Positions 1 to 64,000 of a stretch of 64,000 nucleotides of DNA are shown here, piece by piece. The notes under the pieces were generated by a model. That model did no database searches, was not told the origin of the DNA, and worked only from the letters and a program-made list of their open reading frames with translations. A program made the position numbers and the translations under genes. The number at the start of each line of letters is the position of its first letter. Position 1 is the first letter of the stretch. This DNA comes from Polyangiales bacterium. Its GTDB lineage: Bacteria; Myxococcota_A; Polyangia; Polyangiales; Ga0077539. The DNA is taken from assembly GCA_044229975.1 (NCBI GenBank), contig JBGARZ010000005.1:288001-352000 (forward strand), given 5' to 3'.

Positions 1-1
1 C

Positions 2-904
2 GTGACGCTCGAACCCTGCAACCACCACGGGCGCACGGCGCCGTGCACCGAAGCGCTGGTTCGCGCGGGCGTGGCGCGCGTGGTGTTCGCGGTGCCCGAC
101 CCCAATCCGCATGTGCGCGGCCACGGTCGCGAGATGCTCCGCGCGGCGGGCGTCATCGTGGAGGAGGGCTTCCTCCCCGACTTCCAGCGCGAGGCCGAGC
201 GCATCATCGCGCCGTGGATGCGCTTCATCACGACGGGCCGCGCGCACGTCACGCTGAAGGCCGCGATGTCGCTCGACGGAAGCATCGCATCCCGCGACGG
301 CGAGAGCCGATGGATCACCTCCGAAGACGCTCGCGTCGACGGCCACAAGCTGCGGGCGCGGTGCGACGCGATCCTCGTGGGCAGCGGCACCGTGCGCGCC
401 GACGACCCGCTGCTCACCGTGCGCGGCGTGGCGGTGGAGCGAGCCCCGGCGCGGGTGATCGTGTCGCGAGACGCGAGGGTTCCGCTGGAGTCGAAGCTGG
501 TCGCGACCGCGGGCGAGGCGCCGACCTGGGTGCTTTGCGCGCGCGGTGGCGACGACGATCAGCGCGCGCGGGCGGGAGCTCTCGCCGAACGCGGTGCGAA
601 CGTCATCGAGGTCGATGCTCGCGACGATGGCGGCGTCGACCTGCGCGCGGCGATGCACACGCTCGCGGGCCTCGGGGTGGTGTCGGTGCTCTGCGAGGGC
701 GGCGGCGCGCTGCACGGGGCGCTGCGCGACGCGGGCGTGGTCGACCGCGTGGTGGCCTACGTCGCGCCGATGCTGCTCGGCGGCGGGGGATTGCGCGCCA
801 TCGGCGGCGCCGGGGCCGGGATGCTCGCCGACGCGACGCGCCTGGGCGAATGGGACGTGAAGCGGGTCGGGCCCGACCTGCGCATCGAAGCCGAGGTGGT
901 CTGA
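2..904 (+). CDS. ribD: Bifunctional riboflavin deaminase/reductase RibD (5' end outside the window)
   Basis: TLEPCNHHGRTAPC deaminase Zn motif; KAAMSLDG, WITS, GSGTVRADDP and EGGG reductase motifs; first gene of a rib operon. Confidence 0.96.
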   Translation: MTLEPCNHHGRTAPCTEALVRAGVARVVFAVPDPNPHVRGHGREMLRAAGVIVEEGFLPDFQREAERIIAPWMRFITTGRAHVTLKAAMSLDGSIASRDGESRWITSEDARVDGHKLRARCDAILVGSGTVRADDPLLTVRGVAVERAPARVIVSRDARVPLESKLVATAGEAPTWVLCARGGDDDQRARAGALAERGANVIEVDARDDGGVDLRAAMHTLAGLGVVSVLCEGGGALHGALRDAGVVDRVVAYVAPMLLGGGGLRAIGGAGAGMLADATRLGEWDVKRVGPDLRIEAEVV

Positions 905-908
905 GTCC

Positions 909-1568
909 ATGTTCACGGGGATCATCCAGGCAGTGGGAACCCTGCGCGCGATCGAGCGCCGCGGGGCGGCGGCGTGGCTCGACGTGTCGTGTCCGTTCGC
1001 GAAGCTGGAGCTCGGCGAGAGCATCGCGGTGGACGGCGTGTGCCTCACGGTGACGCGCATCCTCGACGGCGCGTTTACCGCTGATGCCAGCGCCGAGACC
1101 CTCGCGCGCACCACCCTCGGGGCGCGCTCGCCGGGCGCGCGGGTGAACCTCGAACGGGCGCTCGCGCTCGGCGATCGCATGGGCGGTCACATCGTGTCGG
1201 GGCACGTCGACGGGGTGGGCGAGGTCGTGCGCCGCGAGCGGGTGGAGAGCGCCGAGCGGGTGGTGTTTCGTGGGCCGCGCGAGGTGCTGCGGTACATCGC
1301 CGAGAAGGGCAGCGTTGCGATCGACGGGGTAAGCCTGACGGTCAACGCGGTGGCGGGCGAGACGTTCGAGGTGATGCTGGTGCCGTTCACCCAGGGGGCG
1401 ACGACGTTGACCGAGAGGCGCGTGGGTGACCGCGTGAACCTTGAGGTAGACGTCATCGCCCGGTACGTGGCGCGGGCGTTGACCTGGGACCGCGAGACAC
1501 CACAACCCGGCGCGGCGGACGACGCCCGGTGGCGGGCCCTGCTCGAAGGCTTCGGAAAAGGACAGTGA
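909..1568 (+). CDS. ribE: Riboflavin synthase alpha chain
   Basis: N-terminal MFTGII signature, [35 protein letters not shown]. Confidence 0.96.
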
Positions 1569-1570
1569 CG

Positions 1571-2728
1571 ATGCTCGAAGGAACGGCAGAGACCCGCGTG
1601 CGCGCGGCGGTGGCGGCGATCCGCGAGGGGCGGATGGTGATTCTCACGGACGACGAAGACCGCGAGAACGAGGGCGACCTGGTGCTGGCGGCCGAGCGGG
1701 TGACGCCGGAGGCCATCAACTTCATGGCCAAGCACGCGCGCGGACTCATCTGCCTGACGCTGACCGAAGACCACATCGAGCGGCTGCGCCTGCCGATGAT
1801 GGTGGAGAAGAACAAGGCGTCGCTCGGCACGGCGTTTACCGTGAGCGTCGAGGCGCGCGAGGGCGTCACCACGGGCATCTCGGCGGCCGACCGCGCGCAC
1901 ACCGTGCGGGTCGCGGTGGCGCCCAACACGAAGCCCGAAGACCTCGTCTCGCCGGGGCACATCTTCCCGCTGCGGGCGCGGCCCGGCGGTGTGCTTCAGC
2001 GCACCGGGCAGACCGAGGGCAGCATCGACCTCGCGGTGCTCGCGGGGCTGCACCCGTCGGGGGTCATCTGCGAGATCATGAACGACGACGGCACCATGGC
2101 GCGCATGCCGGAGCTGGTGGAGTTCTCGCGCATCCACGACGTGCCGCTGGTGACCATCGAGGACCTCATCCAGTTTCGGTTGATGACCGACCGGCTGGTG
2201 CGGCGGGTGAGCTCGGCGAAGTTTACCCCGCGGGGTATGTCGAAGGTCTGGGAGGCCCACGTCTACGAGGCGTCGGTCGAGGCGGGGCGGCAGTTCCTGG
2301 CGTTGGTTCATGGCGAGCCGACGGCGGATGAGCCGACGCTGGTGCGGATGCACCCGGGGGCGGTGTTTGCCGACCTGTTCGCGCCGTCGACGACCTCGGA
2401 TGGAAAGCCCATCGTCGGGGGCGGGGAGTACCTCGCCGAGGCGATGCACCACATGGAGCGTGAGGGCGCCGGCGTGGTGGTGTACCTCCCCCCGCGGCAC
2501 CTCGACCTGCTCGAAGACCTGCGGCAACTCACTGGTGAAGCGCCCACGCGCACGCACGACATCGCGAGCAACGGGTCGCCCGCGCAGCGCGAGCACGGCA
2601 TGGGGGCGCAGGTGCTGCGCGACCTCGGGCTGCGGAAGATCCGGCTGATGACCAACAACCCGCGGCGCCTCGTGGGCCTGAGCGCCTACGACCTCGAAGT
2701 CGTCGAGCGGGTCGGGCTCGGCGCGTAG
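1571..2728 (+). CDS. ribB: 3,4-dihydroxy-2-butanone-4-phosphate synthase fused to a degenerate GTP cyclohydrolase II-like domain (RibBX type)
   Basis: [27 protein letters not shown] and [12 protein letters not shown] motifs; C-terminal domain keeps [17 protein letters not shown] but has no Zn cysteines; ATG at 1571 chosen. Confidence 0.93.
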
Positions 2729-2804
2729 GGCGACCGTCGGACGGGTTGACCCGATGCCCGTGTCGGTGGGATGTAGCGCTCCGTCAAAACCCTAGGGAAT
2801 ACCC

Positions 2805-3281
2805 ATGGAAGTAAAGATCATCGAGGCCGACCTCGTCGCCCGCGGGTTGCGCGTCGCGATCCTGGCCAGCCGCTTCAACCACTTCATCGTCGACCGCCTC
2901 GTCGAGGGCGCCACGGACTGCGTCCGTCGCCACGGGGGCGAGGACATCACGCTGGTGCGCGCGCCCGGCGCGTGGGAGCTGCCGCTCATCTGCCAGTCGC
3001 TGGTGCGCAGCGGGCGCTTCGACGCGGTCATCGCGGTGGGCGCGGTGATTCGCGGGAGCACGCCGCACTTCGACTACGTGGCGGGCGAGGTCACCAAGGG
3101 CCTCGCGCAGGTGTCGTTGGCGTCGGGGGTTCCGGTGACCTTCGGGGTGCTCACGGTGGACAGCATCGAGCAGGCCGTCGAGCGCGCCGGCACCAAGGCG
3201 GGCAACAAGGGGTGGGAGGCCGCGTCGAGCGCGATCGAGATGGCCAACCTCCAGCGGGTGCTCAAGAACGATGGCTTCTAG
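2805..3281 (+). CDS. ribH: 6,7-dimethyl-8-ribityllumazine synthase
   Basis: [39 protein letters not shown]. Confidence 0.97.
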
Positions 3282-3750
3282 GGACTCCAAGGCGCCCAAG
3301 GCGCAGCAGCACGACGACAACGGGCTGCGGCGGCAGGCGCGCGAGGCGGCGGCGCAGGTGCTCTACGCGCTGGACGCGGCGGGCGATCGGTCCACGGAGT
3401 TCGTGGAAGAGGCGATGCGGAGCTACTGGGCGCACCTCGAAGGCCCGGCGCCGGGGCGACCGTACGGCGACGAGATCGTCCGTGGGGTGGTCGCGAAGTG
3501 GGAAGCGATCGATCCGATGATTCGGGCGGCCAACCCCAACTGGCGCATCGAGCGCATGGCGCGGGTCGACCGCAACGTGCTGCGGATGGCGACGTGGGAG
3601 ATGGTGTTCGGGGATGTTCCGCCGGAGGTGGCCATCAACGAGGCCATCGAGCTGGCGAAGCGCTTCGGCACGGAAGACTCGGCGGCCTTCGTCAACGGCA
3701 CGCTCGACAAGCTGGCGACGCTCCAGGGCAAGCTCGCGCCGCGCGGCTGA
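3271..3750 (+). CDS. nusB: Transcription antitermination factor NusB
   Basis: [46 protein letters not shown]; classic ribH-nusB order with overlap. Confidence 0.95.
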
Positions 3751-3765
3751 ACGCGTTGCTGGCTC

Positions 3766-4086
3766 TCAACGAGCCAGCGACGGGACATCCGACCGCGGAG
3801 GCGGCGGACCACCGTCCGACGGTCGGTACTGCGACGGCTCGTTGACGTGGCGCTCGACGCAACGGACGAACTCCGCTCGCCCCGCTTCCAACGTGCACTC
3901 CTGCTGACACGCGTCGCAGGCCTCGCCATCGCCACGAGCGCTCGCATCGGTCACCGAGGCATCGACGGCCGACGTCGGCAGGCCGGGCGGCGGTGGCTGC
4001 TCAGGGGTCTCTGGAGCGGGCCTCTGTCTGCCCGCGCAGCTCAACGCGCTGACTCCGAGCATCAACAACACGACGACAACTCTCAT
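3766..4086 (-). CDS. Small hypothetical lipoprotein
   Basis: Hydrophobic signal ending ALSC, Pro-rich/DAS linker, four further Cys (CDACQQEC...C). Confidence 0.6.
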   Translation of the reverse strand: MRVVVVLLMLGVSALSCAGRQRPAPETPEQPPPPGLPTSAVDASVTDASARGDGEACDACQQECTLEAGRAEFVRCVERHVNEPSQYRPSDGGPPPPRSDVPSLAR

Positions 4087-4274
4087 GGCGCGGGCGGATA
4101 CTGGTGCCCGATGGATCGATCCGCCATGGAGGTCGTCGGTGACTGACCGTGTCGGATGCGGGCGCGCCGTGCTGCTTCGGAAGGGCCTCGCGCGACGAAT
4201 CCCGTTGACAGCGATCGAGGCTGAGCCGCGTGTGCAGGGAGGCCGATCGAGACGGCCGAAGGAGGACGACGGTC

Positions 4275-6038
4275 ATGGTGGGTCGCTGGTTGCCGCGCTT
4301 GCTTCTGGGTCCGTTGTGGTGCGCCGTCTTCGCGCTCGCGTGCACCAGCACCGAGCCGGCCGCGACGCCTCCCCCGCCGGCGCCGGTGTGCCCGGAGCAC
4401 GACGCCTCGACCCCGCCCCCGGTGCCCAACCCCTTCACCGTCGTGCACGTCGATCCTGGCGCCTCTGCGCCGCTCCTGCTCGCGGTGCACGCATGCGCCG
4501 GCTTGCACAACCGCGCGGTAGGCGGGTCGGTGTACGTCGAGTCGGACACGCACGACACGGCGTGGCTGACCGAGCTCGCCATGGTTCCGCGCGCGACGGT
4601 CAACGCGGAGGAGTTCGTGCGCTCATGCGTCACGGCGTTTCCGACGTGCGTCCGGTACGACTACGCGAGCCAGCGGACGCTGCTGCCCAACATCCTCACG
4701 GTCGCCGCGGCGCTCGGCGCGGTGCCGGTGGACGGCAGCCTCAACCTGACCTGCGCCACCACGGCCTTCGACGCCGTCACGGCGCTCCAGAGCCGGAACA
4801 CGCCCGCGCTCGCCACGCGCTACGTCTTCGACGAGTTCGGCGCGCAGACCACCGGCCTCGCGATGCTCAACCCCGGCTACGACCAGCAGGCCGCCGACCA
4901 GGGCAACCCCTCCATCACGCGCGACATGCGGCCCTCCCTGGTCGACTTCGTGTTTTCGCAGAAGCTCTTCACGGTGTTCCTGGTCAACGGATGCACCAGC
5001 GGAAACCCCGAGCGGGAGCTGCTCTCCAGCATCGTCAACTCCGGTCGGTGGCCGACGCCGATCAGTGTGTACGGCTACAACAACTCGTGGCTCGTGCTCG
5101 GCGGCTACATCCACGAGGCGCAGACGCGCTGCCTCGACTCGCGCAACATGGGCGCCATCGCGAGCGAGACGAGCAACCTGTCGTTCTTCTCGACGCGCTC
5201 ACCGGCCATCACCGAGTCGCGGGTGGTCACGCAAATCCCCTTGGAGCAGGTGACCTACGACGCCACGCGCACCTACGTCGCGTTCGTCGTCGGCGACGGC
5301 GACAACCTCGATTACATCCGCACCACGCGCCGTGAGTGGTTTCGCCAGCGCGTCGCCGAGTGCCAGTCGGGGAGCGCACCGTGCCCGCCGCTCACGTGGA
5401 CGATCTCGCCGCACCTGACGCACCTCGCGCCCGACGTGCTGCGTTGGTACTACGACCAGAGCCACCGCACAGGTCACGACTACTTCACCATGCCGCCCAG
5501 CGGCCACCTCTACGCGTACCCATCCTCGCTCGCGGAGGACTCGCAGAACCGCTTCGCCGCCGCGACGGAGGTCGACGCGTGCGTGCTCGGTGTGGCGGGC
5601 ACCGTGCACTGGGACTGGGCGGGCACGTGGCACACCGCCGAGGACCACTTCCTGCCGAAGTACGCGCGGGCCGGTGGCCCCATCCGCGGCATCTTTCCGG
5701 TCAACGTCCCGTACCTGTTTCCGACCTTCACGTGGTGGCCACGGGACCAGTTCTTCGAGGTGCTCACCGGCGCGGGCGGAGGGCGGCTCGCGCTCTTCCG
5801 ACCGCGTGAGTGGCGCGGCATCAGCAACGACGCGGACGTCCATCTGCTGAGCCCGCGACGGATGGCCGACGAGATCGGCGCGTACCCCCGCGGGACGGTG
5901 ACGTGGGTGTACCTCACCAGCGACGGCGGGCTGACGTTGGAGAACTCCTTCCTCGCGCTCTCGCAGATGCTGCCGGCGCACGTTCAGCTCGTGAGCACCG
6001 ACACGGCCGCGCGGCTGGCGCTCGCTGCGCGTCGCTGA
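4275..6038 (+). CDS. GxGYxYP-family putative glycoside hydrolase lipoprotein
   Basis: GGAGG RBS at 4261 before ATG 4275; lipobox FALAC; YVAFVVGDGDNL, WTISP and PPSGHLYAYP resemble the GxGYxYP C-terminal domain. Confidence 0.7.
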   Translation: MVGRWLPRLLLGPLWCAVFALACTSTEPAATPPPPAPVCPEHDASTPPPVPNPFTVVHVDPGASAPLLLAVHACAGLHNRAVGGSVYVESDTHDTAWLTELAMVPRATVNAEEFVRSCVTAFPTCVRYDYASQRTLLPNILTVAAALGAVPVDGSLNLTCATTAFDAVTALQSRNTPALATRYVFDEFGAQTTGLAMLNPGYDQQAADQGNPSITRDMRPSLVDFVFSQKLFTVFLVNGCTSGNPERELLSSIVNSGRWPTPISVYGYNNSWLVLGGYIHEAQTRCLDSRNMGAIASETSNLSFFSTRSPAITESRVVTQIPLEQVTYDATRTYVAFVVGDGDNLDYIRTTRREWFRQRVAECQSGSAPCPPLTWTISPHLTHLAPDVLRWYYDQSHRTGHDYFTMPPSGHLYAYPSSLAEDSQNRFAAATEVDACVLGVAGTVHWDWAGTWHTAEDHFLPKYARAGGPIRGIFPVNVPYLFPTFTWWPRDQFFEVLTGAGGGRLALFRPREWRGISNDADVHLLSPRRMADEIGAYPRGTVTWVYLTSDGGLTLENSFLALSQMLPAHVQLVSTDTAARLALAARR

Positions 6039-6103
6039 GACTCTCGGCACGAGCGCACGCCCGGTCGCAAGGGACGGGCAATGTCTACGCGGCAGGCGCC
6101 GAG

Positions 6104-6433
6104 TCAGCGCACGGCGCCCGGGTTCTGCCGCTCGGCCAACCTGCGCTCGACCCAGGCGAGTTGCTCGTCGAGCGTGTCGTCGATCGAGAGCCCCGGCGCA
6201 GGCGCGGCGGCGCCCCGCTGACGCCGCAGGTAGAGGCGCCCCTGGCAGGCCGTGCAGCGCAGCACGCGGACCGACCCTCGCGACCGGGCGACGTCGCCGA
6301 TGCGGTGTAGCCACGGCGTTTCGTGGGAGCACTCCCGCAGCGAGGTGTGCTTCTGGGAGAGGGCGTGGAGCGCGTCTCCGTTGCCGGTCACGAAGGCCGC
6401 GCGCACGGCGGCGTCGATGGTGGCGTCGTCCAC
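6104..6433 (-). CDS. Small hypothetical protein, possible zinc ribbon (start uncertain)
   Basis: CSH...CTAC pattern; fills the gap downstream of the PIN gene on the same strand. Confidence 0.45.
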   Translation of the reverse strand: MDDATIDAAVRAAFVTGNGDALHALSQKHTSLRECSHETPWLHRIGDVARSRGSVRVLRCTACQGRLYLRRQRGAAAPAPGLSIDDTLDEQLAWVERRLAERQNPGAVR

Positions 6434-6534
6434 GTCGACGACGATGCCATACCCGCGCGCCCGTAGTCCGATCGGTCTCGTCGGCGACCAAGTCGGTGAC
6501 GAAGCAAGCCCGAGCGAGCGTCGCCGTGACGTGT

Positions 6535-7317
6535 CTACGGCCGCTCGACGCCCTTGCCCAGCGCGGCGGCGAGTGGCGCGTGATCCCGGGTGTTCGTGGT
6601 CACGACGACCCCGTCATGCGGGCAGAACATGGCAAAGACCGCGTCGCCGAGGGCGAGGCACTGCGACTCGGTCAATGCCGTGTCTCCCCGCTCCAACATC
6701 GACGTGATCACGTCGAGCCTCCGATCGCGCTCGCGCCCGGGAGGTTCGCGGGTCAGCGCCTCCCTCAGCCGCTCAAGGTCTTCACCCCGCCCGAGCATCG
6801 CCGCGGCGATCGCGCACGGCTGCCCGGCTTCACAGTGGAGACGCCCGAGCGCCAGCGTCGACCCTCCGCCGTCGACCGTCTCGACCTCGAGGTAACACGC
6901 GAGGGGCACGATGGTCTCCGTCGCCAGGCTCCGTCGGCGGCGCCACGCGCTCACCACCCGCGTCCACAGCGCGAGCCGCATGCGTTCGAAATGGCGCTCG
7001 TCGCTCTGGGCGACGAGGTCAGCCTCGCGGCCGGCCTCCGCCAGCGCCTCGATCGCCGTCGACGTGAGGTTCCTTTGCGGGGTCTGCGCCATCTTCGCGA
7101 GCCGGTCATGGGTGCCGGGCAGTGACCCCGTTTCGAGCAGGACGTCGTGGAGCCACGCGTAGTGATGCAGCGGGCCCCGCTTGAACTCCTTCAGCGCGTA
7201 GATCGGCAGCAGTCGCCGTTCGAACCGACCGAGGGCCGCGCGGGCGGCAGCGTGCCGAGAGTCCCGGCGCAGCAGCGCGTCCGCGAGGATGGTCGTGTCA
7301 AGAAGCGCCGTGCGCAT
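6535..7317 (-). CDS. PIN-domain-like protein with a large internal insertion
   Basis: N-terminal ALLDTTILAD, a Glu about 40 aa later (LKEF), C-terminal LGDAVFA and VVTTNTRDH; ATG at 7317 overlaps the upstream gene by 20 nt. Confidence 0.7.
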   Translation of the reverse strand: MRTALLDTTILADALLRRDSRHAAARAALGRFERRLLPIYALKEFKRGPLHHYAWLHDVLLETGSLPGTHDRLAKMAQTPQRNLTSTAIEALAEAGREADLVAQSDERHFERMRLALWTRVVSAWRRRRSLATETIVPLACYLEVETVDGGGSTLALGRLHCEAGQPCAIAAAMLGRGEDLERLREALTREPPGRERDRRLDVITSMLERGDTALTESQCLALGDAVFAMFCPHDGVVVTTNTRDHAPLAAALGKGVERP

Positions 7318-7909
7318 CGGAATCCAGCCACGGCGCATCCGCCAGACGATCGAGGGCGAGGGGCTGCGTGCCCCACCCGGCCCGATCAAGTTCCTCGACG
7401 AGGTCGAGGGCGTCATCCGTCGTGAGCTGCACGTCGCCGACGATGCGCGTCGCCACCGCGGCGAGCGTGGCGACGGCCGCGGGGTCCGGCGCCTCGGTCG
7501 CACGCCGTTCGAGTGCGAACATCAGGGCGTTCGCGACGATCGCGGTGGGAGAGCCGCGCTGCGCCCGATCGAAGAGTTCGCCGAGCGCGACGTGCAGCTC
7601 GGTACGCGCCGTCAGCAGCGCGACTGGATCACCCTCGCCCGCCGCCGACGCGAACCCGTCGAGGGATGCACGGAAAGCCTGCCGGAGCGCAGCGCCCAGC
7701 CCCTTTTCGACCTCAAACGCCAGGGTCGGCGTGATGGCTTCGAGAAGGGCGGCACAGGCGCGCGGGTCGGCGACGATCCCCTGTCCGTCGAGCCACAGCA
7801 GCGCGCGGCTGACGATGACCTCCGGCGTTGGCACCGTCGTGATGGACAGCGAGACCACGAGCGCCCTCGCCCACCCACGCAACTGGGTGGGGTCTTCGAA
7901 CACGCTCAT
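7298..7909 (-). CDS. Hypothetical alpha-helical protein
   Basis: 203 aa ORF coupled on both sides (ATGA overlap at 7906-7909); no motif recognised. Confidence 0.7.
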   Translation of the reverse strand: MSVFEDPTQLRGWARALVVSLSITTVPTPEVIVSRALLWLDGQGIVADPRACAALLEAITPTLAFEVEKGLGAALRQAFRASLDGFASAAGEGDPVALLTARTELHVALGELFDRAQRGSPTAIVANALMFALERRATEAPDPAAVATLAAVATRIVGDVQLTTDDALDLVEELDRAGWGTQPLALDRLADAPWLDSDAHGAS

Positions 7910-8232
7910 CGCTCGACGTGCGCGTAGAAGTCACCGCGCTTCGACTGGAACAACTTGACCCTGCCCCCAGCCACCAAATCATGGAGGGCGCCACGCACAG
8001 GCTGGAGCAGCCGCTCTCGCGAAGAAGACGCGAGCGCGAGCGCGACGCCCGCGACCAGCACTGCGGTCGGGTCCAGCGGCACCTTGCCCTTCGCCAACTC
8101 GACGCCCGCGTACACCTCGATCTCGCCAAATGCCTGCTCCGGCTGACGAGCCAGGAACTCATCGACCCGCTCCGTCAGTGGACGCTGGTCCTCATCGATT
8201 TCGCGCTGGAGGTCAGAAACTGCGATCGCCAT
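7906..8232 (-). CDS. Small hypothetical protein, probable winged helix-turn-helix
   Basis: ERVDEFLARQPEQAF..IEV helices and VRGALHDLVAGGRVKLFQSKRGDFY, which resembles a recognition helix plus wing. Confidence 0.6.
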   Translation of the reverse strand: MAIAVSDLQREIDEDQRPLTERVDEFLARQPEQAFGEIEVYAGVELAKGKVPLDPTAVLVAGVALALASSSRERLLQPVRGALHDLVAGGRVKLFQSKRGDFYAHVER

Positions 8233-8369
8233 GACGTCACGACCATACCACGCGCTGTTTCAGGGCGACCCGTTCCTCCGTCGTTGACGGGGTGTCAGAG
8301 ACTCGCGACCCTCCCGTGGTGCCCCTTCCTCCGTCCGCCCAACACGCCACGCAGGTGAGCTGAACCCCC

Positions 8370-8906
8370 ATGGAGGTGCGCTTCGTCCCGCTCGACCTCG
8401 CACGCCTCGATGGTCTTCGCATGGAGGTGCTGGCGTTGCCGTTCTTCGAGGACGAGCGCCCGCTCAAGGGGGTGGCGGGTCTGTGCGACTGGCGGCTCTG
8501 CGGCGCGCTCTCGAAGCTGCTCATCGGAGGTCGCGTCGTGGGCAGCACCGATGAAGTGACGCTGGTCCCGGGTCGGCCGCGGCTGCCCTTCGAGAAGCTC
8601 ATCCTGTACGGCGAAGGGCGCGCGGAGGACTTCGACGCGGCGGCCGCCGAGCGCGTCACGGCGCGGGTGCTCTCGACGCTCTCGGGGCTGCGCCTGCGGT
8701 CGCTCGCGCTGTCGCTGCCGGGGCGCGGGAGCGGGCGCGTCGCGGGGGCCGAGGCGATGCGGTGGTTTCTCCAGGCGATCGAGCAGAGCGACGAGCTCGA
8801 CGAGGTGGTGATCGTGGACGACGCGGAGGCGCAGCGGGCGATGGTGCCCGTGCTCGAAGCCGCGCGGCGTCGGGTGCGGGTGGTTCGCGCCGCGGAAGGA
8901 ACGTAA
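8370..8906 (+). CDS. Stand-alone peptidase M17 (leucyl aminopeptidase) N-terminal domain protein
   Basis: FEDERPLKGVAGLCDWRLCGALSKLL..G...G...E.TL pattern typical of the myxobacterial M17 N-terminal-only family. Confidence 0.75.
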   Translation: MEVRFVPLDLARLDGLRMEVLALPFFEDERPLKGVAGLCDWRLCGALSKLLIGGRVVGSTDEVTLVPGRPRLPFEKLILYGEGRAEDFDAAAAERVTARVLSTLSGLRLRSLALSLPGRGSGRVAGAEAMRWFLQAIEQSDELDEVVIVDDAEAQRAMVPVLEAARRRVRVVRAAEGT

Positions 8907-8911
8907 CGGCG

Positions 8912-9790
8912 ATGCTGCGACCGGAGGACGTGCGACGGCACGCCGAGATGCTGGGCAACCGGGTGAAGAAGAACCACCGGGTGCTCGCCAAGAAGATGAA
9001 CGCCAACGGCACGAGCGCCTTTCGGCTGTACGACCGCGACATCCCCGAGGTGCGCGCGGTGGTCGACTGGTACGAAGGCGAGCTCGTCGTCAGCGAGTAC
9101 GCGCGGGAGCAGACGGCGGTGGTTCCGGGCTACGTCGACGCGCTGGGCGACGGGGTGGCGGCGGCGATGGGCGTCGAGCGCGCGAGGGTTCATTGCCCCG
9201 ACCGCAACGCGCGCAAGGCCGAGCGGAGCGAGCTGTTGGAGGTGCGCGAAAACGGGATGACCTTCGAGGTGCGCCTCGACGAGCACCCCGACACGGGGCT
9301 GCGCACCGACCTTCGCGAGGTGCGACGGATGGTGCGGGCGCAGGCCGCGGGCAAGCGATACCTCGGACTCTACGCGGGCACCGGGACCTTCACCGTGGCA
9401 GCGGCAGTGGGCGGCGCGCAGAACACCGACAGCGTCGACCCGCAGGGCCGTAACCTTACGCGGACTCGTAAGAACCTCGCCCTCAACGACCGCGACCGGC
9501 CCGAGCACTGGACGACGCTGGCCGAGGTGCGCGACTTCCTCGCGGAGGCGCGGACGAAGCGGCGAAGCTGGGACCTCGCGGTGGTGGAGGTTCCGCCGAA
9601 CGGGGACGTCGAGCTCGACGCCGCGTTTGCCGTGATGGCGCCGGGCTCGACGATGTACGTGGTGGCGACCAACCCGCGGACGGCGCCCGACGTGGCGTTG
9701 ATGCGGGCGTGCGAGGAGATGAGCGGGGAGACGGTTCCGCTCGACCACCGCAACGTGGACATCCACCGCTGCTGGCGGGTGCTCTTCTAA
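8912..9790 (+). CDS. Class I SAM-dependent methyltransferase, RlmK/RlmI-like (divergent)
   Basis: NRVKKN, FRLYDRDIPE, VREnG..FEV.L....DTGL, LYAGTGTFTV.AA.GGA..T.SVD. Confidence 0.8.
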   Translation: MLRPEDVRRHAEMLGNRVKKNHRVLAKKMNANGTSAFRLYDRDIPEVRAVVDWYEGELVVSEYAREQTAVVPGYVDALGDGVAAAMGVERARVHCPDRNARKAERSELLEVRENGMTFEVRLDEHPDTGLRTDLREVRRMVRAQAAGKRYLGLYAGTGTFTVAAAVGGAQNTDSVDPQGRNLTRTRKNLALNDRDRPEHWTTLAEVRDFLAEARTKRRSWDLAVVEVPPNGDVELDAAFAVMAPGSTMYVVATNPRTAPDVALMRACEEMSGETVPLDHRNVDIHRCWRVLF

Positions 9791-10891
9791 CTACGGCAGC
9801 GGCACGAGCACCGGCACCGCGCTCATTCGTTCGGGGCGCAGGCCGAGCTGCCGCGCCGAGTTGTTGCCCCAGCAGTAGACCTCGTCGTCGAGGGTGGCCG
9901 CGCAGGTGAGCGCGAAGCCCGCCGACACATGGCGCACCGGCGGCAGGCCCATCACGCGCGTCGCGGTGGGGACCGTCGGCGCGATGGGAGACCCGCACTC
10001 GCCATCCGCGTTGCGACCCCAGCACCAGACAGAACCCGCGCGGTCGAGCGCGCAGACGTGACCGAAGCCGCCGGCGATGGCGCTCACGCCGACGAGGCCC
10101 GCGACGGGCTGTGGTAGCGGGCGATCGACGGTGGTTCCGTCGCCGATGGAGCCGTCGCGGTTGTAGCCCCAGCAGCGCACGGTGCCGTCGCCCACGAAGG
10201 CGCAGGCGGTGCCGACGGTGAGCGCGAGCGCGCGGGCGTCGCTGACACCAGGCGCGATGCGCGGCGCGAGCACGGCGATGCGGCCGATGTTGTCGGTGAG
10301 GCGCGGACCCCAGCACCACACCGGACCAGCGCGGGTCGCCGCGCAGAGCTGCTCGTAGCCCGCGGCGAGGGCCGTGACGCCCGCGAGGCCGATGGGGGTC
10401 TGCACGCCGAGAGGGGTGTCGTAGGTCCCGAGGCCGAGGCCGGCGTTGCTGTTGATGCCCCAGGTGCGCGCGGTTCCGTCCGCGAGGGCCGCGACGTTGA
10501 TGCGGAAGCCCATCGCCAGGTGACGCACGCCCGTGAGCGAAGGCACCTCGGTCGGCGTCGCGCGGACGGTGCTGCCGGTCGTGAGTCCGGCGCCCGCGTC
10601 GGCGCCCCAGCAGAGCACGCGACCGTCGCGGGTCACGGCGCAGGTGCCGTCCATGTACGCGACGAGCTGGGCCGCATCGGAGAGGCCGGGCACCTCGGCG
10701 GGCGGGCCCGAGGCGCCCCAGCAGACGACGGTTCCGGTGGGGCGCAGCGCGCAGGCGTGCTGGCGACCGACGGCGACGGTGACGCCGGTGGGGACGGGCG
10801 TCGCAGCGTCGGGGGCGGCGGCGGTGTGGAGCTCGGTGCGTGCGCCGCAGCCGAAGGTGACGAGGAAGGGGAGGACGAGGCGCCAGGACAT
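9791..10891 (-). CDS. RCC1-repeat lipoprotein
   Basis: Signal ending TFGC; seven repeats like HACAL..GTVVCWG / VWCWG.N..G..G; likely start MSWRLV at 10891 (the longer ORF is antisense to the kinase). Confidence 0.88.
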   Translation of the reverse strand: MSWRLVLPFLVTFGCGARTELHTAAAPDAATPVPTGVTVAVGRQHACALRPTGTVVCWGASGPPAEVPGLSDAAQLVAYMDGTCAVTRDGRVLCWGADAGAGLTTGSTVRATPTEVPSLTGVRHLAMGFRINVAALADGTARTWGINSNAGLGLGTYDTPLGVQTPIGLAGVTALAAGYEQLCAATRAGPVWCWGPRLTDNIGRIAVLAPRIAPGVSDARALALTVGTACAFVGDGTVRCWGYNRDGSIGDGTTVDRPLPQPVAGLVGVSAIAGGFGHVCALDRAGSVWCWGRNADGECGSPIAPTVPTATRVMGLPPVRHVSAGFALTCAATLDDEVYCWGNNSARQLGLRPERMSAVPVLVPLP

Positions 10892-11038
10892 CGCAGGCAG
10901 TGGTACTGCGGTGGTCGTGATGTGTCTTGTTGCTGAAGGTTCGGACCGGGGTTGGTCGCGTCTCGCGCCTGCACCCCGGTCCGACGCGACGACCACCAAC
11001 AGAGCCTCGCTCATCCCCACCTTCGCCTGGGCGCCCCG

Positions 11039-12496
11039 ATGAGGCTCGCCCAACGGCTGACCCTTGGGGTCGTGCTCACCATGATCGCCGTGCTCACGGT
11101 GCACGGCTGGAACCGCGCCCGCCGCGAGTCCGCGCTGCTCGATCGCGAGGGTCGCCGCGACCACCTGCTCCTGGGGCGCGCGCTCGGGCTCGGCATGACC
11201 GAGGCGTGGCGACGCGCCGACGAGGCCGCCGCGCTCGCGCTCGTCGACGCGATGAACCAGTCCGAGTCGGAGATCGAGATCCGCTGGGTGTGGCTCGACG
11301 CGCCGCCGGGCGACCGGGCACGGCCCCACGCCCCGCCGCAGACGCTCGGCGCAGTCGCGCGCGGCGAGGAGGTCGCCTGGGTCGAGGATGGCCCCGGCAG
11401 CGCCGACCAGCTCTACACGTACGTCCCCGTACGACTTCCGAGCGCCCGCCTCGGCGCCATCGAGCTCTCCGAGTCGCTCGTGGCCGACGCGCAGTTCGTT
11501 CGCACCAGCGTGCGCAACACCGTGACCGCCACCGCCACCGCCACCCTCGTGTGCGGCCTCGTGGTGGTCGCCCTCGGGGTGTTTCTCGTCGGTCGACCGG
11601 TGCGCCTGCTCGTCGCGCAGGCCCGACGCATCGGCGCGGGTGACTTCGCGTCGCGGCTCCACCTGGAGCGCCGCGATGAGCTCGGCGAGCTCGCCGACGA
11701 AATGAACGCCATGAGCGACCGCCTCGCCGCCGCCCACGACCGGCTGCTGGAGGAGACCGCCGCGCGCCTCGCCGCGCAGAAGGGACTCGAACACGCCGAC
11801 CGGCTCACCACCGTCGGCCGCCTCGCCGCGGGCATCGCCCACGAGCTCGGCACGCCCCTCAACGTCATCTCCATGCGCGCCCAGATGGTGAGCTCCCGCG
11901 AGGTGTCCGGCGACGCGGCCCTCGACGCCGCGCGCATCATCGGGGCGCAGGCCGATCGCATGGCCGCCATCATCCGGCAGCTCCTCGATTTTGCGCGGCG
12001 CCGTGGTCCATCGAAGGCCGTGTGCGACCTGCGGAGCCTCGTCGACGGCGCGGCCTCGCTGCTGCGCCCGCTCGCGCAGAAGCGACGCGTCACCCTGGAG
12101 GTGCGGCACCCCGCCGAGGCCCTCGACGTGGAGCTCGACGCGGGGCAGATCCACCAGGCGCTGACCAACCTCGTCGTCAACGCCGTCGACGCCATGCCCG
12201 AGGGCGGAGCCATCACCGTGAGCGTGGGCCGGGGACGTGTCGTTCCGCCGGTCGAGCACGGTGGGGCGGAGGGGGAGTACGCCCACGTGGCGGTGCAGGA
12301 CCAGGGCGTCGCCGTCGCGCCGGAGGTGCTGGCGCATGTGTTCGAGCCCTTCTTCACCACCAAGGACGTGGGCGAAGGCACCGGGCTCGGGCTGTCGGTC
12401 TCCTACGGCCTCGTGCGCGAGCACGGCGGCTGGATCGCCGCCGAGAGCCGCCCCGGCGAAGGCAGCCGCTTCACGCTCTACCTCCCGCTCGGGTAG
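11039..12496 (+). CDS. HAMP-domain sensor histidine kinase (NtrB/ZraS-like)
   Basis: Two TM segments, HAMP (DELGELA), H-box GIAHELGTPL, N-box NLVVNAVDA, FEPFFTTK.VGEGTGLGL. Confidence 0.95.
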   Translation: MRLAQRLTLGVVLTMIAVLTVHGWNRARRESALLDREGRRDHLLLGRALGLGMTEAWRRADEAAALALVDAMNQSESEIEIRWVWLDAPPGDRARPHAPPQTLGAVARGEEVAWVEDGPGSADQLYTYVPVRLPSARLGAIELSESLVADAQFVRTSVRNTVTATATATLVCGLVVVALGVFLVGRPVRLLVAQARRIGAGDFASRLHLERRDELGELADEMNAMSDRLAAAHDRLLEETAARLAAQKGLEHADRLTTVGRLAAGIAHELGTPLNVISMRAQMVSSREVSGDAALDAARIIGAQADRMAAIIRQLLDFARRRGPSKAVCDLRSLVDGAASLLRPLAQKRRVTLEVRHPAEALDVELDAGQIHQALTNLVVNAVDAMPEGGAITVSVGRGRVVPPVEHGGAEGEYAHVAVQDQGVAVAPEVLAHVFEPFFTTKDVGEGTGLGLSVSYGLVREHGGWIAAESRPGEGSRFTLYLPLG

Positions 12497-12499
12497 CGC

Positions 12500-13860
<1,361 letters not shown>

Positions 13861-13864
<4 letters not shown>

Positions 13865-14358
13865 GGCGCGGGCCTGCCCGCGGCGAACATCGCCCCCTCC
13901 GCCGCACGTCGCGCCGTGAGCCCGTTGCTCACGACGAGCTGTCCGTTCTGGCGGACCTTGTTGAAGAGCGCGAGCGCCGCGGGGACGGCGTCCCAGTCGC
14001 GGGCGTTGACCAGCCGCAGCGCGGTGCTGCTCGCGAAGTTTCCCGCGCCGACGTTGTAGACGAAGGACACCAGCGCATCGAACTGCCGCGCCGTCAGCTC
14101 GACCTGCACGCCGCGGTTCACGGCACCGACCGCGGTCGCCGCGTCGGCCTTCAAGAGCCTCGTGGCGGTGGCCTCGTCGATGCCGTTCTTGAAGGCCTCG
14201 CTCGCGATCTCGGCGGCGGTGAGCTTGTGCCCGTACCCGACGGTCGGAAAGCCCGCGACGTCGTTGTAGACCCGGGGCGAAAACGCTCCCGTCCCAGGCT
14301 CACCCTCCCAGCGCTTGATGAGATCGAGGCCCGACGTGCTGATGTCCATCGTCGGCAT
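13861..14358 (-). CDS. GH24 (phage-type) lysozyme
   Basis: LIKRWEG..Y.DVAG.PTVGYGH (E/D/T triad), QFDALVSFVYNVG.GNF..ST, GL..RR.AE; no signal peptide. Confidence 0.93.
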
Positions 14359-14359
14359 G

Positions 14360-15829
14360 TTACGGCACCACCAGCGCAGCGGCGCGCTCCAGGTCGGCCT
14401 CGGACTCGGCGAAGGCTTCTTGCAGGTTCATCTCCTGCGCGCGGGCGTCCCACATCGAGCGGTACGCATCGAGGAGGTCTTGAATCGTGAAGGCCGACGA
14501 GCCGCTGCCGCCGGACTGGTAGGTCACCTCCGCGCGGCGCACGAGCTCCGCGGTCGCCGTCACCGTCTGCGCGCGGTACTCCTCCAGCGCCGCCCTCGCG
14601 TGGGCCCGCGCCGCCCACGCGCCCGACACCTCGCGGTCGATGCGAACCTCCAGCGCCGACGCGAGCGAGCGCTGCGCGTCGGCCTCGGTGTTGGCCCGCC
14701 CGACGAGGCCCTGGTTGCGGTCAAACACCGGCAGCGGAAACGACAGCCCAGCGCTCACGGAGATGCTGCCCGGATCCTGCGTGGCATACGCGCCCACGAA
14801 GACGCTCGGCGACCAGCGGTTCTCGGCGCTCCACCGTGATACCGTGGCCTGCGAGACGACCACCCCGCGACGGGCGAGCTCGAGGTCGGGCCGACGACGC
14901 AGCGCCAGCTCCAGCAGCGCCTGCCGGTCTTCCGGCCCGCGAAACGCTGACAAGCCCTCGCGCGTGATGGGCACCGACGTCACGTCCGGGTCGGCGATGC
15001 GCGCCGCGAGTCGTGCCTCGGCGCGGTCGCGCTCCACCCGCGCGTCGTTGAGCGCCGCGCGCAAGGTCGAGGCGCCCACGCGAACCCGCAGCGCGTCGTA
15101 GGTCGAGCTCGCCCCGGCCGCGAGGCGCCGCTCGACGATCTCCTCCAGCCGCGCCACCTGCGCGAGGTTGGCCTCGGCGACGGTCACCCGCGCGTCCGCG
15201 AAGGCGCGGGCGACCATCAGGGCCTGGAGGTCGGAGGCCATGGTCCAGAGCGACACGGCGACGTTGACCTCGCTCTGCGAGAGGGCCGCCACGGCCGCGT
15301 CCCGGCGCGCGCGCACCTGGCCAAACACCGTCAGCGGCTGCGTGAGCTGGATGCCGTAGTTGGTGCGGCCGTCGGGGGGCGTTCCGGCGGGGGTGCCGAC
15401 GAAGTTCACCTGCAACGAGGGGTTGGGCCACAGCGCCGCCGTGACGACGTCGAAGCGCGCCTCGCGCACCTGCGCCCGCAGCGACGCCACCTCCTGGCTA
15501 CGGTCGGCCCAGCGACGCAGCACGCTCGCCTCGGTGACCGTCGCGCTCTCCGTCGTCTGCGCCGCCGCAGTGACGGGAGCGAGCGCGAGCAAGACGAAGG
15601 CGGCGACGGCGAGCAGAGGGCGGTTGCGGTGTGCCCCTTTCCCCGCTGCCGCGCGCCCTACCCCCGCGCTCAGGGCGCAGGGGCAGGGCTCCGCACGTTG
15701 CCAGGTTCGCGCTTGGTCTGCGGACGTCGGAGCCCTGCCCCTGCGCCCTGAGCGCGGGGGTAGGGCGCGCGGCAGCGGGGAAGGGGGCACACCGCACGCA
15801 AGAACAAGACGCATCCAACGACCCATCAT
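14360..15829 (-). CDS. czcC: TolC/CzcC-family outer membrane efflux protein (palindrome read in frame near the N-terminus)
   Basis: WPNPSL, LTQPL, RRPDL, LPVFDRNQG; ATG overlaps the czcA stop (ATGA); signal peptide LLAVAAFVLLALAPVTAAA follows the palindrome-derived segment. Confidence 0.88.
   Translation of the reverse strand: MMGRWMRLVLACGVPPSPLPRALPPRSGRRGRAPTSADQARTWQRAEPCPCALSAGVGRAAAGKGAHRNRPLLAVAAFVLLALAPVTAAAQTTESATVTEASVLRRWADRSQEVASLRAQVREARFDVVTAALWPNPSLQVNFVGTPAGTPPDGRTNYGIQLTQPLTVFGQVRARRDAAVAALSQSEVNVAVSLWTMASDLQALMVARAFADARVTVAEANLAQVARLEEIVERRLAAGASSTYDALRVRVGASTLRAALNDARVERDRAEARLAARIADPDVTSVPITREGLSAFRGPEDRQALLELALRRRPDLELARRGVVVSQATVSRWSAENRWSPSVFVGAYATQDPGSISVSAGLSFPLPVFDRNQGLVGRANTEADAQRSLASALEVRIDREVSGAWAARAHARAALEEYRAQTVTATAELVRRAEVTYQSGGSGSSAFTIQDLLDAYRSMWDARAQEMNLQEAFAESEADLERAAALVVP
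15625..15796. repeat. Inverted repeat with 69-bp arms and a 34-nt loop (MITE/REPIN-like)
   Basis: 15625-15693 is the reverse complement of 15728-15796 with one mismatch. Confidence 0.95.
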
Positions 15830-18800
15830 CGCGACTCCTCCCCCACCAGCGAGGTCGGCGCGGAGGGGCCGTCGCCTCGCTCGATCCATGCGTAGAGCAC
15901 CGGCAACGTGAGCAGCAGCAGCGGCGTCGCCAGCAGCACACCGCCCACGATCACCAACGCGAACGGACGCTGCGTCTCGCTGCCCATCGCGTGCGAGAGC
16001 GCCGCGGGTAGCAGGCCCAGCGCCGCCAGCGTCGCCGTGATGAGCACCGCGCGCATGCGGCGGGCCGTCCCCTCGGTGATGGCCTCGGCGAGGGTCATCC
16101 CCTGGTCGCGCAGCTCGTTGATGGACGACACCACCACCACGCCCGCGAGCACCGTCTGACCCAGCAGCGCGATGCCGCCGACGATCGCCGACACCGAGAG
16201 GTTCACGCCCGTCAGCGCCAGCGCGAGGGCCGCGCCCGGCAGGCACATCGGCGCCGCAGCCAGCACCACCAGCGCGCTGCGCATCCGACCGAACACCCCG
16301 TACAGCAGCGCCCCGATGAGCAGCAGCACGATGGGAACGATGAACGCCAGCCGCCGCATCGCCCGCTGCTGGCTCTCGAACTCGCCGCCCCACGTCATCG
16401 TGTAGCCCGATGGCAGGTGCACCGAGCGCCCCACCCGCTGCCGCGCGTCGGCCACCACGCTGCCGAGGTCGCGGCCCTCGATGTTGAACTTCAGCGCGAT
16501 GAAGCGTGACCCCTGGTTGCGCTGGATGGCCGCGCGACCCGTCCCGACGTGCACCGTCGCCAGGGCACCCAGCGGAACCCTCGCCCCGCCCGGCGTGCTC
16601 ACCGGAATCTCGCGGATGCGATCGATGCCCAGTCGGAACGGCTCGGCCAGGCGCACCGCCACCTCGACGCGCCGTTCGCCCTCCCAGATCTCCGTCGCCA
16701 CGTCGCCGCCGATGGCCGCCTCGATGACGTCGTCGACGTCCGCGACGCGCAGCCCGTAGCGGGCGATGGCCTCGCGGTCGATGTCGAGCCGCAGCTGCGG
16801 CACGACCCCCGTCTGGTAGAGCCCCAGGTCGCGCACTCCCCGCACCGGCGCGATGGCGTCGCGCACCTGTTCGGCGAGGCGCTGCATCACGTCGAGGTCG
16901 TCGCCGTAGATCTTGATCGCGACCTTGCCCTTGATGCCGGAGATGCTCTCCAGGACGTTGTCGACGATGGGCTGCGAGAAGATGTACTGCACGCCCGGAA
17001 CCTCCGTGAGCCGCGCGCGCATCGCCTCGACGAGCTGCGTGCGCGAGCGCCCGGTGGTCCACTCCTCCTCGGGGCGCAGGCTCACCATGATCTGCGCGAT
17101 GTTCACCGGGGCGGGGTCGGTCCCGTCCTCGGGGCGGCCGAGCTGCGAGACGGCCTCGCGCACCTCCGGGAAGCTACGGATGATCGCGCGGAGCTGCGGC
17201 ACGATGCGCTCTCCCTCTTCGAGCGACTGCGACGGCGGGAAGAGCGCGCTCACGAACATCCCGCCCTCGTTGAGCTCGGGGAGGAATTCCGACCCGAGCG
17301 TGCGGCCCGCGAGCCCGGCGACGAACACCGCGGACAGGGCGATGGCGCCGACGATCTTCCGCCGCGAGAGGCCCCAGGTGATGACCCGCTCGTAACCGCG
17401 ACGCAGCGCCGAGACCCAGCGCGGCTCGGGGTGATGACCCGGCGCGGGCAGCTTGATGGCCAGCCGCGACAGCGCGGGAACGATGGTGAGCGACCACACG
17501 AGCGCGCCCAGCAGGGCGAAGCCGTAGGTGAGCGCCATGGGGGCGAAGATGCGTCCCTCGACGCGCTCCATGGTGAAGATGGGGAGCAGCGCCGCCGTGA
17601 TGATCGCGAGCGAGAACACCACCGGCCGCACCACTTGAGCAGCGGCCTCGCGCACCACGTCGGCGCGGTTGAGGTCAGGGCGCGTGGCGCCGACGTGATA
17701 GACGGTCTCGACGAAGATCACCGCCCCGTCGACGAGGATGCCGAAGTCCACGGCGCCCAGCGAGATGAGGTTGGCGGGCATCTTCAGGAGGCGCAGCCCC
17801 GTGAAGGCAGTGAGCAGCGCGAGCGGGATGACCGTCGCCACCACGAGCGGCCCGCGCCACGCGCCGAGGAAGAGCATCAGCACCAGCACCACGAAGAACG
17901 CCCCCTCGACGAGGTTGTGCTTCACCGTGTGGAGCGAGCGCTCCATGAGGGTCGTTCGGTCGTAGTAGGGGACCACCCGAGCGCCGCGCGGGAGCACCTC
18001 GCGGTTGAGGCGATCGACGGCTTCGTGGATGCCCGCAAGCACCACCGCGGGGTGCGATCGCTTGCGGAGGAGCACGATGCCTTCGGGCGATTCGTTTTCG
18101 GCGCCACGACCGACCACCCCGCGACGCGGGACGTGGCCGAGCACCGTCTGCGCGACGTCGTCGAGGTGCACCGGAACACCACGCGGCGCCGACAAGGCGA
18201 CGTGGGCGAGGTCGCGCGGGTCCTGGAGATAGCCGAGGCCGCGGACGACGTACTCCTCCGCGCCGTGGCGGAGGTAGTTGCCGCCCGCGGCGCCCGACGA
18301 CCGCTGTAGCGCCGTCACCACATCGGGAATGGACAGCCCGCGCGAGGACAGCCGCGTCGGGTCGACGTGCACCTGGTACTGCCGCTGGAAGCCGCCGAAG
18401 GAGACCACGTCGGCCACGCCGGGGACGCGCCGCAGGTAGCGCGAGACGACCCAGTCTTGCAGGCCACGACGGTCCATGGCCGTCATGCCGGGGGCCTCGA
18501 TGGTGTAGCGGTAGACCTCGCCGACGGGCGTGGACTCGGGGCCGAGGTGGGCGATGAGACCTTCGGGGAGATCGACCTCGCGCAGCCGCTCGCCGACGCG
18601 GGTGCGCGCGAGAAAGTCATCGGCGCCGTCGTCGAAGGTGCAGGTGATCTGCGAGAGACCGAACACCGAGATGGACCGCAGGTCGACCATGTCGGGCGTC
18701 CCGGCGAGCTCGCGCTCGATGGGGATGGTCACCTGCCGCTCGACCTCTTCCGCGGCGCGTCCGGGCGCGACGGTGATGATCTGCACCTGGAGGTTGGTGA

Positions 18801-18924
18801 CGTCGGGGAAGGCCTCGATGGGGACCCCGAGCATCTGCCCGTACCCGATGAGCGCCGCGATGATGGTGACGACGACGACGGCCCAGGGCTTCTGCACCGC
18901 GAGCGAGACGAGCTTCTGCAACAT
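15826..18924 (-). CDS. czcA: CusA/CzcA-family heavy-metal RND efflux permease
   Basis: IEAFPDVTNLQVQI, ANLISLGAVDFGILVDGAVIFVE, GSEFLPELNEG, GSETQRPFALVIVGG. Confidence 0.95.
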   Translation of the reverse strand: MLQKLVSLAVQKPWAVVVVTIIAALIGYGQMLGVPIEAFPDVTNLQVQIITVAPGRAAEEVERQVTIPIERELAGTPDMVDLRSISVFGLSQITCTFDDGADDFLARTRVGERLREVDLPEGLIAHLGPESTPVGEVYRYTIEAPGMTAMDRRGLQDWVVSRYLRRVPGVADVVSFGGFQRQYQVHVDPTRLSSRGLSIPDVVTALQRSSGAAGGNYLRHGAEEYVVRGLGYLQDPRDLAHVALSAPRGVPVHLDDVAQTVLGHVPRRGVVGRGAENESPEGIVLLRKRSHPAVVLAGIHEAVDRLNREVLPRGARVVPYYDRTTLMERSLHTVKHNLVEGAFFVVLVLMLFLGAWRGPLVVATVIPLALLTAFTGLRLLKMPANLISLGAVDFGILVDGAVIFVETVYHVGATRPDLNRADVVREAAAQVVRPVVFSLAIITAALLPIFTMERVEGRIFAPMALTYGFALLGALVWSLTIVPALSRLAIKLPAPGHHPEPRWVSALRRGYERVITWGLSRRKIVGAIALSAVFVAGLAGRTLGSEFLPELNEGGMFVSALFPPSQSLEEGERIVPQLRAIIRSFPEVREAVSQLGRPEDGTDPAPVNIAQIMVSLRPEEEWTTGRSRTQLVEAMRARLTEVPGVQYIFSQPIVDNVLESISGIKGKVAIKIYGDDLDVMQRLAEQVRDAIAPVRGVRDLGLYQTGVVPQLRLDIDREAIARYGLRVADVDDVIEAAIGGDVATEIWEGERRVEVAVRLAEPFRLGIDRIREIPVSTPGGARVPLGALATVHVGTGRAAIQRNQGSRFIALKFNIEGRDLGSVVADARQRVGRSVHLPSGYTMTWGGEFESQQRAMRRLAFIVPIVLLLIGALLYGVFGRMRSALVVLAAAPMCLPGAALALALTGVNLSVSAIVGGIALLGQTVLAGVVVVSSINELRDQGMTLAEAITEGTARRMRAVLITATLAALGLLPAALSHAMGSETQRPFALVIVGGVLLATPLLLLTLPVLYAWIERGDGPSAPTSLVGEESR

Positions 18925-20030
18925 CACAGCACCTGTTCGGCGGCGGCATCGAGCAGGAGGGCGCCCTCCACCACGACGCGCTCTCCCACGCGCAAGCCCT
19001 CGCGCACCTGGGCGCGTCCATCGAGCTCGGCGCCCACCACCACGCGACGCCGGTCGTAGTGGCCGGGGGTCGTCTCGACGAAGACGTTGTAGCCGTTGGA
19101 CTCGGTGATGAGCGCGCTCACCGGGACGATGGGGACACCGACGGACTGCGTTCGCACCGTGACGCGCGCGAACATCTCGGGCTTGAGCGCGTGGTCGGGG
19201 TTGGGGAGGCTGATGCGGACGACGAGGGTGCGGGTGTTGGGGTCGACGGCCTCGGCCACGCGGTCGACGACGCTGGTGAAGCGACGACCGGGGAGCGCGG
19301 GGACGTCGATCTCGACGGCGTCGCCCGCGTTGACGGCCGAGCCCTGCGCTTCGTGCAGGTGGGCGAGCACCCAGACGCGGTCGAGGTCGGCGATGAGGAA
19401 GGCCGGGTCGACGGCGCTCGATCGCGCCTCGGCGCCGACGCGGAGGGAGCGCTGGACGATGGTTCCGGCGATGGGCGCGCGGAGGATGTACGTGCCGACG
19501 GCGACGCGCGGTGCGCCCATGCTCTGGAGCACGGCGCCCGCGCGGGCCTCCTCGGCGCGCGCCGTGGCGAGGGCGGTGCGGGCGTCGATGACGTCGCGCT
19601 GCGATCCGGCCCCGTCGTCGGCGAGGCGCTGGGCGCGGGCGAGCGCCTGCTCGGCGGCGACGCGGTTGATGCGCGCCTCGGAGAGACCCGCCCCGGCACC
19701 GGCGACCTCGGCGCTGTACACGTTGGCCAGGGCAGCGCCCGCGAGAACGTGGTCACCCGGCGCGGCGAGCAAACGGATGACGCGACCCTGGACGGGCGGG
19801 ATGACGGCGGCGACGTTGCTCTCGTCGAGGGTGACGCTGCCTTGCGCGACGATGGCCGCGCCGTGGGCGTCGAGCGCGACGGGCTCGATGCGCATGAAGT
19901 TGGAGAGCGGAACAGGCGGGGGCGCGCGATCGGGCGGCGGGTGGCGGGTGCAGCCGCCGGGAGCGGCGAGTGCGCCGAGGGTGAGCAGGAGAGAGCAGAG
20001 GTGACGGGGGAAGGCAGCGGTCCGGGGCAT
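18924..20030 (-). CDS. czcB: RND efflux periplasmic adaptor (CzcB-like lipoprotein)
   Basis: Signal ending GGC; LRAPIAGTIV, IADLDRVWV, VDPNTRT, LKPEMF, VVVEGALLL; TGATG coupling to czcA. Confidence 0.92.
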   Translation of the reverse strand: MPRTAAFPRHLCSLLLTLGALAAPGGCTRHPPPDRAPPPVPLSNFMRIEPVALDAHGAAIVAQGSVTLDESNVAAVIPPVQGRVIRLLAAPGDHVLAGAALANVYSAEVAGAGAGLSEARINRVAAEQALARAQRLADDGAGSQRDVIDARTALATARAEEARAGAVLQSMGAPRVAVGTYILRAPIAGTIVQRSLRVGAEARSSAVDPAFLIADLDRVWVLAHLHEAQGSAVNAGDAVEIDVPALPGRRFTSVVDRVAEAVDPNTRTLVVRISLPNPDHALKPEMFARVTVRTQSVGVPIVPVSALITESNGYNVFVETTPGHYDRRRVVVGAELDGRAQVREGLRVGERVVVEGALLLDAAAEQVL

Positions 20031-20045
20031 GACGGCGGGCGCTTG

Positions 20046-20061
20046 AGCAAGGGGTGTTCCC
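20046..20061 (-). promoter_or_regulatory. Putative sigma-54 (-24/-12) promoter of the czcBAC-lysozyme-regulator operon
   Basis: Minus strand GGGAACACCCCTTGCT fits GG-N10-GC with TTGCT; lies just upstream of czcB; the operon ends in a sigma-54 activator. Confidence 0.65.
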
Positions 20062-20106
20062 AACGGGTCCGGGCGGCGGAAGCGCTGGTGGGCGGAGAAA
20101 GCGGAC

Positions 20107-20140
20107 GTGTCATTTCGATACGTGTTCAGGATTGAGACAC
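20107..20140. promoter_or_regulatory. Putative enhancer (UAS) for the NtrC-family activator
   Basis: Two adjacent AT-richer quasi-palindromes, GTGTCatttcGATAC and GTGTTCAggatTGAGACAC, about 45-80 bp upstream of the -24 box. Confidence 0.5.
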
Positions 20141-20177
20141 TCCCCCGAAGACACCGATCACCCGACGAGGCCCTTCG

Positions 20178-21359
20178 ATGACCCAGCCCGACCCGACCGG
20201 ATATCGCGAGCCCTCCACACCGACCTCCGCCGCGCCATGGAACCCCCGCGCCGTCCGCGCGTTTCGCTTCTCGCTGGCCTCGGTGCTGCTCGTCCCCTTC
20301 TTCACCGCGCTGCTCATCGCCGTCGATGACATCGGCGGACATCGCGCGAGCACTGTTCTTCCCGTGATGCTCTGTCTTGCGGTGCTGGCTTCGATCGCGT
20401 CGGTCGTCCTCGGCGTCGTCGGCGCCCGCGCGGGCCTCGCCGCGAGCCGCGAGGTGCCCGCCCATCCCGTCCCCGAGCGAGGGCGCTCCCTCGCCGTCGC
20501 CGCCATCCCTCTCGGGGTCATCGGCGCCGCGATGCAGTTCTTCGGCTTCCTCTTCGCGTGCCTCGTGCTGCCGTTCGTCGGCCGCGGTCGGCAGGTGCGG
20601 CACCTCGGCAAGCCCGCGCTCCCACCCGTCGAACCGGGCGACGCCTGGGCCCATCAACCGATCGAGCTCACCATCGACCCGACCGTGCGCGACGAGCTCG
20701 CCGCCCGCTGGCGCGACAACGGCCGCACCGAGCACGCCTCCGTCGCTGCCTTCGCGCGTCTCACGCTCGACCTCCTCGCCGTCGGTGCGCCGCCCTCGCT
20801 CATCGCGGCGGCACAACGCGACGCGCTCGACGAGGTGCGCCACGCCGAGACGTGCTTCGCTCTCGCCCGCGCCATCGACGGACGCGCACACTCGCCCGGC
20901 GCCTTCCCCGAAGCGGCGGCGACGACCGTGCTTTCGCGCTCGCGCGTCGTCGCGCTGTGTGCGCTCGCGGTCGATTCGCTCATCGACGGCGCGGTCAACG
21001 AGGGCGTCTCCGCACGCATCGCCGCGGCTCTGGCGCACCGCTGCGACGAGGGCCCGCTCAGGCTCGCGCTGCGGGGCATCGCCGCCGACGAGGGACGCCA
21101 CTCCGCCCACGGCTGGGACGTCGTGGAGTGGTGCGTCGCCCAGGGCGGAACACCCGTCGCGCGAGCGCTGATCGGCGCCATCGCCGGGCTCCCAGCGAAG
21201 GCGAGGGAGCGGCTCGCGACCGCGGCCGACGACGGCGCGTGGGAGCGCTGGGGCATCCACGGCCACGCGCTGGAGGCGGAGTCCTACGAGGCGGCGATGG
21301 CGGACGCGCGCCGCCGGGTGCAGCGACTCGCCGACGACGCGATGCTCCGCGCGGCGTGA
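20178..21359 (+). CDS. Membrane-anchored ferritin-like (diiron) domain protein
   Basis: Three N-terminal hydrophobic segments, then EHASVAAF, DEVRH, NEG and DEGRH diiron-type motifs. Confidence 0.82.
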   Translation: MTQPDPTGYREPSTPTSAAPWNPRAVRAFRFSLASVLLVPFFTALLIAVDDIGGHRASTVLPVMLCLAVLASIASVVLGVVGARAGLAASREVPAHPVPERGRSLAVAAIPLGVIGAAMQFFGFLFACLVLPFVGRGRQVRHLGKPALPPVEPGDAWAHQPIELTIDPTVRDELAARWRDNGRTEHASVAAFARLTLDLLAVGAPPSLIAAAQRDALDEVRHAETCFALARAIDGRAHSPGAFPEAAATTVLSRSRVVALCALAVDSLIDGAVNEGVSARIAAALAHRCDEGPLRLALRGIAADEGRHSAHGWDVVEWCVAQGGTPVARALIGAIAGLPAKARERLATAADDGAWERWGIHGHALEAESYEAAMADARRRVQRLADDAMLRAA

Positions 21360-21367
21360 GGGCGACG

Positions 21368-21760
21368 ATGAAGCGACCGCGATGGGAGCTGGTCACGCAC
21401 CTCGACGGGTCACCGTCGCTGCTACCGCTCGCCCGCGCGCTGCTCGATGCGACGGGGCTCGGCGCGGTGGAGCTTCCGGGGTACAGCGAGTTCGTCCCGC
21501 GACAGCGGTGGGAGCGCTCGCTCGGTGAAGCTCGCGTGTCGCTCGGGGTCGATGTGTACGGGGTCGATCCCTACGCGGGCGGCGCATCGAGCGCGGAGTG
21601 GATGCGCGTCGAGGGGCTGGCCGACCGATCGCTGCGAGCGTCCATCGCGGAGATCGCCTGGGTCGGCCCCGAGCTCGACGTCGCCGCAGAGGGGCCGCCC
21701 GAATGGACCGAGGCCATCGCGACGGCGGTGCAGGAGTTCATCGCGACCCACGATCGGTAG
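21368..21760 (+). CDS. Hypothetical protein
   Basis: 130 aa ORF starting 8 nt after the upstream stop, with GAGGG RBS and genome-like codon use. Confidence 0.65.
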   Translation: MKRPRWELVTHLDGSPSLLPLARALLDATGLGAVELPGYSEFVPRQRWERSLGEARVSLGVDVYGVDPYAGGASSAEWMRVEGLADRSLRASIAEIAWVGPELDVAAEGPPEWTEAIATAVQEFIATHDR

Positions 21761-22189
21761 TCACGGCCCGCGCCTCACCTCCGCCGCGAACAGCACCACC
21801 CACGCCACGAGGATCGCCAGCGAGCTCAGCCCCGCCATGCCCGCCGCGAGCTTCTGCCGCGGCGGCCCCGCGAACACGAACGCATCGACGCCCGCGGCCT
21901 TGAACACATACGGCACCGGGTTGAGCCACCCCCCGAACACCAAGAGCACCGCTACCGGCCCAGCCGTGGTCGCCGCGATGGGCCAGCGATCGAGCACGAA
22001 CGCCGCCGTCACCTGCATGAACGCCAGCATCAACCAGTCGAGGTGCGCGGCGGTCATCAGCCGCGAGCGCAGGAGCTTCCCGAACGACTGCCCCCACGGT
22101 TGCATCGGCAGCAGCATCGCGAACCCGAGCAGGCACGCGAAGATGATCTGGAGCGCGGCGTTGAGGGCGAGCAGGCGGGGTGCGTTCAC
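21761..22189 (-). CDS. Small four-TM membrane protein, possibly styrene-oxide-isomerase (StyC)-like
   Basis: Four hydrophobic helices, AAHLD and GGWLNP motifs; GTG start at 22189; family call tentative. Confidence 0.6.
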   Translation of the reverse strand: MNAPRLLALNAALQIIFACLLGFAMLLPMQPWGQSFGKLLRSRLMTAAHLDWLMLAFMQVTAAFVLDRWPIAATTAGPVAVLLVFGGWLNPVPYVFKAAGVDAFVFAGPPRQKLAAGMAGLSSLAILVAWVVLFAAEVRRGP

Positions 22190-22253
22190 GCGCCCGATGG
22201 TACCGGCACTTCGACGGCGAGAACCCGCGACCGCATCCGTTGTCGCACCGGAC

Positions 22254-23069
22254 ATGCGCCGCTCTCTCGCCTGCCTGTCGTTGACCACGCTGCTCGGCTG
22301 CGCACCCCCGCTGGCCCGCGCGACGCCCATCGAGCGCGACGCCTCTGCCGTCGTCGTCACGCCGGATGTCCCTCGCGTGATGCCGACGCTCCACGAGCCG
22401 TCGGTCTATGTCGACCTCGCGGTTCCGGGGTACGGCGACGCCGTGCTGGTGGTGCCCGTGGGGGCGACGGGTCCGCGCCCGGTGGTCGTCCTCGGACACG
22501 GCAACTACGACCGCCCCGAGTGGGAGTGCCGCACGTGGCGGTACGTCACGCACGGTCGGGCCTTCGTGCTGTGCCCGCGCGGCCTGCTCCGCAACGACGT
22601 CACCGGCGCCGATGCGCCCCGCTTCACCTTTCGCAACGAGGTCGCGTTTGCGTCCGAGGCCAACGCGGGCCTCGCGGCGCTGCGGGCGCGCTACCCCGAC
22701 TACGTCGCGGCGGGCCCCGTCGCCTACGTCGGCTTTTCGTTGGGCGCGATCTTCGGGCCGGGTGTGGTCCCGCGCCTCGACGGCGGCGTGTCGCAGGTCG
22801 CGCTCGTCGAGGGCGGCTACGACGGCTGGACGGCCTCGCGCGGCCGGGCGTTTCGGGCGCGCGGTGGGACGCGCATCCTCTTTGTCAGCGGGCAGTCCGT
22901 GAACGCCGCCGCCGCGCGCCGCGCCACCGGGCGCCTCGCCGGGACCGGCGTGGAGACGCTGACCCTCCACGTGCCCGCGGCGGGTCACTCGTACGGCGGC
23001 GGTCTCATGCGTCGGTTGCCCGATGCCTTCGATGCGCTGGTGACAGGTGACCCTCGCTTCGCGCCGTAG
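22254..23069 (+). CDS. Alpha/beta-hydrolase-fold lipoprotein
   Basis: Lipobox LLGC, GHG oxyanion region, GFSLG nucleophile elbow, C-terminal GHSY. Confidence 0.8.
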   Translation: MRRSLACLSLTTLLGCAPPLARATPIERDASAVVVTPDVPRVMPTLHEPSVYVDLAVPGYGDAVLVVPVGATGPRPVVVLGHGNYDRPEWECRTWRYVTHGRAFVLCPRGLLRNDVTGADAPRFTFRNEVAFASEANAGLAALRARYPDYVAAGPVAYVGFSLGAIFGPGVVPRLDGGVSQVALVEGGYDGWTASRGRAFRARGGTRILFVSGQSVNAAAARRATGRLAGTGVETLTLHVPAAGHSYGGGLMRRLPDAFDALVTGDPRFAP

Positions 23070-23123
23070 CGAGCGGCGCCCTCCCGTAGTGCGCGAGCTT
23101 GAGTCGCAGCGTCCCGGGTCGAA

Positions 23124-23375
23124 CCCACCGCGTCCACGCCGGAGTTCACCGTGCCGTCGCCGCGCCCATCACGCTCGGTTCACTCCGGGCTATTTCACGC
23201 GGATCGCCCCGCCCGAAGCGGGGCTCAGTGAATCTGATCCTGAGCCACCAACCGTGGCATGGGGGGGCGCCTGAGCCCCGCTTCAGGCGGGGCGATCCGC
23301 GTGAAATAGCCCGGAGTGAACCGAGCGTGACGGGCGCGGCGACGGCACGGTGAACTCCGGCGTGGGCGCGGCGGG
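23124..23375. repeat. Intergenic inverted repeat with 105-bp arms and a 42-nt spacer (MITE/REPIN-like)
   Basis: 23124-23228 is the reverse complement of 23271-23375 with four mismatches; each arm carries an inner GCCCCGC-N5-GCGGGGC hairpin. Confidence 0.95.
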
Positions 23376-23485
23376 CTGTCCGACTCTGGAAGCGGAGGAG
23401 AAGTCAGTGTCCTCAGTGGACACCACCCGCCCTCCCCGTCCCCGATGACCTTTGCGCCGATCGGCGGTACACCCTCGACCCACCC

Positions 23486-24235
23486 ATGGAACTCTCCGGC
23501 TCCATCGCACTCGTCACCGGTGGCGGCCGCGGCATCGGGGAGGCCATCGCGCGACGCCTCGCCGCCGCGGGCCTGCGCGTCGTCGTCTCGGGCCGTGACG
23601 TCGCCGCGCTCGAAGCCGTCGCCTCCTCCATCGGCGGCGTCGCGCTCCCGGCCGACCTCACCGACCGCGCCTCGGTCGAGTCCCTCGCGCGCACCGTCAC
23701 CCGCGTCGTCGGCCCCGTCGCAGTGCTCGTCAACAACGCCGGCCTCGCCGAGAGCGCCCCCCTCGCCCGCACCGACGACGCCATCTGGGACCGCACCATG
23801 GCCCTCAACGTCACGGCGGCGTTTACGCTGTGCCGCGCGCTCGTTCCCGACATGGCGAAGCGCGGCCCCGGGCGCGTGGTCAATGTTGCCAGCAACGCGG
23901 GGCTGCGCGGGTACGCTTACACAAGTGCTTACTGCGCGAGCAAACACGCCATGGTGGGGCTCACCCGCGCGCTGGCGGTGGAGTTCGCTCGCACCGGGGT
24001 GACGGTCAACGCGGTGTGCCCGGGCTTCGTCGACACGGCCATGAGCGACCGGGCAGCGACCAACATCGCGAAGGCCACCGGGCGCGACGGCCACGAGGCG
24101 CTGGCCGCGCTCTCGCCGCAGCGACGACTGATGACGCCCGAGGAGGTGGCGCACACGGTGTGGAGCTTTCTGCCGCACGAGGCGCGCGGGCTTACCGGGC
24201 AGTGTATCGCGCTCGACGGAGGGCAGACGGCATGA
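23486..24235 (+). CDS. Short-chain dehydrogenase/reductase (AbmB-like)
   Basis: TGGGRGIG, NNAG, YCASK, NAVCPGFVDT. Confidence 0.93.
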   Translation: MELSGSIALVTGGGRGIGEAIARRLAAAGLRVVVSGRDVAALEAVASSIGGVALPADLTDRASVESLARTVTRVVGPVAVLVNNAGLAESAPLARTDDAIWDRTMALNVTAAFTLCRALVPDMAKRGPGRVVNVASNAGLRGYAYTSAYCASKHAMVGLTRALAVEFARTGVTVNAVCPGFVDTAMSDRAATNIAKATGRDGHEALAALSPQRRLMTPEEVAHTVWSFLPHEARGLTGQCIALDGGQTA

Positions 24236-24642
24236 GCGGAGAGGCGGTTTCCCCAGAGGGATGGGCCCCGGCGAAGGGCTACGCCAACGGCGTGGTGTGC
24301 GGCCCGGGGCGCACCGTGTACGTCGGCGGGCAGATCGGCTGGGACGGCCAGCAGCAGCCCGTGTCGGACGAGTTCGTGGCGCAGTTCGATCAGGCGCTCG
24401 CCAACGTGGTGGCGGTGGTCGAAGCGGCGGGCGGCAGCGCGACGGACGTGGTGAAGATGACCGTCTACGTGACGGACATGGCCGCGTATCGCTCGTCGCT
24501 CAAGGCCATCGGCGCGAGCTGGCGTGTGCGGCTGGGCAGGCACTTCCCGGCGATGGCGCTGCTCGGCGTGAGCGTGCTGGTCGAGCCCTGGGCGAAGGTC
24601 GAAATCGAGGCCATCGCCCACATCACCCAACAGAACGGTTGA
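24232..24642 (+). CDS. RidA family protein
   Basis: GYANG, GQIGW, QFDQALAN, FPAM, VEIEAIA; ATGA overlap with the SDR. Confidence 0.92.
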   Translation: MSGEAVSPEGWAPAKGYANGVVCGPGRTVYVGGQIGWDGQQQPVSDEFVAQFDQALANVVAVVEAAGGSATDVVKMTVYVTDMAAYRSSLKAIGASWRVRLGRHFPAMALLGVSVLVEPWAKVEIEAIAHITQQNG

Positions 24643-24648
24643 CCCCCA

Positions 24649-25455
24649 ATGACGGACCTCTCCCCGAAGACCTTCCGCTTCTCGCTCTCGCACGGCGTCG
24701 GAACCATCACCCTCGACCGCCCGCAGCGCCTCAACTCACTGACCTTCGAGAGCTACATCGAGCTCGGGGCGTTTTTTCCAGAGCTGGAGAAGCACCCCGA
24801 GGTGCGGGCGCTGGTGATCACCGGCGAGGGCAATGGGTTCTGCTCGGGCGGTGACCGGCAGGACATCATCGCGAAGCTCTTCGAGCGCGACATGGCGGGG
24901 CTGCTGGAGTTCACGCGCATCACGGGCGCCCTCATCCGGGCGATTCGCCGGGTGCGGCGGCCGGTGATCGCGGCCGTCAACGGCGTGGCCGTGGGAGCGG
25001 GCGCGGTGATGGCGCTGGCGTGTGATCTGCGAATCGTCTCGGAAGACGCGCGCTTCGGCTTCGTGTTTCCGAAGGTGGGTCTGTCGGGCGCGGACATGGG
25101 CGCGGCGTACCTGCTACCGCGCGTGGTGGGCCTGGGGCGCGCGTCGGAGCTGCTCTTCATGGGCGACCTCATCGACGCGCAGGAGGCGCTGCGCATCGGG
25201 CTGGCCAACCGGGTGGTGGCGAAGTCGGAGGTGCTGTCGACGGCGCTGGAGCTGGCGCAGCGGATGAGCGACGGGCCGGCGTTTGCGCACGCGATGACCA
25301 AGCAGATGATCGAGGCGGAGTCGACGATGGGTCTCGACGAGGCCATCGAGGCGGAGGCGCAGGCGCAGGCGATCTGCATGGCGCACCCGGATTTCCGCGA
25401 GGCGTACAACGCGCTGGTGGACAAGCGGCCACCGAGGTTCGCGGGTGTGGAGTGA
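24649..25455 (+). CDS. Enoyl-CoA hydratase/isomerase family protein (AbmC-like)
   Basis: FCSGGD, IAAVNGVAVGAG, VGLSGADMGAAYLLPRVVG, EAQAQAICM. Confidence 0.93.
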   Translation: MTDLSPKTFRFSLSHGVGTITLDRPQRLNSLTFESYIELGAFFPELEKHPEVRALVITGEGNGFCSGGDRQDIIAKLFERDMAGLLEFTRITGALIRAIRRVRRPVIAAVNGVAVGAGAVMALACDLRIVSEDARFGFVFPKVGLSGADMGAAYLLPRVVGLGRASELLFMGDLIDAQEALRIGLANRVVAKSEVLSTALELAQRMSDGPAFAHAMTKQMIEAESTMGLDEAIEAEAQAQAICMAHPDFREAYNALVDKRPPRFAGVE

Positions 25456-25458
25456 GTG

Positions 25459-26637
25459 ATGACCAGACGAGCGTGCGCGCCGAGCAGCGATGACCTGACC
25501 TTCTTCTTCGACGACTGGCACGCGCCGCTGGCGGAGCGGGCCCGGTCCCTGGCTATGGAGCCGTGGCCCGAGGCGCACGAAGACCCCGCCGCCATGGCGA
25601 AGCGGCTGGGGGATGAGGGGCTGTTGCGGGCGTGTGTTCCGTCGAGCGTGGGGGGATTGGCGGCGCGAGACCCGGACGCCATCGACGTGCGCGCGGTGTG
25701 TCTCGTGCGCGAGGCGCTGGGCTGGGGCAGCGGGCTGCTCGACACGGTCTTTGCGATGCAGGGACTGGGCAGCTACCCCATCGTGCTGGCGGGGACGAAG
25801 GCGCAGCGCGAGGAGTATCTCCCGGCGGTGCTGCGCGGTGAGTCGCTGGCGGCGTTTGCGATCACCGAGCACGAAGCGGGGACGGACGTCTCTTCGCTGG
25901 AGACGGTGGCGCGACGTGATGGTGATGGGTGGGTGCTCGATGGCGAGAAGACCTTCATCTCCAACGCGGGGGTGGCAGGGCACTATGTGGTGTTCGCCAA
26001 CGCCGATCCGTCGCAGGGGAGAAAGGGGATCACGGCGTTCATCGTGCGGCCGAGTGACCCTGGGTTTGTCTTCAAGGGGGCGATTCCGATGATGGCCGAT
26101 CACCCGATTGGCACCATCGCCTTCGAGGGTTGTCGGTTGGACGATGAGCGCCGGCTCGGCGCGGTGGGCGACGGGTTTCGCATCGCGATGACGACGCTGG
26201 ATGCCTTCCGCAGCACGGTGGGCGCGGCGGCGCTGGGGATGGCGCGTCGGGCGCTGGACGAGTCCATCGACCGGGTCACGAAGCGCAAGCAGTTCGGGAA
26301 GGCGATCGGAACCTTCCAGACGGTTCAGGGCTACCTCGCCGAGATGGCGACGGACCTGGATGCGGCGCGGCTCCTGGTCTACCGGGCGGCGTGGACGAAG
26401 GACCGTGGGGCCGCGCGGGTGACGCTGGAGGCGAGCATGGGGAAGATGTTCGCGACGGAGGCGGCGCAGCGGGTGATCGACCGCGCGGTGCAGTTGCACG
26501 GCGGGACGGGCGTGGTGCGCGGCGTGGCCGTCGAGCGCCTGTATCGGGAGGTGCGAGCGCTGCGCATCTACGAGGGGACGACGGAGATTCAGCGGCTGGT
26601 CATCGCGGGGCAGTTGTTGCCAAAGGGAATGGGCTGA
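25459..26637 (+). CDS. Acyl-CoA dehydrogenase (AbmD-like)
   Basis: [47 protein letters not shown]. Confidence 0.94.
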
Positions 26638-26640
26638 ACG

Positions 26641-28260
26641 ATGAGCGCGGTAACCTTTCCAGACGTCTTCAACCTGGCGGACTACTTCCTCTTCGATCGG
26701 CTGAAGGAGGGCCTCGGCGACACCGTCGCGCTGCGCTTCGGCGACCGACAATGGACCTACGCGGAGGTGGCAGCGCGCACGGAGAGCGTGGCGGCGCTGC
26801 TGCACGACGCGGGGCTGCGCCACGAGGAGCGGGTGCTCATCGTGCTGCCCGACCTGCCGCCGTTTGCGTGGACCTTCTTCGGGGTGTTGAAGGCCGGCGG
26901 GGTGATTGCGATGGGCAACCCCGACGCGCCGGCGGGCGACCTCGCGTATCTGACGGAGTACACGCGGGCGTCGGTGATCGTCACGGTTCCGCGGGTGGTG
27001 ACGGCGCTGCACGAGGGGCTGCGGACGTCACCGTGGTTGAAGGCGGTGTTCGTGGTGCCTGACGCGGCGACGGGAGAAGACCCGGAAGCCGAGGTTGGAT
27101 TCGACAGTGTGCCCGGGAGGCGGAGCGAGACGCTGTCGTCGGCGCTGGCGTTTGGACATCGGAGCGGGCGGCGGCTGGAGGTGGTGCCGACGCGGCGCGA
27201 CGACGTCGCGGTGTGGCTGTTTACGAGCGGGTCGACGGGCAAGCCCAAGGCTGCGGTGCACACGCATCGGGACTTCGCGTTCAACACGGAGGTGTACGCG
27301 CTGAAGACGGTGGGTTATCGGCGCGGTGACGTGTGCGTGAGCGTGCCGCGGTTGTTCTTTGGATATGCGACCGGCACCAACCTGATGTTCCCCTTCCGGG
27401 TGGGGGCGACGGTGGGGATGTTCTCCGAGCGGCCGACGGTGGAGTCGCTGACGACAGCCATCGCACAGTACCGGCCGACGGTGCTGACCAACGTTCCGAC
27501 CATGATCGGCAAGCTATTGGAGCAGGGGAAGGAGCTCGACCTGTCGTCGCTGCGCTTCTGCCTGTCAGCGGGTGAAGCGCTGCCGCCGACGCTGCTCGCG
27601 CGGTGGACCGAGCGTTTCGGCGTGGAGGTCTACGACGGCATCGGGTCGGCGGAGATGTTTCACATCTACGTGAGCAACCGGCCGGGTGACGTGAAGCCGG
27701 GATCACTGGGCAAGGTGGTCGAGGGGTATACGATCAAGGTATTGCCCAGGGACGCCATCGGGCCGGGGGCGGAGGCGGCGGCTGTGAATGAAGTGGGCGT
27801 GCTGTGGGTGAGCGGGGACAGCGTCGCCATCGGGTATCACGGCGATCGGGACAAGAGCTGGGAGACGTTCCACGGGCGCTGGTGCTCGACGGGGGATTTG
27901 TTCAGGTTGGATGAAGAGGGGTACCTCTGGTTTGGCGGGAGGGCCGACGAGCTGCTGAAGATCTCGGGGCTCTGGGTGTCTCCACTGGAGGTGGAGGATT
28001 GCCTGTTGGAGCACCCGGCGGTGGCAGAGGTCGCGGTGATCGGGGTCGAGGTGGAGGGGCTGCTGGCGTCGCGGGCGTACGTGGTGGCGCGCGAAGGGCA
28101 CGCAGCGGGCGATGGGCTGGCGGGTGAGCTTCAGCAGTGGGCGAAGGGGCGGCTGGCGCGGCATAAGTACCCGCGACAGGTGGTCTTCGTGAGCGAGCTG
28201 CCGAAGAACGATCGGGGGAAGATCGATCGGAAGGCGTTGAAGGCGCGGGTGGGCGGGTAA
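26641..28260 (+). CDS. Benzoate/2-aminobenzoate-CoA ligase family protein
   Basis: FTSGSTGKPK, LFFGYATG, SAGEALP, DGIGSAEMFHIY, TGD, LPKNDRGKIDR. Confidence 0.93.
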   Translation: MSAVTFPDVFNLADYFLFDRLKEGLGDTVALRFGDRQWTYAEVAARTESVAALLHDAGLRHEERVLIVLPDLPPFAWTFFGVLKAGGVIAMGNPDAPAGDLAYLTEYTRASVIVTVPRVVTALHEGLRTSPWLKAVFVVPDAATGEDPEAEVGFDSVPGRRSETLSSALAFGHRSGRRLEVVPTRRDDVAVWLFTSGSTGKPKAAVHTHRDFAFNTEVYALKTVGYRRGDVCVSVPRLFFGYATGTNLMFPFRVGATVGMFSERPTVESLTTAIAQYRPTVLTNVPTMIGKLLEQGKELDLSSLRFCLSAGEALPPTLLARWTERFGVEVYDGIGSAEMFHIYVSNRPGDVKPGSLGKVVEGYTIKVLPRDAIGPGAEAAAVNEVGVLWVSGDSVAIGYHGDRDKSWETFHGRWCSTGDLFRLDEEGYLWFGGRADELLKISGLWVSPLEVEDCLLEHPAVAEVAVIGVEVEGLLASRAYVVAREGHAAGDGLAGELQQWAKGRLARHKYPRQVVFVSELPKNDRGKIDRKALKARVGG

Positions 28261-28268
28261 CGCTCGAC

Positions 28269-28426
28269 GGCCGTCCGATTGGCTGTTTGCTTGAGCAGAT
28301 TGTTGGTGGGACAGGCCGCTTGTTGGACGCTGGGGTTCGCGCGTTGACGCTCACCCCAGCGTCCAGCCATTGGCCTGCCCACTGACCATCGAGCCGAACT
28401 CGAACTGACCAACCGCACCAACGGCC
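28269..28426. repeat. Degenerate long palindrome (REP-like) between convergent genes; possible bidirectional terminator
   Basis: Perfect 13-bp core TGGACGCTGGGGT (28324-28336) / ACCCCAGCGTCCA (28353-28365), with outer pairings TGGG-CAGGCC/GGCCTG-CCCA and GGCCGT/ACGGCC. Confidence 0.7.
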
Positions 28427-28431
28427 AGCCG

Positions 28432-29097
28432 CTACTGCAACGTCACGCTCGCCGCCGGCACCACCGCTGGCGGCTCCCGCGCGTCGAGCCCCGCATCCAG
28501 CCGCTCGTAGCTCCCGCGCCACACCGCCCGATAGAGCCAGCGCAGCAGCAGCGGCAGCTCCGCGAGCACGCCCGCCCGCTCGTCGGGCGACACCACCGAG
28601 AGAATCCACGGCAGCGCAAACCCGATCTCCGCCAGGCTCGACCGCTTCCGCAGCCCCTCCTCGAAGACCCGCTGCTCGGCCAGCGACATCAACCGCGACA
28701 CCGCCGGAACCACCAGCGCCTCCTCGGCGTCGAGGTGATACCGGATGAGCGCCGCGAGCCCCGCGCTCGCCTCGACCAGCTCACTCCCGCCACCTGCCGC
28801 AAGACCCGCCGCGACCCGCTCCAGCAGCGCCGCCATCTCGCGATGATCGCCCTCCAACGTCGCGAAGCCCGCCCCGAGCGATCCGTCGCGCTCCCGCAGC
28901 ATCGGGAAGAACATCTCGTCCTCCAGGTGGTGGTGCTCCTCCAGCTGATGTCGGAAGCGCGCGAACCACCGCGCCATCGACGCGACCTCGGTCTTCGACG
29001 GCCGCCGCGCCGCGCGCTGCGCCAGGCGAACGGTGTCGCGCCGCATCGCCTGATGGATGAACAAGAGCCCGTGCAAGGAGAAGTTTTCGTGCGTCAT
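28432..29097 (-). CDS. Hemerythrin-domain protein
   Basis: IHQAMRRD, HHHLED, FFPML, DH, HLDAEE (HHE cation-binding pattern). Confidence 0.88.
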   Translation of the reverse strand: MTHENFSLHGLLFIHQAMRRDTVRLAQRAARRPSKTEVASMARWFARFRHQLEEHHHLEDEMFFPMLRERDGSLGAGFATLEGDHREMAALLERVAAGLAAGGGSELVEASAGLAALIRYHLDAEEALVVPAVSRLMSLAEQRVFEEGLRKRSSLAEIGFALPWILSVVSPDERAGVLAELPLLLRWLYRAVWRGSYERLDAGLDAREPPAVVPAASVTLQ

Positions 29098-29141
29098 GGG
29101 TGAAGCCTTTCGAGGTGCCGCCAGCGGCGTCACACCGTCAC

Positions 29142-29157
29142 TGCAACCACCTCGCCA
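29142..29157 (-). promoter_or_regulatory. Putative sigma-54 promoter of the hemerythrin gene
   Basis: Minus strand TGGCGAGGTGGTTGCA fits TGGC-N7-TTGCA, about 45 nt upstream of ATG 29097. Confidence 0.65.
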
Positions 29158-29280
29158 ACCCGTCTCGCACGGCTGATTCTCAGCCTATTGGCACGATCGT
29201 ACGCCCCGCGAACCATCTCGCGCCCACACCGACTGCGCGCCCCTCGCGCGGATTGAGCAACTCCGGCCCGATCCGTCTCC

Positions 29281-30885
29281 TCAGCGCACCCGCAGCACCC
29301 GCACCCGCAGCCCCGCCGTCGCCGCCATTCGCACCGTCGCGCCGACCTCCGCCGCCCCCGCGGTCGCGTCCACGGTCAGGTACTCCACGCCGCCCTCGAG
29401 CATCTGCCCGTCGGCCATGCCGATGGCCTGCGTCGCGGGGCCGCGCGCCATCATTCCCTCGAAGGTCGAGTACACGTCCGCTCCGCGCGGTCGCGACGTC
29501 ACGGGGTCCATCGTCACCGCGCCGTAGCGGAAGCACCCGTTGGTCGCCGCCGCGCCGCCGTTCTCCTCGCGGTTGCTCGCCGCCAGGGCCGTGTAGAAGT
29601 CCATCTCGACGTCCGCCATCGAAGCCGTCCCCACCGACGTCCGCAGCGTCGCCGACACCGAGTCCGGTGCGTCGAACAGCGTCCGCAGCAGCGCCGGACC
29701 GCCCCGCCCCACGATGCTCCCGTCGGCCTGCGCCTCGTCGCCGCCCGCGCGGTCGTAAAGCCAGCGCGCGAAGAGATACCCGCCGCCCCGCATCGCGCCA
29801 TCGCGGCTGAAACTGCCCGCGGTCCCGTCGACCAGCACATCGCCCAGCGAGAAGCGGTTCACCTGGTCGAGCGCCACCTTCGTCGCGCGCAGGCTGTCGA
29901 ACTGAAACCCGATGGTGTCCTGCGCGAGGCCGCCGAAGGCCTCCTGCATGTACACGCTGTCCTCCCACGCGGTCAGCCGGTTGCGCAGCACCTTGCGGCC
30001 GTAGTGCACGAGATGGCCCACCTCGTGGGCGACGATCTCGTTGACCGCCGCGGGCGTGTTGTAGGGCGCTTGAAGCAGGTTGAACGGCGTCAGGTACACC
30101 GCCTCGACACGGTTCGACCCGCCGCACCCGTCCTTGTTCACCAGGTCACACGGCCAGAAGAAGCCCTGCCCGATGTCGGCCGTCAACGGCGACAACACCA
30201 GCGCGATGCGCCCGTCACCGTCGACGTCGGACTCCATCCCGAACACCGCGCGCTCCCGCGGAACGATGGTCGCGTCGAAGACCCGCAGCAGCTCCGTCAC
30301 GAAGGCCATGTCCACCGTCGCGGGGTTGCCCGGCGTCACGTCGGCCCACACCACCGCCCGGTCGCTCACCGCCACCACGCGCGCCGTCATGGTGGCGATC
30401 ACCCGCTTGGTCGGGATGCGGAAGGTGCGCTCCGTCCCGACGGCAGGCGCGGTGCCCATGGGCGCGGCCTCGGTCGGCAACACCATCGGCCGCCAGCGCG
30501 TCGGGTCGAGCGAGCACCCCGTCGCCAGCGTCGGCATCGGCGCGAATCCGTCGACCCGCGCCACCGCGGTGTAGGGGTCGGACTCGCCCGTCATCGCAAG
30601 CTGCGTCGAGGCGGCGATGAGCACGAAGCGCTCGGCCCCCGTCGGCGTGGCGAGACGCACGGCCGCGACGCCACCACTGACCGGGACCTCGGCGACCTCC
30701 CCGGGCGCGAGCGCGAAGGCCACGCCCGGACCAGCATCGCCGGCATCGACCGCGGCGGCGTCGGCCCGCGCATCGGTGGACACCCGAGCATCGGCCGAGG
30801 CGTCGGCCATGGTGGGGTCGGGCCCGCCGCAGCCCGCGACGAAGAGCAGCGACAACGGCAGCACGAGCGAGAGGGAGAGCTTCAT
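29281..30885 (-). CDS. Zinc metallopeptidase lipoprotein (M30/hyicolysin-like)
   Basis: Lipobox VAGC, DA-rich linker, FGMESDVDGDGRI, GFFWPCDL, HEVGH and a downstream Glu (YMQEAF). Confidence 0.78.
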   Translation of the reverse strand: MKLSLSLVLPLSLLFVAGCGGPDPTMADASADARVSTDARADAAAVDAGDAGPGVAFALAPGEVAEVPVSGGVAAVRLATPTGAERFVLIAASTQLAMTGESDPYTAVARVDGFAPMPTLATGCSLDPTRWRPMVLPTEAAPMGTAPAVGTERTFRIPTKRVIATMTARVVAVSDRAVVWADVTPGNPATVDMAFVTELLRVFDATIVPRERAVFGMESDVDGDGRIALVLSPLTADIGQGFFWPCDLVNKDGCGGSNRVEAVYLTPFNLLQAPYNTPAAVNEIVAHEVGHLVHYGRKVLRNRLTAWEDSVYMQEAFGGLAQDTIGFQFDSLRATKVALDQVNRFSLGDVLVDGTAGSFSRDGAMRGGGYLFARWLYDRAGGDEAQADGSIVGRGGPALLRTLFDAPDSVSATLRTSVGTASMADVEMDFYTALAASNREENGGAAATNGCFRYGAVTMDPVTSRPRGADVYSTFEGMMARGPATQAIGMADGQMLEGGVEYLTVDATAGAAEVGATVRMAATAGLRVRVLRVR

Positions 30886-30976
30886 GGGGCGCGACCGATC
30901 CATCGAACACGCCCACGGCGCGGAGATCAACGATGGATGCGTCGCAGCGCAGGAGGGCAGCGGACGGCGGCAGAGG

Positions 30977-31005
30977 TTGACGGCCCCGCGCAAGACCGGT
31001 ACCTA
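30977..31005 (+). promoter_or_regulatory. Putative sigma-70-type promoter of rpsD
   Basis: TTGACG-N17-TACCTA directly before the structured leader; the -10 match is weak. Confidence 0.4.
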
Positions 31006-31006
31006 C

Positions 31007-31075
31007 GCCCGCCGAACGCCCGATGAGGGGTGTTCTCGCCCGGCGACGGGCGATGGCCCCGCTTTCTGGGCGGGC
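31007..31075 (+). ncRNA. Candidate structured 5' leader (possible S4 autoregulatory r-leader)
   Basis: P1 GCCCGCC/GGCGGGC encloses P2 GAACGCCC/GGGTGTTC and P3 TCGCCCG-GCGA-CGGGCGA (GNRA loop); ends about 20 nt before the rpsD start. Confidence 0.45.
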
Positions 31076-31094
31076 ACACGAAGAGAAGAGACAC

Positions 31095-31706
31095 ATGTCG
31101 AAGTACACCGGACCGCGTCTGAAGAAGATTCGTTCGCTCGGGGCTGAGCTCCCGGGCCTCACGCGCAAGAAGGCCGAGCGTCGGCCCCACCCGCCGGGCC
31201 AGCACGGCCAGGCGCGCAAGAAGTTCTCGGACTACGCCGTGCGTCTGCGCGAGAAGCAGAAGCTCCGCTACAACTACGGCCTCACCGAGAAGCAGCTCCG
31301 CCGCATCATCGTCGAAGCCAAGTCGGGCAAGGGCGTCACGGGCGACCGGATCCTCGAGCTGCTCGAGCGTCGCCTCGACAACGTCGTCTGGCGCGCGGGC
31401 TTCGCGGTCACCATCCCGGCGGCCCGTCAGCTCGTCAACCACGGCCACGTGCTCGTCAACGGCAAGCGCCTCGACATCGCCTCGGCCCGCGTCAATGTCG
31501 GCGACATCATCACCATCGCCGACCGCTACAAGGAAAACACCCACCTCAAGGACGCCGTCGCCGGCAGCGAGACCGCTCGCCCCGCCTGGATCGGCTGGGA
31601 GAGCGACACGCAGCGCGCCACCATCAGCGCCCTGCCCGAGCGCGACTCCGTGCTCCTCCAGGTCGATGTCCAGCTCATCATCGAGTACTACTCGCGCTCG
31701 CTCTGA
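31095..31706 (+). CDS. rpsD: 30S ribosomal protein S4 (stand-alone, cysteine-free type)
   Basis: MSKYTGPR, PPGQHG, SDYAVRLREKQKLR..YGL, LLERRLDNVV, ARQLVNHGH, IIEYYSR. Confidence 0.97.
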   Translation: MSKYTGPRLKKIRSLGAELPGLTRKKAERRPHPPGQHGQARKKFSDYAVRLREKQKLRYNYGLTEKQLRRIIVEAKSGKGVTGDRILELLERRLDNVVWRAGFAVTIPAARQLVNHGHVLVNGKRLDIASARVNVGDIITIADRYKENTHLKDAVAGSETARPAWIGWESDTQRATISALPERDSVLLQVDVQLIIEYYSRSL

Positions 31707-31835
31707 GCGACCCGCCTGACGCCGCGCCCTGACCAGAGCGCGGCACCCTCTCCCCTCCCCACGACACCCCCCGTTGACAAGCGCCCCGCGCGCGGAGTCC
31801 CCTCACGGCTGTCTTCTGCCGCGAGAGGGTGCGCC

Positions 31836-33017
31836 ATGGTCGACCGTCGATGGAGCAAGCTCCACTTCGTTGTGTTCGCGAGCGTGCTCGCGGCGTGCAA
31901 TGGCACTTCGAGCGCCGCCGACTCCGGCCCCCCGCCCGAAGACGTCGCCCCGGTCGACGTCATCGTCGCGAGTGACGTCCCCGCGGCACCCGACGACCTC
32001 GGCGTCGACGCAGGAACTCCCAAAGACGTCCCTCCCCCCGAAGACGTCGCCACCGAGACCGACGTCCCAGCGCCCATCGACGTGGCCCCCCATGGGGACG
32101 TGCCCGCGCTCGTCGATGCGCCCACCGTCGACATCCCCCCTTCGCCGCGCGACCCACCCCCGCTCCGCCCGTACTCGCACGGAACGTGTCCCCGCCTCGT
32201 CGGCGCGCCCACCTCCGATGCGGCCATCAACCGCGGGTTTCGCAGCGGCGGGCAGACGCGCACGTTTCGGCTGATCGTCCCGCGCAACTACGACGGCAGC
32301 TCGGACTGGCCGGTGCTCTTCGCGTGGCACTGGCTCAACGCGTCGAGCGGATCGTTCGTGCGGCAGGGCGAGCTGGAGACCGCCACCGAGCAGATGCGCT
32401 TCATCGCCATCGCGCCTGACGAGCAGCAGCGCGACAACGGCGACAGCCTCTTCCTCTTCGACTGGCCCTTCGCTGAGACCTGGGGCGTCGCCGACGAGCT
32501 CACCTTCTTCGACGACATGCTCACCTGCGTGTCAGAGCAGTTTCGCGTGGACCGTCACCGCGTCCACGGCGTCGGCGTGAGCGCGGGTGGCCTCTGGCTC
32601 ACGTACCTCTCCACCACCGACCGCGCGAACTACTTCGCCTCGGTAGAGGTCATGAGCGGCGGCCTCGGCGACGTGCTCGGCGTCTGGCGCATGGAGTACA
32701 CGCCGCAGCCCAACAAGTTCCCCGCGATGGTGCTGTGGGGCGGGCCCTCGGACTTCCTCGGCGTCAACTTCGACGAGGCGTCACGGCGCTATCGCGACGC
32801 GCTCATCCGCGACAACCACTTCGTCGAGCAGTGCGTCCACAGCTCCGGCCACGCCATGCCGCCGGTCGATCCTCCGGCCGACGGAGGGACGCGCTTCCGG
32901 CCGCTGTGGCAGTTTCTGCTCGATCACCCGTACGGGCTCCCGCCACGGACGTCGCCGTATCAAGATGCCGGGATTCCGCCGGGATCGCCGTCGTGGTGCC
33001 ACGTCGCCACGCGGTAG
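31836..33017 (+). CDS. Esterase lipoprotein (PHB depolymerase/LpqC-like alpha/beta hydrolase)
   Basis: Lipobox LAAC, DVP-rich linker, PVLFAWH, GVSAGG nucleophile, GH near the C-terminus. Confidence 0.8.
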   Translation: MVDRRWSKLHFVVFASVLAACNGTSSAADSGPPPEDVAPVDVIVASDVPAAPDDLGVDAGTPKDVPPPEDVATETDVPAPIDVAPHGDVPALVDAPTVDIPPSPRDPPPLRPYSHGTCPRLVGAPTSDAAINRGFRSGGQTRTFRLIVPRNYDGSSDWPVLFAWHWLNASSGSFVRQGELETATEQMRFIAIAPDEQQRDNGDSLFLFDWPFAETWGVADELTFFDDMLTCVSEQFRVDRHRVHGVGVSAGGLWLTYLSTTDRANYFASVEVMSGGLGDVLGVWRMEYTPQPNKFPAMVLWGGPSDFLGVNFDEASRRYRDALIRDNHFVEQCVHSSGHAMPPVDPPADGGTRFRPLWQFLLDHPYGLPPRTSPYQDAGIPPGSPSWCHVATR

Positions 33018-33022
33018 GCGCC

Positions 33023-33496
33023 TCAGTACGACGAGCCGTCCTTGCGGGTGAAGCGGGCCTTCCCGTCGGCCGCCTTGGCGTAGCGCAAGTCGTCATCGGG
33101 ATAGTCCGCGGTGTCGGCCGGGTCGCGGTTGCTGATCTCCAGATACCGCGCGGGCCGCTCGCTGCGGTTGACGAGCTGATGCCCGTTGCCTGAGCCCGCG
33201 GGGAAGCCCGCGCACATGCCCGCGGTGAGGAGCTGCTCGCCCTCGTCGGTTCGCAGCACCACCTCGCCTTCGAGCACGAACACGAGCTCGTCCTCGTGCG
33301 TGTGGCAGTGCCGCATCGACGACTCCCGTCCGGGGAAGAGCGTCGTGAGGTTGGTGCCGATCTTCGTGAGACCGAGGGCGTCGCCGAGCGCCCGCTTCTC
33401 GCGCGGCAGCACCCGTTGACGAAAGACCTCGGGGTAGCCGGACGTGTTGCGCGCAGCGATGGTCGACGGATCGAGGGCGGGGCGTCGTAGCGTCAT
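33023..33496 (-). CDS. Cupin domain protein
   Basis: LGDALGLT, SSMRHCHTHEDE, GFPAG.GNGHQLVN, YPDDDL. Confidence 0.9.
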   Translation of the reverse strand: MTLRRPALDPSTIAARNTSGYPEVFRQRVLPREKRALGDALGLTKIGTNLTTLFPGRESSMRHCHTHEDELVFVLEGEVVLRTDEGEQLLTAGMCAGFPAGSGNGHQLVNRSERPARYLEISNRDPADTADYPDDDLRYAKAADGKARFTRKDGSSY

Positions 33497-33505
33497 GGTC
33501 TTTCC

Positions 33506-34159
33506 TCAGGGTTGCGGGCGCGCGGCGTCGTAGCGGTACGCGGTGCGCTGGGCCGACGAGCGGGTCGCAAACGCCGCGCTGAATCGCCGCAGGTTCGGAT
33601 GCGAGTCGTTGGGCACCGTGCGGCGAAAATCGAGGTGCTCCATGAGACAGAACACCGTCACCTCCAGCAGCGCGAGGTCGCGCTCGCGAGGCAGCGCATC
33701 GAGCGCGTCGGACAGGTTGGCGTCGAGCCACGCGAGGGCGCCATCAAGGCCGGTGCGGGTCTTCACCAGGTAGGCGTTGTCGGGCGGCAGCTTGCCGAGG
33801 CCCGCGCCGAGGATGAGCTGCACCTGCGCCGACATCGCGAGCCACGTCAGCTCCTGGGCGTTGCGGGCGACGTCCGTCGTGAGGTGCTCGGGCCAGACGA
33901 CCCGCGGGTCACTGCCGCGGCCGGCGATCTCCGCGAGCTTGCGGCAGACGTTTTCGGCGCCAAAGACCACCGACGAACCGACGCGCAGGGAAGGGATCTT
34001 CCGCGCCGGGTGTCCGCCGTACACCGCGGCGTCGAGGCTCGTGAGGTCACCCACGACCACCAGCTCGAAGGGCACGCCGAGCTCGTGCGCGAAGATCGCG
34101 GCCACGCGCGTGAAGTGCGAGCTGCTCCGCCCGACGAGCTCCACCACGGCGCTACTCAT
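33506..34159 (-). CDS. Glutathione S-transferase family protein
   Basis: GRSSSHFTRV, HPARKIPSL, C-terminal HPNL..F helices. Confidence 0.85.
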   Translation of the reverse strand: MSSAVVELVGRSSSHFTRVAAIFAHELGVPFELVVVGDLTSLDAAVYGGHPARKIPSLRVGSSVVFGAENVCRKLAEIAGRGSDPRVVWPEHLTTDVARNAQELTWLAMSAQVQLILGAGLGKLPPDNAYLVKTRTGLDGALAWLDANLSDALDALPRERDLALLEVTVFCLMEHLDFRRTVPNDSHPNLRRFSAAFATRSSAQRTAYRYDAARPQP

Positions 34160-35004
34160 CGGCGCCCTCCCCCGACCGGGTCGCGCTTCAGGGAGTGGGT
34201 GAAGAAGGCCAGGATCTCATCCCGCGCGGCGAGGGTGGGCTCCCCCGCGGCGTCGATGAGGTGCGCCGTCACGACGCTGTGCGGACAGCCGACGACCTGC
34301 TCGAAGAACGGCGGCGGCGTCGCGCTCGCGGCCGACGACGGCAGCACCCTCGGCCGGAAGCGCGGACCCAGCGCGGCGGCGTAGGCGTCGAAGCGCTGCG
34401 CCGTGCAGTGGCGATCGCCCTCGAAGCGGTACGCGAGCACCGTGAGGTCTTCGCGCTCGATGCGCTCCTTCACGGCAGCGAGCTCGGCGGGCGCGATCTG
34501 CACCGCCGCCGCGTCGTTGAGCGGCAGCGACGGCTGACAGAGGACGGAGGCCAGCATCGTGGGTTCGAGCATCATGCTAAGCGCGAAGCCTCCGGTGAAG
34601 CACATGCCGATGGCCCCGACGCCGACGCCGCCGCACTCCTCGTGGGCGAGGCGGGCGAGCGCGCGTAGCCATTGCGTCACCGGGGCCGACTCGTTGGCCG
34701 CGAGGGCGCGAAACTCCGCGCTCACGCAGGCGCGCTTGAGCACGGCGAGACCGGCCTCCGCCTCGGGGTACGCGCCGTCGCGCCCGAAGAGCGACGGCAG
34801 ATAGACGGTGAAGCCCGCGTCGCGAACCCACCGCGCAAAGCGCGCGACGTGGGGGCTGATGCCGGGCATCTCGGCCATCACGACGACGGCGGGCCCGACG
34901 CCCGCGACGTAGACGGTGCGGGTGGTTGCGTCGAGGGTGACGGCGCGGCGCGCGAAGTCGCTGAGCGGGTCGTCGGCGGTCGACGCTGGGGTCGGTGGGT
35001 TCAT
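34156..35004 (-). CDS. Dienelactone hydrolase family protein
   Basis: EMPGI, GMCFTG nucleophile, HSVVT; ATG at 35004; ATGA coupling to the GST. Confidence 0.9.
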   Translation of the reverse strand: MNPPTPASTADDPLSDFARRAVTLDATTRTVYVAGVGPAVVVMAEMPGISPHVARFARWVRDAGFTVYLPSLFGRDGAYPEAEAGLAVLKRACVSAEFRALAANESAPVTQWLRALARLAHEECGGVGVGAIGMCFTGGFALSMMLEPTMLASVLCQPSLPLNDAAAVQIAPAELAAVKERIEREDLTVLAYRFEGDRHCTAQRFDAYAAALGPRFRPRVLPSSAASATPPPFFEQVVGCPHSVVTAHLIDAAGEPTLAARDEILAFFTHSLKRDPVGGGRR

Positions 35005-35040
35005 GGCCCGACGATGCCCGATGGCGGCGTCGGTGGTGAG

Positions 35041-35075
35041 TGGCGAGATGGACAATGTTCGGTCTATTCTTGCCA
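35041..35075. promoter_or_regulatory. Imperfect palindromic operator between the divergent DLH operon and the GlxA-type regulator
   Basis: TGGCGAGATGGAC-N8-GTCTATTCTTGCCA dyad in a relatively AT-rich spacer. Confidence 0.5.
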
Positions 35076-35077
35076 GT

Positions 35078-36064
35078 GTGATCACGCATCTGGTGCTTGA
35101 TGGCGTGGCGGAGGGAGCGCTCGGAGTCGGCATCGACGTGGTGAGTACCGCCGCGCGGCTCGTCGAGGCGGGCCTCGTCCCGGCGGCGCGTCGCGCGAAG
35201 CCGCTGCGGCAGCGCGTGGTGTCCATCGACGGAGCACCGGTGCGATCGGGGACGGGGCGTTCGGTGTCGGTGGACGGAGCGTTTGGTTTGCGAGGCGTGG
35301 GGACTGGGGACGTCGTGGTGGTGCCGGGCTTGTCCGCCGCCACCGAACCGGCCGTCGAGCGCTTGCTGGCCCGGGCGGACGTGGCGCGCGGCGCACAGCT
35401 CCTCGCTCGCGCTTCGGCTCGCGGTGCGATGGTCGCGGCGTCGTGTTCGGCGACCTTCGTGGTCGCGGCGTCGGGGCTGCTCGCTGGGCGCAGCGCGACC
35501 ACGACGTGGTGGCTGGTTCCGGCGTTTGCGCGGCGGTTTCCGGACGTCGCGGTGTGCGTGGAGCGGATGGTGGTCGAGAGCGATGGCGTGCTCACGGCGG
35601 GCTCGGCCTTTGCGCACGCCGACCTGGTGCTGGGGCTCATCGCGCGGGTCGCGAGCCCGTCGCTCGCGCACATGGTGGCGCGCTACCTCGTGCTCGATGA
35701 GCGCGTGTCGCAGGCGCGTTACATGGTGATGGAGCACCTCCGCACCGCCGACCCGGTGCTCCGCGCGGTGGAGCGATTCGCGACCGCCAACGTGGGCCGA
35801 CAGCTCACGCTCGACGAGCTGGCGCGTGCGGGGGGAACCTCACCACGAACGCTCGCCCGCAAGGCGAAGGCCGCGGCGGGAATGACGCCGATGGAGTTCG
35901 TTCAGCGGGTGCGGGTGGCGCACGCGTCGCACCTGCTGGAGACGACGCAGGCGTCGGTGGAGGAGGTCGCGGCGCAGGTGGGCTATGCGGATGCGGCCGC
36001 GTTTCGGAGGGTGTTTCGCCGCTACGCCGGGGAGACACCACGAGGGAGGCGCGCGACCTCCTGA
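35078..36064 (+). CDS. GlxA-family transcriptional regulator (DJ-1/PfpI plus AraC HTH)
   Basis: VVVVPG, ASCSATF, GLL.GRSATT.WW, SPRTLAR, VGYADAAAFRRVF; GTG at 35078 chosen (ATG 35048 possible). Confidence 0.92.
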   Translation: MITHLVLDGVAEGALGVGIDVVSTAARLVEAGLVPAARRAKPLRQRVVSIDGAPVRSGTGRSVSVDGAFGLRGVGTGDVVVVPGLSAATEPAVERLLARADVARGAQLLARASARGAMVAASCSATFVVAASGLLAGRSATTTWWLVPAFARRFPDVAVCVERMVVESDGVLTAGSAFAHADLVLGLIARVASPSLAHMVARYLVLDERVSQARYMVMEHLRTADPVLRAVERFATANVGRQLTLDELARAGGTSPRTLARKAKAAAGMTPMEFVQRVRVAHASHLLETTQASVEEVAAQVGYADAAAFRRVFRRYAGETPRGRRATS

Positions 36065-36080
36065 CGACGATCCACTCGAT

Positions 36081-36156
36081 GTCGTCGCACCTGCTCGCAG
36101 ACCGGGGTTGATCGCGTCTCGCGCCTGCACCCCGGTCTGCAAGCAGACGCGACGAC
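36081..36156. repeat. REP-like inverted repeat with 28-bp arms
   Basis: 36081-36108 versus 36129-36156 with three transition mismatches; inner GGGGT...ACCCC as in the 28.3-kb palindrome. Confidence 0.8.
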
Positions 36157-36220
36157 CTTGAAAGGATGATCCTGACGGCTCGACGTTCAACCGCAGCGCC
36201 GCATAGAGCCTCTCACTCGC

Positions 36221-37645
36221 ATGACGCTCAAGAAGCCCGTGGTGGTGATGGCCGGTGCCTCGGGCTTCGTTGGCAAGGCCCTCGCCCGCGCGCTCTCGCC
36301 CGACCACACCGTCGTCGGTCTTTCCCGCGGCGCTCGCTCGCCCGGTGAGCACGTCGCCGAGTGGCGCGCGTGCGATCTCTTCTCGCTCCTCGACGCCGAG
36401 CGCGCGCTGGCGGGCGCCGACTACGCCGTCTACCTCGTCCACAGCATGATGCCCTCGGCGCGGCTCACGCAGGGCTCCTTCCGCGACTTCGACCTCATCT
36501 GCGCCGACAACTTCGGGCGCGCCGCGAAGCACGCAGGCGTTCGACAGATCGTCTACCTGGGCGGCCTCGTCCCGCCGACGGGCGACCGCTCCGAGCACCT
36601 GGAGAGCCGCATGGAGGTCGAGCGTGCACTCGGCGATCACGGCGTCCCCGTCACCGCCCTGCGGGCGGGCATGGTCATCGGCGCGGGCGGGTCATCGTTT
36701 CAGATGTTGAAGCGCCTGGTGCAGCGCCTGCCGGTGATGCTCTGCCCGAACTGGACCTCCACGCGCATGCAGCCCATCGCCCTCGACGACGTGGTCGCGC
36801 TCCTGCGCTTCGCCCTCGGCCGCGAAGCGTGCTTCGGCGAGGCGTACGACGTGGGCTCTCCCGACGTCCTCAACTACCGCGAGCTGCTCGGGCTCACGGG
36901 CGAGCTCCTCACCGGCAAGCGTCCGACGCTGTATCCGCTGCCGTTCATGACGGTGGGGCTCTCGCGTCTGTGGGTGTCGCTGGTGACGGGCGCCCCGCTC
37001 GACCTCGTGTCGCCGCTCGTCGAGAGCCTCAAGCACGAGATGGTCACCGACGACCAGCGCCTCCAGGCCATGGCCAACCTCCCGGGGATGTCCGTGCGCG
37101 AGGCCCTCCAGCGCGCACTCGACGAAGACGACCACGCGTCGGAGCCCATCGCGTTTCAGCGCCCGCCCGCGCGCACCGAGCGGCGCGTGCGATCGGTGCA
37201 GCGCATGGGCGTGCCGCCGGGCCACGACGCGCTCTGGGCCGCCGAGGAGTACGTGCGCTGGCTGCCGACCTACTTCCGCGGATTGCTCCGCGTCACCGTC
37301 GACGACCAGCGCACCTGCCGCTTCGCGCTCGCGCCCATCGGAACGCTCCTGGAGCTCACCCTCGCCCCGGCGCGCTCGCACCCCGATCGGCAGCTCTTCT
37401 ACGTGACCGGCGGCCTGCTCGCGCGCTCCGCCAAGCGAGCCCGCTTCGAGCTGCGGCAGATGCTCGACGGATCGGTGCTGCTCGCCGGCATCCATGACTT
37501 CGAGCCGCGGCTGCCGTGGCCCATCTACGTCGCGACGCAGGGGCCCTTCCATGCGTGGGTGATGCGCGCCTTCGGTCGACACCTCGCGAAGGGAGCGTTC
37601 GCGGAGCGACGCTCGGGGTGGGAGGAGACGCCGACCGTTCTGTGA
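36221..37645 (+). CDS. NAD(P)H-binding atypical SDR (YbjT-like) with a C-terminal domain
   Basis: GASGFVG, YLVHSM, IVYLGGL, SEHLESR.EVE, IGAGGSSF, QPIALDDV. Confidence 0.88.
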   Translation: MTLKKPVVVMAGASGFVGKALARALSPDHTVVGLSRGARSPGEHVAEWRACDLFSLLDAERALAGADYAVYLVHSMMPSARLTQGSFRDFDLICADNFGRAAKHAGVRQIVYLGGLVPPTGDRSEHLESRMEVERALGDHGVPVTALRAGMVIGAGGSSFQMLKRLVQRLPVMLCPNWTSTRMQPIALDDVVALLRFALGREACFGEAYDVGSPDVLNYRELLGLTGELLTGKRPTLYPLPFMTVGLSRLWVSLVTGAPLDLVSPLVESLKHEMVTDDQRLQAMANLPGMSVREALQRALDEDDHASEPIAFQRPPARTERRVRSVQRMGVPPGHDALWAAEEYVRWLPTYFRGLLRVTVDDQRTCRFALAPIGTLLELTLAPARSHPDRQLFYVTGGLLARSAKRARFELRQMLDGSVLLAGIHDFEPRLPWPIYVATQGPFHAWVMRAFGRHLAKGAFAERRSGWEETPTVL

Positions 37646-37652
37646 CCGGCGC

Positions 37653-38303
37653 CTATTCGTCCTCGGGGTTGTCCCGGGTGGCCTTCCAGATTCGGAGGTA
37701 TTCGTCGCGAACCAAGGGGTCGAGGTCGTCGCCGAGCTCGGCGGGAAGATCAACGTGCTTGATGACCTCCTGCACGTCAGCGAGGTCTTTCATGCGGCCC
37801 GGGTTGCTCATGCCCGAGGCCAGCTTCAACTCGACGAGGTCGCGTAGCGGCAAGACCATCACGGCCCCATTGCGGCGAGCTACCGAGGGGTCGGGGAAGG
37901 CGACAGCCTTGGGCTTCCCATCGCCGGGGAAGTCCCCCGTGAGGATCACGTCGATCTTCACGCCGTACTCGGTGTCCCGCATGCCCTTCGAGCCCGGGAA
38001 GTTCTCCACCCAACCGAGGCCAAGATGCCGGGCCTTGAACGACGCGAGCCCCTCCCGCGTGAGCAGGAGATCGACGACCGTCGTCACCCGCCGATAGCCG
38101 TGCGCGTTGAGCGCCATCGCCCCAGCGACCGCGTAGGGAATCCCGTCGGCTTCCAGCGCCGCGCACACCTTGTTCAGCGCCTTCTGCACTTCGCTGACGC
38201 CCAAGAAGAACTCCTCCGAGAACGCGACGCCCTCACGAAAACTTCGGACCTGCCGGGGCGTGAACCCGACCTGCTCGTGCGCACTCTTCACGAGTCGCAC
38301 CAT
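37653..38303 (-). CDS. Nucleotidyltransferase-fold protein (Pol-beta superfamily)
   Basis: IPYAVAGAMAL.AHGYRR.T.xVDLL, IDV, LVELKLASG, R.KDLADV. Confidence 0.8.
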   Translation of the reverse strand: MVRLVKSAHEQVGFTPRQVRSFREGVAFSEEFFLGVSEVQKALNKVCAALEADGIPYAVAGAMALNAHGYRRVTTVVDLLLTREGLASFKARHLGLGWVENFPGSKGMRDTEYGVKIDVILTGDFPGDGKPKAVAFPDPSVARRNGAVMVLPLRDLVELKLASGMSNPGRMKDLADVQEVIKHVDLPAELGDDLDPLVRDEYLRIWKATRDNPEDE

Positions 38304-38359
38304 AGCGCCCTGTCGAGACGCTCGGGGACAGATGGCTCGGGCCGCGTGGCTCTCTTCGC

Positions 38360-40111
38360 TCAGTGACCGGGCACGCGGACGGGACCACCGCGCACGCCGA
38401 GGGACTGGTGGTCGTAGTGGACGTAGACGCGCGTCCCGGGGTTGCTGGGCGTCGCGTACACGCCGCCCCAGCCGGCCGGCACATGGGGCCCCGTCCACTC
38501 GTAGAACCAGCGCGCGTCGGGCGGGCTCAGGTTGACGCAGCCGTGCGAGTGCGTCGCCCCGAAGCCGCCGTGCCAGAACGCTCCATGCAGCGCAAACGAC
38601 CCGTCGAAGTACATCACCCAGGGGACGTCCTCGATGCTGTACGGGCCGCCGCTGCTGTTGCCGTCCATGGTCGTCGCGACGTGCTTCGACAGGATGCGGA
38701 AGGCCCCTTGGACGGTCTCGTAGTTCTCGTCGGGGTTGGTGCGGTCGCGGCGACCGGAGCTCACCAGGGTGACGTACACCGCGCGCGTCCCCTCGTAGGC
38801 CACGGCGATCTGGCGGTCGAGGTTCACGTCGATCCAGCGCTCGTCGGGCGCGAGGTCGGACGGCGGGGCGTGCGGCGCCGCGATGCGCACCTGCCGCGCG
38901 CGGACGAAGCCGCCGTCGGTGGTGTGGTGATACGTCTCGCCCGCGATGGTCACCGGCGGATCGCTCGTGAGCGCCACGATGGAGCGCCAACCGAGCCGCG
39001 CGCGCTGCACCATGGTGCGACCGTTGAGGCGATAGGTCGCGGCGCCGGGGCCCATCGCGAAGGCCACGGGCAGCGGGTGCTCGGCGTCGAGGGCGGCGCC
39101 CTGGAAGGAGTTGGTGCCCGCGAGCACGTTGAGCGCGCCCGCGCGGACGTAGCCGCCGGACTGCGTGTGCCAGAAGGAGGTTCCGTTGGCGGAGCGCTCT
39201 TCGCGACGGAGCGAGACGTACATGCCCGCGAGGGCGCGTCGCTGCATCACGGAGCCGGGCGGGCCGACGAGGTCCTCGATGCGCACCGGACCTGGGACGG
39301 TGGGCTGCGACGCGATGCGAAGTGCCTCGACCGCGCGCTCATCTTCGCCAGTGGGCAACCGACGGAAGATGGGCGCGTTGCGTTCGGCGCGCGCGTAGGT
39401 GAAGGGCATCGGCGACGCGAGGTCGGGCGGCGCGGGGAGCCGCGAGGTGATGGCCTCGTCGGTGAGGCTGGCCGTGAGCGTCGCGAGCGCGCCGACGCAG
39501 ACGTATCCGCCGCCGTCGACCTCGTACCAGCCGCGCCCCGGAGCGTTGCGCCGCGCGGGGCAGCCGTCGTTGCCCACGGGACCGCGCACCACGGCGATGC
39601 GAGCGCCCGCGCGGAGGTAGCCGACCCACACGCCGGTGCGCCGCGGAACATCGACGACCCCCGTGCGCCAGCCGAGCGCGGTGATGGTCGGTCGCGTGTC
39701 GACGACGCCCGCGTCGGCCTCGACGGCGGCATCGTCCAGCGAAGCATCGGCGAGCGAAGCATCGGCGAGCGAAGCATCGGCGAGCGAAGCGTCGTCGGGC
39801 GAGGCGTCCGCGGCGTCATCGACGACGGCGTCGGGGAGGTCGGCGTCGGCCGCGCCCGCATCGAGCGGGCCCGCGTCGGGCTCGGGTTCGAGGGCTGATC
39901 CGCCGGCGTCGTCGTCGACCTGCGGCGGGCGGCTCGGGTCTTCCACGGGCGGCAACCGCAGCGGCTCGGCGACGGTCACCGCGGCCGCGTCGACTGGGGC
40001 GGTAGCGTTGCTCCAGAGCTCGTCGAGGCTCGCGCATCCGAGCGGCGACGCGAGCGCGAAGACGAAGGCAGCGTGGACGAGCGCGGAGCGGCCGCGAGCG
40101 GTGGGGCGCAT
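38360..40111 (-). CDS. L,D-transpeptidase (YkuD domain) lipoprotein
   Basis: Lipobox PLGC, WIDVNL..Q, VSSG, VPWVMYF, ALHGAFWH..FG...SHGCVNL. Confidence 0.92.
   Translation of the reverse strand: MRPTARGRSALVHAAFVFALASPLGCASLDELWSNATAPVDAAAVTVAEPLRLPPVEDPSRPPQVDDDAGGSALEPEPDAGPLDAGAADADLPDAVVDDAADASPDDASLADASLADASLADASLDDAAVEADAGVVDTRPTITALGWRTGVVDVPRRTGVWVGYLRAGARIAVVRGPVGNDGCPARRNAPGRGWYEVDGGGYVCVGALATLTASLTDEAITSRLPAPPDLASPMPFTYARAERNAPIFRRLPTGEDERAVEALRIASQPTVPGPVRIEDLVGPPGSVMQRRALAGMYVSLRREERSANGTSFWHTQSGGYVRAGALNVLAGTNSFQGAALDAEHPLPVAFAMGPGAATYRLNGRTMVQRARLGWRSIVALTSDPPVTIAGETYHHTTDGGFVRARQVRIAAPHAPPSDLAPDERWIDVNLDRQIAVAYEGTRAVYVTLVSSGRRDRTNPDENYETVQGAFRILSKHVATTMDGNSSGGPYSIEDVPWVMYFDGSFALHGAFWHGGFGATHSHGCVNLSPPDARWFYEWTGPHVPAGWGGVYATPSNPGTRVYVHYDHQSLGVRGGPVRVPGH
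39738..39790. repeat. 15-bp tandem repeat, 3.5 copies (encodes DASLA)
   Basis: AGCGAAGCATCGGCG x3 plus a partial copy in the linker of the L,D-transpeptidase. Confidence 0.9.
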
Positions 40112-40195
40112 GACGACTCCGGTGGAAGGGACTCATCGCGCGCTAGCACGCCGGGGGCGGTGGTCGTCCAGTTACGGGCAGACGGGCGGGGCCCC

Positions 40196-41254
40196 TCACT
40201 CATCAACCTGCTGCGACGCCGCGGCGACCGACTCCTCCTCGTACGTCCGCAAGATCGCCACGCAGAGCGTCACGATCACCGGACCCACCACGAGGCCGAT
40301 CACCCCGAACACTTCTACCCCGCCGAAGAGCGACACGAAGGTCAGCACCGCGGGCACGCCCGAGTCGCGTCCCACCAGCTTCGGGCGGATCACGTAGTCG
40401 GTGACGATGCCGACGATGAGCGCGCCGTACACCAGCTCGATGACGCCGCGCGCGAGGTGGCCCGACGCGATGAGGTAGATGCCCGCGGGGATCCAGACCA
40501 GCAGCGTCCCCACCGCAGGCACCAGCGACGCCACGGCCGTCAGCGCGCCGAAAAACGCCGGGTCGGGCACGCCCGTCACCCAGTAGCCGAGGCCCGCGAG
40601 GATGCCCTGAAGAACGCCCGTCACGACGGTGCCGCGCAGCACCTCGCTCCCCACCTTGCGAAACTGATTGAACAACGACCGCGTGTGGCGCGGCGCGAAG
40701 GGGAAGGCGACCTCGGCGCGGCGGACGATCGCGTTCCAGTGGCGGAGCACGTAGTAGGTGGCCAGGCCCATGAAGAAGAGCGTGAGCAGCCCCGCGAAGG
40801 TGGCGCCCGCGACGCCCGCCGCGACCTCCGCCGCGCGCGTCCCGGCCGACATGGCCTCGTCCTGAAGGTGCGCGAAGGCCGCGTCGGGGTTGGCGTGCAC
40901 CGCGCGGAGCCCACGCTCGACGAGCCGCCGCAGCACGCCACCCGACGCGAGCATCGTGGGCAGCGCCTGCACCAGCACGACGCCGCGCGTGATGAAGAGC
41001 ACCGCGAAGCCCGCGCAGGCCGCCGTCACCAGGGTCATCGCGCCGAGCACGCACACGAGGTCCGCGCTCGTGGCGCTCCACCCGCGACCCCGCAGGCGTC
41101 CGTAGAAGGGCTGGAGCGTGAAGGCCAGGAGAGCGCCCAGGAAGAGACCGACCCCGACGGGAGACGCGATCCACAAGAGCGCCGCCAGGGCCGCGAGCGC
41201 AAGGTACTTGAGCGCGCGAGCCTGGGACGCCTTCGTGGAGTGGTCGGCGCTCAC
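40196..41254 (-). CDS. AI-2E family transporter
   Basis: Multi-TM protein; QG.L.GLG, SLVPAVGT.LVWIP, DYVIRPKLVG, GG...FGVIGLVVGP. Confidence 0.92.
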   Translation of the reverse strand: MSADHSTKASQARALKYLALAALAALLWIASPVGVGLFLGALLAFTLQPFYGRLRGRGWSATSADLVCVLGAMTLVTAACAGFAVLFITRGVVLVQALPTMLASGGVLRRLVERGLRAVHANPDAAFAHLQDEAMSAGTRAAEVAAGVAGATFAGLLTLFFMGLATYYVLRHWNAIVRRAEVAFPFAPRHTRSLFNQFRKVGSEVLRGTVVTGVLQGILAGLGYWVTGVPDPAFFGALTAVASLVPAVGTLLVWIPAGIYLIASGHLARGVIELVYGALIVGIVTDYVIRPKLVGRDSGVPAVLTFVSLFGGVEVFGVIGLVVGPVIVTLCVAILRTYEEESVAAASQQVDE

Positions 41255-41264
41255 ACGAGCGTCC

Positions 41265-43094
41265 CTACGGCACCGCGCAGGCGTACTGCGCCACGGTGCT
41301 GAAGGGCACCGGCAGGCAGCGCTCGGCCTGCACGCAGTCGCGGTCGGAGGTGCACCCCTGCCGCTGCACCTGCTCGGCCCACTGCGCGATGTGGTTGCCC
41401 TCGTTGATCGCCTGAAACGGCAGCCAGAACGCCGACGTGCTCGCCTCGATGCCGCCCGCCCGCCCCGGCCTGAATGCCGCCATCCAGAGCTGCGAGGTTC
41501 GCATCGCCGCCTCGCGCGTCTGCTGCCGCAAGCGCAGCCCGTAGTCGCGCCGACTGGAGAACGTGAACCACATCAGCGGCTCTCCGCCGAAGCGCTGCAC
41601 GAAGGGCGCCCACTTCGGCCACGAGTTGCCGACGCCCTCCGCGAGGTCGGCCCGCGCGAGGTGCGTCGGCGCGCCACCGCCCGCCGGGACCACCCAGAGC
41701 TGCGCGTCGATGTTGTGGTTGGAGCTGCCCGTCGCGCGGTTGAAGAGCACCCACCCGTCGTCGGGTGAATACGAGGGATAGTAATTGTTGTCGCGCACGC
41801 CGGAGGCCGTGACCAGGGTCGTGGCGGCGCCGAAGGCCGAGCCGCTCCAGGGCATCACGACGAGGTCGGCCGGGCCGTTGTGGCCAGGCGTTCCGAAGAG
41901 CGGGAAGAAGGTGCGCGGCCGCGAGAACACCGCCGAGCGACCACCGCGCGCCCAGTCGGGGTGCGAGCCCGAAGGGCCACCCGGAAGACCAGGAACCTCG
42001 GCGCCCGTGACCGGGTCGCGGAGCGCCATGCGGTTGCCATCGCTGGTGAGGAGCCACCGGAGGTCGGGGGAGAAGGTTCCGAAGTTGGCGCCGTAGGCGG
42101 GTGAGGTCGTGGCGCGCGTGGTGACGTCGTAGATCTGCGTGGCCGCGGGGCCCGGGATGAAGCGCCCCGCCATGAGACGCGAACCGTCGCGCGACAGCAC
42201 GTGGCAGCCGATGCAGTTGATGGGGTCGCCGCGCAGGAAGGGCTCCGGGCGCGCGCCGGGTCGACCGAACTCGTAGCGGTTGATGCTCCCGCTCGCCGAC
42301 CAGTAGTAGAGCCCGCCGCGGACGTCGAAGTTGGTCACGCCGAGGGCGCGCGTGACCGAGCGACCGACCCCACCACCCGCCGCGGTCGTGCCGCGCACGC
42401 TGAGCGTGACGTTGCCCGAGGGCTGCGCGACGCGGGCGAGCTCGATGTACGCGGCCTCGTTGAGGCTGAACACGCACCCGTCTGCGACCACCGTGCAGCG
42501 GGTGAACACACGCAGCGCGCCGCGGTCACCGCGGAACGCCACCTCGAAGAGGTCGTTGCCCGTGCCGGGACGGAAGTGCACCTCGAAGCCGGTGAGGTTG
42601 GGCGGGAGGAGCGTTCCCTCTTCGGGGTAGACGATGGTCGGGGCGCGACCGGACTCGTCGGCGCCGCCGAAGCGAGCGGCGCTGTCGGTGGGCGCACCCG
42701 TTGCGATCACGTCGATGTCGCGCGGGGTCGGATCGCCCGCGTCGCGCTCGGCCGACCACGCATCGCCAAGCACCACGCCGAAGCCCGCGTCGCGGCCGAC
42801 GTCGACGGGCGCGGGGCGATCGACGGGCACCGCGGGCACGTCCATGGGTGAGACGGTGGGGATGTCCTCGGGCTCGGCCGGAACGTCGTCGGGCTCGGTC
42901 GGGACATCGACCTCCGCGACGGGGCGATCGACGCTCGTGGTGGGCACGTCACGGCGCACGCCGGTATCGCGCACGCCGGTATCGCGTACGGTCGTGCCCG
43001 CGTCGCGGCGGACGACGAGGGGCGCTTCGTCCTGCGCGGCGCACGCGGTGAGGGTGAGGGCGAGCGCGGCGATCACGGCGAGCGGTCGGGCCAT
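41265..43094 (-). CDS. Lipoprotein with TolB/PD40-like beta-propeller repeats
   Basis: Lipobox LTAC, DVP-rich linker, IVYP..GTLLPPN, CIGCH, FSPD, HPDW, NYYPSYSPDD, NSWPKWAP, FSSRR.YG, FWLPFQ. Confidence 0.8.
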   Translation of the reverse strand: MARPLAVIAALALTLTACAAQDEAPLVVRRDAGTTVRDTGVRDTGVRRDVPTTSVDRPVAEVDVPTEPDDVPAEPEDIPTVSPMDVPAVPVDRPAPVDVGRDAGFGVVLGDAWSAERDAGDPTPRDIDVIATGAPTDSAARFGGADESGRAPTIVYPEEGTLLPPNLTGFEVHFRPGTGNDLFEVAFRGDRGALRVFTRCTVVADGCVFSLNEAAYIELARVAQPSGNVTLSVRGTTAAGGGVGRSVTRALGVTNFDVRGGLYYWSASGSINRYEFGRPGARPEPFLRGDPINCIGCHVLSRDGSRLMAGRFIPGPAATQIYDVTTRATTSPAYGANFGTFSPDLRWLLTSDGNRMALRDPVTGAEVPGLPGGPSGSHPDWARGGRSAVFSRPRTFFPLFGTPGHNGPADLVVMPWSGSAFGAATTLVTASGVRDNNYYPSYSPDDGWVLFNRATGSSNHNIDAQLWVVPAGGGAPTHLARADLAEGVGNSWPKWAPFVQRFGGEPLMWFTFSSRRDYGLRLRQQTREAAMRTSQLWMAAFRPGRAGGIEASTSAFWLPFQAINEGNHIAQWAEQVQRQGCTSDRDCVQAERCLPVPFSTVAQYACAVP

Positions 43095-43141
43095 GGCCGC
43101 GAATCTAACCCGCATCGGCCCGCGTGATACTCGTACCGCCG

Positions 43142-45712
43142 ATGAAACTCCGTCGCGCCCGTCCCCTCGCCGCGTCACTCGTCCTCCTCGCGTGCTCGTC
43201 CGACCCGACGCCGACGAACACCCCCGACGCGTCGACCGACGCCGCCACCGACCGGCCGCGCGCCGACGTCCCCGTGGTGACGCAGTGCACCCGCACCGCG
43301 CCACTGGAGCCCGATGCGACGTCGCCGACCGTGCGGCTCGGCGCGCCGGTGACCATCACCCGCGACGCGCTGGGCATCCCCCACATCGAGGGGCAGACCG
43401 ACGACGACGTGATGTACGCCGCGGGGTACGCGCAGGCCGTCGACCGGATGTTCCAGATGGAGCTGGTGCGGCGCACGGCGCGAGGCCGGGCCGCCGAGGT
43501 GTTGGGGCGGGACAAGCTCTCGCAGGACCAGCTCGTGCGGATGGTGGGCATCCCCCACTGGGGCCACCAGAGCGCGCTGCGCGTGGCGCAGGAGCACCCC
43601 GAGACGCACCGGCTCATCGCGGCCTGGGTGGCGGGCGTCAACCGCCGCGTCGACGAGATCAACGCCGGCACCGTGCCGAAGCCGCCCGGGTTTCGCGCGA
43701 CGGAGTTCGACTTCGCGCCCGCCCGCTGGACCACCGACGACCCCTACCTCATCGGCCGCCTCCAGCTCTTCCGCAACGCGAGCCAGATCGACTACGACGT
43801 GCTCTCCACCGTCGCCCGCCGGTACGTCCCGCGCGCCGCGGCGCTGCCGCTCATCAACTCGCTCGGGAGCGCGTTCATCGTCCCGCCCGAGGAGCGCCCC
43901 GCCCCCGCGGTGCGAGCCCAGCAGGCGCCCCGCGACACGGGCACCCGACTCGCCAACTTCCTCCAGCGCATGTCTCCGCTCTCGGGCGGAGCGAGCAACA
44001 ACTGGGCAATCGCGGGGCGTCACAGCGCCAATGGTCGGCCGTTGCTGGCGGGCGATCCGCACCAGCCGTTGCAGAGCCCGACGGTGTTCTGGGCGCACCA
44101 CATGCGCAGCGCCGCGAGCGGTGGGCTCGACGTGGTGGGCTTCGCCTTCGCGGGCGCGCCCTTCGTCAACCTCGGGCACAACCGCCACGTCGCGTGGACG
44201 GCCACCACCGCGTACCCCGACACCATGGACCTCTTCGAGGTCATCGCCGGGAGCAACACCATCACCCTCGGCGGCGACTCGTACTCCGTGGTGCCGTGCC
44301 GCGAGCGCATCGCCGTCCGCGGCGGTGAGATGGTCGACCAGGTGGTCGAGGAGGTTCCGGGCCTCGGGGTGCTGCTGCCCGACGACCTCGCCCCGCTGCC
44401 CATCACCGAGAAGAACAACCGGGTGCTCTTCCGCTGGGCCGGCGAGCGCGCGACCGAGGAGGCCGACGTCTTCCTCGCCTTCAACCGCGCGACCGACGTG
44501 GCGGCCTTCGACGCGGCGGTGCGGCGCATGGAGATCGGCGCCTTCAACTTCATCTCGGCCGACGCACGGGACATCAGCTACCGCTCGCGGGTGCTCATCC
44601 CCGACCGCGGCGACACCCGCACCTTGGGCGCGCCGTACTCGGTGCTCGACGGCGCCAACCTCCGCAACCTGTGGACGGGCGACTTCCTGAGCGACGACCA
44701 GCAGCCGCACTCGCGCGGCGGAACGCGCGGCTTCCTCTGCTCGGCCAACAACGACCCCTTCGGGTTTACGAGCAACGGGCGCCTCGACGACGACCCCTGG
44801 TACTACGGCGTGTGGTTCGACCCGGGGCCCCGCGCGGCGCGCATCGAGTCCGAGCTCACGCGGCTCACGGCGGCGGGCAACGTCACCCGCGTCGACATGC
44901 AGCGGCTCCAGCTCGACACGTACAACCGCCTCGCCGACGACATGCTCCCGTCGCTCGCCGAGGCCGTCGCGCACATCCCCACCGACCCGGCACTCGCGAT
45001 GTACGTCGGTGACGCGCGCCTCGCCTCCCTCGCCGCGCAGCTCGCCGCGTGGGACCACCGCATGGACCGCGCGGCCTCGGCCCCGGTGGTGTTCGAGGCC
45101 TTCGAACATTTCTATGCGCGGCAGGTGCTGGCCGACGACCTCGACGTGATGTTCGACCCGCTCATCGCCAACGCGCCGGTGTACGTGATGAAGCTGCTCG
45201 CGCTGGTCATCAACGGCCGCTCGCCGATGGCCGCCCAGTACCTCCAGGGGGGACGCGACGTGCTGGCGTTGCGGGCGCTGGCGCAGACCCGCGACTGGCT
45301 CACGACGCGCTTCGGCGGGGTCGAGGCGACGCGTTACACCTGGGGGCAGTTCCACACGTCGCGGCCGACGACGCTGTTCACGCCGGAGGGACCGTTTGCG
45401 GTGGCGGCGGCGCCGGTCGACGGGTCGTTTGCGACGGTCAACGTCTCCGAAGGGGAGTTCTTCAACGGGACGACGGTGCGCGAGACGATGGAGTCGCACC
45501 ACGCGCCGGGCTACCGGATGGTCATCGGCTTCAACGACGACGGGACACCCGCGGCGACGGTGAACTTCCCGCGCGGCAACTCCGGCGACCCGATGTCCCG
45601 CTTCTACGCCAACACCCAGGCCGACTGGGACAGCGGCACCTACCAGCCGGTGCCCTACGAGCGCGCGTCCATCGACGCCGCCATGCAGGAGCGCACGACG
45701 CTCATGCCGTAG
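43142..45712 (+). CDS. Penicillin acylase family (Ntn hydrolase, S45) lipoprotein
   Basis: Lipobox LLAC, RDALGIPHI, GYAQAVDRMFQM, nucleophile SNNW, GDPH, GHN, SANN, GNSGDP. Confidence 0.93.
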   Translation: MKLRRARPLAASLVLLACSSDPTPTNTPDASTDAATDRPRADVPVVTQCTRTAPLEPDATSPTVRLGAPVTITRDALGIPHIEGQTDDDVMYAAGYAQAVDRMFQMELVRRTARGRAAEVLGRDKLSQDQLVRMVGIPHWGHQSALRVAQEHPETHRLIAAWVAGVNRRVDEINAGTVPKPPGFRATEFDFAPARWTTDDPYLIGRLQLFRNASQIDYDVLSTVARRYVPRAAALPLINSLGSAFIVPPEERPAPAVRAQQAPRDTGTRLANFLQRMSPLSGGASNNWAIAGRHSANGRPLLAGDPHQPLQSPTVFWAHHMRSAASGGLDVVGFAFAGAPFVNLGHNRHVAWTATTAYPDTMDLFEVIAGSNTITLGGDSYSVVPCRERIAVRGGEMVDQVVEEVPGLGVLLPDDLAPLPITEKNNRVLFRWAGERATEEADVFLAFNRATDVAAFDAAVRRMEIGAFNFISADARDISYRSRVLIPDRGDTRTLGAPYSVLDGANLRNLWTGDFLSDDQQPHSRGGTRGFLCSANNDPFGFTSNGRLDDDPWYYGVWFDPGPRAARIESELTRLTAAGNVTRVDMQRLQLDTYNRLADDMLPSLAEAVAHIPTDPALAMYVGDARLASLAAQLAAWDHRMDRAASAPVVFEAFEHFYARQVLADDLDVMFDPLIANAPVYVMKLLALVINGRSPMAAQYLQGGRDVLALRALAQTRDWLTTRFGGVEATRYTWGQFHTSRPTTLFTPEGPFAVAAAPVDGSFATVNVSEGEFFNGTTVRETMESHHAPGYRMVIGFNDDGTPAATVNFPRGNSGDPMSRFYANTQADWDSGTYQPVPYERASIDAAMQERTTLMP

Positions 45713-45801
45713 CGACGCTTCGAACTCTGCGCTTTCCTGCGTCGTCGAGGCCGCATCCGGTGTTAGCGTGCGGCAGCGCGCCGCAGGAGGGTGCAGCACC
45801 G

Positions 45802-48800
45802 ATGGCAGGCTCTGACGCGGCTCTCTATGCGCCCAGGCTCCAGGTCGAACGCATGCTGCGGCGTCACGCTGCGGGCGGTGCGGCGACCGAGCCCGACATC
45901 GTCCACGGTGCCTTCCTCCTCATCGACGTGGTGGGCTTCTCGCGCGTGGCGGCCGAGCTGTCCGCCCGCGGAGCCCTCGGCGCCGAGGAGCTCTCGCGGT
46001 TGGTGATCCCGCTCTTCGCGACGGTGACCGACGCGGCGGTGGGCATGGGCGGCGACATCCTCTACTTCGCGGGCGACGCGGTGGGCGTGGCCTTCCCGCG
46101 CGCCGACGGCGAGGCCGAGCATCAGCCCGTCCTCCGCGCGTGTCAGGCGGCGCTCGACGCGCTGGCCGAGACCAGCGCCCTCGTGGCCGAGCGCGGCGAG
46201 AAGATCCGCGTGCGCGCGGCCATCGGCTGGGGCGAGTGCTCCGTCGTCGAGGCGGGCGGCTACCAGGGCCACTGGCAGACCTTCGTTCATGGCGATGGCA
46301 TCGAAGACCTCGCGCGCGCCGACCGCTCGGCCGCCGAAGGAACACTCACGCTCAGCGCCGACGCCTTCGCGGTGGCGCGCCAGCACCTCGACGCCACGAC
46401 CATCGCCGGTGGAGTCGTCCGCGTGAGCGCGCTTCGTCAGCGGGTCGTGCCGGCCGAGCGACGCGCGCTGGAGTGTCCCCCAGAGGTGCTGGAGACGCTG
46501 GCCGCGGTGATTCCGCCGTCGGTGCAGTACCGCCTCGCGAGCGGCGTGCGCAACCTCATCGCGGAGTTTCGTCCGGTGACGGCGGTGTTTGCGCGGATCC
46601 ACGGGCTCGACCTGCGCGCGGCCGACTCTCCCTTCCAGAACGCCGTCGCCGCCGTGCAGCGCGCCATCTCCGACGCGGGCGGCGTGGTGCACGCCGTCAT
46701 CGGCGACAAGGGGGTCGGGGTGCTGGGTGTCTTCGGCGTTCCGCCCTTGGCCCACGAGGACGACGCCGCGCGGGCGATGGACGCCTCCATCGAGATGCAG
46801 TCCCGGCTGCGCCGCCTCGGCGTCTCGGCCTCGGTCGGCGTCGCGAGCGGAACGGTCTTCTGCACCGAGCACGGCGCGAGCGAGCGCCGGGGCTTCGACG
46901 TCGTGGGCGCGACGCTGGTGCTCGCCGCGCGGCTCATGCAGCTCGCCGACGCGGGCACCACCCTCTGCGACGAGCAGACGCAGCGCCTCGCCGACCGCCA
47001 CGGCCACTCGTTCAACCCGCGCGCCGCGGCCCACCTCAAGGGCTTCGCCCAGCCGGTGCCCAGCTTCGTGGCGCTCGGTCGACAGTCCGAGCGACCGCGT
47101 CGGCAGAGCGCCTTCTTCGGTCGCGCCGACGACCTGCATCGCCTCGATCGGCAGCTCGTGGCGCTCGTCGGCGGCGCCTCGCCGGGCGTCACCTGGATCG
47201 AGGGCGAGGCCGGCATCGGCAAGAGCACGCTGGTGCAGGCGCTGGTGGACCTCGCCGCGACGCGCTCGGTCGCCCTCGTGATGGGCGGCGCCGACGCGGT
47301 CGAAGCGCAGACGCCGTACTACTCGCTGCGCGGCGTGGTGCGCAGCCTCGCGGGCGCCCCCATCGAGCTCGCGCCCGACGCGGCGCGCGAGAAGGTCGTG
47401 CGCTGGGTGCGCGAGACAACGCCCGAGCACGCGTGGCTCACGGGGCTGCTCGAAGGCATCGTCCCGCTCGACCTGCCGGTGAGCGACGAGCTCAAGACCA
47501 TGGACGCCGCGGCCCGCGTCGACCGCCTCGCCGAGCTCATGGCCGCGCTCGTCGCCGGGGAGAGCGAGCGCCGCCCATTGGTGATCGTGCTCGAAGACCT
47601 CCACTGGCTCGGCTCCGAGACCTGGAACGTCCTCCGCGCCATCGCCGAGCGCGCCCCGCGCGTGTGGCTGGTGGGCACCTTCCGCCCGCTCGATCAGGAG
47701 CCCGCCATGGTGACCGCCCACGGCGAGCGCGTGCGCCTCACCGGGCTCCAGCGCGAGGGCACCGCCGCCCTCGTGGCGCGCCGCCTCGGCGTCGGGACGG
47801 CGCCCGACGAGCTCGTCGAGTTCGTGCACGAGCGCTCCGAGGGCAACCCGTTGTTCATCGAGGAGATCGTGAGCTCGCTCGTCGAGGCCGACGCCGTGCA
47901 CGTGCGTGACGGCGCGGTGGTCTCCGACGGCAACGTGAGCGCGGTTCCGCTGCCCACGACCATTACGGGCGTGGTGACCGCGCGCCTCGACCGCCTCGCG
48001 CTCCAGGTGCTCACCATCGCCAAGGTCGCCTCGGTCATCGGGCGCTCGTTTGCGCGCGACCTGCTCGCCGCCATCCTGCCCGACGACGAGCTCGCGCCGC
48101 AGCTCGGCGCCTCGCTCGACACCCTGGTCGCGCAGCGCTTCATCCAGCTCGAACCCGGCCTCGCCGACGTCTGGGTCTTCCGCCACGCGCTCATTCAAGA
48201 AGCCAGCTACGCGCTGCTCCCCTTCGCGCAGCGCCGCCCCCTGCACCGCGCCGCCGCCGCGCACATCGAGCGCGACCACGGGGCCGACCCCGCGTACGCC
48301 GGTCGGCTCGCGCACCACTACACCGAGGCCGACGAGGCCGACGCCGCGAGCCGCTACTGCGCCGTCGCCGGTCGCCTCGCCCTCGACGCGTACGCCCACA
48401 CCGCCACCATCGCCCTGCTCGAACGCGCGATGACCTTCGACATCCGCGTGCGCGGCGAGCTGGCGCTCGACAACCGCCGCGCCGCGTGGTGCCGGCAGAT
48501 CGCCGAGGCCCACCAGTACCAGCTCCACCACCAGGAGGCGCTCGACTGGTACGCCCGCGCCTGGACCCTCGCCGGGTGGAGCGCCCCGCGCGCCGGCCTG
48601 CGCACCCTCGCCGAGCTCTGGACCAACCTCTCGCGCCGCTGGTGGCCACCTAGACCGACCCGCGACCCCGCGCTCCTCGCGCGGTGTGAGCAGGTGCTCG
48701 CGAGCGCCGCGGACATGTGCTCGATCCTCATCTTCGCGGGGCAGACGACCAACTACCTCCACGCGGCCCTCGCGTCGGACAACGTCGGCCGCCTCGTCGA

Positions 48801-49836
48801 GCGCGGGCGCTTCGTGGCCGAGACGCGGGCGTCCATCGGATTCCTGCTCGTGGCGCTGAAGCTGCCGCGCGCGGGCATGGCCGACCTCGACACCGCCTGC
48901 GCCCTCGCCGAGAGCGCGACCGACGGCCACACCGCGGCGCCCTTCACCATCCGCGGTATGGCCCTGGTGGTGCTCGGCCGCGTCGAGGAGTCCCTCCCCT
49001 CGCACCGCCGCGCCATGGAGATCGCCGAGCGCTTCTCGGCGGGCCTCTGGCGCCACCGCACGCTCTTCATGTGCGCCGAGGCGACGCTCATGCTCGGCCG
49101 CTACGAGGAGACCGTCGCGCTCATGTCGCGCTGCGTTCCCATCGCGCGCCTCGCCGAGCCGTCGAGCGCGGGCCACGCCACGGCCATCATCGCCCTCTGC
49201 AAGCTGCGCACAGGAACCGCCGCCGCCGAGGTCATCGCCGACCTCGACGGGCCGCTCGGCGTCGCGATCACCGCGGGCGACAAGGCACTCCACAGATTCT
49301 CGGCGAAGGCCCTGCTCGCCTGGGCGTGCTGGGGCGACGGCAAGACCGACCGGGCCCTCGTCCTCGCGCGCGAGTCCATCGAGCTCGCGGCGGGCGGCGG
49401 CATGGAGTGCTTCTCGTACCTGCGCGCCATCGACGGGCACCTGCACCTCGTGCTGCTCTGCCTCGACGCCGTCGCGCGCGCCTCTGACGCCAACCGCGCC
49501 GAGCGCGAAGCCCTCCTCGGCCGCGCGCTCGGTCACGTCCGCAAGCAGGCCAGGCTGCACCCGGTGCTCGCGGCGCACCGCGACCTCTGCGACGGCCTCG
49601 ACGCCGCGCGGCGCGGCGACACCACGCGCGCCCGCACGAGGTTCGCCCGCTCCATCGAGGCGGCCCGCACGATGTCGTTGCCCTGGGAGGAGGCGCAGGC
49701 CGCCCTCGGGCTCGCCCGACTCTCCACCGGCGCCGAGCGCGACACGCTGCTGCGACGCGCCGAGGCCATCGCCACCGACACCCACGACGCGCTCATCGCG
49801 CGCGACGTCACCCAAGCGACTCCACGCGAGGACTGA
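45802..49836 (+). CDS. Soluble adenylyl cyclase-like protein: two class III cyclase domains, STAND/AAA ATPase and TPR-like helical region
   Basis: C1 IDVVGFS and FAGDA; C2 DKG, FGVPP..HEDD..RA, LAARLM; Walker A GEAGIGKS, Walker B VLEDLHW, GNPLFIEE, FRHALIQE; AGGAGG RBS. Confidence 0.92.
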   Translation: MAGSDAALYAPRLQVERMLRRHAAGGAATEPDIVHGAFLLIDVVGFSRVAAELSARGALGAEELSRLVIPLFATVTDAAVGMGGDILYFAGDAVGVAFPRADGEAEHQPVLRACQAALDALAETSALVAERGEKIRVRAAIGWGECSVVEAGGYQGHWQTFVHGDGIEDLARADRSAAEGTLTLSADAFAVARQHLDATTIAGGVVRVSALRQRVVPAERRALECPPEVLETLAAVIPPSVQYRLASGVRNLIAEFRPVTAVFARIHGLDLRAADSPFQNAVAAVQRAISDAGGVVHAVIGDKGVGVLGVFGVPPLAHEDDAARAMDASIEMQSRLRRLGVSASVGVASGTVFCTEHGASERRGFDVVGATLVLAARLMQLADAGTTLCDEQTQRLADRHGHSFNPRAAAHLKGFAQPVPSFVALGRQSERPRRQSAFFGRADDLHRLDRQLVALVGGASPGVTWIEGEAGIGKSTLVQALVDLAATRSVALVMGGADAVEAQTPYYSLRGVVRSLAGAPIELAPDAAREKVVRWVRETTPEHAWLTGLLEGIVPLDLPVSDELKTMDAAARVDRLAELMAALVAGESERRPLVIVLEDLHWLGSETWNVLRAIAERAPRVWLVGTFRPLDQEPAMVTAHGERVRLTGLQREGTAALVARRLGVGTAPDELVEFVHERSEGNPLFIEEIVSSLVEADAVHVRDGAVVSDGNVSAVPLPTTITGVVTARLDRLALQVLTIAKVASVIGRSFARDLLAAILPDDELAPQLGASLDTLVAQRFIQLEPGLADVWVFRHALIQEASYALLPFAQRRPLHRAAAAHIERDHGADPAYAGRLAHHYTEADEADAASRYCAVAGRLALDAYAHTATIALLERAMTFDIRVRGELALDNRRAAWCRQIAEAHQYQLHHQEALDWYARAWTLAGWSAPRAGLRTLAELWTNLSRRWWPPRPTRDPALLARCEQVLASAADMCSILIFAGQTTNYLHAALASDNVGRLVERGRFVAETRASIGFLLVALKLPRAGMADLDTACALAESATDGHTAAPFTIRGMALVVLGRVEESLPSHRRAMEIAERFSAGLWRHRTLFMCAEATLMLGRYEETVALMSRCVPIARLAEPSSAGHATAIIALCKLRTGTAAAEVIADLDGPLGVAITAGDKALHRFSAKALLAWACWGDGKTDRALVLARESIELAAGGGMECFSYLRAIDGHLHLVLLCLDAVARASDANRAEREALLGRALGHVRKQARLHPVLAAHRDLCDGLDAARRGDTTRARTRFARSIEAARTMSLPWEEAQAALGLARLSTGAERDTLLRRAEAIATDTHDALIARDVTQATPRED

Positions 49837-49843
49837 AGCTCAC

Positions 49844-52800
49844 ATGACCGACGCACGGCACCGGGTTCTCATCGTAGGCGGCGGCCCGTCCGCCCTCAGC
49901 ACGGCGTGGGCGCTCACCGCGACCGCGGATCTGCGCGCACGGTACGACGTGACGGTGCTCCAGATGGGGTGGCGCCTCGGCGGCAAGGGGGCCAGCGGGC
50001 GCGACCTCGATCGCCACGCGCGCATCGAGGAGCACGGGCTCCACATCATGTTCGGCTTCTACGACAACTTCTTCCGGGTGATGAAGGAGACCTACGCCGA
50101 GCTCGGTCGCTCGCCCGATGCGCCGCTCGCCACCTTCGCCGACGCCTTCAACCCCGCCGAGAGCGGAACGCTCGAGTGGTACTACGACGACGTCTGGCGC
50201 CCGATCACCATCGGGCTGCCGCGCAACGAGGCCGAGCCTGGCACCGGGACGGTCTACGACAGCAGCGGCACGTACCTCTGGACGCTGGTCGCGGGCGCCA
50301 TCGGAGCGACGCTCGGCGCGCCCACCCTCGAACGCCTCCAGCACCTCATCTTCCCCTTCGGCAAGGCGTGGGACCGCGACCCTGGTGGCTCCGTCGCCGC
50401 GGGCCTGAGCGACCCGCTGGTCACCCTCTTCGTCGACCTGCTCAAGGCCCTGCTCGACGCTGCGTCCGCCGTCGACCGGGCCGCGCACGAGCTCGCGCCG
50501 GGGCTCATGGCCCTGCTCTCCAAGGCCGAGCGCGCCATCACGACGCTCGTCGAGCACGTCGTCGGGGGCGACTCCACCGCGGCGCTGGCGCTGTCGTTTC
50601 TCGACTTCGGGCAGGCGCTCCTGCGGGGCATCCTCGCCGACCGCGTGCTCGACCCCGGCGGCTTCGAGCGCATCGACAACGAAGACTGGGCCGACTGGCT
50701 GGTGCGCCACGGAATGCTCGACGAGCACCGCGACTGCCCCGGGGTGAAATTCGTGTACGACGCGGCGTTTTCGTACCCGCACGGCGGCAACAAGCCGCGC
50801 ATGGCCGCCGGCACCGCGATGCGCCTCCTCCTGCGCGTCGGCGGAACCTACAAGGGCGCCGCCTACTACAAGATGCAGGGAGCGATGGGCGACGTCATCA
50901 TCGCGCCGCTCTACCAGGTGCTGGCCGAGCGCGGCGTGACGTTTCGCTTCTTCCAGCAGGTGACGGCGGTCGAGGCCGAGGGCGACCGCCTCGCGCGGGT
51001 GCGCATCCAACCGCAGGCGGTGGTGTCCGCGGGAGCCGATCGCTACGACCCGCTGGTCACGGTGAAGGGCGTCCCGAGCTGGCCCAACCGCCCACAGTGG
51101 GACCAGCTCACCGGCTATCCCGCCGCGTGGCGCGATGACCCCTCGCACTTCGAGTCCTACTACGCCGACACGCCGATGCTCCCGGAGACGGTGCTCACCC
51201 AGGGCGTCGACTTCGACACCTGCGTGCTCGCGACGCCCATCCAGTGCCTGCCCTTCCTCGCGCCCGCCCTGTGCGCGCGACCGAAGTGGAACGCCATGGT
51301 GACCTCCATCCAGGCCGTGCAGACCGTCGCGGTGCAGCTCTGGTTCAAGAAGACGACGCACCAGCTCGGGTGGAAGGGTGAGGCGCCGCTCTTGAGCGAC
51401 TTCTCCGATCCGCTCAACACCTGGTGCGACATGACCCAGACGCTGGTGCGCGAGGAGTGGCCGACGGGGTCCGCCCCGACGAGCGTGCAGTACTTCACCG
51501 GGCAGCAGCCGGGGCCGACGGTGTGCCCGCCGCGCTCCGACCGCACCTTCCCCGCGCGCATGAAGGCCGAGGCGCTCGACGAGGTCGCCCGCTTCATGGA
51601 CTCGCAGCTCACCATCCTCCTGCCCGGCGCGGGGTCGCCCGTCGCGCCGCACGCGGTCGACGGCGCGCTGGTGGTCGACCGCTACGTGCGCAGCAACTGC
51701 GAGCCCTCCGAGCGCTGCACGCTCTCGCTCCCCGGCAGCAACCGCCACCGCATGCGCGCCGACGGGTCGGGCATCGAGCACCTGCGCCTCGCGGGCGACT
51801 GGCTCGACAACGGCCTCTACGCCGCGTGCCTCGAAGGCGCCATCATGGGCGGGCTCCTCTGCGCCAACACCTTCGACGGGGTGAAGCAACCGCTGGTGGG
51901 CGCGCGCTTCGACGACGGCGACATCGACCCCGCGCACGGGACGCGCCCGCCCGTCACGCCCGAGCGCCCCGCGGCGCCGCCGTGGGTGGCGCGCTACCGA
52001 CCCAGCAAGAAGGTGAAGGTCGCGGTGCTCGGCAGCGGGGTCGGCGCGATGACCGCGGTGTGGGGTCTCCTGCAATCGCCCTTCGCCGAGCGCTTCGAGA
52101 TCACCGTGTACCAGTACGGCTGGCGGCTCGGCGGCAAGTGCGCGAGCGGCCGGAAGATGGACGCCCACGCCCGCATCCAGGAGCACGGCCTGCACGTCTG
52201 GACCGGCATGTACGACAACGCCTTCCGCATGATGAAGACGGTGTACGCCGACCTCGCGCGGCCGCACGACGTGCCGCTCTCCACCTGGTACGACCCGAGC
52301 GACAAGAAGCGCAGCGCGTTCTGGCCGCACAGCGCCATCTCGCTCGGCGAGGTGAGCGGCGCGCACCCGGGGCTGTGGCAGATCGAGGCGCCGATCAACC
52401 GCGACACGCCCGGCAACGGCAAGCTGCTCGACTCACCGGGCGCCTACCTCATCGAGCTCGTCGAGATGGTGGAGGAGATGCTCTTCGGGGCGGACTTCCT
52501 CGCGCGGCAGCAGCACGAGGGCGGCGACGGCGCGCGGGGATTGCTCAGCTCGCTCGTGGGCGCGGTGGACTCCCTCGTGAAGGACAAGGACCCGGCGAAG
52601 GCCGCGTTTCGATTGCGTGTCGGGAGCCACTGGGCGCGCGATCTCTCGGCGCACATCCGCCGGGCCGAAGGGCTGGTGGACGGCGCCGTCGAAGACGCCA
52701 TCGAGCTCGCGCAGAAGCTGGTGCGCGCCTTCGAGCGGGAGTTCGTGGCGATCGACGCGGGCGACCTCGACGCGCGCCATGCGTTCGAGCTCATCGAGTT

Positions 52801-54235
52801 CGCGATGGCGATGGCGATCGGGGTGCTGCGCGACGGGGTGCTGCACCGGGGCTTCGACGTGGTGGATGGGGTCGAGTTCACCGAGTGGATGCGGCGCCAC
52901 GGGGCGTCGAGGGTCGCGCTCGATGGGGCGCTCGTGCGCGGCTGGCACGCCTTCGCCTTCGCCGCCATGCACGGCGAGATCGAACACTGGAGCATGAGCG
53001 CGGCGACGGCGCTGCGAACGCTCTTCCGCTGCGTGGCGACCTTCAAGGGAGCGTTCTTCTGGATGATGCAGGCGGGGATGGGCGACACCATCTTCACGCC
53101 GCTCTACGAGTGGATGACGAAGCGGGGAGTGCGCTTCGAGTTCTTCCATCGGGTCGAGGAGATCGACTGCTCGCTCCACGGCGTGACGACGCCGCTGGTG
53201 CAGCGCGTGCGGGTGGCGCGGCAGGTCGACCTGGCGCCGGGCGTGGAGAAGTACGACCCGCTGGTGCCGGTGAAGGGCGTCTCGTGCTGGCCCGCCGATC
53301 CGCGCTGGGAGCAGCTCGACCCGGCGCAGGTGGCGAAGCTGCGCGGCGACGGCACGAAGCCAGCCATCAACCTGGAGTCGTACTACGCCGACTGGGAGCC
53401 GGTGGCGCGGCGCGACCTGCTGCTCGGCGAGCACTTCGACCTCGTCATCGCGGGGCTCTCCGTCGAGCCCATGCGAACGCTCGCCCCGACGCTGCTCCAG
53501 CACTGCACGCGGCTCAAGACGGCGGTCGACGCCGCGCGCACCAACCAGACCATCGCGGCGCAGCTCTGGCTCGACGTCACGCCCGCATCGATGGGCTGCA
53601 AGACCCCTCCCTCCATCGGCGCGGGCTTCGCCGAGCCGCACAACACCTTCGCCGACCTCAGCCACCTGCTGCCGCGCGAGGACTGGAGCGCCGACGACGC
53701 GCCGAAGACCATCGTGTACCTGTGCGGGGTGTTCGGCGACGAGGTCACTCCGCTGCCGCCTCCGTCCGACCACGATTTTGCGCGGCGCAGTCAGCTCCGC
53801 GTCGAGGCGATGACCGAGTCGTGGCTGCTCTCCTCGTGGGGTCAGCTCTACCCGGCGGCGACCATCCCCGGCACCGACGGCATCCGCTGGGCGCGCCTGC
53901 ACGCCCCGGCCGGGCTCAGCGGGTCACAGCGTCTGCGGGCGCAGTTCGTCCGCGGCAACATCGACCCGAGCGAGCGCTACGTGCTGTCGCCGCCCGGGAC
54001 GGCCGCGACGCGCATCCGCGCCGACGAGGCGGGCTTCGACAACCTCGTGGTGGCGGGCGACTGGCTCTACACGGGGCTCAACGTCGGGTGCGTCGAGGCC
54101 GCCGTGATGGGCGGACTCCAGGCGTCGCGCGCGCTGTCTGGCTATCCCGCGGTGATCGTCGGCGATACGGGGTGGTGGTTCGGTCGGCCGGACGAGGCGA
54201 CGGCCGTGAGCGGGGCTACGATGACAGCGCGTTGA
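49844..54235 (+). CDS. Tandem double FAD/NAD(P)-binding oxidoreductase (two complete amine-oxidase/desaturase-fold units in one chain)
   Basis: Twice: GxG dinucleotide start, Q.GWRLGGK.ASGR, EHGLH..G.YDN.F, MQ..MGD.I..PLY, AGDW...GL...C.E.A.MGGL; second unit starts near 52007. Confidence 0.88.
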   Translation: MTDARHRVLIVGGGPSALSTAWALTATADLRARYDVTVLQMGWRLGGKGASGRDLDRHARIEEHGLHIMFGFYDNFFRVMKETYAELGRSPDAPLATFADAFNPAESGTLEWYYDDVWRPITIGLPRNEAEPGTGTVYDSSGTYLWTLVAGAIGATLGAPTLERLQHLIFPFGKAWDRDPGGSVAAGLSDPLVTLFVDLLKALLDAASAVDRAAHELAPGLMALLSKAERAITTLVEHVVGGDSTAALALSFLDFGQALLRGILADRVLDPGGFERIDNEDWADWLVRHGMLDEHRDCPGVKFVYDAAFSYPHGGNKPRMAAGTAMRLLLRVGGTYKGAAYYKMQGAMGDVIIAPLYQVLAERGVTFRFFQQVTAVEAEGDRLARVRIQPQAVVSAGADRYDPLVTVKGVPSWPNRPQWDQLTGYPAAWRDDPSHFESYYADTPMLPETVLTQGVDFDTCVLATPIQCLPFLAPALCARPKWNAMVTSIQAVQTVAVQLWFKKTTHQLGWKGEAPLLSDFSDPLNTWCDMTQTLVREEWPTGSAPTSVQYFTGQQPGPTVCPPRSDRTFPARMKAEALDEVARFMDSQLTILLPGAGSPVAPHAVDGALVVDRYVRSNCEPSERCTLSLPGSNRHRMRADGSGIEHLRLAGDWLDNGLYAACLEGAIMGGLLCANTFDGVKQPLVGARFDDGDIDPAHGTRPPVTPERPAAPPWVARYRPSKKVKVAVLGSGVGAMTAVWGLLQSPFAERFEITVYQYGWRLGGKCASGRKMDAHARIQEHGLHVWTGMYDNAFRMMKTVYADLARPHDVPLSTWYDPSDKKRSAFWPHSAISLGEVSGAHPGLWQIEAPINRDTPGNGKLLDSPGAYLIELVEMVEEMLFGADFLARQQHEGGDGARGLLSSLVGAVDSLVKDKDPAKAAFRLRVGSHWARDLSAHIRRAEGLVDGAVEDAIELAQKLVRAFEREFVAIDAGDLDARHAFELIEFAMAMAIGVLRDGVLHRGFDVVDGVEFTEWMRRHGASRVALDGALVRGWHAFAFAAMHGEIEHWSMSAATALRTLFRCVATFKGAFFWMMQAGMGDTIFTPLYEWMTKRGVRFEFFHRVEEIDCSLHGVTTPLVQRVRVARQVDLAPGVEKYDPLVPVKGVSCWPADPRWEQLDPAQVAKLRGDGTKPAINLESYYADWEPVARRDLLLGEHFDLVIAGLSVEPMRTLAPTLLQHCTRLKTAVDAARTNQTIAAQLWLDVTPASMGCKTPPSIGAGFAEPHNTFADLSHLLPREDWSADDAPKTIVYLCGVFGDEVTPLPPPSDHDFARRSQLRVEAMTESWLLSSWGQLYPAATIPGTDGIRWARLHAPAGLSGSQRLRAQFVRGNIDPSERYVLSPPGTAATRIRADEAGFDNLVVAGDWLYTGLNVGCVEAAVMGGLQASRALSGYPAVIVGDTGWWFGRPDEATAVSGATMTAR

Positions 54236-56378
54236 GGGTGGCGCTGGCGGCGCTGCGGCCCGAGTCGACGGCGCCTTCGAGGCTGCCTGTGAGCAGGCGG
54301 GTGTACGTCCAGTCGCCCGCGACGACGAGGTTGGGGTAGCCCGTCTCGGCGGCGTGCAGGCGGTACTGCGCGGTGCCCGGCAGGATGGCCGTGTAGAGCT
54401 GGTCGGGACCGCTGTTGGGGCGCACCTGCACGGCGCACACGTGCAGGCTCGACAGGCTGTACGGCTGGAGGGGCGCGGCGGCGCCGGGCCAGAGCGTCCC
54501 GATGGCGAAGCGGGCCCAGTTGCCGGCGTCGAAGAGGGCGCGCTGGTGCTGCATGGCGAGCGCGGAGACACCCGCCAGGCGGACGGACTCGGGGTCGGCG
54601 GCGGGGTCGGCGGCGAGGATGCCGGGCGCGCCGAGGGGCCCGAGGAGGTGCGAGATGGCCTTGCAGTGGCCGTCCCAGTTCTCGGAGCCGAGCACCGGGC
54701 TGGGGTCTTCCCAGGTCGCGTACGGGAGAATGTACGACGAGAGGATGGGCGCCCCGCGGTGCCACCCGACGGTGGGCAGCTCACAGCGAAACCAGATGCG
54801 CAGCGACTGGGTCTCGATGCCGCCGACGTTGAGCACGGCCTCGCGCCAGCGAGCGTTGGCGGCGAGCAGCGACGGCGCGGAGAGCGGGTACATCGCGTGG
54901 CGCAGGGTCGTGACGAGCACGTCGAAGTCGACGCCGTCCTGGAGCACGACGTCGGGGCCCTTGCGCGGATACCAGGCGTTGTCCATGGCGGGCTGCACCT
55001 CGGGGGGCGGGCGCTGCGCGACCTCGAAGGGCTGCGGAATCGGGCACTCCGAACCGTCGGTCAGGACGGGCTGGAAGAGGCCCTGCCACATGCCGGGCGC
55101 GTGCGGCCCGGGCACTGGCGCGAGCTGCTCCCACAGCGGGTCGTCGGGCCACACGGCGCGGCCGGGGATGATGCCCTTGATGAAGGGGTCGTAGGCGAAG
55201 GTGCCGGCGGTGACGTCGGCCTGGCGTTCGAGCACGACGCGGGCGATGCGGCCGTCGTCGCCGGGGACGATGTCCCACACCCGGTGGAAGTACGCGAAGC
55301 GCACGCCGCGGTACTGGAGCGCGGCGACGATGGGCCCGATGAAGGAGTCGCCGATCTCGCTCCTGAACTGGTACGCGACCGAGCCGCGGTAGTTGAAGAG
55401 CAGCTCCAGCATGCAGACGAGGGAGGCGCCCGCGGCGGCGGAGGGCGCGTTGGCCGAGCCCCCGGCGAAGGCGGCGATGGCGGCGTACCAGACCTGCGTC
55501 GCGGCCGAGTCGACGGCGAAGGCTTCACCGCCGTGGAGGCGCAGCCACTGGCGGAAGTCGTAGGCGTCCATCTTCGCGAGCCCGGCGGGCGTGTACGCCG
55601 CGTCTTCGAGGGCGCCGATGAAGATGGTGAGCCCGAGCTCGGTGAGGATGAGCGCGCGGAGGATGTCCACGTCGAGGTCGGACAGCGGGCCGAGCACGTC
55701 GCGGGCGATGCCGCGCACCAGCTTCGCCACGTCGACCATGGCGCCCCACTCCATCGGGGTGATGCTCCCGAGGACGAACTTCTCGGCCTGCCCGATGGCG
55801 TCGCGCGCGAGGCGCTCGAAGGGGTCGGTGATGAGCGAGCTGATCTTCCCGAGGAGGTCGCTCAGCACGCCCCGCTCGGAGCTGGCCGCCGCGGCGCCGC
55901 GGCGCATGTGGCCGACGAGGTCGGGCTGGAGCACGCGTTCGAGCGAGGCGCCGAGCAGGCGCGCGAGGCCGTGGTGCATCGACCAGGGGCTGTGCTCCTC
56001 GGGGAGCTTCGGGAGGGTGATGGCCCAGTCGGTCCACCCGCACTGGTAGAGCTGCTTGAGCACCACGAGGTCGCGGGCGACGAGCTCGTCGGGGCCGTGG
56101 CCGAAGCGGGTGTCATTGTGCTCGGCGAGCACCGCGTAGGCGTCGGCCATGAGCGCGAGCGACTGGTGGTAACACCCGAACATGTAGTGGGTGCCGTTCT
56201 GGTTGATCCACTGCTCGGGGCCCACGCGGCCGCTGGCGCAGAGCCCGCCGGCGCGCCACCCCATCTGGTAGACGGTGACCTCCACCGACGCCTGGTGGGC
56301 GGGATCAGACAGGTGCCACGCGGTGGCGAGGCCCGACGGCCCTGCCCCGAGAATCACGACGCGACGACGTTCACCCAT
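54216..56378 (-). CDS. FAD/NAD(P)-binding oxidoreductase, divergent paralog of the tandem protein
   Basis: ILGAGPSG, QMGWRAGGLCASGR, NQNGTHYMFG, IGDSFIGP, RGVRFAYFHRV, AGDW, SLEGAV.SG. Confidence 0.88.
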   Translation of the reverse strand: MGERRRVVILGAGPSGLATAWHLSDPAHQASVEVTVYQMGWRAGGLCASGRVGPEQWINQNGTHYMFGCYHQSLALMADAYAVLAEHNDTRFGHGPDELVARDLVVLKQLYQCGWTDWAITLPKLPEEHSPWSMHHGLARLLGASLERVLQPDLVGHMRRGAAAASSERGVLSDLLGKISSLITDPFERLARDAIGQAEKFVLGSITPMEWGAMVDVAKLVRGIARDVLGPLSDLDVDILRALILTELGLTIFIGALEDAAYTPAGLAKMDAYDFRQWLRLHGGEAFAVDSAATQVWYAAIAAFAGGSANAPSAAAGASLVCMLELLFNYRGSVAYQFRSEIGDSFIGPIVAALQYRGVRFAYFHRVWDIVPGDDGRIARVVLERQADVTAGTFAYDPFIKGIIPGRAVWPDDPLWEQLAPVPGPHAPGMWQGLFQPVLTDGSECPIPQPFEVAQRPPPEVQPAMDNAWYPRKGPDVVLQDGVDFDVLVTTLRHAMYPLSAPSLLAANARWREAVLNVGGIETQSLRIWFRCELPTVGWHRGAPILSSYILPYATWEDPSPVLGSENWDGHCKAISHLLGPLGAPGILAADPAADPESVRLAGVSALAMQHQRALFDAGNWARFAIGTLWPGAAAPLQPYSLSSLHVCAVQVRPNSGPDQLYTAILPGTAQYRLHAAETGYPNLVVAGDWTYTRLLTGSLEGAVDSGRSAASATLNALSS

Positions 56379-56435
56379 GACGGTGGTCGCGAGGGTGCCG
56401 ACCCCGCGCGCCGAACGTCAAGCTACCGGCGACGC

Positions 56436-56843
56436 TCACCCCTGGCTGACGCGGCCATCACCGCCGATGAGGATGCGCGGGCCCAGGTGGCCGGGCCGCG
56501 GCGACGCGACGGTCTCGACGGCGGCCTTCACCCTCGCGCCGACCTCGCGCACGTTGGAGCGCACGAGGCTGGCGATGGTGTACGGGCGGCGATCGGCGAC
56601 CACCCCTTCGACGTCGAGCCCGAGCGCGTCGGCGACGAAGAGCGAGCGCGTGAGGTGGAAGCGCTGGGTCACCACCACGGCGCGGCGCACCCCGGAGACG
56701 TCGCGGGCGCGGTAGAGCGTGTCGTAGGTGGTGAAGCCCGCCTGGTCCATGAAGACGTGCGCGGCGGGGACGCCCCCGGCTTCGAGGTAGCGGCGCATGG
56801 CGTTGACCTCGTCGTACTCGGTCGTGCCGTGATCGCCCGACAC
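56436..56843 (-). pseudogene. sanA: 5'-truncated SanA/YdcF (DUF218) family gene
   Basis: Begins at the mid-protein motif SGDHG..YDE..AM, then D.AGF.TYD, VVTQRFHL.R, RE..AR; in-frame stop about 40 nt upstream; no TM anchor or first motif. Confidence 0.7.
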
Positions 56844-56895
56844 CCGTTCATGGAGCGCACCGTACGGCCGTCGGGCGGAGAGGGTTCAACTCCGG

Positions 56896-57621
56896 TCACT
56901 GCGCGCGCGGCGTCGGCGTGGGGCGGGCGGCCGAAGCGACGAGCTCTCGCAGCGAGGCCATCCCCGCGCGCTCGGCGGGCGCGTCGTACGAGCGCGCCGA
57001 CGACGGGTGACTGAAGCCATGCGTCGCGCCCGCGTGGACGACGACGCGCACATCGGCCCGCCCGGCGAAGGCCGCGCGGACGGCATCGACCGCGGCCATC
57101 GGAACCACCGGGTCGACGGCCCCGAAGTGGAGGCGCATCGGGCAGCGCATCTCGGCCGCGCGTTCGAGGTACTGATCCATCCGGGTGCCGTGCCAGGTGA
57201 CGACGCCGTCGACGGCGCCGTCGGCCGCGGCCAGCAGCGCAAAGGGCCCGCCGAAGCACACGCCGAGCATCACGACGGCTCGCCCGGCCGCCTCTTCGCG
57301 CGCCCAGTCGATGGCCGCGAGGACGTCGCGGTAGGTGCGCTCGCGGTCCAGGGACTGGAGCCGCGCCATGATGCGGGGCATGTCGTCGTAGGCCGCCGCG
57401 CCGGGGTCGCTGCGGAAGAACGGGTCCATCGCGACGACGAGGCACGCGTCGGCCGCGAGCTCGCTCATCTGCGCTTCGAGGTCGGCCGCGACGCCGAAGG
57501 CCGAGGGCATGATGACCACGGCCGCGCCCGCACCGTTCGAGCGCGCGACCGTGAGAGGGAGCTCGCCGCCTTCGACGAGCAGGAGATGGCGGCCGATGCT
57601 CGCCGTGTCGGGGTTGCTCAT
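56896..57621 (-). CDS. Dienelactone hydrolase family protein
   Basis: AFGV, DPFFR, GVCFGG, HFGAVDPVVP, GATHGF. Confidence 0.9.
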   Translation of the reverse strand: MSNPDTASIGRHLLLVEGGELPLTVARSNGAGAAVVIMPSAFGVAADLEAQMSELAADACLVVAMDPFFRSDPGAAAYDDMPRIMARLQSLDRERTYRDVLAAIDWAREEAAGRAVVMLGVCFGGPFALLAAADGAVDGVVTWHGTRMDQYLERAAEMRCPMRLHFGAVDPVVPMAAVDAVRAAFAGRADVRVVVHAGATHGFSHPSSARSYDAPAERAGMASLRELVASAARPTPTPRAQ

Positions 57622-57631
57622 CGGATCGTCT

Positions 57632-58159
57632 CTACTCCGTCGCCCGCTCGCGCCGCGCGACGCCCCAGCGCGCCGCGAGGTGACCCACCGCCATCGCCAA
57701 CGGGGTCAGCGCCAGCAGGCTCCACTGCCACCCCGTGAAGGCCCAGATGACCATCACCATCAGCCCGCCGGAGAGCATCCCGTGGCGGGCGTTGGTGCGG
57801 TCACCGCGGCGACCCACCACGTAGGCCCCGACGGCCACGGCCAGCAGCAGCGTCGACACCATGATGGCCGAGGCGCCGAGCTCGGCGACGCGCGCACCAC
57901 CGGGGTTGGCGGCCCGCTGACGAGCGATCTCGGCCACCGACGAGCCGGGGCGATACACACGCCCCAGCAGGCGCACCGAGAGCGCGGCGGCGCCCTGCGC
58001 GAGCAGCGCAAAGCCCACGATGGAGATGGTCGTGCCCAGCGGGATCCAGTGCCACGGCGGCGGCTCTTCGGCGGCGGGCGCATCGGGCGCACCGGGGGGA
58101 GGACCAAAAGCGGCGGGCGCCGTCTCACGCAGGATGGGGAGGTGTCGTCGGGTGCTCAT
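57632..58159 (-). CDS. Hypothetical membrane protein
   Basis: RRHLPIL N-terminus, PPWHWIPLG, four hydrophobic segments. Confidence 0.7.
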   Translation of the reverse strand: MSTRRHLPILRETAPAAFGPPPGAPDAPAAEEPPPWHWIPLGTTISIVGFALLAQGAAALSVRLLGRVYRPGSSVAEIARQRAANPGGARVAELGASAIMVSTLLLAVAVGAYVVGRRGDRTNARHGMLSGGLMVMVIWAFTGWQWSLLALTPLAMAVGHLAARWGVARRERATE

Positions 58160-58256
58160 GGGCGGTCTCGATGTCCCTCGGGGATGCGCCGCGCACGCGG
58201 GGATGTCCAATCGCGCGCTTGCGGTACCCACCGGCTCTACACCACTCTCCGGGTCG

Positions 58257-60260
58257 ATGGGCGATCCCCTCGTCGATGACCTCCGCGCGCGCTTCGGCGA
58301 AGACGCCGTCTCCACCGACGGCGCCGACCGCAGCGCGTATGCCCACGACCTCTGGCCGCGGCAGCTCCTGTCGACCCGCGGCAACCTCGACCGCCCGCCC
58401 GGTCCTCGCGCCATCGTGTGGCCCTCGCGCCGCGACGACCTCTCCGCGCTCGTCGGCTACGCCCGCACCCACGGCGTCGGGCTCATCCCCTTTGGGGCGG
58501 GCAGCGGCGTGGTCGGCGGCATCACCGGAACCCGCGACACCATCGCCGTCGACCTCAAGCGCCTTCGCACCCTGCACTCCGTCGACCTCACGGCGGGCAC
58601 CTGCGTGGCCGACGCGGGCATCCTCGGCACGCACCTCGAAGACCAGTTGAAGCGCCGCGGCGCCACGCTCGGTCACTTCCCGAGCTCCATCCACTGCTCC
58701 ACGCTCGGCGGCTGGATCGTCACCCGCGGCGCGGGCCAGTGCTCCGGCCGCTACGGCAAGATCGAGGACATGACCCTCGCGATGGAGGGTGTTCTTGGTA
58801 ACGGCGAGCCCTTCACGCTCGATGCGCCGCGCGACGGCCGCGCCGACCTGCGCGAGCTCATGGTCGGCAGCGAAGGGCTCTTCGGCTTCGTCACGCGCGC
58901 CACCATGCGGGTGTGGCCCGCGCCCACCGACCACCGCGGCCGCGGCTTCACCTTCGGCACCATGCGCGAGGCGTGGGAAGCCATCCGCGCGATGTTTCAA
59001 GCGGGTCTGCGGCCCGCCGTCGCGCGGCTCTACGACCCCATCGACACGTACATCTTCCTCCAGGGCGCGACCTCTCCCTCGACGCACGCCCCGAAGACCC
59101 CCGAGCGCCCGTCGCCCGCCGCCGAGTGGCTGCTGCGTCGCGTGCTCGACGTGCCGCGCGCGGTCAACGCCCTGGCCGACCTTGCCAGCACCCGCGTGTA
59201 CACGCGCTCGTTGCTCATCGTGATCTTCGAGGGCGACGGCGACGACCCGCAGGCCGAGGCGCTCGCCCGCGCCACCTCGATCTGCATGGGAGGCGGAGCG
59301 CGCGACGAGGGCGATGGGCCGGTGCACCGCTGGCTCGCGCGGCGCCACGCGGTGAGCTACCGGCAACCGCCGACCTACGCGCGCGGGCTCTGGGTCGACA
59401 CCATGGAGGTCGCGGCACCGTGGTCGCGCCTCGAAGCGCTCTATGACCAGGTGCACGCGGCGCTCTCGCACGGCGGGCTCGTGATGGCCCACATGAGCCA
59501 CGCGTACCCCGACGGCTGCTCCATCTACTTCACCTTCGCGGGCGCGTCGCCCGACGACGCCACGGCGCGCGAGACCTATGACACCACCTGGGCGCTCGCC
59601 CTCCGCGCCGCCCACGCCGCCGGCGGAACCATCGCCCACCACCACGGCGTCGGCCGCTCCAAGCGCGGCGCGATGGCCCTGGAGTGGGGCGCCGGCCTGC
59701 GCTGGATCGACGCCCTCCGCCGCGCCGCCGACCCCGACGGGGTGCTCGCGGGCGGCCCGTTGATCGGCGGCGAGAGCGTTCCCGTGGAGGCGCCCGCGCC
59801 GGTGACGAGCGTTCGGGTGGACGTCGCCTCTCGACTCGTGGAGGCGCCAGTGAGCGCGACCGTCGGTGAGGTGCGATCGCTGGCCGCGGCGCACGGTCTC
59901 ACGCTCGACGGTGACGCCGACGAGACGCTGGCCGCCTGGGCGCGACGCTCGCTCGCGGCTTCGTTGCGCACGCCGCGCGACCCGGTCGATCACCTCATCG
60001 CGGGCTGGCGCGCGACGCTCCCCGACGGCGCGGGCGCGTGGTGGCTGGCGGCGCCGCGGCGCTCGACGGGGCCCGACCCGATCTCGCTGCTCCTGCACGA
60101 CGAGCGCTTCGGCGCGGTGCAGGCGCTCGCGGTGCGCGTGCACGGCGCCGACGAGACGGGCCCTGCGCGGCGCCCGCCGGGTGTCTCCCTCGGGAGCACC
60201 GACGATGCGGCGACGACGCAGTGGGTCGACCGCGCGGCGACGTTGCTGGCGAAGCCATGA
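58257..60260 (+). CDS. Alkyl-dihydroxyacetonephosphate synthase-like FAD oxidoreductase with a C-terminal GlcE-like extension
   Basis: PFGAGSGVVGG, GHFPSS...STLGGW, S.RYGKIED, GSEG.FG, RLYD, H.SHAY.DG..IYFTF, HHHGVG. Confidence 0.85.
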   Translation: MGDPLVDDLRARFGEDAVSTDGADRSAYAHDLWPRQLLSTRGNLDRPPGPRAIVWPSRRDDLSALVGYARTHGVGLIPFGAGSGVVGGITGTRDTIAVDLKRLRTLHSVDLTAGTCVADAGILGTHLEDQLKRRGATLGHFPSSIHCSTLGGWIVTRGAGQCSGRYGKIEDMTLAMEGVLGNGEPFTLDAPRDGRADLRELMVGSEGLFGFVTRATMRVWPAPTDHRGRGFTFGTMREAWEAIRAMFQAGLRPAVARLYDPIDTYIFLQGATSPSTHAPKTPERPSPAAEWLLRRVLDVPRAVNALADLASTRVYTRSLLIVIFEGDGDDPQAEALARATSICMGGGARDEGDGPVHRWLARRHAVSYRQPPTYARGLWVDTMEVAAPWSRLEALYDQVHAALSHGGLVMAHMSHAYPDGCSIYFTFAGASPDDATARETYDTTWALALRAAHAAGGTIAHHHGVGRSKRGAMALEWGAGLRWIDALRRAADPDGVLAGGPLIGGESVPVEAPAPVTSVRVDVASRLVEAPVSATVGEVRSLAAAHGLTLDGDADETLAAWARRSLAASLRTPRDPVDHLIAGWRATLPDGAGAWWLAAPRRSTGPDPISLLLHDERFGAVQALAVRVHGADETGPARRPPGVSLGSTDDAATTQWVDRAATLLAKP

Positions 60261-61105
60261 GCACGGCGGCGGACGACGGCGAGGGCGGCGAAGCCTTCAC
60301 GCTCGTTCGGCCGGAGGGCAGAGCGCTGCCGGTGCTGGTGGAGGTTCCGCACGCGGGGCTCGCGGTGCCGGACGAGGCGCGCGCGCTGCTGACGGTGGAC
60401 GACCGCGCGGTGCTGCGCGACGCCGACGCCTGGGTGGACGGGCTCTTCCGCGACGTGGCCGCGCTGGGCGCGACGCTGCTCGCGGCGCGGTGCTCGCGCT
60501 ACGTGGTCGACCTCAACCGCGACGAGACCGACCACGACCCGGGCTCGGTGGAGGGGTCGGCCCAGCCGAAGGGCAGCGCCCCGCGCGGGGTGATCTGGCG
60601 CGAGTCGGGCGACGGGGTGGTGGCGCTGCGGCGGCCGCTGACGGCGCAGGAGTTCGCGCGGCGGGTGGCGCGCTACCACCGGCCCTACCACCGGGCGCTC
60701 GCGAGCGAGCTGGAGGCGATGCAGGAGCGGCACGGTCGGGTGGTGCTGCTCTGCGCGCACTCGATGCCCTCGACGGGTCGCGCGCAGCTCGGGCAGGCGC
60801 CGCGGCGACGGGCCGACGTGGTGCCCGGGACGCGCGGGCGCAGCACGGCGGGCGCGGCGCTCATCGACGCGGTCGACCTGCACTTCCGCAGCGCGGGCTT
60901 GAGCGTGCGGCACGATGATCCGTACCGCGGCGGCGCGACGACGCTGCGCTACGGGCGGCCGGGCGCCGAGGTGCACGCGATACAGGTGGAGCTCAACCGC
61001 GACCTCTACATGGACGAGCGCACGCTCACGCCGAAGCCCGACGCGATGGCGTGGTTGCGAACGCTCTGCCACGCGCTGGTGCCGCGCCTCGCCGACGCGC
61101 TGTGA
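60257..61105 (+). CDS. N-formylglutamate amidohydrolase family protein
   Basis: VPHAG, DAWVD.L, SRYVVDLNR, Y.RPYH, HSMPS, PY.GG, HAIQVELNR.LYMDE; ATGA coupling. Confidence 0.92.
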   Translation: MSTAADDGEGGEAFTLVRPEGRALPVLVEVPHAGLAVPDEARALLTVDDRAVLRDADAWVDGLFRDVAALGATLLAARCSRYVVDLNRDETDHDPGSVEGSAQPKGSAPRGVIWRESGDGVVALRRPLTAQEFARRVARYHRPYHRALASELEAMQERHGRVVLLCAHSMPSTGRAQLGQAPRRRADVVPGTRGRSTAGAALIDAVDLHFRSAGLSVRHDDPYRGGATTLRYGRPGAEVHAIQVELNRDLYMDERTLTPKPDAMAWLRTLCHALVPRLADAL

Positions 61106-61110
61106 TGGGC

Positions 61111-61713
61111 CTACAGCGCCCAGAGCGCGGCGAGGTCGAGCGCCGCGGCGTCGAAGGGCTCCGCGCGGACGACCGCGTCGCCTGAAAAGATGCCGATGAG
61201 CAGCCACCCCAGGTCGTGTCGTCGGAACACCTCCAGCGTGCGCAGCGCCGGATCGATGAGCCAGGCGTGCCCGACCGACTCACGGCGGTAGATCGGGAGC
61301 TTGCGTTCGCGATCGACGCCGGCGGTCGAAGACGACAACACCTCGCACACCCAGTCTGGCGCGAGGGTCAGCTCGTCGCTCTCGTCGAGGAAGCCGTCGG
61401 TCACGCGTTCGCGGCGCCAACCCGCGAGGTCGGGGATGAGAATGTCGGGCGTCGGCCCGAGGTGCAGTTCGGGCTCCGGCAAGAACACCCACCCGCCCGG
61501 TCCGTCACGACCGCGGTCAAAGGGGCCATCGAGCTCGGCGCCGAGGCGCCCCGCCGATCGCGCGTGTCGTCGGCGCGGCCGGGGCATGAGTGAGAGCTGG
61601 CCGCCGAGCACCTCGGCGACCATGGACTGCGGCGCGTTGCGGTAGCCCGCGACCACGTCCGGCGCGAGGTTCGGAAACTGGGGGTCGAGGGTGCGCGCCG
61701 CGTCGCCTGACAT
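61111..61713 (-). CDS. Uma2 family (PD-(D/E)xK) endonuclease
   Basis: EPELHL, PDLAGWRRER, PDWVCEVLS.ST, K..IY, WLIDP. Confidence 0.92.
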   Translation of the reverse strand: MSGDAARTLDPQFPNLAPDVVAGYRNAPQSMVAEVLGGQLSLMPRPRRRHARSAGRLGAELDGPFDRGRDGPGGWVFLPEPELHLGPTPDILIPDLAGWRRERVTDGFLDESDELTLAPDWVCEVLSSSTAGVDRERKLPIYRRESVGHAWLIDPALRTLEVFRRHDLGWLLIGIFSGDAVVRAEPFDAAALDLAALWAL

Positions 61714-61760
61714 GCCGAGACGCTACCACCGCGCGGTCGGCGACGCGCCGTTGCGCGGCT

Positions 61761-63998
61761 CTACATGCAGACGTTGGCCGCGCCGGGTGTGCCGTGGTCG
61801 CCGCGCCCGAAGGTGGGGCCCCCCGCACACCACGATGCGGGCAGGTCGTTCATCGTCGCGTCGAGGATCGTCGGCCGCAGCGACTTCGATCGCCCCGCCG
61901 TGATGGGCCATCCCGCGGCGGCGCTGTTCTGGTACGTCACGCTGTCGATCACCGTCGTCCCGTCGCTGGCGAGGAGCGTGATGCTGTCGGGCGTCGCGGC
62001 GCCGTTGCCGAGGTCCATCGCGGAGCCGTACGCGTAGAGCACCGTGACGCCGCCGTTGACGGCCATGTCGGCGTTCTTCGCGAGCACCGCGTACCCGCGA
62101 GCAGCCACCATCAGCGGGGTCATCGACGTGATGGTGAACATCTCCGTCCCGCTCCCGCGCACCCGCATCCCGCGCAGGTCGACGGCCGTGTCCGACGGGT
62201 TGTAGACCTCGAACCACTCGCCCAGCGCGTCGGTCACCGCGTCGGGGTCGTTCATGATCTCGGTGATCACCAGCGTCCCGGTCATCGGGCCCGGCATGCC
62301 GAGGTCGGTCGGAACGACATCGCGACCACCCGCATCCACGCCCGCATCCACAGGAGTCCCCGCGTCTGGAACGCCCGCGTCCATCGGCGTCGCCGTGATG
62401 GCGCAGGCGTTCGATCCGTCCTGGCGCACGCACGGCATCGCGTCGCACACGTCACCCATCCCGTCGCCGTCGGCGTCGTCCTGGGTCGGGTTGAGATCGA
62501 ACGGCGGGTTGAAGATGCGCGGGCAGTTGTCCTGCGCGTTGGCCACCCCGTCGCCATCGTCGTCCGTCCCTGTCACCGGCGCGCCCGACACCGCGGGGAT
62601 CATCCCGCCGCCCGTCGCCCGTCGCGCGATCGCGGGGTGACCGAAGTCGCACCGATCGAGCTCCGCCGACCCGCAACGAAACAGCGGGAAGAGCTCATAC
62701 GCGTAGCAGTAATCCCCTGCCCCGGCGCCCGCGCACATCGCGTCGGCTGCGCGCGCCATGTCGAGCGCACCTCCGATCGCCCCGCGAAGTCCCGCGAGGT
62801 CGGACGGAACCGCGCAGACCACCTTCCGCACGCCGCACACGCCCGACATCCCGCCCGGCGACATGCCCTCGGGGACGGCCATGCAGCCCATCCCCGACAC
62901 CACCGTTCCCGCGAGCAGCGGCGCATCTCCGTAGATGGCCTTGCCCCCCACGATGACCAATCGGACGTCCTGCGCGCGGGCGTCGAGCAGCGCCCGGTAG
63001 GGGCGCGTCCGGTTGCCCGCGAAGACCGCGAGGTCGGCGAGGTAGTCGGGGGCGATGCGGCCGAGCAGGTCGTCGAGGTTGGTGGCGATGGCGCCGTTGA
63101 TGGTGGCCATCGCGACGAGCTCGACGTCGGTGAAGGTGCGGTCGTAGTAGCGCTCGTTGAGGTGCGCGGCGCACTGGAGCTCGCCGAGCATGTTCATGCT
63201 GCCCGACGGGGTCCAGTCGACGCCGAGCGCGACGGTCACGCCGAGCGCGTGCGCGGTCGTGACGTCGGCGGTCTCGCCGTAGAGGTCGATGTTGCTGCGC
63301 GGCGACCAGATGAGGTCGGCCCGCACCTGCGCCATGCGTGAGAGCTGCGCCGTCGAGCACCCGAGGCAATGCACGATGCCGGTCTTCTCGGTGATGACCC
63401 CGTTGCGATCGGCGACGTCGAACTCCGACCGCGCGTTGCCGTCGATGCCCTCGGCGATGTGCGGCAGGAAGGCGCGGTAGCGGCGGTCGGTGGTCATGCG
63501 CCCGCGCACCGACGCGAGGTGCGTGGCGGTGGTCATCTCGTTGGGCAGGCCCGTCGAGCTGGAGACGAGCACCGAGTCGATGTCGGGGTCGACGTAGGCG
63601 CCGTTGAGACCGCTGCCCGCGACGTCGAAGGAGTCGAGGTTGCGCACCCAGCTCGCGACGTTGACGTCGTCGAGGAGTGTTCCCGCAGTGCCTGACATGG
63701 CGGTGGTGCCGGCCATCGCGAGGCGCACCTCGGCGTAGCGCTGGGCGAGTCGCTGGTTGGTGCGGCTCGTCGACCCGAAGGGGCGGTGCGGGATCTTGAA
63801 GGTGTCGTAGAGCGGCTCGTGGTTGCGCCACGTGTTGCGGTTGTCGTAGCGGGCCGTGTGCCGAAACACCGGCATGTGGTTGTAGTCCGCGTGCTGGTGC
63901 GGATCGATCAGCCCCGGGAAGATCACCCCATCAGAGCACACCACCTGCGCGCCCCGCGCGTTGGCGTGGCCACCGCAGTCGGGGCCGACGCACGCGAT
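61761..63998 (-). CDS. Metal-dependent amidohydrolase with thrombospondin type-3-like repeats and a lamin-tail domain (5' end outside the window)
   Basis: PGLIDPHQH, HIAEG, IVHC, LGVDW; DDDGDGV..DNCP..NP, QDDADGDGMGDVCD; VITEIM.DP, EWFEVYNP, GTPGAAN; frame open to the window edge. Confidence 0.88.
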   Translation of the reverse strand: MACVGPDCGGHANARGAQVVCSDGVIFPGLIDPHQHADYNHMPVFRHTARYDNRNTWRNHEPLYDTFKIPHRPFGSTSRTNQRLAQRYAEVRLAMAGTTAMSGTAGTLLDDVNVASWVRNLDSFDVAGSGLNGAYVDPDIDSVLVSSSTGLPNEMTTATHLASVRGRMTTDRRYRAFLPHIAEGIDGNARSEFDVADRNGVITEKTGIVHCLGCSTAQLSRMAQVRADLIWSPRSNIDLYGETADVTTAHALGVTVALGVDWTPSGSMNMLGELQCAAHLNERYYDRTFTDVELVAMATINGAIATNLDDLLGRIAPDYLADLAVFAGNRTRPYRALLDARAQDVRLVIVGGKAIYGDAPLLAGTVVSGMGCMAVPEGMSPGGMSGVCGVRKVVCAVPSDLAGLRGAIGGALDMARAADAMCAGAGAGDYCYAYELFPLFRCGSAELDRCDFGHPAIARRATGGGMIPAVSGAPVTGTDDDGDGVANAQDNCPRIFNPPFDLNPTQDDADGDGMGDVCDAMPCVRQDGSNACAITATPMDAGVPDAGTPVDAGVDAGGRDVVPTDLGMPGPMTGTLVITEIMNDPDAVTDALGEWFEVYNPSDTAVDLRGMRVRGSGTEMFTITSMTPLMVAARGYAVLAKNADMAVNGGVTVLYAYGSAMDLGNGAATPDSITLLASDGTTVIDSVTYQNSAAAGWPITAGRSKSLRPTILDATMNDLPASWCAGGPTFGRGDHGTPGAANVCM

Positions 63999-64000
63999 GA

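Follow-up and report, generated by a model that had tools for sequence, protein, structure and literature searches.

A conserved bacterial module of a cyclase-STAND sensor and phytoene desaturase-like flavoproteins

A gene for a cyclase-STAND protein and genes for two flavoproteins, units 1 and 3, form, in many genomes related to myxobacteria, a conserved, co-inherited module and not a chance neighbourhood. We analysed the module in a window of 64,000 nucleotides (the whole stretch of DNA examined), in which a third flavoprotein, unit 2, is fused to unit 1. The features are as follows.

45802..49836, + strand: gene of the cyclase-STAND protein (1344 aa), with a C1-C2 pair of class III cyclase domains, a STAND NOD and a sensor of TPR/SUPR type
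45811..46470, + strand: cyclase domain C1, sequence match to sAC C1
46483..47088, + strand: cyclase domain C2, sequence match to sAC C2
47095..48290, + strand: STAND NOD module (AAA_16), AAA_16 match E 2e-19
47203-47226, + strand: Walker A GEAGIGKS, intact
48292..49833, + strand: helical-repeat sensor, fold match and weak TPR_12 match
49042..49080, + strand: sensor motif G1081-L-W-R-H-R-T-L-F-M-C-A-E1093, one predicted helix, candidate ligand site
49844..54235, + strand: two-unit flavoprotein gene, 1463 aa
49844..51913, + strand: flavoprotein unit 1, the N-terminal half of that protein; belongs to the module core
51989..54235, + strand: flavoprotein unit 2, the C-terminal half, separated from unit 1 by a Pro-rich linker; accessory
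54216..56378, - strand: flavoprotein unit 3 (720 aa), a subfamily of its own, convergent with the 1463-aa gene

The TGA of the cyclase-STAND gene (49834-49836) was followed after 7 nt by the ATG of the 1463-aa gene (49844), and the 1463-aa and 720-aa genes overlapped by 20 nt at their stop codons (54216-54235); the gap and the convergent 3' overlap described in the earlier note are exact. Domain matches and an AlphaFold model agreed with its reading of the 1344-aa protein as a cyclase-STAND with helical repeats. Because unit 3 is encoded on the opposite strand, it cannot share a transcript with the 1463-aa gene. A scan for sigma-70 promoters and terminators returned nothing exceeding chance. 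No listed RNA data set covered the stretch, and DNA runs (n=4) gave short pieces only, none covering the whole module, whose DNA measures 10.6 kb. A penicillin amidase gene upstream (43124-45712) was rejected as a module part: a weak homologue was present only at L084/L241 (one locus) and L117, and was absent from the remaining module loci among those fetched.

Fourteen loci had the cyclase-STAND gene together with units 1 and 3. They came from six GTDB families and one metagenome contig, had at least five gene orders and differed in their flanks, which were unrelated. Unit 1 adjoined the cyclase-STAND gene at every locus with context and was divergent from it at four (G187, G560, G283 and G831); in two genomes (G073 and G120) unit 3 lay on a different contig from the cyclase and unit 1. 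Unit 2 was an extra, present at 5 of the 14 loci. Adjacency was kept despite fusion and fission, divergence to ~35-45% identity and full flank replacement, and the STAND, unit 1 and unit 3 trees had the supported splits in common. An apparent 2825-aa cyclase-enzyme fusion (G020) was really an open frame upstream of a 1463-aa-type gene, with the cyclase a separate ORF. Distribution was patchy, with unit 3 matches in 10/401 genomes of the order. In AU tests, monophyly of four genomes of one family (f1) was rejected for unit 1 (p 0.015) and was not rejected for unit 3 (0.069) or the STAND (0.077). The module may have been transferred as one block. Any cassette passed on in one piece would be expected to co-diverge. 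No description of a flavoenzyme and cyclase-STAND module turned up in literature searches.

The earlier note had proposed enrichment of the flavoproteins beside cyclase-STAND genes, and this was borne out: a STAND lay within 5 kb in 31/77 flavoprotein-picked metagenome loci, against a background of 2.9%, and the subfamilies in the window co-diverge with the STAND. The link was one-sided, since by hand tally only 1/80 GTDB-wide sAC-like STANDs had a flavoenzyme; as a group, sAC-like STANDs show no tie to the flavoproteins. Of 8000 candidates scored, at least 2247 clusters belonged to the wider family at E 0.001, and the sources searched gave no characterised member. The family was paired with very different sensors (STAND-TPR, kinase-STAND-GAF and wHTH/TIR-TPR), and its STAND link was also seen in four other phyla-level contexts. 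Partners included polyprenyl synthetase (15/77 loci), ADC-like genes (23/77), a CrtC/lipocalin fusion, a FadL-type porin at an Azospirillum locus and a Crp gene adjoining the cyclase at a Qingshengfaniella locus; in cultured Azospirillum brasilense Sp7 a family gene lies beside a STAND. Such partners suggest isoprenoid or lipid chemistry for the wider family. Near the module in the window there was no polyprenyl synthetase, ADC-like gene or CRP, and lipid or isoprenoid chemistry for this module therefore rests on the fold and on other subfamilies.

Units 1 and 2 aligned end to end (34.9% identity, E 6e-115), and unit 3 was 28% identical to each. GxGxxG, GWRxGG and C-terminal GDW...E...G motifs were present in all three units. 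The units are separate subfamilies, each with its own fixed active-site residues; fixed changes in unit 3 near the flavin motif gave WINQNGTH for RIEEHGLH. The earlier description of two complete homologous copies and a diverged third stands, with the qualification that these are three old subfamilies and not recent duplicates. The fold expected earlier, that of amine oxidases and carotenoid/hopanoid desaturases, agreed with the model: unit 2 was nearest to phytoene desaturase 5mog (Z 26.9, rmsd 3.0, 451 aligned, 14% structural identity; next match Z 22.4). Among solved structures, a search by sequence turned up none closely related to the units. The best NCBIfam models were HpnE (97.9, for both fused units together, and 65.2, cut-off 283), ZDS (62.5, cut-off 622) and PDS (42.4, cut-off 569), all under cut-off, and the JGI name was of COG3349 type. 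MCRA and amine-oxidase families were also near in feature and fold searches; the oleate hydratase (MCRA) Pfam reached 24.5 bits against a cut-off of 23, covering just 43/495 positions, and ranked lower in the feature search. Matches to LSD1 were set aside as reflecting the FAD motif plus helices.

The units have fold, flavin motifs and best NCBIfam matches in common with PDS, ZDS and HpnE (COG3349), but they are ~700 aa long against ~470 and score far under the cut-offs, and the module contains no crt/hpn gene. Flavoproteins of the PDS type work at the membrane surface, where their substrates are long hydrophobic chains. No crt/hpn or phytoene/squalene synthase gene was found in the window or the module flanks, and the two SQS_PSY genes of the genome sit on other contigs.

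In the STAND protein, Walker B (LEDLHW) was intact, and Walker residues K474 and D599 were retained in 13/13 module members. The AlphaFold model of residues 431-1344 (pLDDT 93) consisted of the NOD, a winged helix and an all-helical solenoid. The NOD matched that of MalT (8bob; Z 23.8, rmsd 4.3, 371 aligned) as well as PH0952 and Apaf-1, and the best fold match of the sensor was MalT domain III (1hz4; Z 25.3, rmsd 4.0, 328 aligned), with which APPBP2 tied within 1 Z. The architecture is that of STANDs of the MalT/AC type, with a NOD, helical and winged-helix domains, and C-terminal superhelical repeats. STANDs such as MalT switch through ligand-driven ADP/ATP exchange and oligomerisation. The MalT sensor binds a small molecule (PMC10427625).

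In a sensor tree of 106 STANDs, exactly the 12 module STANDs formed one clade (support 100, stem 0.61), and this clade included G283, though its NOD falls elsewhere. The GLWxHR motif was present in 12/12 module sensors, where it was invariant and not diversifying, and was absent from the 94 others. Its consensus in module sensors was GLWxHRxxFxxxE, then EP; Glu1119, Asp1028 and His1213 were further conserved positions outside the motif helix. A blind prediction from the motif singled out G831, the only new genome with a module-type sensor (414 bits), and unit-1- and unit-3-type genes flanked it. None of the next-ranked sensors fetched (n=9) had these types: eight were without a family gene, and one locus carried a different flavoprotein subfamily and an ADC-like gene. 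The conserved sensor patch likely binds a lipid-derived molecule on which the enzymes act, with residues 1081-1093 and 1119 as the candidate pocket. The patch is polar and aromatic (W, H, R, F, E), and we therefore infer that an amphipathic ligand would be favoured over a purely lipophilic one. The molecule proposed earlier was 'probably lipophilic'. The conserved TPR patch is equally compatible with a protein partner.

Two stretches of the 1344-aa protein matched C1 and C2 of human sAC (4clf; E 5e-21). The earlier comparison with sAC/ADCY10 held for domain order, tandem C1-C2 then STAND, which sAC and bacterial C1-C2-STAND-TPR relatives have in common with the module; it did not hold for adenine Lys334 or either bicarbonate residue, missing in all module members. 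The module kept the two metal-binding Asp of sAC, the Arg for the alpha-phosphate and the basic residue that binds PPi. In C1, Asp42 and Asp92 correspond to the sAC metal residues Asp47/Asp99, and Arg138 stands at the Lys144 position; in C2, Arg377 corresponds to Arg416. Equivalents of Asp47, Asp99 and Arg416 and the Arg at the Lys144 position were invariant in 12/12 module cyclases where visible. In contrast to sAC, Tyr88 replaced Lys95 and Ala171 replaced Arg176, and this bicarbonate site was missing in 12/12 members where visible; in C2, Ala298 replaced Lys334, Asp366 replaced Thr405 and Val373 replaced Asn412. Thr405 of sAC has a role in adenine recognition, and no module member had its equivalent. 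Lys334 was kept in 0/13 module members against 31/60 unlinked relatives, and Asn412 in 5/13. Across enzyme-linked cyclases Lys334 was kept in 0/22 and Asn412 in 12/22, against 31/60 and 59/60 in unlinked ones; many unlinked myxobacterial relatives likewise lack Lys334, and association of enzyme neighbourhood with loss of Lys334 or Asn412 was not significant on 5 independent pairs.

With adenine and bicarbonate residues missing, cAMP as the output is doubtful, and an assay for cAMP only might not detect what the cyclase makes. The cyclase in the window, without equivalents of Lys334, Thr405 and Asn412, may be inactive. Loss of Asn412 to Val does not prove inactivity, because salmon sAC has Arg at that position (Table 1 of PMC12867704, which also gives the residue roles used for C1). 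We did not adopt the label 'pseudo-cyclase', as the catalytic Asp/Arg residues are invariant.

The reading we prefer, which has about an even chance of being right, is that a MalT-like ligand-gated STAND switch senses a lipid- or isoprenoid-derived substrate or product of the flavoenzymes. The TPR sensor would bind a small amphipathic molecule predicted to be made or converted by the neighbouring enzymes, and the ligand-bound STAND would turn on the N-terminal cyclase pair. Units 1 and 3 (and 2) may carry out different successive FAD-dependent steps on one molecule, with desaturation, isomerisation or hydration as candidates. The module contains neither a synthase nor a transporter, so its starting molecule would be supplied by housekeeping lipid/isoprenoid metabolism or come from outside. 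As output, the cyclase pair would make a cyclic nucleotide, which may be one other than cAMP, and CRP-type proteins encoded at other sites would read it. On this reading we infer that the flavoenzymes make what the STAND senses. A bolder version, tentative and somewhat unlikely, is that this is the first synthase-receptor pair with an NLR-like ATPase as its receptor. In it, a diffusible isoprenoid/lipid signal from the flavoenzymes would enter the GLWxHR pocket and a re-specified cyclase would make a non-cAMP nucleotide, and in several phyla the same enzyme family would be connected to kinase, histidine-kinase, cyclase, TIR and DNA-binding outputs.

Four other explanations were weighed. The flavoproteins could be protein partners of the STAND, with unit 1 or 3 binding the sensor or NOD, holding it off or guarded, so that enzyme state is sensed. 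In MalT, which gave the best structural match, two enzymes (MalY and Aes) repress the STAND by binding to it directly (PMC10427625, introduction), other close sensor folds are peptide-binding TPRs (Rap, NprR, APPBP2), and sensor and enzyme co-diverge tightly. Binding of this kind is nonetheless unlikely: a diffusible molecule accounts for the very different sensors across the wider family more easily than a single interface does, and flavin-binding motifs are kept in all three units.

Decidedly unlikely is an arrangement in which the STAND senses an unrelated cue and the cyclic nucleotide (or an oligomer, if the cyclase is dead) switches on flavoenzymes that remodel membrane lipids or isoprenoids. 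The divergent unit 1 at four loci has a regulator-target layout, and Crp occurs in some wider-family loci, but elsewhere the sensor shares an apparent operon with its supposed target, and it would be left unexplained why the enzyme subfamily is followed more closely by the sensor than by the NOD.

Less probable again is an antiphage or conflict system in which the TPR detects a phage protein as in Avs, the cyclase signals as in Pycsar and the flavoenzymes are effectors. Avs effectors are nucleases, TIR, SIR2 or similar; in Pycsar, a PycC class III cyclase with non-adenine specificity residues lies beside an effector with a cyclic-nucleotide-binding domain. The module resembles Avs in joining a STAND-TPR to an N-terminal enzyme effector, Avs3 was the second Foldseek match, PycC matches were weak and partial (E 1.6e-8), the cyclase has non-adenine base-recognition residues, and the distribution of the module is patchy and apparently mobile. 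However, the module has no nuclease, TIR, membrane effector, cNMP-binding partner or defence island; no cNMP-binding domain was found in the flavoproteins or conserved neighbours, the flanks are housekeeping-type and differ between genomes, and the sensor motif does not diversify. The PADLOC matches among 90 flanking proteins were to generic kinases and ABC ATPases, to a methyltransferase and a radical SAM, to two PDC candidates and to one reverse transcriptase. PADLOC gave no match of the module to Avs models at E 0.01, and unit 1 had no match in 50,697 phage records; these PADLOC, flank and phage-record searches gave no support for a phage-defence context. A hitch-hiking block without functional coupling, suggested by the 79/80 sAC-like STANDs without enzymes and by unlinked unit 3 in two genomes, is very improbable and already largely refuted by adjacency that outlasts at least five gene orders and by the family-wide STAND link.

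For the preferred ligand-gated switch, E. coli MalT (with MalY, Aes and MalK) is the nearest structural model, its NOD and SUPR/TPR sensor giving the best fold matches. Both STANDs are linked to enzymes, MalT by ligand and direct binding, but the module's output is an N-terminal cyclase pair whereas that of MalT is a C-terminal DNA-binding domain, and the gene partners of the module are PDS-like flavoproteins. Relative to sAC the module also has its own sensor clade, and relative to bacterial sAC-like STANDs it has fixed flavoenzyme partners. Quorum-sensing synthase-receptor pairs such as LuxI/LuxR and CqsA/CqsS likewise keep an enzyme gene by a co-diverging sensor; they have no homologous parts, and the putative receptor here is an NLR-like ATPase with cyclase output. 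A 2025 study (PMC12802110) reports no regulator specific to full-length mammalian sAC, and in its cited passages none is described as acting via the STAND region.

Bacterial cyclase-STAND-TPR proteins are common. For one of them the module points to three enzymes as a candidate source of the ligand and to a candidate pocket, and its cyclase has an altered active site. If the preferred reading is true, the module would represent an undescribed way to make and sense a small-molecule signal. If the bolder version is true, the module would also give a first handle on the ligands of sAC-type STAND sensors, and the enzyme family would mark a class of lipid signals that is widespread in bacteria and has gone unrecognised. 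Because the wider family occurs beside STANDs in cultured, harmless strains, its chemistry is now open to study.

In the window lies a genuine sensor-enzyme module, so far undescribed, whose parts co-evolve; it has a candidate pocket and an altered cyclase. The coordinates, protein lengths, 7-nt gap and 20-nt overlap described in the earlier note were all re-derived identically from the window. The genes and their two neighbours are as follows:

43124-45712 (+), penicillin amidase-family gene; 89 nt separate it from the cyclase, which has the same orientation
45802-49836 (+), cyclase-STAND, 1344 aa: C1-C2 cyclase, STAND NOD and TPR sensor
49844-54235 (+), flavoprotein, 1463 aa: units 1 and 2
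54216-56378 (-), flavoprotein, 720 aa: unit 3
56436-56843 (-), SanA/DUF218 gene, matching model positions 87-216 only

The module comprises cyclase-STAND, unit 1 and unit 3, with unit 2 as an extra. Its parts are of known kinds, and we infer their chemistry. Sequence comparison matched the 1344-aa protein to both C1 and C2 of human sAC (ADCY10), and a domain search detected an AAA_16 STAND domain. In a predicted model of residues 431-1344 (pLDDT 93), the top fold match of the sensor was the MalT sensor (1hz4; Z 25.3, rmsd 4.0, 328 aligned), tied with APPBP2 (Z 24.6), and that of the NOD was the MalT NOD (8bob, Z 23.8). Foldseek with the model ranked an archaeal STAND-TPR protein (6mfv) first and Avs3 second. 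The three flavoprotein units share 28-35% pairwise identity over their full length, and no further full-length family members were found in the 10-Mb genome. The nearest fold to the unit-2 model (pLDDT 90) was rice phytoene desaturase (Z 26.9, rmsd 3.0, 451 aligned; runner-up 22.4). The same genome also has a distant flavoprotein, shorter and of the HpnE/ZDS-like group, at G000:C38:504365-505939 (-). G+C and GC3 agree with genome values. Among the titles and abstracts listed by full-text literature searches, some aimed at the gene combination and at COG3349, none described the module or a characterised family member; subscription papers were thinly covered, and neighbourhood tables of STAND surveys may hold such a description. 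PMC4558948 equates COG3349 with phytoene desaturase.

Cyclase active sites were compared by residue, using sAC numbering. Thr405 was included for its role in sAC. Equivalents of Asp47, Asp99 and Arg416, with Arg at the Lys144 position, were present in all 12 visible module cyclases. Lys334 and Thr405 equivalents occurred in none of 13, and the Asn412 equivalent in five of 13, those of basal loci. Alignment to sAC showed no bicarbonate residues retained in the module cyclases. Metal and triphosphate residues are thus kept while base residues are changed, suggesting that metal-triphosphate handling is under selection and that base recognition is unlike that of sAC. The Val at the Asn412 position in the window is no proof of inactivity, since salmon sAC has Arg there (Table 1 of PMC12867704, which also supplied the residue roles). 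The protein could be a cyclase with a product other than cAMP or a scaffold that binds nucleotides; we favour an active enzyme with uncertain base specificity. PMC12802110 reports finding no regulator specific to full-length sAC.

Among 41 relatives searched, all four components were also found in three genomes (G020, G019 and G021), in two gene orders. A metagenome scan with a flavoprotein alignment as sole query yielded locus L073, where each of the three units has a gene of its own and these surround the cyclase. Searches with unit 3 alone matched ten genomes among 401 of the order and six among 401 of the phylum, the window's own being counted both times. Seven of the 11 new genomes carried the module (G073, G091, G097, G120, G187, G560 and G708, the last broken); the remaining four (G309, G487, G540 and G693) carried other subfamilies, with a STAND match in three and, in G309 instead, a TPR tail at a contig end. 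G283 came from a cyclase search and G831 from a sensor search. In all, the module was seen at 14 loci, which come from six GTDB families and one metagenome contig; five of the 14 have unit 2.

Gene orders at module loci (cyc, cyclase-STAND; U1-U3, units 1-3)
cyc>U1-U2><U3: G000 (the window's genome), G020
U1-U2>cyc><U3: G019; also G021, with U1 frameshifted and U2 separate
U2><U3, cyc>U1: L073
cyc>U1><U3: G091, G097, G708; G073 and G120 with U3 on another contig
<U1, cyc>U3: G187, G560, G283, G831; U1 of G831 cut by contig start

In the broken G708 copy (L237 9169-13794), unit 1 is cut short and the coding sequence of the cyclase runs over different frames; the G021 frameshift (L033, about 8300) may be an assembly error. 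In G073, a group II intron reverse transcriptase (L243 1552-3471) is some 3 kb away from unit 1. The penicillin amidase-family gene of the window shares 73% identity with a paralogue on contig C17, and its conservation was not seen at other module loci. The SanA/DUF218 gene has an in-frame stop just upstream and looks 5'-truncated.

When 164 units were placed in one tree, the window's three fell into separate clades. The unit-1 clade (support 99) held 11 sequences with context, each adjoining a dual-cyclase STAND. At columns conserved across the family, every unit clade had fixed substitutions of its own. In unit 1 they included Cys in place of Tyr and Ala in place of Gly; in unit 3 they included a change of RIEEHGLH to WINQNGTH and the replacement of Gly, Gln and Tyr by Glu, Arg and His, respectively. 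Because these changes coexist with flavin motifs kept in all, the aligned sequences indicate specialisation rather than decay. STAND, unit 1 and unit 3 trees shared supported splits, joining (G000,G020) with four genomes of family f22, then (G019,G021); branching of basal loci was poorly supported. The shared branching disagreed with GTDB family assignment, but among the three trees the AU test rejected family monophyly for unit 1 alone.

The sensor followed the enzymes. In a FastTree phylogeny of 106 dual-cyclase STAND sensors, 12 module sensors formed one clade (support 100, stem 0.61) with no unlinked members. G283 grouped with the module by sensor and cyclase, its NOD being placed elsewhere with weak support. 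Module sensors were 27-31% identical to that of the window and most others 15-23%, with NOD identities being similar. Residues 1081-1130 hold eleven of about 20 module-specific conserved columns, reading G-L-W-x-H-R-x-x-F-x-x-x-E plus E1119-P, and residues 1082-1097 are predicted as a single helix. This helix may line the repeat groove and bind a ligand. Module loci scored at least 560 bits with a sensor profile and others at most 224, a separation that is partly circular. Across 401 class genomes the profile gave one new high scorer, G831 (414 bits); in this blind test, its sensor carried the GLWxHR motif, and genes of both enzyme types lay next to it. No unit-1 or unit-3 type lay beside any of the nine next-ranked sensors fetched. 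Among 1.84 billion representatives, about 49 clusters, fragments counted, scored above 239 bits. The H-R and E-P core was kept in 13 of 14 short clusters aligned, the exception scoring 205 bits. In one of 11 module-type-sensor clusters scanned (P0281), a Ser/Thr kinase replaces the cyclases on the STAND. Cluster P0320 is a 4581-aa protein with four sensor-like stretches. Two of the clusters with module-type sensors come from contigs equal in length (77971 and 779915) to ones that carry family flavoproteins, at most a hint of proximity.

The wider flavoprotein family was assessed at 77 metagenome loci chosen by flavoprotein alone, from the best 80 of 498 confirmed. An AAA_16-type STAND lay within 5 kb at 31 of these 77 non-independent loci and, where both flanks reached 3 kb or more, at 12 of 19, versus 2.9% of 20,000 random intervals from the window's genome only. 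With profiles built from the same loci and Pfam as a check, wHTH- or TIR-TPR proteins were found directly upstream of the flavoprotein at seven more loci, an ADC-like gene or domain at 23 of 77 and a polyprenyl synthetase at 15 of 77. The link was asymmetric: the enzyme accompanied one of 80 GTDB loci chosen by dual cyclase, many of them short-flanked, and that one was G020's. Within the window's order, it lay beside 18 of 45 cyclase-STAND matches examined (51 less six near-copies not fetched), with a profile derived mostly from linked sequences.

Several layouts recurred. Seven flavoproteins (L096, L097, L100, L117, L120, L126 and L144) formed one clade (support 100); they directly follow TPR proteins that are headed by wHTH or TIR and have no STAND domain. 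Related genomes (L043, L047, L048, L049 and L050) shared a trio in which an ADC-like gene and a family flavoprotein accompany a protein of 320-345 aa that Pfam did not match; a squalene/phytoene synthase is close by in L047. In an actinobacterial-type layout (L089, L099, L102, L105 and L289), a family flavoprotein occurred with a single cyclase-STAND, a polyprenyl synthetase and orphan proteins, and in some cases with Crp and an F420-dependent reductase. In the window's genome, a polyprenyl synthetase at G000:C2:76066-76899 (-) scored 319 bits on a profile of family-linked synthetases versus about 100 for two others, and might provide substrate in trans. In a Chthoniobacter MAG (L151 9899-21150), three sAC-like cyclase-STAND genes stand in tandem; an Anaerolineales MAG (L171) has two.

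Twelve plasmid records matched the family. A STAND adjoined the family gene in four of five opened: Azospirillum brasilense Sp7, Mycobacterium sp. JS623 (with polyprenyl synthetase), Qingshengfaniella (with Crp) and Rufibacter; the Catenovulum locus had an ADC-like gene alone, without STAND. Eight matched records were Azospirillum plasmids. The Sp7 locus (L288, NZ_CP033315.1 360806-373521) encodes two paralogous family flavoproteins, a FadL-type porin, an ADC-like gene and a 1919-aa kinase-STAND-GAF-PAS-histidine kinase.

The simplest account, to which we would give about an even chance, is that the enzymes handle a diffusible molecule and the STAND sensor reads the same molecule. We favour it because the sensor tracks the enzyme subfamily and the family recruits many unrelated sensors and outputs. 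The enzymes might either make or destroy the sensed ligand. According to PMC10427625, ligand binding switches STAND proteins through ADP/ATP exchange and oligomerisation, and two enzymes also hold MalT off; direct binding of enzymes to STAND is an unlikely alternative here. Outputs in wider-family loci were dual cyclase, single cyclase, kinase, and kinase plus histidine kinase. That the enzymes are themselves the output of the STAND is a little less probable than direct binding. The module was compared with Pycsar, Avs and quorum-sensing systems. We consider a defence system improbable. Module flanks showed no kinship between genomes and were mostly metabolic or housekeeping genes; mere hitch-hiking is very improbable indeed. 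In PDS, PMC5703498 describes a long hydrophobic cavity open to the membrane and intermediates channelled between subunits; the fusion of units 1 and 2 might work in a similar way. The candidate sensor pocket is open to experimental test, and the Azospirillum brasilense Sp7 locus provides a cultured model for the flavoprotein family.
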